From positions 21,641,291 through 21,705,290 of the forward strand of contig NC_081390.1 in assembly GCF_030684315.1 (NCBI RefSeq): a DNA stretch of 64,000 bases, given 5' to 3'. The notes under the pieces were generated by a model that was not told where the DNA came from, made no database searches, and saw only the letters and a list, made by a program, of their open reading frames with translations. How positions within the stretch are numbered: position 1 is the stretch's first letter; each line of letters opens with the position of its first letter. The stretch comes from Stegostoma tigrinum (Eukaryota). A program made the position numbers and the translations under genes. Shown in pieces: positions 1 through 64,000 of this stretch.

Positions 1-329
1 ATTTTGGTTATTTTGCATATTTCACACCTCCTTTAATGGAATGTCTACACCACCCTTCTCCTTCAGCTAATAGAAACTTAATGATCATGTCTAGTGTTAT
101 TGCTTCTCCTTTTATTCCAGAACAATCTGTGCTTTTGGGCAATTTTTTCAAAATTAGAATTTGGGTCTGAAATAGTTCTGTAATGATCTTTACACAGAAA
201 GGCAACCATTGCAGTTCTTTGGAATAATGTTTGTTTTGAACACATGTAACTTAAGAAGAGGAGATTTATCACAAAATACATGTAGTAAGTTCTCTTATTA
301 TTTGTCTTTCACTACCAGCTACTAGATTT

Positions 330-354
330 AAAACAAAACAAAACAAAACAAAAC
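330..354 (+). repeat. (AAAAC)n microsatellite
   Basis: aaaac x5. Confidence 0.85.
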
Positions 355-885
355 ACAGTTAACCCTACATAACAAGAGCCCCTCACATATTCATATTTGT
401 GAACTGCTAAGATATGGGAGGAATAATTTTCCTGCTCAGTCTGGCTGTCCTGAATGAATTGAAGATATTTTTCTCATGGGGACAGGGTGTTACTTCATCG
501 AATAACTCATTAAAAGCACCACAGAGTAACTTCAAAAACATCAATATGACTGTGATGCAAACATGACTCTGTTTTTGACAATGGATTTCTCCCTTTCAAA
601 TCTCTCCCAGACTAGAATTTTTATTACAGCTTGTGACGTGACTATTGTAAGAGGAATCTTTTATATTAAGAATCTGTCAACAACATAGAAATGAATGTTT
701 TTTTAGATTTTAGGGCGGTTTTGTAGCAACATTCAAGAGGTATATCATCTTACGTTTGTTTCCACACTTTTTTTGACCTGTAGCAGTGCCTCGGATGTAA
801 AGCTTTTAGTTGCATCAGTAGATTTTTATTCATGATTGTTTCCTGCAAATTGCAACATAACTGTACTATTTCTGCTGCTCTTTAG

Positions 886-1064
886 GTATATTTTTATCGT
901 GGAGAGTTGCATATCATCCCAATCCCTCAGAACCCAGGGGAACTCTCTTGGTTACCAGTTAGCAATCCTACCATCTCTCAAGCCCTCAGTCTGCTCAACA
1001 CTCATTCTGACAAATGTCTGGCAGTAGAATCCATTCGCAAAGCTATAAGGAGACGCATTCAAAG
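886..1064 (+). CDS. ECD: ECD (ecdysoneless/SGT1 family) internal coding exon
   Basis: tttag|GTATAT...CAAAG|gtaatt; encodes VYFYRGELHIIPIPQNPGELSWLPVSNPTISQALSLLNTHSDKCLAVESIRKAIRRRIQ, matching vertebrate ECD; 179 nt, phase 0 to 2, compatible with next exon. Upstream exons lie outside the window. Confidence 0.92.
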
Positions 1065-2302
1065 GTAATTAGAATTGGTTCTGAATCTTAGTTAAATCTT
1101 AGAACAATGAAAATGCGATTAGCCAATAAATTCTCGCTATCTCTCACTCCAAAAACTTCAGAAAACAAAAGCAACCTGTTGTAGAAATTCCATTTTTCTG
1201 ACAGCAAAATCAGGCACATGTGGAGGCTGCCATGACCCTGCTGGAGACTGTCAAGCTTCCTCTATACAAGGGATATTCTGGCCTACGTGCTGATTCTGTT
1301 AATGTCTGGAATTTCTCACATTCTACAAGGTAGCTCCGCAAAAGTTCTTCCTTGTTCATTCTACAAATACTTTCCTGATCTTTGATCTTTTTTCCTAAAT
1401 GATATAACAATCTTTGGATACTTTGCAACTCCTTTAAGCTTAGGTGATGCAAGACAACATATAGAATTAAGGCATTGAAATTCCATCAGCTAAGTAAGTG
1501 CACTTCCGCATTCCCGTGCCACCCCTTGAAGTGTTTACTGTTCTCCACAAGTGAATCCGGAGTCTCAGCTGAATATTTGAGTTTGGATTTGTAGCGGAGA
1601 TTGGAATCTGAGCTGTACTGCTAACATAACTGAGATTCAGTGCATTCACCTTACTGTTGATTTCTTGCGTTCATTCAAGGAAGTTGGGAATCTGATTCAA
1701 ATGCATGAAATAGTCAGTCCAGTTATGATGTGGCAGCTAGTTATTTAGGGAGTAATGAGAATTGCAGGCTTTCTATTAATTATGGTGTACTCATCAGATA
1801 ACTGGTATGTTTGGCAGAAAATGACCACTGCACTTAACTTTTTTATTTAACAAATTAGGTGACACGACCTGGTATGAATACCCTCATGCTTCAAAATCTG
1901 CATGATCAGTGAATTTTCTTTTCTTTTAATTGTAATATCGCTAGTGTTAATTCTAACTGCTCACTTTTTTGTTTCTTTTTGATGGCATTCAATCAGTCCT
2001 GAATCAGCAATCTAGCAAAATACTGTAAGGTACTGTTGACTCTTGAATTGTTGGATGGCACATAATTCTGGACAATGTACTAGTCAGAGTTTGGGACAGG
2101 GTAATTGCGGCAAGAAAGCATCAATATTTGAAGCAGCTACTGAAAGGATCTACTGAGCAGTTAATCAATCATCTGGTTAATGTGCTGGTGAACACTTAAC
2201 AACTGTCACATTATCAGTTGCCTACACTGCTGTTAGCTATGTGTTGATTTTCTTACTGAATTAGTCAGCGTAACCTGGTAGGTTGCAATAGTTTTTGGTT
2301 GA

Positions 2303-2572
<270 letters not shown>

Positions 2573-3217
2573 TAATGTATCAGAAAATGTCACACCATTA
2601 GATTGAAGAAAAAGCAGATAACTAACAATGATGTGTGGCAGGTCAGGTGATTAGTCAGAACATTACAACCAGTAGAGAATGATCAACTGGTTAAAGAGGA
2701 AGAATAAATTAGAAAATGTAGGAACTGTCTGGTTCAAAAAGCAGTGGAGGTGAGATGTTTAAATATTTTTAAGGCAGAAGAATCAAAGTTATTGGGGTAA
2801 ATGGCAATGAGGACTTCAAAATGAAAACAGATTAGCTATTGTCTTATTGATTGCAGAGCAGGCTGGAGGGGCCTTATGGCCTGTTCTCATTTCAGAAATT
2901 TTTATTTGAGTCATGGATATAAGCAGATGCAGTCAGTTAAGGAAAGAAGAAAGATATGCATCTATGTAGCATTTCTGATGACCACCAAATGTTCCAAAAT
3001 ACTTTACAGCCAATGAAGTTTGGACTCTATTGTACTGAAGAACATGTAACGCAGGGCTATCAGTTATATCTCTCATAGCTTGTACTTCTTGGGCCTAGGA
3101 AGCAATTATCAATTCATTAAAAGCACCACGAAGAGAAAGCATAATCAATGTGTATTTCTGAATGTATTACCCAAAGGAGAATTGGGTGTCAAAATGTCCT
3201 CTTGCATTTCATTTTAG

Positions 3218-3394
<177 letters not shown>

Positions 3395-4564
3395 TGAACA
3401 TATATACTATATGTGCTGTACAAAAACAATTACAGTTTGACTGGCTTGCTATGGTGAGCAATCTAGTTACCAGGGTTAGAAACTGGTCAGAACGTACCTT
3501 GAATACTGTGACCAGTTGTAATCACTTAGGCACTTGTAACCACTTCAGACATTGAACTGGTTTGGAGAAGACCACAAGCCTTACAAGGAAAATCTGGAGA
3601 AACCTTATCTTTTAAATTTGGTAAGAAGCATCTGAGAGATTTCCTGACTAATCAGTTGGAAGTATTATCTTAACAGTAGTATTTGAGTTCAAGCTACCAA
3701 AAGGCAGATTTTGAACTGATATTGGGAAATGTTTCTTCATGGCAGGTGATCAGCACATGAACAGGTGAGAATAGTGACGGCAAAACCCTGAACAACTTCT
3801 AAGTGATGAATCAGTGGAGTAGTAGCATTAATGTGCTGCTCGATGAATGGAATTGGATTAATATTTGAAAATAAATAACACAAGATACAGGGAAATGGGA
3901 CTAAAGGAGCGACCTACTTTTAAAGAGCTAGCACCAGCACAAATCTAAATCACAGTCATATGAATTCTTTAGGAAAACATCTATGATTCATTGCTAGATA
4001 AATTGAAGGTAAATTTTTTGATTATCAGTCCATAATAATTTTTTTCCTCGGTTTATTTTTTTCCTCAACCACCATATCCATTCTAAACTCCTTAGTTTTC
4101 CATTATTTCTTTTTGTCTTTTGAGAGCTTCCCAAGTTTACGGGTTTGTGCTTTAGTTTAGGTTAAACAATCAATGTGAGCTTGGATTAAAGCAATGTGCC
4201 TGAGAATACTCAGTCACAAGCCTTCTGTTAATATCAGCAGTAAATTCAAAATAAGTAATTTAAACATGCTGTTGTTAATGTTATTTAAATTCTTAATCAG
4301 CTGCCCCCCCTTCCCTTGCTGTTTGGTTAATTAGCTCTCCAGCAATCTATGCTTGAAGTACTAAAGTCTGTGAGATGGCAGAGAAAGTGATTGAGATCTG
4401 CTATGTGTAGAGAGCCAAAATCTCTTCCTGCCCAACTCTCATTGTGTTTTACAGCAATGCTTTATTTTTCCTTTTGTGCCATGTGTTTTGTGAATACTGA
4501 TACTGCTAAACCCATTTTTATTGTTTATGCTGCAACTCATTCTCTACCTTTTTTAATATTCTAG

Positions 4565-4765
<201 letters not shown>

Positions 4766-5249
4766 TAAACTTGTTTGATTCAGTTGCAATTAATGTTTGT
4801 CAGTAGAGTTGTAACTTCACTTATCAGGTTTTAAGGATTTATGTGAATCTCTCCCACTGTTGAGATTGTATCTAAATTTTTTTTTGCCAGCTGGTATCCA
4901 CTTTTTTCCTCTGTGAAGAAACAGGTAGATGAGCAAATTGTGTTGTGCAGGAATAGTATATGCGCTCAGTGTATGAAATACATGACGAGCTGACAGGTGT
5001 CAGGTGGTCAATGAAGTTTAAGTACAAAGTGACATTACCTTAAATTTTCAGCAGGGGGCAACACCTTACATTGCATAGTGAGCCTGGTGGAAATTTTCTG
5101 AACAGGTGGTTAATTTTGACTTTAAACAAGGATGTATGAAGTTTTCATGCTATCTGACCACTTCTGTCATCAGATATTAGTATCAATATGGTGTACAACT
5201 CACAATTATCAACTTAAATGCACTCAAACCTGGTGAAGTTAGCCTAGTT

Positions 5250-6312
5250 GGACTATATGGGATCCAGGGAAAGCTAGCCAATTGGATATAAAATTGGCTG
5301 GATGGTTGAAGACGGTGGTGGTAGAGGGTTATTATTCATATTGGAGGTCTGTGACCAGCTATATGGTCATAAGGATTGGTGCTTGGTCTGCTATTTGTCA
5401 TTTTATATAAACGATTTGGATGAGAAGATGAGGGGCACGGTTAGTAAGTTTGCTGATGCCACCAAAATTGGCAATATCGTGAATTGGTGAAGAAGATTAT
5501 CTAAGTGCATGGGATCTTGATCCAATGGGCTGAGGAATGGCATGTGCAGTTTAATTCAAATAAATGCCAAGTGTTGCATTTTGGTAAGACAAATCAGGGC
5601 AAGACTTAAACAGGTAATGGTAGGGCCCTGGGTTTGTTGTCGAGCAGATCTAGGTGCCGGGGTACGTAGTTCCTTGAAAGTGGCATCACAAGTAGACACA
5701 GTGGCGAGGAACGCATTTGGCATGCTTGTCTTGATCTGTTAGAGCATTGACTACAGGCGTTAGGATGTCATGTTATGGGCATACAAGACCCTGGTGAGGC
5801 CACATTTGGAGTACTCCATGCAATTCTTGTTGCCGTGCTGTAGGAAGGACATTATTAAACTGGAAAGGATGCTAAAAAGATTTACGAGGATGTTACCAAG
5901 ACTGGAAGTTTTAAGGTATAAGGATAGGCTGGGACTATTTTCCCTGGAGCTTGAGGCTGAGGAGTGATTTTATAGAAGCTTATAAAATCATGAGGGGCAT
6001 GGATAAGATGGGTAGTGGTCTTATCCTCAGGTAGGGCAGTCCAGAATTGGAGGGCATAGGTTTAAAATGAGAGGAGCAACTTTTTCACATCGAGGGTGCT
6101 ATGTATATGGAACGAACTACCAGAGGAAATGGTAGAGTTGGTTACAGTTGCAGCATTTAAAAGATACTTGGACAGGTACATGGTTAAGGAAAGTTTAGAG
6201 GGGTATGGACCAAACGCAGGCAAATAGGACTAGTTCAGTTTCTGAAGCTTGCTCAGCATGGATGCATCAGACCAAAGGACCTGCTTCAGTGCTGTATGTC
6301 TCTGACTCTATA
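5250..6312 (+). mobile_element. 5'-truncated CR1-type LINE (RT C-terminus plus 3' tail), decayed
   Basis: ORF fragments YINDLDE..VSKFADATK and YKTLVRPHLEY...KRFTRMLP; ends in gtgctgtatgtctctgactcta tail. Confidence 0.88.
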
Positions 6313-7559
6313 ACAGAATGAAGTGTCTTTGACCCAATATCACCATAATGCCTAAAAAGCAGCAAAATCGGCTAAACAGAACTTGGAGACTTTCTGAGAC
6401 TGTGAAAGGTATTATGTGTGCTAATCTTTCTTTTGTTATGATTATATTTAAACATTGTACCATTCTCTCAGAAGAGTAGCTGCGTATTTAATTGCATAAT
6501 TTGTTTGGATTCTGGGTGATCGCATAGCAACTTGTACAATATTTTTAAACTCTTTTGTAACATCTCAAACTTTTTTAAAAATCGCATCAAAAGATCAAAT
6601 GTCCATCCAATGATTGTTTTTCTCATTTTTTGGTAGCAAGTGACACATTGTACACTCTGTACATAGGATAGTAGAATAAATGCTTGAACTCTGCTCAAAT
6701 GTGAACATTGGGACGTTAGCACTGGATTAAAGTGCTATATCTGAAAAAGTTAAACTGACTGTGAGGGTAACGATTGCGAATTTCGCTTGGTCATAGAGTC
6801 ATACAGTGTGATCCAAGCCAAACTAAACTGTTCCCTCCTGCCAGCTCATGGTTCATAACCCCCCAAACTCTTCCTATTCATGTACGTACCTAAGTGTTCT
6901 TTAAACATAACTGCTTGCATCTGCCACTTAATCAGGAAGTTCATTCCACATGCAAACCACCTTTTGTATAAAAATTAGCCCCTTATGTCTTGTTTAAATC
7001 TCTATCCCGACATCTTAAACATGTGCCCCCTTGACTTCAGCACAGGTTCAGCTCCACTTTCCTACTTGCTCTCCATCTCCCTCAATTCCCTGAGACACCA
7101 AAGATCTGTCTAACTCCAGCATTGTATAAAATCCACCATGGGAACTCCTTAACTCTCTGTAGTTAAGAAATCCCAAAGATTCACAACTAAACATGCCCTT
7201 CCCATCTCAGACCTAAATACTACAAAGGAATAAAAGTAGACCACTCGGCTCCTCCAGCCTATTCTATAAGATCACAACTAATCTGATTCTAACGTCAGCT
7301 ATACATTCTTGATTACCCCCAATAACCTTTGACAGTCACGAATCTATCAACCTCTGTCTTAACACGTTTATAAGTTTGCATCCACTGCCTTTTGAGGAAG
7401 GGAATTCCAAAGACTTTTAACCTTCTGAGAGTTAATCGAAAAAAATGACTGGCCTCTCGTCCTGAGAATGTGCCTTCTCCCAACCAACAGAAACATTGCC
7501 AGACCATCTCATCTTCTGTCTCAATGCAATTGCCCTCATCCTTCTAAACTCCAGAGAGT

Positions 7560-7830
7560 AGATGCGCGCGCACACAGTTAAACAAAAGCATACATACAAA
7601 CATGTGCCAACAGATACATGTGCATGAACAGAATGCAACCTTACAAGGATGAATAGACATGCATATGTACACATGAACAGATACATAGGTATTCACATGT
7701 GAACAGATATGCAAGCACACGTGAACTACTATAGCCTCCTGCAAATACGCTTGCAAGTACATGTGTACAGAGAATGAGCAGACTCTTGAGACCTCATACA
7801 CACGCATGCTGGTATGTACACTACACACAG
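7560..7830 (+). repeat. Degenerate CA/purine-pyrimidine low-complexity tract
   Basis: cacacag, catacatac, acatgtg, acacatg repeats. Confidence 0.6.
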
Positions 7831-8387
7831 AACATGCCCAGTCCTGGCATCCTCACCCTCATTGCAACACCTGCCATCACCCCCTGCCCTGTCCTGCCTT
7901 TTTTGTGCCAGGACCTCTCCGCTGTCTCCAGCTATGGCCCTCAAAGGCCCAGGGACATTGCGGAGTCACAGTATCTGGCAGGCGGGCTACCGTTGCAAAG
8001 GCCGGAGCTGTCCGGTTTAGTACCTGTGATGAAACTTAATCCACAGAATAGCCTTCGTGCTATAGGACTCTGATTCTTACTTTGTGCTCCATTCTCCTTA
8101 TGAAGCCATAGAACCTGTGACCCATGAAAATCTTAGCCTCTGGACTGTACCACAAAGTAGTTGAGGCCAAAACATCACATCTTTTCAAGAAAGATTTAGA
8201 AATTGTTCTTAGGCTGAAAGAGTTAAAAAGATATGGGGAGAAAATGGGAAGAACAGAGTACTGAGTTGAGCACTCAGCCCATGATCATATTGAATGGCAG
8301 AGCAAGCTCAAATGGCATATTCCTGCTCCTGCTTTCTATATTTCTACATATAAGCATGCGTTGGATTTTAAGTCAAGTCATCACACA

Positions 8388-8620
8388 TAGAAACTGAAAG
8401 AACTGCGGATGCTGTAAATCAGGAACCAAAATAAAGTTACTGGAAAAGCTCAGTAGATCTGGCAGCATCTGTGAAGGGAAAAAAAACAGTTAACGTTTCC
8501 GGTCCGATGACCCTTCCTTAACCTTCTAAAGAACGGTCACCGGACCAGAAACGTTAACTGTTTTTTCCTTCACAGATGCTCCCAGACCTGCTGAACTTTT
8601 CCAGCAACTTTGTTTTTCCG
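8388..8620. mobile_element. Fold-back element, second subfamily (gctggaaaagctcagcaggtctggcagcatctgtg)
   Basis: Inverted arms; related copies at about 12095-12170, 21895-22060, 22620-22800, 30930-31030, 32993-33105, 34895-35005 and 52960-53170. Confidence 0.75.
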
Positions 8621-8679
8621 TTTCAATGAGATTAGTTCATTTCTGTAGAGAAATGAACTAAATCTCATTGAAACAGAAG

Positions 8680-9660
8680 ATTGGCTGGCTAACAGGAAAC
8701 TGACTGAAAGCCAGTTAGTAAAGATGTAATCAGCAGTGTGGCGCAGGGATCAGTGCTGGGACTTCAAATATTTACAATGTATACAAATGATTTGAATGAA
8801 GGTGCAGAAGATTTGCTCATGAGGCAGAAGTAGTTGAAAGGGCATAAAGAAACTACTAAAAGATATTAATACATTAAATTAATAGGCAATGATCTGGCAA
8901 ATGAAGAGTGATATGGGAAAATGTGAAGTTGTCTATTTTAAAGGAAGAATGAAAAGGAATATTGTCTAAATGATTGCAGGTCTCTGAGATGCAGAGGGAG
9001 TTGCTTGTGCATTAATCACAAGCTGGTATGCAGGTATGGCCAGTAATTAGGGAAATTGATAGAATTTTGTTATTATTGCTGGATGAATTGAGCACAACAG
9101 TTCCACACGCCACTGGTGAAACCACATCTGGAGTACTATGTGTGTTATTGGACTCGTTATTTAAGAGATGATATAAATGTATTGGTAGCATTGCGGAGGC
9201 TTTCCAGAATAATACCTGGAGTGGATGGGTGGTCTTGTGTAAAGCTTGGACTAGTTTGGCTTGAATTCACTGTTATTCAAAAAAGAGAGAGAGATGATTT
9301 GGTTGAAAGGTTTAAGATTCTGATGGGCTTTGACAAGGTAGAAGTGACTGGGAGAATCTAGATTGAGGGGTCATGTTGCATGATAACTAATCAAACATTT
9401 ATGACTGAGATGAGGTGAAGTTTCCTTTTAGGGTTGAGAGATTTTGGAACTGCCTTCCTGAAAAGGTGGTGGAAGCAGAGTCCTTGAATATTTTTAAGAC
9501 TGAGGTAAATAAATTCATGTTAAGCAAGGGGTTGAAAGGTTATCAGGAGTAGGTAAGGATGTGAATTTGAGATTCTAGTCAGATCAGTTATGAACTTATT
9601 AAATGGTGGAGTAAGCTCAAGGGGCTGAATGGACTGTCCATGCTCCTTATTTTTGTATTC
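8680..9660 (+). mobile_element. Old CR1-type LINE fragment
   Basis: GVAQGSVLG-like and KPHLEYYV..W remnants; 3' tail aggggctgaatgg...ctcct. Confidence 0.7.
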
Positions 9661-11928
9661 CAGAGTTATAGGTTTTAGACTCAGGATAAGAGGCCTTCCA
9701 CATGGGACTGTACTGAGGGGAGGTTTCCTCACTGACACTGAATTTTTTTAGATATGATGGGAATAGGTTGAAAAAAGAAATTTTATGTAGAAGATCAGCA
9801 GTGGTGTTAATGAGTGATGTAGCAAGCTCAAGACCTTTTAGACCTGAATTCTTGTTTCTTATTGTTTGTCAAGCACTCAAAGTCCTCATCTGCAAGCTGC
9901 CTCTTAATAACATCATCTGTTTCACAGAGGTCGTCACTGGAGATCATCAGCTTCCTTGTATATGCTAACAGCGCTCCAGCTCTGTTTCTTTGTTGTCACT
10001 TGTCTTCATTGAACTGATTGTCTGATCAACAATAATTTCTTTCAGTTTAGCATTGCTAATACCAATGCTATGATCTTTTCTCCATTCGCTATAATATAAT
10101 TTCCTTTTCCACTAATTCAGTTGTTCTTCTTGGCCGCTATCTAACCTGAGCCAGTCTGTTCACAACCTCAAAGTTGTGCACTGTGCTGAGTAGGTTTTCC
10201 AATCTATGTATATCTCCCTTATATCACACATCTCTACACTTACTTCAAAAACATATCCATTGCTTTTGCTATCAGCAAGCTTGAATATATGTGTGCGTTC
10301 CTGATCGGACTCCCATCCTACATCATTCATAAAGTTCCCATGCCCTTTACCCCATCTCTGGCCCTCGTTGGCCCCTTATCCCTAATGTTTCAACTTTTAA
10401 ATTCTTTGCATTTAAGTTTGTTCGATTTAAGAGATGATGTAAATATACATGCATCTGTTTGTGCGGTCCCACTCAGCCTCCAATTTCCATTTTCTCGCTC
10501 TCGCTCTTTCTCTTCCCACCCGCCCCCCACCCTCTGCCCCCCTCAGGTGAAACAACATATTTATGAAGTCAGACAGGCAAGTCAGTAGCTCTAGAAAATG
10601 ATAGGTGTGGGCATAATTGGCCAGATGTTCTGTTCTGTTCTGTAACTATTCTGTTCTCTCCCATCCTAAAATCCGCCTTTACAGCCAAGGCTTTGGTCTC
10701 TGTCCAAATACTGTTTCCTTTAGCTTTGTTTACGTCTGAAGGACACAGGAAAAATGCCCCTGCGTTAACAACACTGTCAATTCTGTAGAGCTTGGAATAT
10801 ACTTTGTCACCCGGCTGCACAAGAGCATTTAAGTAATAGTGTGAAGTAGATACCGTATTTTTTTACTGCTTTGCTGTTGCTCTTCCGATTCTTACCAGCA
10901 GATGACAGCAGTGAATTACATAAATGTTCAGCTGCCATTTCATGATGGGAGTTATGCATTAGAACCTTTTCATATTAAATTGTTTGCAGTACTGAAATAT
11001 AGGTTTGGTCTTCTGCAGATCTTGGTAAACATAAGCCACAACACTCATATAATGTTTATAATAGACAGAAATTGTCTGAGATATTCTTAAAAGGTAAAAT
11101 AAAAAGCGAGTATTAGTGGGAGTGTTAGAGATGACTGAAAGCATGGTTGAACAAGTAGGTTTTGAAGAAATGTTTAAAGGCAGTGGGAAAGGGGAGCAAA
11201 GGGAAAGTATTATTGAGCAAGGTTGCAGTGACTGAAGAATTTACTGCCATTCAGTACTACTGAGGGTTGCTGGATTCAAAGGACATCAAGGCCATGGATG
11301 GAAAGCTGAAGGAGTTCAGGTGGAACAAACCCATGCAGTGATGTGTGAATGACAAAATATTGAATTGACCTACCCAATTTACAGTCCATGCTAAAGCTTT
11401 ATTTCTGTCATCAACAAATGACACAGTTGTTCTGTAATTAATGTGGTGGATATTTGTTGGGTTTGAATATCAAGCTATTGGAGGAAACACCCAATGTCTA
11501 AACAAATACCTGAACATACTTGAGGGGCTGAGTGGTCTAACCCATTGTGTTCCTTCCATAAAAGTTTCTGAATGTACATTCTCCTTGAATCTGCAAGGAA
11601 TTTGACTGGTTCATTTCCCCGAGCAACCTTTATTCTTTCATTACAGCATCTTAGGAAGTTTTTGTTCAAGACAAGTTATTTAATATGTTAGCATTTATAA
11701 AGCACAGTTAAAGACCACATGTAACCTTCAAAGTTTTCTGCTGAGAAAGGTTGGCCAGGTAAATACGACTGACTGACTTTTTTTCAGCCAAAAGTACAAA
11801 AACTGGCAGAACACATTCTATCGCCCCAGATTGAATCGAAAAGGCAACAAATCGATAAAGCAAGGTGGCGTATTCATGTTGAATAGGCAGGCTTAATGCT
11901 CCAAACAGGTTGTGTTTGTGTCTGACAG

Positions 11929-12014
11929 GGAGAACTGGAGGGTTCTGCACGCTACAAAGACTTACTCCAAATGGCAGAGATTTACTTCCAGCATTCTGTT
12001 TCCAGGCCCACAAG
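11929..12014 (+). CDS. ECD: ECD coding exon
   Basis: tgacag|GGA GAA CTG...ACA AG|gtaaaa; GELEGSARYKDLLQMAEIYFQHSVSRPT, 86 nt, phase 0 to 2. Confidence 0.93.
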
Positions 12015-12269
12015 GTAAAATGCAAGATAATGTGTTCTATGTTCTTACATTAACAAAATGAACTTAATCTGCTAACTCAATGCTGCAAACCAGGGACAAG
12101 AATAGAAATTGTTGGAAAAGCTTGGCAGATCCAGCAGCATCTGTGGAAAGAAATCAAAGTTAACGTTTCCTCAAAATGATCAATTCTTACTCCAAACCAG
12201 GAACTCTTTCAGTGTAAGTAGTTATGATACAAAGAATGATTCAAGTTGACAGTAGTAGACAGTACCTTT

Positions 12270-12950
12270 CAAAAGTTGATTGGGAGAGGCTATTTTCAGG
12301 CAAAGGGACAATTGGGAAGTGGAAAGCCTTTTAAAATGAGGTAAAGAGTTCAGAGACATTATGTTCCTGATAATGTGAAGGGCAAGGCCATTAGGTATAG
12401 GGAATGCTGGATGATTAGAGAAATTGAGGCTCTGGTCAAGAAAAAAGGAGAAGGCATATTGTCAGGTATAGACAGCTGGCATTGAGTCAATCCCGAGAGA
12501 GTATAATGGCAATAAGTGTATAGTCATAGGGAATCAGGAGCTTTGGAAGATAGACTTAGGGAGTCAGAAGGGATTCTATAAGTGCCTTAAGAGCAAAAGA
12601 GAAACTAGCGAGAGAATAGAGACCCTTAAAGATCAACATGGTTGTCCGTGTGGAACTACAGGAGATGAGTGAGATACTAACCGGCAATTTCACATCAGTA
12701 TTTGCTGTGGAAAAGGACATGGAAGCTAGGGAACTTGGGGCAATAAATAGTGATGTCTTGAAAAGAGAACTGCCAGAGGAAATGGTGGAGGCTGGTACAA
12801 TTACAACATTTAAAAGGCATTAGGAAGAGTTTAGAGGGATATGGGCCAAATCCTGGCAAATGGAACTAGGTCAGATTGGGATGTCTGGTTGGCACACACG
12901 GTTTGAAACAAAGGGCCTGTTTCTGTGCTGTATGACACTGTGACTCTAGC
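12270..12950 (+). mobile_element. CR1-type LINE fragment with large internal deletion
   Basis: ORF2 mid-region (EILTGNFTSVFAVEKDME) joined directly to the C-terminal ELPEEMVEAGTITTFKRH and the 3' tail. Confidence 0.75.
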
Positions 12951-13639
12951 AGTTTACTGCGTATTCGAAAATAAGCTTCATTGTTTATATTAATTGCTTC
13001 TTGCCTATTTGGAGCGTCGTTTCTGAGCAGCTGTGTTTCCACATAGTTGTTTTACTGCTGTTGCTTATGTCTCACTACCTGGTGATGTCAGCTTTCTCCA
13101 CAGTCACCATGAAGGCAAACATTTGAATTTAGGACTTGCTGTGTTCTGGGACAGTTGGGTCACTTGAACTTCTTTGAGATGGGACAAAAAAATTTCTGAC
13201 TCTGTTGAAATTATAGGCAGAGCCATCTCTTTGGACCTCCCTGTATTTTGATGATTCCACCCACCATGGCACCTTTGCTACTTCTTTACACTGCTGGTCT
13301 TTTACTGACGTTCAAAGAGCCATCTAACGCAAACAGACAATACCTACGCAAGGCAAAATTGCTGACTTGGAGCTATGGCTTAAGTAAACTGCAATGATTA
13401 ATTACTGTATTAAATACCTGTAAGAAGGATTAAATTTGCAGAATTATGAACTGCATGTTCCTTATGCTGGCAAATCTTGTCCAACTGCATTAACTGCGGA
13501 AGAGTCCTGAGGGAATAAAGCATTAATTTAAAAACTGCCATATGTATCAATACAGCAACATTTGTTTAGCACTCTTCAATGTAATTAAAATAACTTTTTT
13601 GAGGCTTTACAGTGCTGTAAAGTGACCAAGCAGAAAATT

Positions 13640-15200
13640 GTGGTTAAGGAAATGTTAGCAATGAAGGAAGAGTGGACCAATGTGTTTGAGAGAGCAACCC
13701 CTGAGAAATGCTGACTGTGGAGGGGAGGGTGTGTTCAGTGTTCAATTTTTGATGGAGTTGGTGGAAGATGATCCATTCCATGTGGAGACTGCTGGAGTGA
13801 AAAATGAGGACAAGGGGACACGCCCTGTCTGTCATTGTTCTGGAGAAAGGGGAAGAGATGTAGGAAGAAGTGTAGGAAATGGGTTGATCATGGCTGAGGG
13901 CCTTGTCAACCAGGGTGGGGTTGGGGTTTTGGGGAAATTCCAATTGAGGAGAATGGATAACATCAGGCACTGTGGGTAAGAATGCACCATGGATGTGATG
14001 CTGATGGAGAATCTAGAAGACAGAATAGAATCCTTGCATGAAGCAAGCTTTCAGGAAATTTAGTCGAGATAAGTCAGTTGGTGGAAATTCATGGCCAACC
14101 TATTGGCAGAAATGGAAACCAAGAAGTAAGGCAAGGTAGGGAATAGTCAGAGGTGGGCCAGGCAAAGGTGAGAGAAAAATGAAAAAGGAAGCAAAATTGG
14201 TCAGTTTTACCATTTTCCTACGAGATCTGGGAACTGATGATATCATTGAACCGCCAGAGAAACAGTCATGGGAATGGGCTCAAGTAGTACCAGTACAAGG
14301 AATGTTTTACATATTCCACAAAGAGATGGACATAACTGAGACCCTTGTGGGTACCAGTTGCCACAGCTTTCTTTTAGAGAAAGTGAGATGAGTTAAAGGA
14401 GAAGTTGTTCAAAGTGAGAATGAGCTCATTTCATGACGGAGGGTGGTGTTGGCAAAGGAAACTGTTCAGGTCTCCCTTCAAGAAAGAAGCAGAGTGTCTT
14501 CAGCCCATCCCGATAGGGGGCAGACCTGTAAAACAATTGCATGTCCATGGTGGTGAGATGACTGAGGCCAATAAATTGGAAATTGTGGAACTGATGTAAA
14601 GTGTCAGAAGAATCATGAATATAAGTAAAAAGAGATTGAACAAGGGGAGAAAGAATAGAATCGAGATAGGAAGAAATAAGTTTTGGTCAGGGGCAGGCTG
14701 AAACAGTGGGTCTCCCAGGGCAGTCCTATTTGTGGATTTTGGGATGTAGGGGTTGGAGGAGTGTGAGGTGGGAAGCTGTGGACAGGAGATCACCAGAGGA
14801 CATAAGATCAGTGACATTCTTGGAAACAACAGCTTGATGTTCAACACTAAGGTTATAATCTGGGAAAGATAGGTGTCTGAGTTGGCTCTCAGCCTGTGCA
14901 AGGCAGATGTTGTTGTCTGGCATGCCAACATCACCCTTTTATAAGCAGGTTTGACAACAAAGGCGGAGTTAGACTGGAGAGAATAGAGTTCAGCAAGTTC
15001 AGACAGACAGGTTAGATTGGGTGAAGTGAGTATCGAAATAAAGGCGGCCAATGTGATGAATCTTGATGAAGAGATAAAGTGCAAGAGGACAGATGGAGGG
15101 AGTGGGTGCTTTATTTTTCTCTCCCAGATGCTGCCAGACCTGGTGAGGTTTTCCAGCAATTTCTATATTTGTTTGTGATTTACAGCAGTTCTTTTCGTTT
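13640..15200 (-). mobile_element. Decayed Penelope-like element (PLE) RT region with terminal repeat
   Basis: Frameshifted PLE RT motifs (LQSNSAFVVKPAYK ~ VIKPADKG; AQAESQL; YIPK/PKIHK; GRPIVS-like; GVAMGT-like at ~14340-14365); 15115-15200 is the same terminal sequence seen in the short fold-back repeats. Confidence 0.75.
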
Positions 15201-15344
15201 TTATTTTGGAGTTATAGTACTAATGATAGAACATTTCTAACTTCTGTGCACTTTAACTGGCACCTATCTAATGTATTAATTGCTTCTAAATAATTGGTGG
15301 TATTTTTCTTTTAAAGTCACACTCGCTCTTTCTGGTCTCCTCAG

Positions 15345-15451
15345 TTCACCTGCCTTAAGCCCAGGGCAACAGATCCTGCAGCTTTTGCAATCTCTGTCCT
15401 ACAGTGTGGAAGAACTACAGAAGGAAGGGGACAACCTCCCTCCAGAGGATG
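15345..15451 (+). CDS. ECD: ECD coding exon
   Basis: cctcag|T TCA CCT...GAT G|gtgagt; SPALSPGQQILQLLQSLSYSVEELQKEGDNLPPED. Confidence 0.93.
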
Positions 15452-16376
15452 GTGAGTATTATTGATTAACGGTGCCTAAGAAGCTCCATAGTACAGACCA
15501 CAGACTGAATCTAAAATCTAAGCTTTAATGAATTGCACAGGATTACAGTGAAACAACAATGTCAGGAGTTAAGACACAAGGTCAATGTTCAAGCCCCAGT
15601 GTTACTGATTCAGTCACAAGACTGATCCTCAGATCTGAGTTATGAGAAAGGGTTAGAAAAACCTGAAGGGGGCTTAATAGAGGTGTACAAAATAATGATA
15701 ATCAAATAAAAGGCAAATCTAAAACATTGGTTCAAATTACATCGCTGTTAGGACATGCACATCGGTTCTAAACTACTAAGACTGTTGTCGGAAGATTATT
15801 TCCACAGATTGATCAACGTGTGGTATTGGCTAGGGATATTTTAGTAAAGGCAGAAACCCTGGAATTTTTTTAAAAGCTGTAAGTTATGATAGGAGATAAC
15901 TCTGGATAGGTTAGAATGTGCAAAGCGGCCTTTTCTCAACTGCATACATTACTGTACATTCTTCGTGATCAGATCTTGTAAGGCAAGATGTTGGTGAATG
16001 AAATAAAAAGTTCGCAGCAGTGGTGCTGTTAATTTAAGGAATCTGATACAAAAGGAAAACGTTGTGGATGATGTAAATTTGAAATGAGTCAGTTTGTCCC
16101 ACCAAAGACCTGACTACTTCAGTAGCTAGTAACACGTTCACACACTTCCCCCATTTCAACCTGCTCAGTTCTTCTGTTAACACGTTTAGGATATAAATGC
16201 TAGCAAAATACCTGCAGCCAAGGGATTTGATATTGTTTCACCGTGATGGTTTTTTAACCTTTCCTGATATCAATGGCAAGATTTGCAGTGATGTTCCATG
16301 GAAGCACGTCCTGTCTGGGGGGGGGGGGCTCATTCATATCTGTTGTCTCGCCTTTTTGATTTCTTTACCTACCTAG

Positions 16377-16560
16377 ATGACGGCTGGTTGGATATTTCAC
16401 CTGAGGAGCTGGATCAGATGCTGGAGGAGGCTTCTGGAAGGAAACTGTTGAATTCTGCCAGACTGGAGGAGGGACTGGATTATGATCTCAATGACGTCAC
16501 AAAGACTATGAAGGCATTTGTCTCAAAAGTGTCCTCTCATGAAGGTGCAGAGATACCACG
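16377..16560 (+). CDS. ECD: ECD coding exon
   Basis: acctag|AT GAC GGC TGG...CCA CG|gtatgg; DGWLDISPEELDQMLEE...MKAFVSKVSSHEGAEIP. Confidence 0.95.
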
Positions 16561-17397
16561 GTATGGGACATAAGAATTACTTGTATACTCTTTAAAAACT
16601 CAAGCATGGATGCATGTTGAGCACATAACATGCATGAGAATCAAATTTCTAGAATTGACCCAGGGTAACCATGTAACATCATCAACCATTCAGACCATTC
16701 AGGAAGATTTGAAGTAAATGTTTAGCTCCTACGACATTTCTTCTTTCAGACTGCATTTTCTCACTGTCCTCAAAAGGCTAACCCTCTGATCTAGCAATGT
16801 GCCTATTCAGCGGACATTTATCAATTCCAGAAGTCCTTCCTCCACACCCTTTGCCAAACACCGCTTTGTTTGTGCTCTTGAACATGCATTGATTTCTCCC
16901 CATTCCACATCCTCCCTCCGAGGCCCTCTCCAAGTACTCAGCTTCCATTTCTTTATCCCTTCCAGGTAAAAATCTTGGTCCTCCAGTTTTGATTCCACAA
17001 CTTGCCCCAAGTTCTGTTAAATGTACTGTTTACCTATGAATTCAAAGTATTCTATGAAAATAAGAACAGAAATGAATGTAACATGGATCCTGAATTAATT
17101 ATCTCTACACTCATTCTAATTTTATAAAAGACACACTTGACCTCACTCTTCATATACAAAGTGTCAGGTAGTCAACCAGTAAATACTAAAGTGTTACGTG
17201 TCCACTGAGTAAAAGCTTCAGATGTCCAATCTTACTGAATTATAACTGAGTTTGTTGTAATGTTTATCAAAAGTGACTACTAAATCAAGATTATAGCTGA
17301 AGTCCATTAATAATGCATTATAAAATCGTTGTTATTGTGACTCCCTGTTTGTGATGAGGCCACACCATAATTTAAATTTTCTCAATCTCTCTATCAG

Positions 17398-17465
17398 ATC
17401 TTCGGCTACTGGCCAAGTTGAGTTTGACATGAACTCCTTCACAGGTGCTTTGGAAAGGATCCTAG
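17398..17465 (+). CDS. ECD: ECD coding exon
   Basis: tatcag|A TCT TCG...CTA G|gtagga; SSATGQVEFDMNSFTGALERIL, 68 nt, phases fit both neighbours. Confidence 0.88.
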
Positions 17466-17689
17466 GTAGGAGTCTGCCCTGTACAATATGGGGAGCATCA
17501 TTTTCACCTGAGACATTTGAGGCTACATCTGCATATTTGAGTGGTTTCATGTCTGAAATAAGAGACCGTTTAATCAAAACGGAATATTAACCTATCCTTT
17601 CACACTCCTGAAAGGCCTTGCTATTTCTCCTCTTTTTATATAGTCTTCCTTCCAACTGAGGTCCTCATGCTACTTTGTCAACCATGTTG

Positions 17690-18150
17690 GCAGTGGGCAC
17701 ATTTGTCTTGCAGTTCACTCACCTCTGAATCACAGCGTACCACATTCAAATCCCACTCCAGGACTTGAGGGAAAATGTCAAGACTGAAATTTCAGTGCAG
17801 TAAGAGTGCTGCTCTGACAGAGATGCTGTCTGTTCAAAGAGATGTTACGCTGTGTCTGCACATTCATGTGGGTGTGTGTTCTTTATATTAAAACAATCCC
17901 ATGGCATAATTTTGAAGGAGGATGGGATCCCTTGGCCACTTTTATCCCTCAAATCACAAGCCAAGTTATGTGGTTGCTATCACTTTGCTTTTTTGATGGC
18001 GGCAGGAGGGAACCATTTCAGTGTACTATTGGCTGTTGTATTTCCTACACCACAATAGTGACTGTGATTCCAAAAATAATAATCTTCCTGTGTGAAGCAT
18101 TTTGAGATATGCAATGGTTATGAAAAATGCCACATTAATACACATTGTTT
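17690..18150 (+). mobile_element. Deu-domain (SacSINE1/AmnSINE-like) SINE
   Basis: tRNA-like head (ttcaaatcccactcca), central atcccatggca...tttatccctcaa, tail tttcctacaccacaatagtgact...gtgaagcatttt. Confidence 0.65.
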
Positions 18151-18180
18151 TATTGGACTGTTCTCTGGTCTTGACTACAG

Positions 18181-18398
18181 GGGTAGAATCAGATGAGCTC
18201 GATTCAGATGATCTTGATGAGGAAGAAGATTATGATTTATTGCACTGTGACACAGAATCTGACACACAAGAGGGTAAATCAGAAGAGGATATGTCTGCCA
18301 CAGAGACACTTGAGAACATCCGAGACTACATGAAGCAAATGGATCAGGAGCTGGCAAGAACCCAAATTGGCAAAAGCTTTACTAAAATCACTGACAAG
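18181..18398 (+). CDS. ECD: ECD coding exon (acidic region)
   Basis: ctacag|GG GTA GAA...GAC AAG|gtatct; VESDELDSDDLDEEEDY...YMKQMDQELARTQIGKSF. Confidence 0.94.
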
Positions 18399-19641
18399 GT
18401 ATCTTGGCTGCAAAGTGGCCAATCCATTCATAGTTGAATTTTTGCAAAGGGGGAACAAGGTTCCTTTTGGCCTGCTGCCGACACTAGGCCAGTGCACTTG
18501 GCTCACTGTCATTTTAACAGTCTTAGCAGCCCAGCTGACTGACTTTCCAGGCATCAGGGTAGGTCCATTCTGTGTCCTTTTCTTGTTGCAAAGGGTGAAT
18601 TGAATCTCAGGCTGTACAGGTCGATAGATTGTTACAATTCCGTTATCCCCTGTGCTTCTTGGAAACCCATGGCATCCTTGTTCCCCACACCATTGCTCCA
18701 TTATTAGTCAATTCTCCAGAACTTTTGTCACCACCACCAACCCTGCCCCCATCTCCCCACCACAAGCCTTCTGACTTGTCACTTCAAACAATTTCTAAAT
18801 CTTCCTGATTTTGTATCAACTTTTCTTTAAAGCCAGCATTTCAATACCCCTCTGTCTTTCCTTTTTCTCTTCGACTGGTGACTTTCCCCATTAATGTACT
18901 GCAAGGTATCTTGGCCAGTTTGAGGAATGTATTAAAATATAGTATTAAATACACAGATTTCTCAATAATACTATGAGCTATCTGTTCATGAGCTAAGGTC
19001 AGTTTCTGGGCCACATGAATGCGGGGTTTCTCCACTCAGCTACCTTGCAATTACCAGCCATAAGGATAAATTCCTTTGTGTCGACTATTTGAAGTTCTGT
19101 GTTTCACACCCTTTCCATAACCAAATCCCCATTCTAAAGAGTAGGACCAATTCCAATTCCTGTTCATCACAAATGGTCTTTTTTTTTTAGCTTCAACCCA
19201 CATGTGGTCCAACCTCACCTTAGCTGACGCTCAATGCATGGAGTTAATGGCATCATCTCCAAAATAAAGGTCATTGACTCTGTCACCACTAAATTCTTCT
19301 TAAACCTGGCTTGCTATAACCTTTTTCCTGATTGAGCCCTTGTTCCTCCCATTTAGTCTTTTTACCGTCTCCATCTCTTCCACGAACATCTCCATTTGCA
19401 TGCTGCTGGTAACTGTAGAATAATTCTGACATCACTCTAGATAGTCCCTGTTGAGAGACCTTCGAATTTAATACTATGAGCTGTTAACCCCACGATACTG
19501 ATAAATCCTAAATGTTACCTCGGTTGTTTATTGAATTGATGCGACTTTTATTTTTAACCTAAATGGAGAGTGAATGCATAAACCCTAACAGCACAGAAAT
19601 TTCTTCTAGCCAGGATGATTCTAATTGGAATCTTACAGTAA

Positions 19642-19974
<333 letters not shown>

Positions 19975-20230
19975 AACCTCTGGTACCACTGCAATGATGC
20001 CATTTTAGACTCTGCTTTCTGATTCTTTATTGCTGCTACAGCACTACTGTTTCATAATGACTGGCAGGCAATTGCCGTTAAGGCTGACTGTGGCTGTAGA
20101 TTGCAATCAGCATTCACCAGTGAACTAGAAACCTCAAATTCTTTGAAAGGAAACTATGGACTAATGCTGCAATCTATGAGAATTTCTCTCCATATTTCAA
20201 AGTTTTGTAGAAACTATTTTTGTATTTGTA

Positions 20231-20236
20231 AATAAA
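20231..20236 (+). terminator. Candidate ECD polyadenylation signal AATAAA
   Basis: AATAAA about 260 nt after the ECD stop, preceded by U-rich TTTTTGTA. Confidence 0.5.
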
Positions 20237-20564
20237 TGCAATATCAGAACTTCTGAAATGATGACATGAAGAACAGAGCCATTTCATGAAACTCTCCAAC
20301 ATTGCACAGTAATTCAGAAAAAAATGACTTGCTGTAGAAGTCATCAATGTGTAAGTTGATTTGAGCAAGAATTCGAGTGCTGCAGTAGCCCTAAATAGCA
20401 ATGAGGTAAATAGGTGACCAATTTGGTTATCCTGGTTGAATGTAGATTTGGATTAAACTGAACAGATTTTGAATATACCATCTCCTTGAAAGAGTAGAAT
20501 CTTCAGTGTGCTCGCTATCTGAACATTACACTGAGATTCAGACTTCAATTTGAAGGTGATTATT

Positions 20565-21855
20565 TAGAACAATATAGTGCAGAACAGGCCCTTTGGCCCT
20601 CGATGTTGTGCCGACCCGTGAACTAGTCTAAGCACATCCCCCTACACTATCCCATCATCATCCATCTGCTTATCCAAGGACTGTTTATATGCCCCTAATG
20701 TGGCTGAGTTAACTACATCGGCAGGCAGGGCATTCCACGCCCTTACCACTCTCTGAGTAAAGAACCTGCCTCTGACATCTGTCTTAAATCTATCACCGCT
20801 CAGTTTGTACTATGCCCCCCTCATACAAGCTGAAGTCATCATCCTCGGAAAAAGACTCTCACTGTCCACCCTATCTAATCCTATGTCTCTATTAAATCCC
20901 CTGTTAGCCTCCTTCTCTCCAATGAGAACACACCCAAGTCCCTCAGCCTTTCTTCATAAGGCCTTCGCTCTCAACCAGGCAACATCCTGGTAAATCTCCT
21001 CTGCACCTTTTCCAATGTTTTCACATCCTTCCTGTAATGGGGCGACCAGAACTGCATGCAGTATTCCAAATGAGGCCGCACTACAGTTTTGTACAATTGC
21101 AGCATGACATCACGGCCCCGGAACTCAATCCCTCTACCAATAAAACCTAACACACCATATGCCACCTTAACAGCACTATCAACCTGGGTGGCAACTTTCA
21201 GGGATCTATGTACATGGACACCAAGATCCCTCTGCACATCCACACTACTAAGAATCTTTCCATTGACCCAGTATTCTGCCTTCCTATTATTCTTCCCAAA
21301 GTGACTCACCTCACATTTATCCACATTGAACTCCATTTGCCACCTTTCAGCCCAATTCTGCAGTTTACCAAGTCTCCCTGCAACCTGCAACATTCTTCCA
21401 CACTGTCCACCACTCCACCGACTTTAGTGACATCTGCAAACTTACTAACCCATCCACCTATGTCTGCGTCCATGTCATTTATAAAAATGACAAACAGCAG
21501 TGGTTCCAAAACAGATCCTTGAGGCACACCACTAGTAACTGGACTCCAGGCTGAATATTTTCCATCAACCACCACTCGTTGCCTTCTTACAGAAAGCCGT
21601 TTCTAATCCAAACTGCTAAATCTCCCTCAATCCTGTGCCTCTGCATTTTCTCCAATAGCCTACCATGTGGAACCTTATCAAAAGTTTTACTGACGTTCAT
21701 GTACACCATGTCAACTGCCCTTCCCTCATCCACATGCTTGGTCACCTGCTCCAAAAACTCAGTGAGGTTTGTGAGACACGACCTGCCCTTGGTGAACCCA
21801 CGTTGACTATCTCCAATCAAATTGTTGCTTGCTAGATGATTATAAATTCTATCTT
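20565..21855 (-). mobile_element. CR1-type LINE, RT domain plus 3' end
   Basis: ORFs 21587-21820, 21306-21575 and 20971-21393: [40 protein letters not shown]. Confidence 0.92.
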
Positions 21856-22063
21856 TACACTACAGTCAGGTATTGGCAGTCAGTTTGCTAAATAAACAGT
21901 GTGCTGGAGAAACTCGGCAGGTCTGGCAGCATCTGTGCAGAGAGAAACAGTTAACAATTTGAGTCTCGTATTGGGCTCAATGCTAACTGTTTCTGCTGCC
22001 AAACCTACTGTGTCTTTACAGCACATTTGATGCTGGAGATTTGAAATAAAAACACAGTATTTT

Positions 22064-22410
22064 GGGTGGCATGTTGGCACAGTGGGGATTAGCACTACTA
22101 CCTCAGAACACAAGGGACCCAGGTTCAACTCCAGCCTTGGGTGGCTATCAGTGTGGAATTTACATGCTGCCCCCGTGTCTGCATGGATTTCTGTCACGTT
22201 CCTCCAGCTTCCCCCCGCAATAGTTCAAAGATGTACAGGCTAAGTGGTCTGGCTGTGCTAAATTGTCCAGAGATGTGAATGCTAGTTGGATCAGCCGTGG
22301 GAAATGCAGGAGTATGGGGAGAGGGTGTTTAGGGTGAGTCAGGGTGGGCTGTTGTTTGGAGCATCAGCGCAGACTCTATGTTCTGAATGGCCTGTTTCTG
22401 TGACTCTATG
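22064..22410 (+). mobile_element. V-SINE (HE1-like) tRNA-derived SINE
   Basis: A/B boxes (ggcacagtgg; ggttcaactcc), V-domain tgtggaattt..ccccgtgtctgcatgg, CR1-like tail. Confidence 0.75.
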
Positions 22411-23384
22411 ATTTGTGCTTTTACATTATTACATATTGGGTCTGAGGTAAATGTATCACACGACACCTTTGCAGGTGAGTTACATTTTTATTCAGCAATT
22501 TACAGTTTGTGTAGTACGTCTGCAACATCACAATGCTGCTGAATTATTTCCCATAATTTCTCTGCATGTGCAGGTCTTGAGGACAATGTGGTAACAGATT
22601 ACTCAGAAAAAGGATTAAGGTGCAAAAACAGAAAATCTCAACGGGTCTGGCAGCATCTTCTTCTAAAGAAAGATCACTGGACTGAAACATTGACTCTGCT
22701 TTCTCTCCACAGATGCTGCTGGATCTGCTGAGTTTTTTACAGCAATCCCTGTTTTTATTTGTGACTTCCAGCATCACCAGTTGTTGTGTTTTTGTTTTTA
22801 TGAAAGGAGTTAAGCGGCTGATAAACCAAGACAGTGAAATACAGCACAAAAACAGACCCTTTGGGCCAACCAGTCCATGCCGACCCTAATCCCAAACTAA
22901 ACTCGTCCCACCTGCCTGCCCCTGGCCCATATCCCTCCAAATGTTTTCTATTCAGGTAGAGGTAAAAATGCAAGTATTTCCACTACATTTGGATTTATTT
23001 AAAAGCAAATAACATTTTCAACAATCGCTCTTTGCAACAATAAATGACAAAAACTTGCATTTAAGGTACAAAGGCTGAGTTCAGTACAGTTCTAAAGATA
23101 TTTACTTTATTAACTTTGTCCCTTTTCAAACTACCCTTTCAGTACTGAAGGGAAGATGCGACTATTTCTATGCACAAAGCTAAAATGGTGGGAGTTAATT
23201 TGGAAGATGTTTTTCTCTGATGGTTCATTTTTAATCCTATTCCTATTTAATTAAGACTTCCTGACCCAGAATGTCACAGGTTCAGGCTGATTTTAGTGCA
23301 AGTTTTGCGATCAGTCTTGGTACGTTTTAAGGAAAAATCTGGAAGATTTGCAAATGCAAATGTCAATGGCATATTGTGCCCAAG

Positions 23385-23780
23385 ACAACGGTGGCTCAGT
23401 GGCTAGCATTTGCCCCATCTGAAACAGAGGGTTGTGTTCAAGTCCCACTCCAGAAACCTGAGGGCAAAAATCTAGGGCTGTGACTTTAGTACAGTGCTGG
23501 GACAGTGCTGCAACATGCAGTCTCTCAACTGAGTCATTAAACTAATCCCCATCTCTCGGGTAAACAGGCAAGATCACCTCGCACTCTTGAAGAGCATTAG
23601 GGCTGTTCTGCATGGTTTTTTGGCCAAATGTATCCATTAATCAACATTTCACAAAGTGGAATATCTGGTCATTTATCGTGATTGTGGGAGGTTTGTGCAT
23701 AAACTTGCCTGGTTTCCTAAATACAACAAAATGTATCCCATTAGCTTGATCTTGTCAAAACTGCGATGTGAACGCAAGAC
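23385..23780 (+). mobile_element. Deu-domain SINE
   Basis: gtggctcagtgg...gttcaagtcccactccaga...tggccaaatgtatcc...atctggtcattt; same family as 17690-18150. Confidence 0.65.
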
Positions 23781-23957
23781 TTTAAGGCCATATGAGCAGC
23801 TTTACACCATTCAATAGTGAGGTTTGTACAGTGCATGGATAGTTGAACATGATACTGGAGAACTGTAGTCATGGAAATAGCAATATATCAACCTCCTTGG
23901 ATAAATCAAAAGGAAAATATTCCTGTGTTTTTTTTGTGTATATATAATGAGCAGTTT

Positions 23958-24472
23958 TCAGATTGTGTTGCACATCACTTCTTTCTTTCTTCCTGTATTC
24001 GGCTCCCACGCTTCTTTGTATATATAAATACTTACTCCACTGATACTGATGAGAAGGCTGGTGAGAAGTGGGAGTGAAAAAGTCCATTCTTGTGTGGAAA
24101 TGTTTCTTAGCATCAGTAGGTCTGTCTTTGCGACCTCAAAAATGTTCATCGTCAAGGCTGAACTCAGCAAGGTGCACAGAAGAACAAGAAAATTCAGCAA
24201 ACACCCAAACAGCAGCACCAAGGAGAAGAAGCCCAAAAAGATCAGACTGGACCAGCTGCCCGATGAGATGATCTGAGGAGTATCAGGATGGAGAAAGCAG
24301 TAAAGCAACAGCAGCGGACAGCTATTAATGCTACAAGTGTAGTAGACATCCACCACTGACTTCTTGTGGTCTTCACAGATTTCCTGGATCAATATGAGGT
24401 AAGTGCTCTTGAACACGAGGTTTAATACTCCATATGCATACACAAGAGCTTCATCATTGAAGTTCTGAGACC
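23958..24472 (-). CDS. SLC35D3-like transporter, coding exon 3 with stop
   Basis: tgcttag|GG TCT CAG AAC...TGA; YLILIQ...PLLLLYCF...W...LLFGCLLNFLVLLCTLLSSALTMNIFEVAK matches SLC35D 'YLVLIQ...GCAMNFTTLHCTYINSAVTT..VGVVK'; spliced CDS 174+295+515=984 nt, 327 aa, no internal stop. Confidence 0.87.
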
Positions 24473-26379
24473 CTAAGCAGGAACAAATTAGAACAATTCA
24501 CATTTAGAAAGCTGAATAAAGTAAATAGTTACTTTTCCTTTACCCTTTCACATTCCTCAAAACAAATCCATTTTTCAACCAAATTCTGAGTTGACAGTTG
24601 TCAGTGGCAGTGCGCATTTGGGTCATACTAAGAATGCAGTGAAGGCAAATGTAAAATGCTGAAAATTTTTAGGTAATTGGGTGACCCATAGTCTGTGAAC
24701 AGTACTGACATAACTAAGATTGAGCTTGATAAGAACTTAAGATTCTTGGTCATGCTACTAATTGTGACCTACTAATGTTGGGCAGCTGCCAACAAAGCTA
24801 ATTAAATGTTAACCAGAGCAATTCAAGCTGGAGGAAGTCGTGATCGAATTACGTAGTGCTGTGATATATCATCATCTTGAGAATGTGACTGGGACTGGAT
24901 ACATTCCTTTTGTGGAAAGGAGATGTAGAGAAGGGCCACCTTTGATCTCAACCGTCAGAGTAAATGGAGAAGCCAGGACTCTAGCTTTATGATGAGGTGA
25001 TCTTCCAATAAAGAACTCAACTTCTCAACCTCTCCCCTCACCTGAGGTACGGTGACTCTCAGGTTAAACCACCACCAGTCGTCTGTCTCTAACAAGTCAG
25101 TAACTTTATGGTCCTGTAGGACTATGGCACCCTCACCTCTATTTTACTGAAGGTTATATTTCTCAGGAAATTGGTGGATATATACACTTTATGTTGGTGT
25201 TGACAACAACTGAAAGAATATATAAGGTATGCAGGCAAAAACAGAACTGAGAAGGTGCTCCTTTTGCACAGAGTGATTGGTCCAGAAACATCAGGGGCAT
25301 GGGCTTTCGAATAAAAGACAACCCATAGACCAATAAATTGGATGCTGCAATGGGTAGTCTTGAGGGTGTGTTGGGTGCTCAATCTGGATGGCTGAACAAA
25401 GGCAAACCAATTAGCCTTCCTCATCCATAATTATGTTGTTATCAATAATTCTTGATATCCCACACAGCTGTATTTTTGACAATATCCTCTTATTGATCGA
25501 TTTTCCACATTTTTTGGGACGGAGAAGCTAGGCTACTGTGGAATACCCTCAGTGAGACAGGCTTCATTGTTACACATCTTGCTAAAAGAGGGTTCAGTAT
25601 CCTTTCAAATCACTGGCATGAGACAAAGGGAGGTTTGGTATTTGCCACAAAGGACAGAATATTATCCCTTTTATTGTCCTCAACTGGTCAAACAGACCAG
25701 TGGAATTTAACCCACATGGTTGATGATTAGCAATATTTTTTGGGTTACCATTATTAAAACTGGGAAGATGTAACTTTAGGTCCAAAGGCAATTTTAAGCA
25801 GATATTTAAAAAATTATAAATGCTGGTTGACATTTGTCAATTTGTTTACCAGTTCTTTTACAAACCTGATGAGAGAGATCATTGCTAAATTGTAACAGAC
25901 TTAAATGTTAATGTGTCTTCTCCCTTGCAATGTGCTCTTTATTTGCCAGTACTTTTTGTTCGAATTTCACTTTTTCACAATACTTAGAAAATGCCCTTTA
26001 AAGATTAAAGATACTCCATAGCATGAGTGATGAGTGATTAATCAATGAAAAGGCAAGTTCTAGCAGATGCTTGAGGGAGAGGAGTGTTGGTGTTATGGAA
26101 GGGCACTCCTGTATACAATGGCAGAAAGACCAAAACCTTATTACTGAAAATGGGATGGAATAAAAAGGGAACATAACTGACTCAAAAGCACAGACTGTAG
26201 AGTGTGGCTAGAAAATGATGTAGAGGTAGAATGTAAATTAGATGGTCATTTTTGAAATTACAGATTTGTATTTTTAGAAGTTTTATGTAGCAAAAGCTAA
26301 TTTGCAATGAATAACTTTGAAATACAGTGGTATACAAAGCTAGCTCATTTAGGATAGCTTATTCTTCAGTAAATCTTAC

Positions 26380-26674
26380 CTGCAAGAACTGAACACAAAG
26401 TGACCAGCAGCACCAAGAAAGTAGTGTTGGAGGATGTTCTTTTCTTCAAGTTGAATATTTCCATCAATGCCAAGGTGGCCAAGGGTGTAAACTGTCTGAT
26501 GAAATTGAAACCTATGGAGTTGGAGCTGGTCACAGCCCACAGGGTTAGAAGTGAATGAAAACTAAAACAAATAGAAGGAAGCAGGAAAGTCTCTCCACTC
26601 TCCAACGAGTAAGGCTGGATCTTTAACAGTCTGGCTTGGCTCAACAATTGCAACACCACAATGGTCAACAGAGC
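26380..26674 (-). CDS. SLC35D3-like transporter, coding exon 2
   Basis: tttgttag|GCT CTG TTG...CTT GCA G|gtaaga; ALLTIVVLQLLSQARLLKIQPYSL...HSLLTLWA...FIRQFTPLATL...LVTLCSVLA(G), similar to SLC35D3 'SSLTLWS...FKRCLPLVTM...LITTCGAALAG'; 295 nt, phase 0 to 1. Confidence 0.85.
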
Positions 26675-27254
26675 CTAACAAAACAAAGCACAATGAAACA
26701 GTACTGTGCCAAGGAACTTGTATTTACGTGCACAGAAAGTGTGAGAATTTTACATGCAATAGATTCCTTAAAAATGCAATGACTGTGAAGCACATTAAGT
26801 GGCTGTTTAATGCAGAGCAAGATCCGACAGATGACAATTAGATTAGTTGACGGCTTATCTTAGTGTTGTTTGAGGAAGGAAAATGGGACATGTCATTAGG
26901 ATGTTAGATTTTTTTTCTTGAACCTGTTTAGAGATGCTATTGTCCACCTCTTGAGCAGGTTGGACTTGTCGGCAGGCCTCTTGGCTCAGAGGTAGGGACA
27001 GTACCACTGCACCACAAGAATTCTGCACAAAGAGGCTAACTGCTGCTCAATTAATGTTTTTGACTTCCCATTAAAAGGCATTGAAGCATTGGTTTTCACT
27101 CTTCTCAGTTTAACTCCATACCGCACTGAACCAGTCACTCATTTTGTGAAGACTTAATTCTATAATGGAGGTCAAACCTCATTACTGCACCACTTAGGAA
27201 AATGTTTACTAAAGAACCACCATTCCTCTGAATCAAAATAGCATTCAAGTTTTT

Positions 27255-27930
27255 TTACAGTCATCTAGCACCGAGAGACCCTTTAGTCCAACTTATCCAT
27301 GCTGACCAAGTTGCCCAAACTAAATTAATCCCGTTTGCCTGCGTTTGCCCCTTTGAAATGTTTCCCATTTGTGCACCTGTCTTGTAAATTTGTAACTCTA
27401 CCTGATGTTCATTCCACATATGAACGATCCTCTGTGTGAAAATATTGTTCCTCAAGTCCCTTCTAAATTTTTCTCCTCTCACCTCAAATACATGCCCTCT
27501 ACTTTTGAATTCCCCAAACCTAGGTAAAAGACATTTGCTATTCATCTTACTCATCTCAATTTTATAAACCTCTGTAAGGTCACCCCTCAAACTTCTACAC
27601 TCCAGTGAAAGAAATGCCAGCCTCTCTGGCCTCTCCTTAAACACAAACCCTCCAGTCCTGGCAATATCCTGATAATCTTTTCAGTCCCTCTCCAGCCTAA
27701 TATACTTCCTACAGCAGGGTGACCAGAATTAGCCACAGTACTCCAAAAGAGGCCTCACCAACAATCTGTACAACCATACTAGGATGTCTTAATTCCTACA
27801 GTCAATGATCTGAGTATTGAAGGCAAGTATGCTAAGCACCTTCTTAACCAACCTGTCTACGTGTGGCATAACTTTCAAAGAACAATGTGCAGAAAACCCT
27901 GGATCTCTCAGTTTGCCAACACTACCCAGC
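27255..27930 (-). mobile_element. CR1-type LINE 3' fragment in intron of the SLC35D-like gene
   Basis: ORF 27261-27644: LRGDLTEVYKI...SRGH...FTQRIVHMWN. Confidence 0.85.
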
Positions 27931-28980
27931 AGATTCAGACATGTGGCTATCTCTGTAAGTAAGATGTGCTTCTTAGGGACCTCCTTGGGTTCAAGGATGA
28001 CTTAGTTCCACTGAAAATCAATGGGTTCTGAGCTGGCCAGTAAGTCCAACGCATCATCCGCAGACTCTGCCACACCTGGGGCAGCTGGCGCTTGCCAGCT
28101 TGGGTTGTGTGCTTCTTTCAAAGACCCCAACCTCACCTCTGCACATTCTCTCAGTGTGCTTGCTGCCTCCTGAATGAGCCTGGTCTATTTATGTTGGTCA
28201 CACATCAGTGCAGCCAAGGAACTGGGGGTAACATTCGATTTCTTCAGTGCTGTCTTCAGAACATCCCAAAAGTGCTGCTGCTATCCTCCTAGGAGTTTCC
28301 TGCCACAAGCCAGCCCCTGGATAGAGCAACCCATTCTCAGCACCATATAGCACTACTTACACAATTGGCACACAAACATGTGAAGGCGTGTAAGAGCCAG
28401 GAGCCCTGTCACTGGCTTCTCTGGTCATGGTACAGAGGAACCTCACACACCACCACGAATTATTTTCACCACATTGCCTCCAGCAGGTTGAAGAAATCTT
28501 CCCAAAGGCATTAGGCGATGGGGCAATAAACTCTGGCCTTGCCAAAGACTCCAAATCATAGCAGTGGGTAAAAGGAAAGCTAAAAGCCAAAACAAAATAA
28601 AGCTGCCACCAACATCAAGATACAAGCAGGGACGTTCTTCCCGGACTGTAAAAGATGATGAAGGCATGAATCTACCAACCATTGTAAAAAAAAAGCTTGA
28701 CCTATTTATCCCCATTAACCCATTATTAGGTCAATAGAAGTCCCACGATAACGACCAGAGGGTAAAAATTCAGGACTATGGAGTAAAAAGCAAGGCAGTA
28801 GAATTAATCCGGACACCCTATCGAAAAGCCGGAGCAGGTATAGCAGGCAGCATGTGCTTTACAGTTTGGTGATACTCTATTAAGGAGGAGGGATATAGAA
28901 TTCAGTCCCAATTCTTATCAGTAATGACAGCAGAGATGAAACTACAGGTCACAGAATGCAGTTCCCCTGGCTCTCCTAAC

Positions 28981-29154
28981 CTGGCAGAGGGCGATGAAAG
29001 CAGGGAAGCTGAAGCGGTACTGGTTGACGAAGACACCATTGAAGAACTCGGAGCAGCCGGAGCACAAGGTGTAAACAGCCCAGGGGCCCAACAACCAACA
29101 GCCGCACAGGAGCCAGCTGCCAGCAGAGTTCTGTACAGGGACTGCCGCTACCAT
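28981..29154 (-). CDS. Divergent SLC35D-family (SLC35D3-like) nucleotide-sugar transporter, coding exon 1
   Basis: ttccccag|G ATG GTA GCG...TGC CAG|gttagg; MVAAVPVQNSAGSWLLCGCWLLGPWAVYTLCSGCSEFFNGVFVNQYRFSFPAFIALCQ resembles SLC35D TM1-TM2 (Y..CS...N...YRF....Q); 174 nt, phase 0. Confidence 0.8.
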
Positions 29155-30261
29155 CCTGGGGAAGACCAATTGGTGTGCAATTAAAAATTAACTTCAAACT
29201 CATTTATAATGCAGCAGCAAAGCGGCAGCCTGCACTATCCGCACAGAACTTTAACCCCACTGCAGTCAACAATCTACAGGATACCGATCAACACTTGATA
29301 AGAAATAAGAAAAAATGCTCAAAAGTACCCAATTCTGTCAAAACCAATTAACACCGAGTGTGGTCTTGTCACAAAGCTATAAATACTTGAAAGAAAGGGG
29401 AAGAATTTAATTTTATATCGTGCCTTTAACAACTTCAGTAGGTCACAATTTGTCTATCCTTTTGGCCGTTTCTACATGACATCAGTAACCACATTTTGTT
29501 TGGTGTGAAGCACTTAGTAATACACAAATGCAGGCTCATGCTTGGTTCAGATGCTGACGAGTCTGCTTTGTACATGCAGAACCTTCTTAATTTCCATGGG
29601 GGAATGTGGCATTGATAGGCCTGTAGTAAAAATGAGTTTGGATTGTAATTTAACTATCACTTTATATTGTTTTCATAAGCTGGAGAGTTTAATAACAAAA
29701 TTCAATACTTTTAGCATAAGATATAGATAACTTGGTTCAGTTGAATCTCTTAATGAATATAAAGAGTGTAGGAGCACTCTTAAGAAAGAAATCCAGAAGG
29801 CAAAGAGGAGATATTAAATATCATTGGCAGATAAGGTTAGGGATAATCCAAAGAGATTCTACAAATACATTAAGAGCAAGAGGATAACTAGAGAGAGGTT
29901 TAGGCCCCGGATCAAGGGCAGCTCTGGACAGTGGTTTCCAGAGCTGGTGGCCATAGAGATCCACAGGTCAATCTGACTGCAGGACAGACCTGTGTTAGAT
30001 ATATTGGAGAGTCTGAATAAAGTCAGTATTAAGCCATGCTTCAAGTCAATCTCCTTGGACTTCTTAAGCTTATCCAGAGTTTATTATTGAGGCTGTAATT
30101 AATAGGGCAGAACTCCACTATGTTTGGGCGAACATGAAATAATAAAAAAACTGCATTAAAACATGTAGCCCATTTGGTGGCGTCTGTGGAGAAAGCAAAA
30201 CAGTTAATGTTTCAAGTTGATAATCTTTCTTCAGAGCTGGAAGTACCTAAAGATTTATACA

Positions 30262-30472
30262 GAGATAACGGGAACTGCAGATGCTAGAGAATTCAAGATA
30301 ACCAAGCGTGAAGCTGGATGAACACAGCAGGCCAAGCAGCATCTCAGGAGCACAAAAGCTGACGTTTCGGGCCTAGACCCTTCATCAGAGAGGGCCCGAA
30401 ACGTCAGCTTTTGTGCTCCTGAGATGCTGCTTGGTCTGCTGTGTTCATCCAGCTCCACACTTGGTTATCTAG
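30262..30472 (-). mobile_element. Fold-back (palindromic) PLE-derived insertion with hammerhead core and 11-bp TSD
   Basis: Inverted arms (gctggatgaacacagcag...acgtttcgggcc / ggcccgaaacgt...ctgctgtgttcatccagc); TSD agatttataca at 30251-30261 and 30473-30483. Confidence 0.85.
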
Positions 30473-32311
30473 AGATTTATACACCCTTTTTTTCCCCAGC
30501 ATTGAGTTTAATTATAAACAATCTTTACTGACCTGCGAGATAAGCTGTGTTTTTCTTTTCTGATCTTTCCAGATGCTGCCAGAATAATTCTGTGCTTCTG
30601 ACCTTTCCTATTTTAGTTTTCCGATATCTAGTCATTTGTTTTTATTGAGTGCACAGAACTCAAAATAAAATGAAAAGTGCTGGAAATACTCAGCAGATCG
30701 AGCAGCATTGGCATAAAGAAAGAACAAATTAATGTTTCAGTTCAATGAACTTTTGTTATTAGATTAATAGTTTTTACAAAATATGAGACCACGGCAAAAA
30801 GATCAAGGAAAGTGTTTGATAAGGTAGAAGGTAGGAGAGATTAAATTGCACAAATGATGATGAATGTGTGGTAATTAGAGATGATAATGAGACAAGAAAA
30901 CATAAGACAAGTCCACAGGAGCTTTGAAACAAACAAAAACGAATTGCTAGAGAAACTCAGTAGGTCTGGCGGCATCTGCAGAGAGAAAACAGAGTTAACA
31001 TTTTGAGTCCAGTGACTCTGCTTCAGAACTAACAGGTGTAACTGGATACATCAGAATATGCAGAGCTTAGCCTTACCTGGGAGTGTTAAATGATGAGATA
31101 AAAAAATGTGCTGCTTACAAACCACTACAGCGAGATCAACAATTACATTATGGGACACACTTTGGGAACTCCGTTGTAGAAAGGGCACTGGGACCGAAGG
31201 AAATCTGTGAGGTTTTTTTTTAGAAAAATACTTTGATGGATATGATTATCATTGGTACTTTTTGCCCAACTTAATTGGTCATTTCCAAGAACAGTTAATG
31301 GTCTGAATGCTGGTGTGGATCTAAAGTCACATGTAAGCCAGTCTGGGTAAAGATGGCAGATTTCCTTCACAAAATGACATTAGTGAGTCAGGTGTTTCTT
31401 CCCCCATTGATGGGAGTTGATAATAGTTACCATATTACCATTGTTGAGGGTGGCATTCAATTTCAGATTTATTAATCGAATTCTACGTGAAACCTTTAAC
31501 TCCATCAGACCAGGACTCCAGCTCACTCATGGAGTAACTAAATCACCAACTCTTCCATATGTTACTTGGGAAGAAAAAATATGGTTACAATGTGAAGTTT
31601 CACAACGAGATGTAGTGAAAGAAGAACCTAATTGGTGTTTGAAATTCTGAAAGTAATGGACTATGTGAATACTGCAGTGAATGATTATTTACATTGGTTA
31701 GTCAATTGGTAAAGAGGATGCAAAAAGCAGCTTTAAGATTGTGAGATAAGTTCATTGAAACCAAAACTAATTTTCAGCAGTACAATGTAATTTAACTTGG
31801 TATTGGTGATTTATGTTCCATCCAGATTGCAACAATACTGATTATACCACTATAGCTATTGATTTTGGGACTGAAAATCGAAAATTAAAGTCAAATAATG
31901 GCTGTACAGCCTAAGTCATTGAATTGAATAATATCCCATTGCAGTACCAGTGATTTATTATAGATTTGTAGTTGGCTCATCATATTCATGCCAAAGCTTT
32001 GCAAGAGCAACTTAGCCAGTCCCACTCTGCTGCCCTTTCCCTGTTGCTTTGCCATTGGCTTTCTCTTCAGGTAACTATCTGGTTCCCTTTGTGATTATGT
32101 CTTCCTCCACCAGAATCTCAGGCACTGCCTTCCTGCTCATAACCACTCACTGCACAAGATCACAATATACTGAAGCAGAAGCAGGCCATTTGCATCTGCT
32201 CTGCCATTCCATGAGGTCATAATTGATCTGATAATCTTCAATTCTGCCTTTCCTACCTTAGCCCCATAACTTTGGATTTCCCTGTGGATTAAACAAGCTA
32301 TTCCCTTCGTT

Positions 32312-32537
32312 AACAAAAGTGTGGAGCTGGATGAACACAGCAGGCCAAGCAGCATCTCAGGAGCACAAAAGCTGACATTTCGGGCCTAGACCCTAGAATA
32401 GGAGAAGGGTCTAGGCCCGAAACGTCAGCTTTTGTGCTCCTGAGATGCTGCTTGGCCTGCTGTGTTCATCCAGCTCAATAGTTTTGTTATCTTGGATTCT
32501 CCAACATCTGCAGTTCCCATTATCACTGATACAATTT
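32312..32537 (+). mobile_element. Fold-back PLE-derived insertion with TSD
   Basis: Same family as 30262; TSD tattcccttc(g/a)tt at 32299-32311 and 32538-32550. Confidence 0.85.
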
Positions 32538-32669
32538 TATTCCCTTCATTACTGTTGCTTATTTTCCCAATGGTTTTAGATCAGTATCCTCTGGTTATTC
32601 ATATTTCTGTGTCCCCATATTCTTTGTCCAGTGCCCTCAAGATTAAATATATTATAACATTTCAAGCCA

Positions 32670-32874
32670 GGCAACATCAGAAGAGCACAAAAGTTGACAT
32701 TTCGGGTTGGGACCCTTCTTCAAAAATTTCTGAAATGTCAACATTTCTGAAGAAGGGTCCTGATCTGAAATGTCAACTCTCCTGCCCCTCTGATGCTGCC
32801 TGGCCTGCTGTGTTCCTCCAGCTGCACACTGTTATCTCAGGCTCCAGCATCTTCAGTTCTTACTATCTCTGATT
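32670..32874 (+). mobile_element. Fold-back PLE-derived insertion with 13-bp TSD
   Basis: TSD acatttcaagcca at 32657-32669 and 32875-32887; CTGAAGA..GAAATGTC at 32747-32774. Confidence 0.8.
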
Positions 32875-33175
32875 ACATTTCAAGCCACTGTCTTTTGTTT
32901 TCGGCATCTTTCATATTTTCTATTTATATCCACTTCCTTGTAAAGTACTTAAAGCTATACATGAGAAGCACGATAGGAATGTGAGCGAAGGCCAAAATTG
33001 CTGGAGAAATTCAGCAAGTCTGGCAGCATCTGTGGAGAGAAAGCAGAGTTAACATTTAGAGTCCAGTAATCTTTTTTTCAGATCTTCAGCATCCACAGTT
33101 CTTTGCGTAATTGTAGGAGTATAAGCTGTCGATATTCTCATGGCAGTGGTAAAAAAAATCAAATTTTAACTTAAA

Positions 33176-34272
33176 TGGAAATCTGAAACAAAAACTGAAA
33201 GTGCTGGAGAGGTCTGGCAGCGTGCGTGGAGAGAAAGAAGAGTTAACGTTTGAAGTCCAGTGACCCTTCTTCACAACCAATGACAGTCAGGAAACAAGTT
33301 ATCTGACACTTTTGAGGGATCTTGGCCAATCGAGGCTTTGCTTCCTTCTATGCAGTCACTTCTTCCTGTAGTGTCCAAGCTGCTGAAACAACGAGCTTTT
33401 GCTTCACAGTTAAGCTCACTGGAGTAGACTGCAGTTTGATATTTGGAAGGCTTTACAAAATGGGGTAATTGGCCCAAATGCAAAGCAGGCTGTTGCCTGC
33501 AGGTGAGAAAATGGGCAGGTGATCCCAGTCAGTAATCACAAACATCTCTAAGTCACAATGAATCTGCATGGTCAACTTTACAATGCTTTGCACATAATTA
33601 AATCACTGCCTGTGTATCACAGAATCGTTATGGCGCAGACGGAAGCCATTCTGTCCACTGACATACCCTAGCTCTATTACTCCTTGCTAAACTCTTGCCT
33701 TTCCCAAAAAGCCTGCACACCATTTCTAACAAAATGATCATTAAGTACCCTTTTGGAATGCCTCAATTGAACCTGCCTCCACTATATTTCCAGGCAGTGC
33801 ACTGCAGACCGTAATGCCTGGCTGTGCAAAATTACCTTATCTCAGAGTACTCGCAAGTGCAATATGGGGACCATAGGCATACATCGGTGCAGCTGTCTAT
33901 ACAAACAAACGTGGAAAAAACAGCAGGGACTGTATGGTGAGATCCTTCGTTTGCAGCTTCTTGCACAGCGGTAGCAGCCTAGAGAAACAGCACTTTGTAA
34001 GCTCCTGCCAGGTCCTCAAATTGCAGTCTACTCCAGTGAGCTTAACTGTAAAGCAAAAGCTCGTTGTTTCAGCTGCTTGGCCACTACAGGAAGAAGTGAC
34101 TGCATAGAAGGAAGCGAAGCCTCGATTGGCCAAGATCCCTCAAAAGTGTCAGATGTCTTGTTTCCTGACTGTTGTGAAGAAGGGTCACTGGACTTCAAAC
34201 GTTAACTCTACTTTCTGTCCACGCATGCTGCCAGACTTCTCCAGCACTTTCAGTTTTTGTTTCAGATTTCCA
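33176..34272. repeat. Long inverted repeat: arms 33176-33439 and 34016-34272, 576-bp spacer
   Basis: Arms are reverse complements over ~260 bp with few mismatches (e.g. cttggccaatcgaggct / agcctcgattggccaag; ggagtagactgca / tgcagtctactcc). Confidence 0.93.
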
Positions 34273-37147
34273 ACATCTGCAGTTCTCTGTTATTCCTGGA
34301 TTACTGTTTCTGTGACAATACGACTACGGCACTGTCTTCCAAATATTTTTAGGCACACCCTTGGAATATATCAGCTAATGCTATTAATGCCTAGAAATGT
34401 ATCAAATTTGTGAGAATCCCCTGAGGGTAGTTATTGAGGAGCAGGGGATGGGAGACATTAGATCCCCAGGACTATCGATACACGCAGGAGCATATATCTG
34501 CACAGAATAGTTTAGAGTTTGAGGTGATATTGCAATGAAAGAAAAATGACACTGCAGCTATACAGCACCTTCCAGATCCTCAGGACTTTCCAAAGTATTT
34601 CTACAGCCAAAGGAATAAATTTTTTGACATGCAGTCACTGTTGTTACTTTGGCAAACCATGAGTGAAACATGATTTGTGTTGATTACTCCAGAAACTGGG
34701 TGAATTGCCATCTGCGGTTTCTAAACAACATCACTCTTAAGGACTGATTTGTTGACATGTTCCTAGAGTGCAGCCTCACTTCTCAAGAATGTCATTAAGG
34801 AATTTCGGGGATTTATGCAAAAATTGACAAAATATTTCACGTGATTTCCCGACACGTAGAGTGTCTCAAATCTGGCTCTTCAAAAACCAGATAAAGTCAA
34901 AATACCGCAGATGGTGGAAATCTGAAAAAAAAATAGAAAATGCCGTAGAAGCTCAGCAGGTCTGGCAGCACTTATGGAGAGAAAAACAGAGAGTTAATGC
35001 TTCAAGTTACAGTCATAATACATCCAATGATCTATATAAATAATGGTTAGTAAATGTGTCTTAATAAAGTTTTAAAGTTCAGTATTGAATACAATAGCTT
35101 GTTAAGATGACATTTAAAGTCCTAACTGTTGTTGCATTAAGCAAAATTCGCTGTGTACATAGATCAAAAGGTTTGGCTCCACAGGTTGCTGATTCAAATA
35201 TTGAGATTACAGTCTCTGTCTGGAAAATATTTTAGCTTGAGAAAACAAGAAGTGTTGTTAACATCCATACTGGTAGAGTTTTTAACTGAGTTAAGAAGAA
35301 ATCGCTGCTAGAAAAATAAGGAAAATATCTCATAAAAAGACAAAAACAACAAAAGTAGGTCACTTGCCCCTTCGAGCCTACTCTGCCATTCAATGAGATC
35401 ATGGGCTGATCTAATTCTAACCTCAGCTCTGCACATCCCCAATACTCTTTCACCCCCCCTGGTATCTATCTATCCTAAAAAGTATGTAAAGATTCTGTAT
35501 CCACTGCCTTTTGAGAAAGGCAATTGCAACACTTAGAGAGAAAAAAAATGTTTTCTTATCTGTATCTTAATGGGCAAAACTTACTTTTAAGCAATGAACC
35601 CAAATTCTAGATTCTTCCACAAGAGGAAGCATCTTTTCAACATCCATTCAATCAAGTCCCCACAAGATTGTACATTTCAGTTAAGTGCCCTGCGACTCAT
35701 CTAAACTGTGCTGGCCTAACTTGTATAATCTTTCTTCATTGGCAATCTGCTAGCATTACATAGGACCTTTCTCAACCTACAAATGCCCCACAGCCAATTA
35801 AATACTTTGAAGAGTAATCAGTGCTATAGGTAAGATGCATAAGAATTAAGAGATGCCAGACTGATTTTTCTTTTTTGTTTTCATTTTGCTTCTACTTTTG
35901 TCCATTCTTTGCTTTGTAACTTGCACTCACCAACTTCAATAAAGTTGCTGTTCACTCCATTGGTGTTTTTTTAAAAATTTCAAAAATATATCTAATGAAA
36001 AAAATCTTTATATACATACACAAGCACACAGTCACAAATGCAATTCGGTTCTGTACACCTCGTGCCTCAAATGCATGCAAATACCTTTTGTAAAATTTCA
36101 GTTCACTCCATTGATGCTTTTTCACATCTATTTCTGATCAGAAACATCACCAATTGCTTTACATGTAACAAAGTGTACTGTTTCTCAGTTACTAGTAATC
36201 TTCAGTTGATGTTAAATTTTTTTGTTAGAAGTTTTAAAATAGGAAATCTGACCATCTGATTCTTTTGAGTTAATTTTGAATTCCCTGATTTAAACATATT
36301 TTCAAAATGGCAAAAGTAAAAACTGTTGTCATTTTATTTCAGATCTTTACCACTAATTTGCTGTTTTTTTAAAAAAGTTGTGTCTTTAAGGGGATCATAC
36401 CAAGAGTTTGCTACCTCGCCACCCTTCAAACAAAAACCTGTTTGCTTGACCACAGAATGTTTGATTGATGTAAAACACCAAGCATCCACGTACTTTCCCA
36501 ATTGAAAGAATGGCTGTTAGCTGCATTGTTTGTTGGTTGCATCCCTCTTTTTTTGATCGTTACAATTTGTCTCAAAAGACCAGGGAAGGAGTCTAAATTC
36601 AGGTAGGCCTGTCTGCAAAACTAAATGAGTAAAAACAAAATAGACTGGCCAACTGAAAATATCTTGTAGTGTAAATATTTGAAATTGTTAAGATGATGAA
36701 TCCTAAATAGTTTTCTTCTCACAATTACATGGTGGATCACAACTCAACCAGTTCATACATGTTACATTGTCAATTAAAGGATATGTTGTTTCTCAACCAA
36801 TGGGTACTACTTGTATTGGAGGTCAAATGTGTATGAACAAACAAAGCAATTGTGACATGATGTGGGACTGTGTTGTTCACATTCTAAATTAGAACACCGA
36901 AATATTGAATGTCAGCCTTGCACGATGAAATACTGTTCTGTATAAATGAGTTCATTAATTTACCAAATACTGAAGACTCTACTTAGGTATCGTTTAAACC
37001 TTCAGGGATTACATTTTTCCACGATGTTGGGATCTAGGCTTGCTTTTGAAGTGTGCTTAGTTATTCAAAGAAATCTTTAAATATGCTGATTGCACTAAAT
37101 TGCAAGTACTCCTGTTAATTCTGGTCAAAGTGTGACCTTAAGTATCA

Positions 37148-37325
37148 TTTGCTCAGTTGGCTGGTTTAAGATGCTGAGTGCTGCCAATTTCTGGGTTCCA
37201 CTCCAATACTGCTGGGGGTTACCATGAAGGCCCCATTTCTCAACCTCAGGTTAAACTGATCCATAGTCATGTCTCTCTCTACTGAGAGAGAGCAGCCAAT
37301 GGCCCTCTGGGACTACACAACGATC
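37148..37325 (+). mobile_element. tRNA-derived SINE (second copy, 3' half, at ~25015-25135)
   Basis: gctcagttgg A-box and ggttccactcc B-box; ctcaggttaaa...gtctctct...ggacta shared with 25015-25135. Confidence 0.6.
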
Positions 37326-37984
37326 ACTTAGTTACACTGCATTTCTTGGCAGTCATTATCTTGAAATATTTTAGAAACACTCATCACAAAATGAAGAGGT
37401 TTACTGGCAAATCTAAGTGTTCTTTTTATTGCTTTAAATAGGTTTGCAATTTATTTCCATTGCTTTGAAAAAATATACAATACATTTTAACATGATACCA
37501 AAACTTTTCTTCAGCGAGCTGCCAGAGCCTGTCAGAATAGAGGTCAGGAGATCCTGAGGCTGTGTCAGTGTTTGAGGTTTGAAAATTATCCCTGTAGTTT
37601 GAATTCACCCACAAAGACTGGTGTACACATATTGACCCTTTACAGGGCACACAAAAACTGAAGAAAGCCAGTACCACCTGAGGAAATTGTATTTTCACCT
37701 TGATCCCAGCTCAGCAGTAATCAGACCTCAGCTGGAGCTTTTAATGCATTGAAGTGAATTGTCAAATCCAACACTAGATTTGAAATTTGCATAAGGCCAT
37801 CAACAATGTAATTGTTAATGTATTATCACAAAAATGTAACAACTAATATTTTCTTAAATATTTCAGTGAATTTCAATCTAACTGGAATTAATTGCTTAAG
37901 TTGTACACATTGCTATTCAGTCTATATAGTACAAAAGATGATCAATTCCAACTGTATGTTTTTCAATCATTCACATTTCTAAAT

Positions 37985-38305
37985 CATAGAATCCCTGCAG
38001 GGTGGAAGCGGGCCATTTGGTCCATAGAGTCCACAATGAGCATCCAAAGTTTATTCCACGCAGTCACACCCCCTCCCTATAACCCTGCATTCGCACAGCT
38101 ACACATCCCCGAACATGGGGCAATTCCACCTGGCCATTCCACCTACCCTGCACGTTTGGACCATGGGAGGAAACCAGAGCACCCAGAGGAAACCCACGCA
38201 GACATGAGGACAATGTGCAAACTCCACACAGTCTCCCAAGGCTGGAATTGAACCTAGGTATCTGGCACTGTGAGGCAGCTAACCACTGAGACACCATGAC
38301 ACCCG
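37985..38305 (-). mobile_element. V-SINE (HE1-like)
   Basis: gggaggaaaccagagcacccagaggaaacccacgcagac...tgcaaactccacacag, the reverse of the V-domain. Confidence 0.8.
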
Positions 38306-38529
38306 TAAATACCTGAATTATTACATAATCAAGTAATGCTTGAAGTAGTGAATTGTGGGAAGTGATTTTAACAGTACAATACCCTAATGTTGCCAGCAAT
38401 CATTTGAAACAACCATCCTCAAACTTCAAGAAATTAAAATTGTAAAGCAGAAATTTACATAGATTTTAGCAACATTCCCTTATCTCATTTCAAATTTTAT
38501 ATGTTTCAAAAAAGCACCCATATTCTGCA

Positions 38530-38719
38530 ATAACAAGGTGTAGAGCTGGATGAACACAGCAGGCCAAGCAGCATCAGAGGAGCAGGAAGGCTGAAGCTTC
38601 AGGCCTAGACTAAAACATCAGCCTTTCTGCTCCTCTGATGCTGTTTGACCTGCTGTGTTCATCCAGTTTCACACTTTGTTATCTCAGATTCTCCAGCATC
38701 TGCAGTTCCTACTATCTCT
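38530..38719 (+). mobile_element. Fold-back PLE-derived insertion with 13-bp TSD
   Basis: TSD cccatattctgca at 38517-38529 and 38720-38732; inverted arms. Confidence 0.85.
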
Positions 38720-39105
38720 CCCATATTCTGCAGTCTGATTTGAGGCGGAAACAACAGATACTTATTCAGATTACTTTCTGAGAAAATGCCTGGCTTAAAA
38801 ACTTTTCAATACTAAGATTTCAGGACATGTCGTTTGAAATAAGTGAATTTAAATGATGCTCTGATGATGCCGATTATCTAAATAGGATCCACATCAATAA
38901 TGCCTTTATGCAGTAATCACTGTGATAATCTGTCTCCTGTTATATATAGGAGACAGCTATTCCTTTTTATAAATTGGTATAGAAAAAAGTCTGATACAAT
39001 GAACATTTTTTGGGCTTTACAGCTGCTTCATTAATACCTGACTGTCAGAGCATATAAATCACATGACAAAGAAACAGTATCCATGCATCGAACAAGCCGA
39101 CAAAC

Positions 39106-39294
39106 TCAGGACGGCTGCTGACTTTCGGTCCATTCCTTGATTAGTTGATGTGCTACAGCCCATGGTGGTGGGATCCAGAATGGAACATCTCCCATTTCTT
39201 TCTTGGTGGGTACCCGCTTACGTTTTAAAGCTTCTGTTAGCTCCTTAGCATCAAACCAACGGGCATCCTCAAGCTCCGAATGGTGCAGGTCAAT
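39106..39294 (-). CDS. NUDT13: NUDT13 last coding exon with stop
   Basis: gactag|ATT GAC CTG...TCC TGA; IDLHHSELEDARWF...PFWIPPPWAVAHQLIKEWTESQQPS*. Confidence 0.93.
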   Translation of the reverse strand: MDLHHSELEDARWFDAKELTEALKRKRVPTKKEMGDVPFWIPPPWAVAHQLIKEWTESQQPS

Positions 39295-40471
39295 CTAGTC
39301 ATAATGAAATGAAAGTCAGCAATTTGGAAATTACAGCACTGCTGGTAAAACACCAATTGTCCAGTATAACTAATACTCTCAGCTCTGCTAAGCTAAGAAA
39401 ATTGAGGCACTATTGTAACACTGCAACTAGTTAAAGGTTAGAAATAATTGAAAATGAGCTTGTCACTTGGGTTAGTAATTTGTCTGTTAACAACTAGTGA
39501 CTGAGTTACACAAAAAAAGATTGAGATGATAAGATAATCTGTGTAAAGATCATCATCGCCAGTGAACAGTGGGAGTTCCAGACAGTTGGTGAATTCAGTG
39601 TAAGCATTTCTCTTTGACTGCTCATTATCTTCAAAGCATCCACTTGTTTAAAAGTTCAGTTGTAAATCCTTTTTATCTCAAGTTTAAAGATTAAATAACA
39701 TACAGGATAAGTAAGAATATTTTTGATCTTGTTGACAATGTACAAATTCTGAGAATAAACAAATGATTTTAGGTGATTCACTTACAAATAAAAGACAATT
39801 TCTCCCTGGCTTTCCCAAATCAGGATGTGCTCACCAGTTCTAACATGTGATCACATTTTATGTAGAGATTAACATTCTGACATCAACCCAAGGTTTGTTT
39901 GGATTAGTTTAGACATGGCTTTCAGTGGCAAGATCTGCTGCCACCAAATTCTGCAGTAAGGGTTCGGATAAGGCACAATTGAAATAACTTTGTTCTACAT
40001 TAAGTTCCTGTTACTTCTGATCTTGGAGCACTCTGTATTTAGTTTAGGTAATAAAAAATGAAAAACTCTCAATTCCTCATACTATTGTTAACACACTTTA
40101 GAAGATTATCAGATAAAAATAAAATGTTTGGATCTGCAGTACTTTTTCTTTTAAGAAAGAAGGATCAAAGTATTGCTAAAAAAATGTGCAAAGCATATTG
40201 ATATAGATATTTATATTTATATTACACACATGAGCATTTTCTCAACAACTGGCACTTTCACATCTTGGTCAGAAAATTCTAGTACAGGTTCTGTAAATGT
40301 GAATACAAATTGTAATTGAACAATGTGAATCCTAATGGAATGATTCATTTCTAGAAGGGCTGTTTACATTTAGGTACAGTTAAAGATCCCATAGACCGGT
40401 TTTGAAAAACTGCAAGATCTCGCTGGTGTCCTGGCCAATATTTATCCTTCAGCCAACAACATTCAAACAGA

Positions 40472-40752
40472 TTAGATTAGACTCCCTACAGTGTGGAAAC
40501 AGGCCCTTCGGCCCAACAAGTCCACACCGCCCCTTGCAGCATCCCACCCAGACCTATCCCCGTATAACCCACACACCCCTGAATACTATGGGCAATTTAG
40601 CATAGTCAATCCACCTAGCCTGCGCATCTTTAGACTGTGGGAGGAAACCAGAGCACCCGGAGGAAACCCACGCAGACACGGGGAGAATGTGCAAACTCCA
40701 CACAGATAGTCGCCCAAGGCTGGAATCGAACCTGGGTCTCTGGCGCTGTGAG
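40472..40752 (-). mobile_element. V-SINE (HE1-like), inserted into a Deu-domain SINE
   Basis: attagattagactccctacagtgtggaaacagg tail; V-domain; the flanks at 40380-40470 and 41290-41420 are Deu-SINE halves. Confidence 0.8.
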
Positions 40753-41802
40753 ATTAACAGACTCTTACCAATTTTTACAGATGCACCAGAGAAAACATTC
40801 TATCCGGATGCATCACGGCTTGATTATGGCAACTGCTGCCCATGACCGTAAGAAACTACAGAGAGCTGTGAACATAGCCCAATCTATCATGCAAGCCGAC
40901 CTTGCATCCATCAACTCCACCTATAACTTCTTGCAACCTCACGAAGGCAGCCAACATAATCAAAGAACTTTCCCATCCCAGCTATAATCTCTTCCAGCCT
41001 CTTTGGTTGGGCAGAAGATACAAAAGCTTAAACACATGTACCAATAGATTAAAGAACAGCTTCTTCTTCCCACTGTTAGTAGAGTCTGAATGGACATCTT
41101 GAATGTCAAACTGAATGGTGACCTTGCTGTTTGTGCACTTTCTCTGCAGCCATAACATTGTATTCCTCACTCTGTTCTATTACCCTAATGCACTTTGTAT
41201 GGTATGATATGCCTGCACTGCATGCAAAACAAAACTTTTCACTGTACCTAAGTACATGAGGCAATAATAAATCAAGATTATCCAGTAGCTATAGCCTTAT
41301 GCACAGCTAGCTCACTTAAAAACAACAAAGTGCTCATTGCATTTCCTACAAGTGGCTACATTTCAGTAGAAATGAATTTATTGGGAGTTTGAGAAGATAA
41401 AATAAAAACAAGTCTTTTTTAAATAGATAACTGACAAAAGTTATGTTGCATCAGACCCATGTCTTCCTGTTGCAAATTGCTCTTCACAGCATATACAGCG
41501 AAGGCACTAAGTGGAGACATAGAACAAGGCAAATAGAGTCAGCCTTAAGCAGTCCCGTTACCTGCTATCATTTTTTGTTTTACAGGACAACATTGGCAAA
41601 GCCACTGGAGGTGGTGTCAAATTTAGCAGCAGAGACAGGGCAATACAAAAGAATATAGAATAATCAAATAAACCAGAGGTTTCAGGGTAGATTTGGTAAC
41701 TACTTTCACTTTCCCCACATCTTTGATCAGGATGATATTTTGCAGAATCTTCACTACCATCGCCCCATTTTTTTTGCTCCCCATCAATTTGACACAACTT
41801 AC

Positions 41803-41957
41803 CTTGTTCTGCCCTGGTTGTACCATTGCATGGCAAGCAATCATCAGTGAGCTGTTAGGAAAAGGCCAGTGCTGGGATGCAGAATACTCAAGCGAAGATA
41901 TTTCCAAACCAACTTCCTCTGCAACCTCCCGTTGCACTGAGTCCTCCACAGTCTCCC
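41803..41957 (-). CDS. NUDT13: NUDT13 exon: Nudix box and NudC signature
   Basis: tcccag|GG GAG ACT...AAC AAG|gtaagt; GETVEDSVQREVAEEVG plus SQHWPFPNS. Confidence 0.97.
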
Positions 41958-43617
41958 CTGGGAAAGGAGGAGAAAGGATTTACGATTCACGATTCAACAT
42001 CTGTGACTGAAACAAATTTGTTGCAAATCAGATTTAAAGTATGATTGCCAATTCAGCAGGCAGGGATCGTGAACCAGGGTACCATTTCTTTACAAAAAGA
42101 GAGGGAAAATATACTTTGGCCATTCTCTGGTACCTTTACTGGGTGTCAGCAGTCATACAGGGCCTTGACTTGGTGGCTTATGTGTGCAATGATATATGGT
42201 GGACGGGATTGGGGATGGCGAGACAACCAGAGAAAGTATAAGACTCTCTTCATCTTATTGGTTACATTTTCATACCTACGTAGGAATCCGAATCAAGATG
42301 TGCAGCAGTCCTGAAATTGTGTGCTAATGCAGCAAACTTTGAACATTTTCACTTCTGCTCTTTTTGTTTTCACTTTCTCTTTATTGTTTATCTTTTAATT
42401 TTGTCTTCTCTTTTGCATATCTAGTATTTCTTCCCAGTTCTCCATTTAGATTTCCTTTTTTCCTTAAAAATTATGGGGATATGCCATTAAAAAAAATTGG
42501 CTTTAGCAAAAGGAAGTATAATTCAAATTTTACAGATGACATTAAATTGGAACTAAAGTGAATATGTAGGAAAGCTGTGATGAAAGTACAAGATGACATT
42601 AATAAACTTGAGATATTGAGGTATGAAGAGTGTAGGTTTTTGAATGAATTTCACTACAGTGAAGTGTTACATTTTGGTAATAAAAAGACCTCGGGGTACT
42701 GATGGATAAATTACAAAAAAAAAGCACATTGTGGGAAATAGCCAAGAATTTGTTTATTTACATATGGTGAGAATTAGAAAACAGCAAAGCTATGTTAAAC
42801 TTGCACTGAACCTTGGTTAGAATACAGCTGGAATAATGTACACAGATGTGGAAAGGGTATGGAGACACTGTAGAAATAGTAATAAAAATTCACAGAATGA
42901 CACCAGAAATGAGGCAACTTACTCATCTAGAAAGGCTGAAGAGATTTTTTTTAAAAAATGGGAAAGGGAAGTCAGAGGGTGACTACATGGATAAAAAGGG
43001 ATTTGAGCGTGTAGAAATATTTACATATATTTAAGAGAATATATGTTTTATCTTGTACAGAGACCCAAACTACAGGTGCTAAATATAATAGTGACCTTTA
43101 AATTCAATTAAGAATTCAGCAGAAACCTCTTTACCGGAAGTACGATTTCAATATGGAACCACTGTAAGGAGTAATTGAAATGAATGGCGTCAATGGATTT
43201 GAGGGGTAACTGGATAAACACCCTGAGGGGGGTGAGGAATAAAGGATATGCTAATCGGGTTACAGTGGGGTGGTAGTTGAAGGAGTTTGTTCTGAGCACA
43301 AATATGAGAACAGATCAGTTTATGGACCTGTTGGGCTAAGTGGCCTATATTCAGTTTGTGATTATGTGTCTATTATTTCTCATCAGCCACAAGTTTTCCA
43401 TCTCAAGCATGCTGCCAGCCAAAGAGAGAAGTGAGAAGCCAGAAAGTCACGCACAAGGAAACTGTCTTCATGAATCACCTTATTGAGTCTCCTTCCAAAC
43501 AAATCACAAAAAGGCTATTGGACATATCCAGGTGACATAAATAACAAAAGCCCATCCATGTGGGTACATTTCACGTAAACCTACAGTGATACCTAGTGTA
43601 CCAGAAAGGCTAATTAC

Positions 43618-43729
43618 CAATGTCACAAAATCCAGCCAGGGCACTGTACATTCCAGGAGGAAATGCCTCCTGACGTGCCAGCAGGCAGTGTGCTCCATCA
43701 GACACCAGCACAATAATCACAGGAGATAC
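43618..43729 (-). CDS. NUDT13: NUDT13 coding exon
   Basis: taacag|GTA TCT CCT...ATT G|gtaatt; VSPVIIVLVSDGAHCLLARQEAFPPGMYSALAGFCDI. Confidence 0.95.
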
Positions 43730-44109
43730 CTGTTAATAAAGAAATACAGATAGTGTCTTAGAAGCAAGAAGGCATGTCAAATACAGCAGATGGCTGCAGC
43801 AATTCTTGTCTTTGATTGTTTTTGTATAAATAATAACAACTGCTCATAATAGCAGCTGCTCTTCGGATAATCTGAATAACTGTGGATTGATAGAAACAGA
43901 CAGGTTGTGGGTCACTAACATAAGGCAGGAAGGAACCGAGTTGCAAGAGACTCTGTGCTGTACTTTGAAAACCACTATCGCAGGTTAAGCAAGGAAATTA
44001 GTATACAATTATACAGAGCCCAAGCATAAAAAGACATATGGACACAGTGGGAGAATGAGATATTTTATCCCAAACAGGAAGTTTAAGGAAGAATTATAAT
44101 GAAATTGGA

Positions 44110-45190
44110 ACAGGAGCAGGCCATTTGGGTTCTTGGGCCTGCTTCACCATTCAATAGGATCATGGCTGATCCAACATTTCTGGCTTCCACTTTCCTGCAT
44201 TTTGCCTATAACCCTTAGTTCCCCTACTGATCAAGGATCAGCCTTAAATATACGCAAGGACTCCGTACCCACAGCTCTCTGTGGCAAGGAGAGCCAAAGA
44301 TTCACAACCGTCAGAAAAAAATTCTTCCTCCTCGCAGTCTATAATTGGCACTCCTTAATTCTGAGGTTATGTCCTCTGGTTTTAAGACTCTCCCATAAAG
44401 GGAAATATCACAGTAGTTACACTTTCAAACCCCAAAGAATCCTATATGTATCAATGAGATCACCTCTCATCATTACTCTAAACTCCAATGAGTACAGGCC
44501 CAACTGGTTTAATCTTTGCTCATAAGCCAATCCCTCTGTACCAGGATTCATCTTAGTGAACCTTCTCTGAACTACCTCCAATGAAACAGAGGGACCAAAA
44601 CTGTTCATAATACTCTAGATGAGGTCTCACCAGTACCTTGTATGGTTGCAGTAAGACACCCCTTGAAGCAAGGGCCAACATTCCAGATTAGTCTTCTAGG
44701 TAACCTGCATGCTAGCTTTGTGCTTCGTGCAAGTCACCCAAGTTTCTTTGTGTTCCAACCTTCTACAGTTTTTCTCCAATTAAATAATCCTGTTTTCTTT
44801 TCCTCCCTTCCAAAACAACAATGTCAAATTTTCCCACTGCCATGTCTCCATTTACCAACTTTCTTCCCACTTAATCTGTCAATAGTCTTTCTGTTAGCTG
44901 TTTGTAACCCTCTCGCCACTTGCCTTTCTATATATTTTTGTGTTATGTGCAAATTTGGCTCCAGTACATTTGCTTCCTTCCTCCAAGGCATCAATATATA
45001 TCGTAAACAGTCGAGGTCCCCACAATGATCTCTGTGGATCTCTATCTCAAGTCACTAACCTGAACAAGAACCCCTTAGCCCACACACCATTTCCTACTCA
45101 TTGGCCAATTCTCTATCCACACCAATACATTACTTTCAACACTGCAGGCTCTCATCTCATGACTTAAGTTTTTCTGAGGTACCTTCAATG
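44110..45190 (-). mobile_element. Old CR1-type LINE fragment
   Basis: ORF 44417-44608: VVQRRFTKMNPG...LGLYSLEFR..RGDLIDTYRIL. Confidence 0.8.
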
Positions 45191-45239
45191 CCAGTGCAAG
45201 TTAGTTAAATGTTAATTAGATTCATGCTCCAATGCTTAC

Positions 45240-45365
45240 CTGTGGATAGTAGATAATTTCTTCTGAGCTACAGATACGTTTACTGCCTGACACGTTCTTG
45301 TGTGTCCGTTGTCCAGTTCTACTGCAGTAGAGATTTGTGCTGTGCCAGCGGAGGAGACCCTGTGC
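45240..45365 (-). CDS. NUDT13: NUDT13 coding exon
   Basis: ttttag|GCA CAG GGT...CCA CAG|gtaagc; AQGLLRWHSTNLYCSRTGQRTHKNVSGSKRICSSEEIIYYPQ. Confidence 0.95.
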
Positions 45366-45431
45366 CTAAAACATATCCATTATTGTCTTGACATTTCCAG
45401 ACAGTCTGAACTGAAGTACAAGCACAGACTG

Positions 45432-48285
45432 AAACCACAGTTGTGTGGTGGCCATTTCGGAGACATGGATAGAGCAGGGACAGGAATGGTTGTTGCAGGT
45501 TCCGGGATTTAGATGTTTCAGTAAGAACAGAGAAGATCATAAAAGAGGGGGAGGTGTGGCATTGTTTGTCAAGGACAGTATTACAGTTGCAGAAAGGATG
45601 TCTGGGGACTCGTCAACTGAGGTAGTATGGACAGAGGTTAGAAACAGGAAAGGAGGTCACCCTGTTGGGAGTTTTCTATAGGCCTCCAAATAGTTCCAGA
45701 TATGTAGAGGAAAGGATAGCAAAGATGATTCTCGATAGGAGTGAGAGAGACAGGGTAGTTGTCATGGGGGACTTCAACTTTCCAAATAATGACTGGGAAC
45801 ACTATAGTTCGAGTACTATAGATGGGTCAGTTTTTGTCCAGTGTGTGCAGGAAGGCACAGTATGTAGATAGGCTAACAAGGGGCGAAGCCACATTAGATT
45901 TGGTACTGGGTAATGAGCCTGGCCAGGTGTTAGATTTGGAAGTAGGTGGGCACTTTGGTGATAGCGATCACAATTCTGTTATGTTTACTTCAGTGATGGA
46001 AAGGGATAGGTGTATACCACTGGGCAACAGTTAGAGCTGGGGGAAAGGCAATTACGATGAGATTAGGCAAGATTTAGGGACCACAGGATGGGGAAGGAAA
46101 CTGCAGGGGATGGGCACATTAGAAATAGAACATAGAACAGTACAGCACAGAACAGGCCCTTCAGCCCACAATGTTGTGCCGACCATTGATCCTCATGTAT
46201 GCACCCTCAAATTTCTGTGACCAATGTGGAGCTTATTCAAGGAAAAGCTCCTGTGTGTCCTAGATAAGTATGTACCTGTCAGGCAGGGAGGAAGCATCAG
46301 AGCGCGGGAGCCGTGGTTTACAAAGGAAGTGGAATCTCTGGTCAAGAGGAAGAAGGCGGCTTATGTTAGGATGAGATGTGAAGGCTCAGTTAGGGCGCTT
46401 GAGGGCTACGAGGTAGCCAGGAAAGACCTAAAGAGAGAGCTCAGAAGAGCCAGGAGGAGACATGAGAAGTTGTTGGCGGATAGGATCAGGGTAAACCCTA
46501 AGGCCTTCTACAGGTATTTAAGGAATAAAAGAATGATGAAACTAAGATTAGGGCCAATCAAGGATAGTAGTGGGAAGTTGTGTGTGGAGTCAGAGAAGAT
46601 AGGGGAAGCACTAAATGAATATTTTTCGACAGTATTCACTCTAGAAAACGACAATGTTGTCGAGGAGAATACTGAGATACAGGCTACTAGACTAGGTGGG
46701 ATTGAGGTTCACAAGGAAGAGGTATTAGAAATCCTACAGAGGGTGAAGATAGATAAGTCCCCTGGGCCGGATGGGATTTATCCTAGAATCCTCTGGGAAG
46801 CCAGGGAGGAGATTGCTGAGCCTTTGGCATTGATCTTTAACATTGTCTACAGGAATAGTGCCAGATGACTGGAGGATAGCAAATGTAGTTCCCCTGTTCA
46901 AGAAGGGGAGTAGAGACTGGTAATTATAGTCCAATGAGCCTTACCTCAGTTGTTGGCAAAGTGTTGAAAAAGGTTATAAGGGATAGGATTTATAATCATC
47001 TGGAAAAGAATAAATTGATTAGGGATAGTCAGCACTATTTTGTGAAGGTTAGGTTGTGCCTCACAAACCTTATTGAGTTCTTTGAGAAGGTGACCAAACA
47101 GGTAGATGAGTGTAAACCGGTTGATGTGGTGTATATGGATTTCAGCAAGGCATTCGATAAGATTCCCCACAGTAGGCTATTGTACAAAATGCGGAGGAAT
47201 GAGATTGTGGGAGATATAGCTGTTTGGATAGGAAATCGGCTTGCTGAAAGATGACAGAGGGTGGAAGTTGATGGGAAATGTTCATCCTGGAGACCAGTTA
47301 CTAGTGGTGTACCACAAGGGTCGGTGTTGGGTCCACTGCGGTTTGTCATTTATAAAAATGACCTGGGGTTGAGGGCATAGTAGGATTGGTTAGTAAATTT
47401 GCAGACGACACTACGGTCGGTGGAGTTGTGGATAGTGACAAAGGATGCTGTAGGTTACAGACAGACATAGATAAGCTGCAGAGCTGGGCTGAGAGGTGGC
47501 AAATGGAGTTTAATGCGGACAAGTGTGAGGTGATGCACTTTGGTAGGAGTAACCAGAAGGCAAAGTACTGGGCTAATGGTAAGATTCTTGATAGTGTAGA
47601 TGAGCAGAGAGATCTCAGTGTCCATGTACACGGATCCTTGAAAGTTGCCGCCCAGGTTGACAGGGCTGTGAAGAAGGCATACAGTGTTTTAGCTTTTATT
47701 AATAGAGGGATCGAGTTCCGGAACCAAGAGGTTATGCTGCAGCTGTACAAAACTCTGGTGCAGCCGCACTTGGAGTACTGCATACGGTTCTGGTCACCGC
47801 ATTATAAGGAGGATGTGGAAGCTTTGGAAAGGGTGCAGAGGAGATTTACTAGGATGTTGCCTGGTATGGAGGTAAGGTCTTACGAGGAAAGGCTGAGGGA
47901 CTTGAAGCTGTTTTCGTTAGAGAGAGAAAGGTTGAGAGGTGACTTAATTGAGACATATAAAATAATCAGAGAGTTAGATAGGGTGGATAGGGAGAGCCTT
48001 TTTCCTAGGACGGTGACGGCGAACACGAGGGGGCATAGCTTTAAATTGAGGGATGAAAGATATAGGAGAGATGTCAGAGGTAGTTTCTTTACTCAGGGAG
48101 TAGTAAGGGAATGGAACGCTTTGCCTGCAACAGTAGTAGATTCGCCAACTTTAAGTACATTTAAGTCATCATTGGACAAGCATATGGACGTACATGGAAT
48201 AGTGTAGGTTAGACGGGCTTCAGATTGTTATGACAGGTTGGCACAACATCAAGTGTCAAAGGACCTGTACTGTGCTGTCATGTTC
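45432..48285 (+). mobile_element. CR1-type LINE with most of ORF2 (APE endonuclease plus RT), frameshifted
   Basis: VAISETW, GGGVAL, YRPPNS, VMGDFN, SDHN (endonuclease); KSPGPDGIYP, DFSKAFDK, GVPQGS, SKFADD (RT); intact 3' tail. Confidence 0.95.
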
Positions 48286-48680
48286 TCAAAAAAAACACAG
48301 AACATGCAATGGAAAATCCAAAAAAAAGTCATCCCTAAAATGTACAGCAAACCTGATAGAAGCAGGTAGAAAATATTTGTCAATTTTTTTATTGCAGAGA
48401 CCAATGCTGAGAACTGTCAATTAGTAAAAGATAGAGTCTTACATTATAATTTGCCCAGCAATGGATACATTGCTTTAGTAAGAAAAAATACATGCTAAAT
48501 TGTGATGATGACACAAACAAAATAAGTAACCATTATTAGTAATATGACAATTGATAAAATAAAAATATAGTACAACGTTATAAAAAGTGTAATTACGAGC
48601 AATTCATTATACAAATTAAAACATGCTGTAATAAAGAAAGATTCATCTGACTACTGTCAATGTACCACCACAAAAGCAAT

Positions 48681-48878
48681 GAAAACCAAAAGAACTGCAG
48701 ATGCTGTAAACCAGGAACAAAAACAAAGTTGCTGGAAAAGCTCAGCAGGTCTGGCAGCATCTGTGAAGGAAAAAACAGAATTGTTCTAAGGAAGGATCAC
48801 CAGGCCCGAAACACTAACTGTTTTTTCCTTCACAGATGCTGCCAGGCCTACTCACCTTTTCCAGCAACTTTTTTTGAT
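48681..48878. mobile_element. Fold-back element, second subfamily, with TSD
   Basis: TSD cacaa(a/t)agcaat at 48669-48680 and 48879-48890; inverted arms. Confidence 0.8.
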
Positions 48879-50690
48879 CACAATAGCAATATTTATTGTT
48901 ATTGATTTATATTTATACATGGAAAATAAAGCAATGGAATCACCAAAAGTTAAAAGCCCCTAATTTGTACGTCATATAAAAGGAACATGTTTTATTAAGT
49001 CGCTATATGCTAGTGTGGTGCGAGCTACTGGTTAAAAAGTGAGCATTATAAGTTCTGAACTAGAATGAGAGAGATGGGGTTGCACAGTAATCCAGAGGCC
49101 AGGACCAATGACCTGGAGCCATGAATTCAAATCCCACCACAGCACTGCGTGAATTAAATCTAGTTAATGAAATAAATGTGGAGTGGAAAACTATTATTAA
49201 TAACAGTAACCACGAAACTACTGGATTGTCATAAAGACTCATCTAGTTTACTCACGCCCATCCGGGAGGAGATCTGCTGTCTTTGCCCGGTCTGGTCGAC
49301 ACATGACCCCAATCCAACGGCAATGTGATCGATTGTTAACTGCCATCTGAATTAGCTGAGCAAGTCACTCAGTTATCTCACTATTACGATCTCGGACAAG
49401 CAAGAATTAGGAATAAAATGTAGGCATTTCCAGAGATGTTCACATCTGGAAAGTTTTAAAAAACGGTTTTCACTCATCATCAAACCTGGATTTTGGTCTC
49501 AGAATGTGAGTAGGAAGCCCCCTCATCAAATAATTTGTGGGAGCTCACAAAGCTCACAAAACCCTCCCCATTTTACATGTATAATTATAGCCGTGGAAAG
49601 TACTAACACCATTGTCGTTGTGTTTGTATTTCTTCCCCCTCCCCCCGTCAAGTTTTTCCACAAGATGTGGGCATTTATTAGCCATCTCCAATTGCCCTGA
49701 CAAGGTAATGCTGTGTTGCCTTGTTGAATTGATACAGGCCGTTTCATGTAGGTACGCCCACGAAGGTGGAGAAGGAAGCTCCAAGATTTTGACCCAGTGA
49801 CAGTGAAAGAATGACGATGTAGTGCCAAGTCAGGATGGTGTGTGGTTTGGAAGGGAAATGTAGGTAATGGGCCATGTGTGTTGTTCTAAGTGATATGTAC
49901 ATGGGTTTGGTAGGTGATGGAAAAGGAGGTCTGATAAGTTGCTGCAGTGCAATTTGCAGATGGTACATACAGATCTCATTGGGTTTTGGCAGTTAAAGAT
50001 GTGAAAGATGTGCTTTCCGGATAGTATCAAGCTATTTGAGTATTTCTGGACCACTCACTCAGTCAAATGGAGAGTATTCCACAACATTCTTGACCTGAAT
50101 CTTGTAAATGATTTCAGGCTTTGAAGAGCAAGGAAGCGAGCTACTCACCTCAGAATTTTCAATCTCTGACCTGCTTTTTTGTGGCTGGGCAGCTGGTGAA
50201 TGCTGCCATTAATTTACACGAATCTCAAAGAAAAGATTGTGAAGATATAAAAATTATTGTGACCTAGAGATCTTATTTGAATTTGACGGACCTACCGTCT
50301 CAATTTTATCAAGTAATTGACTGGTGTTTCGAATGCAATCAAATCAAGTTTAGGGAACACATTGAATTTGCAATCTATCCCACACCGTAAGCATAACCTG
50401 GCGAGGTGCGCTCATTTAGACAGCAAAATGTCTAAATCTGATTCGTGCTCTTGAATGGAAATAACGCTTGAAAAAATCTTTTCTTTCTAAAGAAAAGCAT
50501 GCAGTGAAGTTTTTCAAAATGCACTTATAAGACAGACTCAAGAATTCCAAACGTCAATGGGTGCAACATTTTATACGGCATGAGAAGACAGCACTGAATG
50601 GCTGACAAGTCAAATCCCATTGGTCAAAGCATTGCCATGGAAAACACTAGGGAATTTCTTATTTTCAAAGTCTGCCAAAATGTGTTCTAC

Positions 50691-50797
50691 CTTTGACAGT
50701 AAGGGCGCATCCTTTCCATCCAAGAGGAAGAAGGCTTTCCGTAAATCAACAAATGTTCCCTTCAGAACTGATTCAGCTCTGGCTTTTTCAATTTTAC
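50691..50797 (-). CDS. NUDT13: NUDT13 coding exon
   Basis: cttcag|GT AAA ATT...TCA AAG|gtagaa; KIEKARAESVLKGTFVDLRKAFFLLDGKDAPLLSK. Confidence 0.93.
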
Positions 50798-51639
50798 CTG
50801 AAGTTAAAAACACAAGTTAGAACATTATCAATTGTCAACTGCATTATCGGAAGTGGCATTTTAAGAGTTATAAGTTTTTTTCTAGTTTTTACTAAGAAAC
50901 TTTATTTTAAAAACTCTAGTGTTTCAGGCTGTCATGTCGACAAAGGCTGAATAATCTACTTATGCTCCTAATTCATTAGACTCAAGGAACAGTTGAAAGG
51001 GGCTTTGAAAGAAGTGGACAACCAAATAGAGATTCCATACATTGATGGACTTTGATAAACAAAACAAAAAAAAAAATGAGACAGCCACCAGTAATGTGAC
51101 AAGGATAAGATAAAAATATGCTTGTTGGTGAAGGAGATCTTGGCAAATGGGTCAATTATAAACACAAAAAGAAACAAACTGCAGGTGCACGTCATAAAAT
51201 GAGACCACATTCAGTACATCCAGCCTTTGTTGGTTCTTTGAAAAAGCTTTCCAATTATACCCATGCCCTGCTCATTCTCTAGACCTCTGCCAATCTTTAG
51301 TTAGTATTTATTCCCCGTATTCTGGAAGTTGCTATTGAATCTGCTTCCATCATCTTCGCAAATAAAGTATCTACCTACGTGGAGAAGGAACAGAGTTGTA
51401 CGAAAATGAGATATAAATTAATTTGCCCTATCCGGTTTCAAACAATGTATACTGAAAACCTGCCAAGTTATTTGTTTAAGAAGAAACAAGTGTTCTACAA
51501 ATTGAATCCATGTAAAGTAGGTATGTGTTTGCAATGCTCACAGAAGTTAAATAAAGGTGTATGCTCTATGTTGCTGTCACTGTAGAATGTAAGATAGTTA
51601 CATTAATTTTGAATGCAGATCCTTGCATGATCATCTTAC

Positions 51640-51747
51640 CTAGATCTAGGGCAAATTGTGGCACATGGCTCTCTGTACAGCCAATCAGCACTGACTGTTC
51701 CATATATTTCTCCTTCTGATCCAGTTTGTGGAGAATGCCATTCAGTT
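51640..51747 (-). CDS. NUDT13: NUDT13 coding exon
   Basis: ttccag|AA CTG AAT...CTA G|gtaaga; ELNGILHKLDQKEKYMEQSVLIGCTESHVPQFALDL. Confidence 0.93.
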
Positions 51748-52473
51748 CTGGAAGGGAAGATGACCTTGCTTAAAATAGCACCGTTCCTAGAAATATTGGC
51801 TTATTCCTGTTCCTTTCAGCCCATTAAGCCTGCTTCACCATTTAATATGGTCATGGCTGACTGAACACAACAATGCCTTTTACCCACACTATCCCCATCA
51901 ATCTTTGTGCCTCTGGTATATTTAACAAATGGCATAATCACATCGTAGCCCAAAATAGTGCACAAAGGAGGGTCTGAAAGATTCCGCTTATGCTCACTCA
52001 GACATTTTAACAAGTGTATAATTATTTCGGTATGACATTTGGACAGTTCCTACACCATTTTATCAACACTAATAAATTAAACTTTTTTGCAGAGATGGTG
52101 AAGAGATTAGGAAAGTTTGAGCCATGAGAAGGGGCTGAAGATGCTGCGGCTTTTTTTTTCCCCCCTGTAGTGTTGGAGGCTGAGAGGCACAGATAGGGTG
52201 AATAGCCAAGATCTTTATCCCCCAAGAACAGGGGAGCCAAAAGTATGAAGGGTTTGTTGCAGTGCTATATAATTCTCAGGCTCTCCTGTTCAGAACACTC
52301 TAATAAACAGCTTATCATGTTATTTAATGTAAGAAGAAATCACCATTGTTTGTTGGATTATAGTCTCAAAGATCACACCCAGACATTCATTTTCAATTTC
52401 TAAAAAATTAAAGGATTGACACAGACCCCAAGCACCACAACCACCCCATGCCTTTGTTCTGCAGCAGTCATAC

Positions 52474-52613
52474 CTGAGGCCATCACAAATGGTGCCATGT
52501 ATTTGCTGTCACTTTTTTGCAAAAGGGGTGAGAAACTGTGAAAGAGAAGAAAGGCTCCAGAGCTCAGAGCTTTACGGCAGGCTTCATCATCCTCCTTCAG
52601 TTCAAGCAGGTAG
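52474..52613 (-). CDS. NUDT13: NUDT13 coding exon
   Basis: atgcag|C TAC CTG...TCA G|gtatga; YLLELKEDDEACRKALSSGAFLLFHSFSPLLQ. Confidence 0.93.
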
Positions 52614-52713
52614 CTGCATTTCAAAACAATATTTCCATAATAGTTAATCCATATTTTCAGAGGTGCAGTGAAAAATCTGCACACATAGAAGAGATACCAG
52701 TCACTTGGCATAC

Positions 52714-52790
52714 CCTCTAGTTGTCTGATGAGACAAGGCATTTTTGCCAAATTTCCAAAATTGTGCATTTGAAGCAGCCTGCATTGCCAT
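52714..52790 (-). CDS. NUDT13: Candidate NUDT13 first coding exon (MAMQAASNAQFWKFGKNALSHQTTRG)
   Basis: ATG-initiated frame ending AGA GG|gtatgc in phase 2, as the next exon requires; length similar to the mammalian N-terminal exon but sequence similarity is weak; implies a 100-nt intron. Confidence 0.4.
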
Positions 52791-54454
52791 CAGCTTTAAA
52801 GATTTCATGTGCATTCTCAAGACATTGCATAAAATTTAAAATTTAAACACAAACACAGGGAAAATAGTAAGATCTTGGCTGGTAATAGAGGAGCACTAAT
52901 GGGGACAGTCTTTACCGGATCTCCTGTTGGTTGGAAATGAATGCAACATGAAGGATAAACAAAAGCAAAGTACTGTGGATTATGGAGACCTGTAATCAAG
53001 TCAGGAAATTGAGAAATTCAGCATATCTGAAATTAAAATGGAGAGAGAAATCAAGTTAACATTGAGTCCGATATAACTCTTCAAAGGAGAGTTAGTCAGA
53101 CTCGAAATATTAACTGTTTCTCCCTCCAGACGTTGTTAGACCTCGAGTTTCTTCAGCTCTTTGTTTTTATTTTATGACATGATTCACACCACTCACAGAA
53201 GAAATTCTGCAGGAAAGAAAAGAGAAGCAAACTTGGACTAAAACCCAGAAAACCTTCTGTAAGTGTGATCATCAAAGATTTATGTTGTTACTTTTTTCAC
53301 AGGAAAATATTTTAAGTGCAATTTAAAAATTGGACTCGAGATTCAGAGCCTGAACGTAGCTGCATTAGAAAAGGAAAGTTGTTGCATGGATACAATATGG
53401 AATTCCCCAAAACATTTTTGGCTCATAGTGACATCATTTTGTTTTGCATGTGCTGTGTGCTTCCTTTGCCTGGGAGAGCCCAGTGTTGATAATGCACTTA
53501 AACACTGAACAGCACATCTTTGCCTTGGAATCAACTCAACTGGAAAATAAAAATACACACATGAAATAAATAAATGGAAAGACAAACAGGGAACACTCAG
53601 TACTCTATATTCCTCTTAAGGGGTTTTAACACGTAAAATTAATCAGTTGGAAACCATGGGTGATTTGCTGGTGGTGGTCAATAGATGAAATAACAATGTG
53701 GGTGATTTTGTTTTGCTCCATCACCCAATCAGTTGTACGGAAGAATATTTCTAGACATAAAAAAGTGGTAACACTCACCGCATCCGACTGACATAATTTG
53801 AAACCAATCTGCAGGGTATCTGCATGGCTGACATGTTGAAGCACCTCAGAAAGAGAGGCATAACTTTCTGTTTACAGCTCCAGCTTCCAGTTTGTGGCTA
53901 AGACCAACCCATCTCTTCTCATCAAATCAGCAACATGATCTGTCAGAAAATATAATGGCGTTAAACCCCATGCACAAACTGCCCCCCAAAATCAGCAAGG
54001 GAGGTGTGAAAGGATTACCTGCCTGACTGCCCTATCAGGTACACCTTGCCTTCCAATCATGGCCTTGCTCAAAACAAGACCCTACAGGCGAAATTAAATA
54101 TTAAGCTTTTCCAAGCCTCCCTATTTGCACACATTAATTTGTATCAAAACCAATTTGCATCATTGATTTGCTAGATATTCATTTTCCAATTGTACCTTGC
54201 TGAAAAGAGCGACACAATGGAAGGCTTTCATCCTGCACTTATCAGGACGAATACAAGAATACGTAATTTTAACAATTTATTCCACAGGGGAAAGCGTACT
54301 AATTGTTCGGCAAATCAACTGATTGGTCAAATTGCCATTGGGAAGACAACATGGAGATTGCCTCAGCAACTGTCCCACTTCTCAGCAATATTCAAGTTTA
54401 ACACGAACACATGGCCGCTGATTTATAATTGGAAAACAACCAGATCAGCATCTG

Positions 54455-54660
54455 TGCACAAAGTGTGGAGCTGGATTAACACAGCAGGCCAAGCAGCATC
54501 TTGGGAGCACAAAAGCTGACGTTTTGGGCCTAGATGAAGGGTCTAGGCCCAAAACGTCAGCTTTCCTGCTCCTGAGATGCTGCTTGGCCTGCTGTGTTCA
54601 TCCAGCTCCACACTTTGTTATCTCAGATTATCCAGCATCTGCAGTTCCCATTATCTCTGA
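54455..54660 (+). mobile_element. Fold-back PLE-derived insertion
   Basis: Near-identical to the 32312-32537 family; inverted arms around tagatgaagggtcta. Confidence 0.85.
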
Positions 54661-54837
54661 TCAGCTTACATAAACCTTTCTTTGAATGGGATCAAATGCT
54701 GCCAGCTTCCCCATTTTGTGCTGAAGTGCCAACTTTCAAACAACCCTGGCTGCAGCAAACCACAGATCAGACCAAATTCACCAAACATCCTCAGGCTACC
54801 GGTGTACTGTGAGGAACGGATTGCAATGAGGGAGATG

Positions 54838-56610
54838 GTGCAGACCGGGGCGGGGTTGGGTGGAGCGGGGCGGGTCAGACGGGGCTGGGGTGGTGTGGGG
54901 GTGGTCAGACGGGGCTGGGGTGGGTCAGACGAGGGTGGGCTGGGGTTGGGGAGTGTCAGACGGGCGTAGGGTGGTGGCGGGGGGGGTGTCGGTTGGGGTG
55001 GGGGTGGGGGTGGGGGTGGGGGCGGGGGTGTCGGGTGGGGGGCGGGGGCAGGGGGTGTCGGGTGGGGGCGGGGGCAGGGGGTGTCGGGTGGGGGCGGGGG
55101 CGGGGGTGTCGGGTGGGGGCGTCGGGTGGGGGCGGGGGCGGGGGTGTCGGGTGTCAGACGGGGGCGGGGGTGTCGGGTGTCAGACGGGGGCGGGGGTGTC
55201 GGGTGTCAGACGGGGGCGGGGGCGGGGGCAGGGGGTGTCGGGTGTCAGACGGGGGTGGAGGGTTTCAGACGGGGGTGGAGGTGGAGGGTGTCAGACAGGG
55301 GTGGACGGGGACGGGGACGGGGGGGGGGGGGTGTCAGACAGGGGTAAACTGGGATGGGGGTGGACTGGGATGGGGGTGGGGGGGTGTCAGACGGGGGTGG
55401 ACTGGGGGGTGTCAGACGGGAGCGGACTGGGGTGGGGTGGGGTGTGTCGGGTGGGGTGGGGGTGGGGGTGGGGGGTGTCAGACGGGGCTGAGGTGGGGGG
55501 TGTCAGACGGGGGTGCGCTGGGGTGGGGATGGGGGTGTCAGACGGGGTGGGCTGTCAGACACGGGGTNNNNNNNNNNNNNNNNNNNNNNNNNNNNNNNNN
55601 NNNNNNNNNNNNNNNNNNNNNNNNNNNNNNNNNNNNNNNNNNNNNNNNNNNNNNNNNNNNNNNNNNNNNNNNNNNNNNNNNNNNNNNNNNNNNNNNNNNN
55701 NTGGGCTGGGGTGGGGGGGTGTCAGACGGGGCTGGGCTGGGGTGGGGGGGGGTCAGACGGGGCTGGGCTGGGGTGGGGGGGGGTCAGACGGGGCTGGGTT
55801 GGGGTGGGGGGGGTCAGACGGGGCTGGGTTGGGGTGGGGGGGGTCAGACGGGGCTGGGTTGGGGTGGGGGGGGTCAGACGGGGCTGGGTTGGGGTGGGGG
55901 GGGGTCAGACGGGGCTGGGTTGGGGTGGGGGGGGGGTCAGACGGGGCTGGGTTGGGGTGGGGGGGGGTCAGACGGGGCTGGGTTGGGGTGGGGGGGGGTC
56001 AGACGGGGCTGGGTTGGGGTGGGGGGGGGTCAGACGGGGCTGGGTTGGGGTGGGGGGGGGGTCAGACGGGGCTGGGTTGGGGTGGGGGGGAGTCAGACGG
56101 GGCTGGGTTGGGGTGGGGGGGAGTCAGACGGGGCTGGGTTGGGGTGGGGGGGAGTCAGACGGGGCTGGGTTGGGGTGGGGGGGAGTCAGACGGGGCTGGG
56201 TTGGGGTGGGGGGGGTCAGACGGGGCTGGGTTGGGGTGGGGGGGGGGGTGTCAGACGGGGCAGGGCTGGGGTGGGGGGGTCAGACGGGGCAGGGCTGGGG
56301 TGGGGGGGTCAGACGGGGCAGGGCTGGGGTGGGGTGGGGGGGTCAGACGGGGCAGGGCTGGGGTGGGGTGGGGGGGTCAGACGGGGCTGAGGTGGGGGGG
56401 TCAGACGGGGCTGAGCTGGGGTGGGGGGGGTCAGACGGGGCTGAGCTGGGGTGGGGGGGGTCAGACGGGGCTGGGGGGGGGGTCAGACGGGGCTGGGGGG
56501 GGGGGGTCAGACGGGGCTGGGGGGGGTCAGACGGGGCTGAGCTGGGGGTGGGGGGGTCACACGGGGGGTGGGGAGGTTCAGACAGGGCTGGTGTGAGGGG
56601 GGGGTGGGGG
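54838..56610 (+). repeat. G-rich minisatellite, ~30-bp unit GTCAGACGGGGCTGGGTTGGGGTGGGGGGG with variants
   Basis: Direct reading of tandem units; regular after the gap, more degenerate (GTCGGGT variants) before it. Confidence 0.95.
55568..55701. other. Assembly gap (134 N)
   Basis: Run of n inside the minisatellite. Confidence 0.99.
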
Positions 56611-57400
56611 TGAGGTGACAGCCGGGCCTGGGAATCCGTGCAGGAGGCCTCAACCCTCCGCCCGAGTCGCCTTCTACAAACCAAACCCCACAACCCTTTA
56701 GGGATTTTTTTTACCGAAACGTCCCGTGTTTGACCCTCAGAGACAGCCATAAACCCGCAGCTGTTACCCGGGGCAACGCAGCTCCCCTTATCCCTACTCG
56801 CTGTCGACGAGAGGGACTACGCAACAAGATGGGTCCCCTAAACTCTTCACACAACATAATAACATTACGTTTAAAAATTAGCGGCTTTATATGTTAAGTA
56901 TGAAATGAGTATTATTGGGTTTCCTGATGTTTTAATAATGGTGATTTACATGTTTACAGCGTCCCGGTGGTCATGTTGACAGGTGTCGCCTCGCAGCGCC
57001 CCTAACGGTTGGAGGTCACGTTAACAGCCGTCGTCTCGAGGAACACGGATTCGAGCGCCCCCGCGAGTCTCGGAGGCCAGTCTGCGCGGCGTCCACGTCG
57101 TTGGTCGCAAGCGCAGGCGAGCGTTGTCCTTGAGCGCCCCCCGATGCTCGGAGGTCGCGTTGGCCGACGATCCGCGGAGAATGTGAGAATTTGCACGTCC
57201 AGGATCGAAGGAGGATGGTGGGAGAGAGGGAGAAGGCGGGTTTTGGGAAGGAGGCCAAGGGGCTTGAACGGGCCTGTGGCCGAGGGAGGCCCGCCTCTCT
57301 GGGCCGCCGGGGCTGAGGCTAGAGGAGGAGGAGGATTGAGGCGCAGAGAAAAGAACTGAGGTAGGAATCTGGCTGCACTCAACATCAATTACAAAACTGT
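56600..57400. promoter_or_regulatory. CpG-rich, probably bidirectional promoter (NUDT13 on -, a second gene on +)
   Basis: Strong local CpG/GC enrichment against an AT-rich background; minus-strand donor (TTTCG|gtaaaa, exon end 56715) and plus-strand donor (CTGAG|gtagga, exon end 57360) point away from each other. Confidence 0.7.
56763..56777. promoter_or_regulatory. RFX X-box-like motif GTTACC-CGG-GGCAAC
   Basis: Matches GTNRCC(N0-3)RGYAAC inside the CpG-rich promoter. Confidence 0.45.
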
Positions 57401-57654
57401 CAGATAATGCCCTTAGGAGATGGAATAAGTATCAACACGTATTTTTCCAGTTTTTGGATCATAAAAAGTTGAGAGAGCATCTGTCACTTTACGTTTTGAT
57501 TTAGGTGTTTCTCATTCAGCTTTTGAAAAAGTCCTTTTTTGTGATTTTATTTTAAACAATTTCAAGGCAGGCTCTGAATCCTTCAGTTTGGACACTCCTA
57601 ATCCTGTAAACACGTGCAGCTTCAGGTTGAGGGGCATAATGCAGCATTTTCATA

Positions 57655-58250
57655 GTGTCCTTACAGTGTGGAAGCAGGCCACTCAGCCCATGGAGTCCAC
57701 GCTGGAGCCTCCAAAGTACATCCCACCCTGACCCGCACATCTGCACAATCCCTGTAGCCCTGCATTTTCACATGGCGAACCCACCTAGCTACACATAGAG
57801 TCAGAGAGGTGTACAAGCATGGAAACAGACCCTTTGCTCCAACTTGTCCGTGCTACTATCCTAAATTAATCTAGTCCCATTTGGCCCATATCCCTCTACA
57901 CCCTTCCTATTCGTGTACCCATACAGATGCCTTTTAAATGTTGTAGTTATACAGCCTCCACCACTTCCTCTGGTAGCTCATTACGGACACACACCACCCT
58001 CTGCATTTAAAAGGTTTCCCTTTACGTCTCATTTAAATCTTTCCTCTTTCACCTTAAACCTATGCTCTTTAGTTTTGGACTCCCTTGCCCTGGGGGAAAA
58101 TAACTTGAATCTTCGCCTTGTCCGTGCCTTTATAAACTATTCTGTGGGGAGGCAATCTACACTCCACACAGACAGTTACTTAAAGGTGGAATCGAACCCA
58201 GGTTGCACTGCCACTCTGAGGCAGTAGTACTAACTACTGAGCCACCATAC
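57655..58250 (-). mobile_element. V-SINE interrupted by a CR1 3' tail fragment (~57795-58135)
   Basis: SINE tail at 57655-57793, head (ctccacacagacag...taactactgagccacc) at 58150-58250; CR1 3'UTR between. Confidence 0.6.
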
Positions 58251-59847
58251 TGACCAAAATTTAACACTCTTCATACCGTACAGGGTTATACTGCCATGAA
58301 AGAATTTGTATTCTAGACTGAGGATGACTTCCCTGTGCCTTTGGTAAGCATCCAGTATCCCACTGGTAGTAGATTTTTATTACCACTGTGTGACTTACAG
58401 CTACTTTATAAAAAGAAACCTATTATCTTGTTTGTTAACACTTAGCTAAATTCTTTAGTTTGTGCAGGCAATTGGAATTCATTTATACTTGTAAAACAAT
58501 CTTGAAGTGTTGCAAAAGATCTTTAGCTGTGATATTTGACTCCAGAATGAAGAGAGGACCTATCAAGCGATAAATTGAATGTCAAAGCCAGGAGGTGAGT
58601 AGGAGCATTAGAAATAGGAGCAGTTTTAGGCTATCTGGTTCCTCAAACCAGCTCCAGTGTTCACGATGAAAAATTTGTATTGAATCTACTTTTCCATGCT
58701 TTTTCCAGATCCTTAATTCCTTTAATGCTCAAAAATCCATCACTCTTAGCCATGAATTTTTGTTTTAATTCACTCTTAGGACATGGATGTCACTGGCTGG
58801 ACCACATTTATTGCCCATCCCTTGTTGCCATTGAGGTGGTGCTGAGTTGCCGCCTTGAGTCACTGCAGTCCACATGCTGTCGGTAGATCCACATTCTGTT
58901 AGCGAGGGAATATATTCTGGACTCGGCATCCACAGCTCGTTGCGATAGAACATTCCAGAAGATTCACAATCCTGTGAAAAAATATTTCCCCACCTCAGTG
59001 GCCAATTTCTCATTCTGGGAGTATAGCCAGTACTAGACTCTCCAGCCTGTCAAACTCTCTGAAAAATTTTTAGTGGGTTCATCTGTCATTCCTCTAAACT
59101 CCATAGCATTTAAGTCCATTCTGGTCAATAAGCAGCAGGGAGAGAAAGGTTAAGGTTATGGCCTGATAGAAATAAGGATCATGGTGATGGGTCTAAAAAG
59201 GATGTGAACTCAGAGGGTAAGAGGCCCAGATTCCTGATGCAGTGGGAGGTAGGAATGAATGTGCAGCACATTTTTTCTTTGCAACAATGCTTATTTCTTT
59301 CTGAATGACTCATTCTGGTCCTTCTCATTTGAAGTCCTTTGCAGTTTACCATATATGTTACCGTTCACTCAGAGTCCACGTTGCTGTTGCAACAAGCACT
59401 TTCACATCCACGTTGTAGTCTGGAGCAATGGGTAATGATGGTATAGACTCCAACTTTCTTTCCATCACATGGCTGACCAGGAAATCTCCTGTTTTTACAA
59501 ACTGCCATTTGTCAGAAGGAATTGCAGGTTGATAATCAGCTTGTTAGTCTGTGTTATGAACACACCTTCTTTCCTTGACCCATCGAGTCATGGGATGGGA
59601 CTCAAACCTGGAGCTCATAGCTCAGAGCAGGGATGCCCTGTCCGATTACTCATGTTCTTCACTAGCATTCCTAGACTCCCATTCTTTGATACGTGTATCC
59701 TATAGGTATCAATTTTTGCCTATGCTCTCACAGTTCTTTTTGTTCATTTCATGGCCTCTGGGCATCGCCTTTCTGGCCCATCGTAGTTTCCCTTGAGAAG
59801 GGGGTGGTGAACTGCCTTCTTGACTCACTGCAGTCCAGTTGTAGAGA

Positions 59848-61960
59848 CAGAGAACAAAGAAAATTACAGCGCGGGAACAGGCCCTGCAGCCCTCCAAGCC
59901 TGCGCCAATCGAGATCCTCTGTCTAACCTGTCATCTATTTTCTAACGGTCTGTGTCCATTTGCTCCCTGCCCATCCATGTACCTGTCCGGATACATCTTA
60001 AAAGACGCTAACGTGTCTGCGTCTACCACCTCCGCTGGCAACGCGTTCCAGGCACCCACCACCCTCTGTGTAAAGAACTTTCCACGCATATCTCCCTTAA
60101 ACTTTCCTCCTCTCACTTTGAACTCATGACCCCTACTAATTGAGTCCCCCACTCTGGGGAAAAAAGCTTTTTGCTATCCACCCTGTCTATACCCCTCATG
60201 ATTTTGTAGACCTCAATCAGGTCCCCCCTCAATCTCTGTCTTTCTAATGAAAATAATCCTAATCTACTCAACCTCTCTTCATAGCTAGCACCCTCCATAC
60301 CAGGCAACATCCTGGTGAACCTCCTCTGCACCCTCTCCAAAGCATCCACATCCTTTTGGTAATGTGGCGACCAGAACTGTACACAGTACTCCAAATGTGG
60401 CCGAACCAAAGTCCTATACAACTGTAACATGACCTGCCAACTCTTGTACTCAATACCCCGCCCAATGAAGGAAAGCATGCCATATGCCTTCTTGACCACC
60501 CTATTGACCTGCTTTGTCACCTTCAGGGAACAATGGACCTGAACACCCGGATCTCTCTGTTCATCAATTTTCCCTAGGACTTTTCCATTTACTGTATAGT
60601 TCTCACTTGAATTTGATCTTCCAAAATGCATCACCTCACATTTGCCCAGATTGAACTCCATCTGCCATTTATCTGCCCAACTCTCCAGTCTATCTATATT
60701 CTGCTGTAATCTCTGACAGTCCCCTTCACTATCTGCTACTCCACCAATCTTAGTGTCATCAGCAAACTTGCTGATCAGACCACCTACACCTTCCTCCAAA
60801 TCATTTACATATATCACAAACAACAGTGGTCCCAGTGGAACACCACTGATCACAGGTCTCCAATTTGAGAAACTCCCTTCTACTACTACTCTCTGTCTCC
60901 TGTTGCCTAGCCAGTTTTTTATCCATCTAGCTAGCACACCCTGGACCCCATGTGACTTCACCTCTCCATCAGCCTGCCATGGGGAACGTTATCAAACGCC
61001 TTACTGAAGTCCATGTATATGACATCTACAGCCTTTCCCTCATCAATCAACTTTGTCACGTCCTCAAAGAATTCTATTAAGTTGGTAAGACATGACCTTC
61101 CCTGTACAAAACCATGTTGCCTATCACTGATAAGCCCATTTTTTTCCAAATGGGAATAGATCCTATCCCTCAGTATCTTCTCCAGTAGCTTCCCTACCAC
61201 TGACGTCAGGCTCACCGGTCAATAATTACCTGGATTATCCTTGCCACCCTTCTTAAACAAGGGGATAACATTAACAAATCTCCAGTCCTCCGGGACCTCA
61301 CCCGTGTCTAAGGATGCTGCAAAGATATCTGTTAAGGCCCTGGCTATTTCCTCTCTCGCTCCTCTTAGTAACCTGGGATAGATCCCAGCCGGACCTGGGG
61401 ATTTGTCCATTTAATGTCTTTTAGGATACCCAACACTTCCTCCTTCCTTATGTCAACTTGACCTAGAGTAAGCAAACATCTGTCCTTAACCTCAACATCT
61501 GTCATGTCCCTCTCCTTGGTGAATACCAATGCAAAGTACTCGTTAAGAATGTCACCCATTTTCTCTGACTCAGCGCATAACTTTACTTCTTTGTCCTTAA
61601 GTGGGCCAGTCCTTTCTCTAGTTACCCTCTTGGTCTTCATATATGAATAAAAGGCTTTGGGATTTTCCTTAACCATGTTTGCCAGCAATATCTCATGTCC
61701 TCTCTTAGCCCTCTTAATGCCTTGTTTCTGACTCTCCCTACATTCCCGATATTCTTGCAAAGCTTTGTCTGTCTTCAGTCGCCTAGACCTCATGTATGCT
61801 TCCTTTTTCCTCTTGGCTAGTCTCATAATTTCACCTGTCATCCATGGTTCCTTAATCTTGCCATTTCTATTCCTCATTTTCACAGGAACATGTCTCTCCT
61901 GCACGCTAATCGACCTCTCTTCAAAAGCCTCCCACATATCAAATGTGGATTTACCGTCAA
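59848..61960 (-). mobile_element. Relatively young 5'-truncated CR1-type LINE, nested in an older repeat
   Basis: ORFs 61365-61970, 61219-61410, 60958-61215, 60113-60961 (ISKFADDTK) and 59931-60152; the flanks 59760-59847 and 61961-62310 are two halves of another repeat. Confidence 0.95.
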
Positions 61961-63429
61961 AGACATCCACAGTGCTGCTAGGGAGGGATGTTGACTCACC
62001 AGAACTGAAAGAATTTTCAGGATGGTGTGTGACTTAGAGAGGAAATTGCAGGTAGGGGTGTTCCCATGTATCTGTTGCCTTTAAATTTCCAGGTGATAGT
62101 GTGTGAGTTTAGAAGGTGCAGTCTCAGCAGCCTTGGTGAATTCCTGCGGTATGCCTTGTAGATGGTACACACTGCTGCTACTGAGTGTCATTGGTGGAGG
62201 GAGTGAATGTCTGTGGATGTGGTTTTAATCAAACAGGCTGAATTGGCCTGGATGTTGTTAATCTTCTTAATTGTTGTTGGAGCAATGTTCATCAAACTGA
62301 GTAATCCATCACGTTCACAGTAATGTTAATCTTTCCAGTTACAATACAGCACATTTTGTAATCTTGCATTCGTATTTTGAAATGTGATCAAAATTTCAGG
62401 TTTGAGTGCCTTTCAGATCCATCTCTTTCATTGGCAGGATTATGCTGTAATGTGAATCCTACCCTGAAATATTCTTATAAATTGTAATGGACTTTGCCAA
62501 AAAAAAGTCCTGTGACTTGGCAGAATGATTGTATAGGTGGCAGTGAGAAAATGAGAGGAACAGAACCATTGTTAAGGTAACTGGAATAAAAAAGAAAGGA
62601 AAATGAATAATGGTGCAAATACTCAAAAGGCCAAGCAGCATTCGCAGAGCGAGAAATAGAGCTATGGTGTTGGTTGAGGACCTTTAATCAGAACTGTTCT
62701 GACAGTAATCTGAAATGTTACTTTTCTTCCTCTATCCATAGATGCTGCCATCATTTTGCTATTTTTAGTTTACATTGTATTTTTGTTTGTCCTGGGGGCA
62801 ATAGAATAATGAGTTTATCAAAGGAGAGGATTGACCAAGTGTACGCAAATAAGTAAAGAGGACATGGGTTAATTGCAGCTATGGACGGACCAACCTGATG
62901 ATCGTCCAGTTGCCTTTGGAAGTTGAAGTATTTTCCAGAGATTTTCTGTTCATGCGTTGTGTTTATTTCTTTATCTCTCCATTCATTAGTACTAATGATT
63001 TAGATTGGGACTCAACATGGATAGGGTCAAAATTATTGGACTTTCGTAATTCCTTTCCCGTTTTTGCATTATCAGTTGTATCAAGGTACTAGTCCTCTAT
63101 CAGAATAGTGCTGGTGTATCATCAAAAGTAGTTAATGTACTCACACATATAAAAGTTTTTAAGACTAAGCTTTTATTCGAAAAGTATGGGTTCAATATAT
63201 ACACAAGTAGCATTTTGGAAAGATTGAAATCCATCCCTTTCCTTTGCCTTGCTCTCGTAGAGCTGCTAGATCAGAGACCGAACCCGCCAACTCCACACCC
63301 AAATGTAGCGCAAAAGGTGCCAAAGAACATGCATGACAGCAGGGACTGAACAGCTGCCTTCATTGGTGTACTGTTGTGTAATTCTAGCAAGTAAATATGC
63401 ACCAGGGTGAGGTTAACTGTAAAACCAAA

Positions 63430-64000
63430 AGACGTAAGAGCAGAAGTAGGCGATTCAATCCATCAAGTCTGTTGCATCATTCAATAAAATCAGGGCTGAT
63501 TTTATAATCCGCATCTCCACTTTCATGTCATTTCCCTACATTACTTGATTCCCTTAATGATTAAAAATTTGCCTATCTTAATGACCCAGTCTCAACAGCC
63601 CTCCGTATTAAAGAATTCCACAAGTTCGCTACCTGCTGCGAGAAGGAATGCCTCCCTACCTCTGTCCTTAGTAGTTAATTGCTAACTCCGAGATTATGTC
63701 CTCTGACCATAGATTCTCTAATAAGTGGAAACAACCTGTTTGCATCTATCCTTTCAAGACCCCTGATAATTTTAGATGTTATTTTATAAGGTCACCTCTC
63801 ATTCTTCGAAACTCTAATGAGTACAAGTACAATCTGTCATGAGAAAATCTCTCCATGTCTGTGATCAACCTTGATTAACTGAGAGCCATCTCTGGACTGC
63901 CTCCCATGCCAGAGTATATCTCCTTTGATAAGAGGACCAAAACTATTCACAGCATTCTAGGTGTGGTTTGTCTAGCCTGTTATATAGCCTTAGCAAGACC
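63430..64000 (-). mobile_element. Old CR1-type LINE 3' fragment, runs off the window
   Basis: agcagaagtaggc tail and ggaccaaaactattcacagcattctaggtgtgg (PHLEY..F reverse); similar to 44110-44650. Confidence 0.7.

Follow-up and report, generated by a model that had tools for sequence, protein, structure and literature searches.

The 64,000-nucleotide window from Stegostoma tigrinum contains, on the minus strand, a three-exon gene for a multi-pass transporter-type protein, located between ECD and NUDT13. The last coding stretch of ECD (19723..19974, plus strand; start approximate, stop at 19974) is arranged tail to tail with the transporter gene, and contig 1 of run X1 covers 19769-20560. The last coding exon of NUDT13 (39106..39294, minus strand) lies about 10 kb upstream of the transporter gene on the same strand. 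Both flanks, named in the preliminary description of this DNA, are confirmed by Pfam SGT1 matches on the upstream ECD exons and by a NUDIX match on the preceding NUDT13 exon (41779-41979). Within 19-40 kb of the window, no Rfam matches were found.

Coding exon 1 (28981..29154, 174 nt) encodes residues 1-58, comprising the N-terminus, TM1 and the start of TM2. It is followed by intron 1 (26675..28980, 2306 nt, GT-AG, phase 0), coding exon 2 (26380..26674, 295 nt; residues 59-157, TM2-TM5), intron 2 (24473..26379, 1907 nt, GT-AG, phase 1, inside Gly157) and the coding part of exon 3 (23958..24472, 515 nt; residues 157-327), which encodes TM6-TM10 and a short tail ending at TGA. All of these lie on the minus strand. 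A probable 3' UTR of about 1.5 kb (22470..23957, minus strand; end approximate) is covered by X1 contigs 3 (22888-24468, also covering the coding part of exon 3) and 2 (22411-22707), both at depth 17, and contains AATAAA signals at 23111, 22999, 22759 and 22492. An upstream ATG (29201..29203, minus strand) is located 49 nt ahead of the main ATG; it is out of frame in the window, whereas the models from Rhincodon and Chiloscyllium plagiosum have it in frame and gain 16 residues from it.

With GT donors, polypyrimidine-AG acceptors and phases 0 and 1, the exons join into 984 nt, encoding 327 residues plus the stop. The open frame by itself is weak evidence, as 2,314 of 231,000 nearby GT/AG combinations reach the same stop. 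The exact splice sites are fixed by two further observations. The product shares 88.7% identity with RefSeq XP_072439615.1 of Chiloscyllium punctatum over 326 residues, and a 398-nt contig of run X1 (contig 4; a related organism and probably RNA, by the tool's guess) runs from 26445-26673 to 28980-29148 with no gap, omitting intron 1 and thus reading the junction 28981^26674 one base over. These observations bear out the earlier proposal that three open reading frame pieces splice into one intact protein. Run X2 is DNA-like and gives unbroken pieces running through the introns, and the junction 26380^24472 is absent among the X1 pieces listed. The frame is intact across sharks, rays and chimaera, which rules out a pseudogene. 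Among 147 database ORFs related to the gene, 20 end at profile positions 157-163, and the SLC35D3-like fragment P0137 starts at 157, these being ORF ends and not gene structures. The intron at Gly157, at the end of TM5, may be the ancestral intron of the subfamily and the same as that of SLC35D3.

Identity of the gene and its relation to SLC35D3 and SLC35D1

Orthologues are found in sharks, rays, chimaera, coelacanth, paddlefish, bichirs, bowfin, teleosts and lampreys, in line with the earlier suggestion of an old gene. NCBI uses two names: many sharks carry 'SLC35D3(-like)', and other sharks and the bony fishes carry 'si:ch211-248a14.8'. The latter name, given as 'uncharacterized protein', is borne in Hemiscyllium, Rhincodon, Mobula, Polyodon, Erpetoichthys, Polypterus, Brienomyrus and Nothobranchius. 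By sequence (88% identity to Hemiscyllium, 94% to the partial Rhincodon model) and by tree, where all fall in one clade, this is the same gene. No paper on si:ch211-248a14.8 or this gene was found by name, title or abstract, and a survey of seven species, zebrafish among them, does not list the paralogue by name in its supplementary SLC35 tree (PMC9333335). In databases the gene is already described, with RefSeq models in many fishes and a zebrafish-type name attached.

The phylogeny was computed with IQ-TREE on 42 rows, including SLC35D3 rows, 16 invertebrate-type rows and rows that we take to be SLC35D1-like, none of them a named record; named SLC35D2 and TMEM241 were left out. The gene's clade, from lamprey to teleosts, is supported at 100/99 and the SLC35D3 clade at 100/100. 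The two clades and the 16 invertebrate-type rows together form a group supported at 98/99, and the D1-like rows are placed outside it. On these sequences, the gene and SLC35D3 are both part of an old animal subfamily that also has invertebrate representatives, apart from D1-like proteins. Joining the gene's clade and SLC35D3 into one clade against the invertebrates gave a p-AU of 0.44, a grouping that this test does not reject but that is not recovered in the tree. In a FastTree analysis, the gene's clade joined nematode-like rows, which lie outside the 42-row IQ-TREE set, at 0.55; this affinity was treated as long-branch noise.

Most shark and ray RefSeq models of the gene are named 'solute carrier family 35 member D3', and no separate shark SLC35D3 surfaced in searches aimed at other targets. 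That the gene is simply the shark SLC35D3 orthologue is nonetheless scarcely credible. Its identity to true SLC35D3 rows is 20-24%, and forcing the cartilaginous-fish copies into the SLC35D3 clade was rejected (p-AU 6.3e-5). Latimeria and Erpetoichthys each possess both genes. In Latimeria, the identity between the two proteins is 24%, with colinearity free of gaps over 279 residues, and SLC35D3 shares the TM9 Lys. The locus also differs: canonical SLC35D3 is described as flanking the IFNGR1/IL20RA/IL22RA2 cluster (PMC5332411), and the neighbours in the window are ECD and NUDT13 and not those of an SLC35D3-type locus (IL20RA/IL22RA2/IFNGR1/OLIG3). In addition, the gene has no long C-terminal tail, with 327 residues, 55 of them after K272, compared with 356-442 in SLC35D3 rows, and has a Gly-to-Glu change before the TM9 Lys. 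Both the paralogue status and the short tail had been proposed in the preliminary description. We therefore regard the carpet-shark gene, with high confidence, as orthologous to si:ch211-248a14.8 and as a second member of the SLC35D3 subfamily in vertebrates, distinct from SLC35D3.

This identification adds a fish-wide SLC35D paralogue and corrects an annotation trap, in which many shark and ray 'SLC35D3' entries represent a different gene. The mislabel would misguide comparative work on SLC35D3 in platelet dense granules, dopamine neurons and UDP-glucose loading. The gene's lineage evolves fast, much faster than SLC35D3: the coelacanth and reedfish sequences are 36.5% identical for this gene and 63.5% for SLC35D3.

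The preliminary description had suggested a supply of nucleotide sugars for glycosaminoglycans as with SLC35D1, which here would mean UDP-GlcA/UDP-GalNAc for cartilage. SLC35D1, SLC35D2 and TMEM241 belong to the same wider SLC35D family as the gene, and 'SLC35D1' is its second Atlas look-alike cluster (0.98). However, the D1-like rows fall outside the subfamily, leaving this guess without support, the gene is kept in bony fishes too, and its TM7 and TM9 motifs are unlike those of the D1-like row, so that an SLC35D1-like role is very improbable.

A profile search retrieved 532 relatives at E<=0.001, and the best outside the gene's clade, among the best 150 of the 532, are invertebrate-type TPT proteins. 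These 'UDP-galactose/UDP-glucose transporter 7'-like proteins (Strongylocentrotus XP_030835363.1, Capitella, Montipora, Tigriopus, Caligus) are the best non-vertebrate matches in that set, reaching 145 bits compared with 96 for SLC35D3, at a mean identity of 26%. The top Atlas cluster of the gene is likewise the UTR7 family. The function of the invertebrate proteins is an automatically assigned name. Their sequences retain the motifs N-K, Y-x-x-x-K-R and T-T-S-x-x-G-x-x-K and score above the Pfam TPT cut-off, and the gene's vertebrate clade does neither.

No tetrapod copy is present among the best 150 of the 532 relatives, where Latimeria and Callorhinchus have no rows of their own either, so a lungfish or amphibian copy with a similar degree of conservation could sit hidden in the shark cluster. 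A word-index protein search also returned no tetrapod protein; it is a weak search, having missed 8 of 12 of its own query rows. The claim of loss in mammals draws in part on the human locus, where no such gene is known between NUDT13 and ECD, and in part on a gene list from duck; loss in tetrapods or mammals is not proven.

Fold and putative binding pocket

The AlphaFold2 model of P0001, an 89%-identical orthologue, reached a pLDDT of 92 and a pTM of 0.90 with a 121-row alignment (pLDDT 34 with an 11-row alignment). Its top Foldseek matches are the solved structures TPT, Vrg4, SLC35B1 and CST (probability 1.0, TM 0.60-0.74), and LicB is also among the fold matches. The model thus shows the shark protein as a complete 10-helix DMT/NST fold, and the gene represents no new kind of system. 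Pfam TPT matches none of 11 rows of the gene's clade, and 0 of 8 vertebrate rows compared with 13 of 13 invertebrate-type rows. No TPT, EamA or UAA match exceeds the curated cut-off, EamA being sub-threshold in 6 of 11 rows (best E 6.7e-5), and a PDB sequence search with the shark profile gave 0 matches at E<=0.01. The assignment to the DMT/SLC35 proteins follows from profile chaining and fold. The nucleotide-sugar-transporter layout proposed earlier holds for the modelled fold.

Compared with Vrg4, TPT, SLC35B1 and CST, the protein is 11-14% identical; Tyr28, Ser32 and the TM4/TM9 basic residues line up, but FYNN is replaced by Y-T-C-S/T and GALNK by E-V-A-K-T in sharks. In Vrg4, residues Ser32, Lys118, Lys289 and Tyr28 are described as required for transport (PMC13342644). 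They map onto Y28 and S32 (TM1), R118 (TM4, a conservative change for Lys) and K272 (TM9) of the window protein, an approximate mapping, as the family TM9 Lys stands one position ahead of Vrg4 Lys289 in the alignment. All 22 cartilaginous-fish rows have K272 and a basic residue at 118 or 119. Position 118 itself is Gln or Gly in 3 of the 22, and is non-basic in coelacanth, paddlefish and bichirs. Y28 and F114 are, like K272, invariant in cartilaginous fishes.

Other positions have changed. Of the 86 outside rows, 80 carry Lys at position 40, compared with 3 of 21 cartilaginous-fish rows. An acidic residue occupies position 36 in 20 of 21 cartilaginous-fish rows and in one of 86 outside rows. 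Position 269 is Gly in 76 of 86 outside rows and acidic in none; it is Glu in 20 of 22 cartilaginous-fish rows and Val in two Mobula rows. Bichirs have Lys there. The TM7 (F/Y)xN motif and the Gly before the TM9 Lys are absent in the window, where C203 and E269 are found. SLC35D3 also has no TM7 Asn, but keeps the Gly; it carries His at 28 and Ile at 203.

Proposed function and TM10 loss in neopterygians

A study of SLC35D3 (PMC8373376) describes it as a putative vesicular transporter of UDP-glucose. For the present gene, we give an even chance to the combined reading that it belongs to the SLC35D3 subfamily and encodes a nucleotide(-sugar) antiporter of the secretory pathway, shifted in its specificity, whose location, substrate and transport we infer. 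The protein would reside in the membrane of the Golgi, ER or secretory vesicles and act by alternating-access antiport, moving a nucleotide or UDP-sugar from the cytosol to the lumen and a nucleotide out. The ligand may be held by Y28/S32 of TM1, R118 or R119 of TM4 and K272 of TM9. E36, E269 and the missing TM7 Asn would probably shift the specificity or slow the rate.

The same substitutions could instead mark a re-purposed carrier of a neutral or cationic small solute, not of an anionic nucleotide-sugar. Other DMT-fold proteins, the choline importer LicB and SLC35F members, carry such solutes, and LicB is among the Foldseek matches noted above. The clade-specific acids at 36 and 269 would lie on the ligand-bearing faces of TM1 and TM9, K40 is lost, and an invariant Cys takes the place of the TM7 Asn. 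We consider this unlikely: K272 and the TM4 base are retained, the cavity placement of E36 and E269 comes from helical spacing only and not from coordinates, and position 269 varies in Mobula and bichirs.

Somewhat less unlikely is a pseudo-transporter, in which the fold would be kept for a scaffold or regulatory job (SLC35 partner, receptor trafficking or organelle biogenesis) with the cavity disused and E269 pairing with K272 to fill the ligand site. Among 16 cartilaginous fishes, the mapped pocket is no better conserved than the background, with invariance at 4 of 14 positions compared with 94 of 283. Residues 217-237 of TM7-TM8, which lie outside this pocket, are among the invariant blocks. 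The fast evolution of the lineage points the same way, and a modulatory role has been suggested for both SLC35A4 and SLC35D3 (PMC6709370). Moreover, the gene persists in neopterygian-type fishes even though 10 of 11 rows end 10 residues past position 272, without TM10, and position 272 is Lys in none of the 11 and Arg in 6, whereas the shark copy is full length. These neopterygian copies probably no longer transport by the proposed mechanism. Against a disused cavity in the shark protein stand the invariant Y28, F114 and K272 and the constant TM4 base in cartilaginous fishes; SLC35D3, with His 28 and Ile 203, is equally off the consensus, yet transport is reported for it.

A broader reading, which we hold tentatively and well below the antiporter proposal, joins these observations. 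The gene would be an unrecognised fifth vertebrate SLC35D-type gene that left nucleotide-sugar transport early, gained cavity acids in jawed fishes, lost TM10 in the neopterygian ancestor while the gene was kept, and was lost in tetrapods, with the shark copy as an intact intermediate. It would represent a naturally occurring DMT protein of nine helices and broken symmetry that has taken on a new job, either as a pseudo-transporter or as a carrier of another solute.

The gene offers a graded natural series from the canonical pocket of invertebrates through the altered pocket of sharks to the TM10 loss of teleosts, useful for asking how a transporter switches substrate or ceases transport. Among 63 columns near-invariant in the 16 invertebrate-type rows, the window protein keeps 32 and SLC35D3 keeps 37, so the two are similarly distant from the ancestral pattern.

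Gene structure and genomic setting

The minus-strand gene at 29154-23958 is composed of three coding exons (29154-28981, 26674-26380 and 24472-23958), whose positions, GT-AG ends, phases 0 and 1 and 327-aa product are as claimed in the preliminary description. Open frames are not rare here, as 2,314 of 231,000 GT/AG combinations near the gene read through; what settles the splice sites is homology, together with a contig join. The Chiloscyllium punctatum RefSeq protein is 88.7% identical to the product over 326 aa. In addition, a contig of sequencing run X1, which derives from a related organism and is RNA by the tool's guess only, joins 26445-26673 directly to 28980-29148, the two pieces showing 8 and 9 differences. 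Of the two junctions proposed for checking, the first (28981^26674) is thus spanned, and the second (26380^24472) is absent among the pieces listed. X1 also covers exon 3 and ~1.5 kb downstream, reaching near an AATAAA at 22492. A partial whale-shark model is 94% identical to the window protein.

The upstream ATG from which the models of C. plagiosum and Rhincodon start lies one base out of frame here, and a pyrimidine-rich AG lies directly ahead of the main ATG (29154-29203, minus strand). These features suggest that the 16-aa N-terminal extension of those models is not real, and that the gene may possess a non-coding 5' exon. Intron 2, located inside Gly157, looks ancestral on indirect evidence: among 147 related database ORFs, 20 terminate at positions 157-163, mostly right after Gly, and an SLC35D3-like fragment begins at the same place.

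The flanks also agree with the preliminary description: ECD (plus strand) ends at 19974 and NUDT13 (minus strand) at 39106, so that the gene and ECD converge tail to tail and NUDT13 lies 10 kb upstream of the gene. Degraded pieces of LINE-like reverse transcriptase, together with short repeats of high copy number, occur at 20400-23200, 27264-28000, 45400-48204 and 60000-62033, some of them within intron 1 and between the 3' end of the gene and ECD. A G-rich minisatellite (54851-56605; 31-bp unit, at least 25 copies) surrounds the window's 134-N gap.

Orthologues and relation to SLC35D3

Orthologues were recovered from sharks, rays, chimaera (59%), coelacanth (49%), paddlefish, bichirs, bowfin, teleosts and two lampreys. 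At the level of databases the gene is not undescribed: public resources contain models of the locus, which carries the zebrafish-type clone name si:ch211-248a14.8. It is a real, mislabelled gene with an unusual degeneration series; NCBI names include 'SLC35D3', 'SLC35D3-like', 'UDP-galactose/UDP-glucose transporter 7' and 'uncharacterized'. No paper on si:ch211-248a14.8 or the paralogue was found in a search that most subscription papers lie outside, and supplements may list expression. In the Pristiophorus model (P0005) the N-terminus carries a fused piece of reverse transcriptase, which is probably an artefact of gene modelling.

Beyond this clade, the next best matches, at up to 145 bits, come from invertebrate-type proteins with a TPT domain (those named are from coral, copepods, an annelid and a sea urchin), and true SLC35D3 matches are weaker (96 and 89 bits). 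In an IQ-TREE phylogeny (C20; 42 rows picked from a 101-row set, named D2 and TMEM241 left out), the new clade receives 100/99 support and branches approximately as the species tree, while SLC35D3 of coelacanth, reedfish and perch forms a separate clade (100/100). Both clades and the invertebrate-type rows together form a 98/99 group. The rows outside it are presumably D1-like, a label resting on our recognition of an eel protein without a named record, and a D1-like supplier for glycosaminoglycan synthesis is very unlikely.

That the gene is plain SLC35D3, as many database names imply, is hardly credible. Placing the cartilaginous-fish copies inside SLC35D3 is rejected (p-AU 6.3e-5, for a hypothesis taken from the preliminary description, in a test run after the tree was seen), and coelacanth and reedfish carry both genes, in line with the earlier view that this is not the SLC35D3 orthologue. 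Sisterhood of the whole new clade with SLC35D3 is absent from the tree and not rejected (AU test, p 0.44). Moreover, SLC35D3 adjoins the IFNGR1 cluster according to an excerpt of PMC5332411, whereas the present gene lies between ECD and NUDT13.

The coelacanth SLC35D3-like model (P0186) has only 356 aa, with a tail shorter than that of the 442-aa perch protein (P0057). The invertebrate SLC35D3-type subfamily (P0034-P0050) is widespread, with fully canonical motifs and automatic names only; for SLC35D3, no such partner is seen among fly and worm rows in the tree, as far as presented in the accessible part of PMC9333335. The family also contains a nematode-type group (P0078, P0127, P0156 and P0174), whose one named row, from Aphelenchoides, has likewise lost the TM1 and TM9 lysines, possibly by parallel degeneration.

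Fold, pocket and candidate function

The protein has the transporter fold of its family. The AlphaFold2 model of P0001, the 89%-identical orthologue, built on a 121-row alignment, is all-helical and confident (pLDDT 92, pTM 0.90) and matches the TPT, Vrg4, SLC35B1 and CST structures. The new clade fails the Pfam TPT profile, which may be the reason that the SLC35 tree of a seven-species HMM survey, in the portion available, contains no gene of this name; one Danio entry without a name stands beside TMEM241 (PMC9333335).

As the leading reading, we consider it about evenly balanced that the shark protein would be an alternating-access nucleotide(-sugar) antiporter of the secretory pathway with shifted specificity, of which the bony-fish copies would be a degenerating version. 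Of the essential Vrg4 residues drawn from part of PMC13342644, the window protein has the counterparts Y28, S32, R118 and K272. All 22 of 22 cartilaginous-fish rows retain K272 and are basic at 118 or 119. The roles of the TM4 and TM9 lysines in CST are discussed in an excerpt of PMC6508934. The window protein keeps 32 of 63 ancestral columns, compared with 37 in SLC35D3, for which UDP-glucose loading is reported in the text available from PMC8373376.

Other pocket positions have changed. K40 survives in 3/21 cartilaginous-fish rows, the TM7 Asn is Cys in 22/22, Glu replaces Gly269 in 20/22 (acidic in 0/86 outside rows), and 20/21 are acidic at position 36 (vs 1/86 outside). A carrier of a less anionic solute is a doubtful reading beside the retained K272 and the base at 118 or 119. 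The mapped pocket positions are not invariant above background (4/14 vs 94/283), and modulatory roles of SLC35A4 and SLC35D3 are discussed in part of PMC6709370; a regulator without transport is somewhat less doubtful, though still unlikely, alongside the Vrg4-type residues present.

Taxonomic range and shortened copies

No tetrapod or lungfish member occurs among the matches listed (best 150 of 532, from searches with blind spots). Eight clade members among these 150 have no species name; they resemble teleost rows, and seven have the shortened end. In an excerpted list of duck candidate genes, LOC ids included, Ecd and Nudt13 stand next to each other, its order being assumed positional (PMC13255704), and human and pig gene lists, neither a full annotation, agree on ECD/NUDT13 in the parts available (PMC4388690, PMC12115691). 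The gene was likely lost in amniotes.

Only 13 of the 63 ancestral columns remain in four neopterygian-type rows. Lys at 272 occurs in none of the 11 such rows, six of which have Arg. Ten of the 11, of bowfin and teleost type (P0036, P0040, P0051, P0052, P0065, P0076, P0091, P0105, P0147 and P0171; three named, from bowfin, Brienomyrus and Nothobranchius), end 10 residues past this TM9 position, without TM10; as predicted proteins they may miss an exon, though the common ending speaks against this. TM10 is kept in paddlefish and bichirs, and its loss looks, from these sequences, like a single truncation in the neopterygian ancestor.
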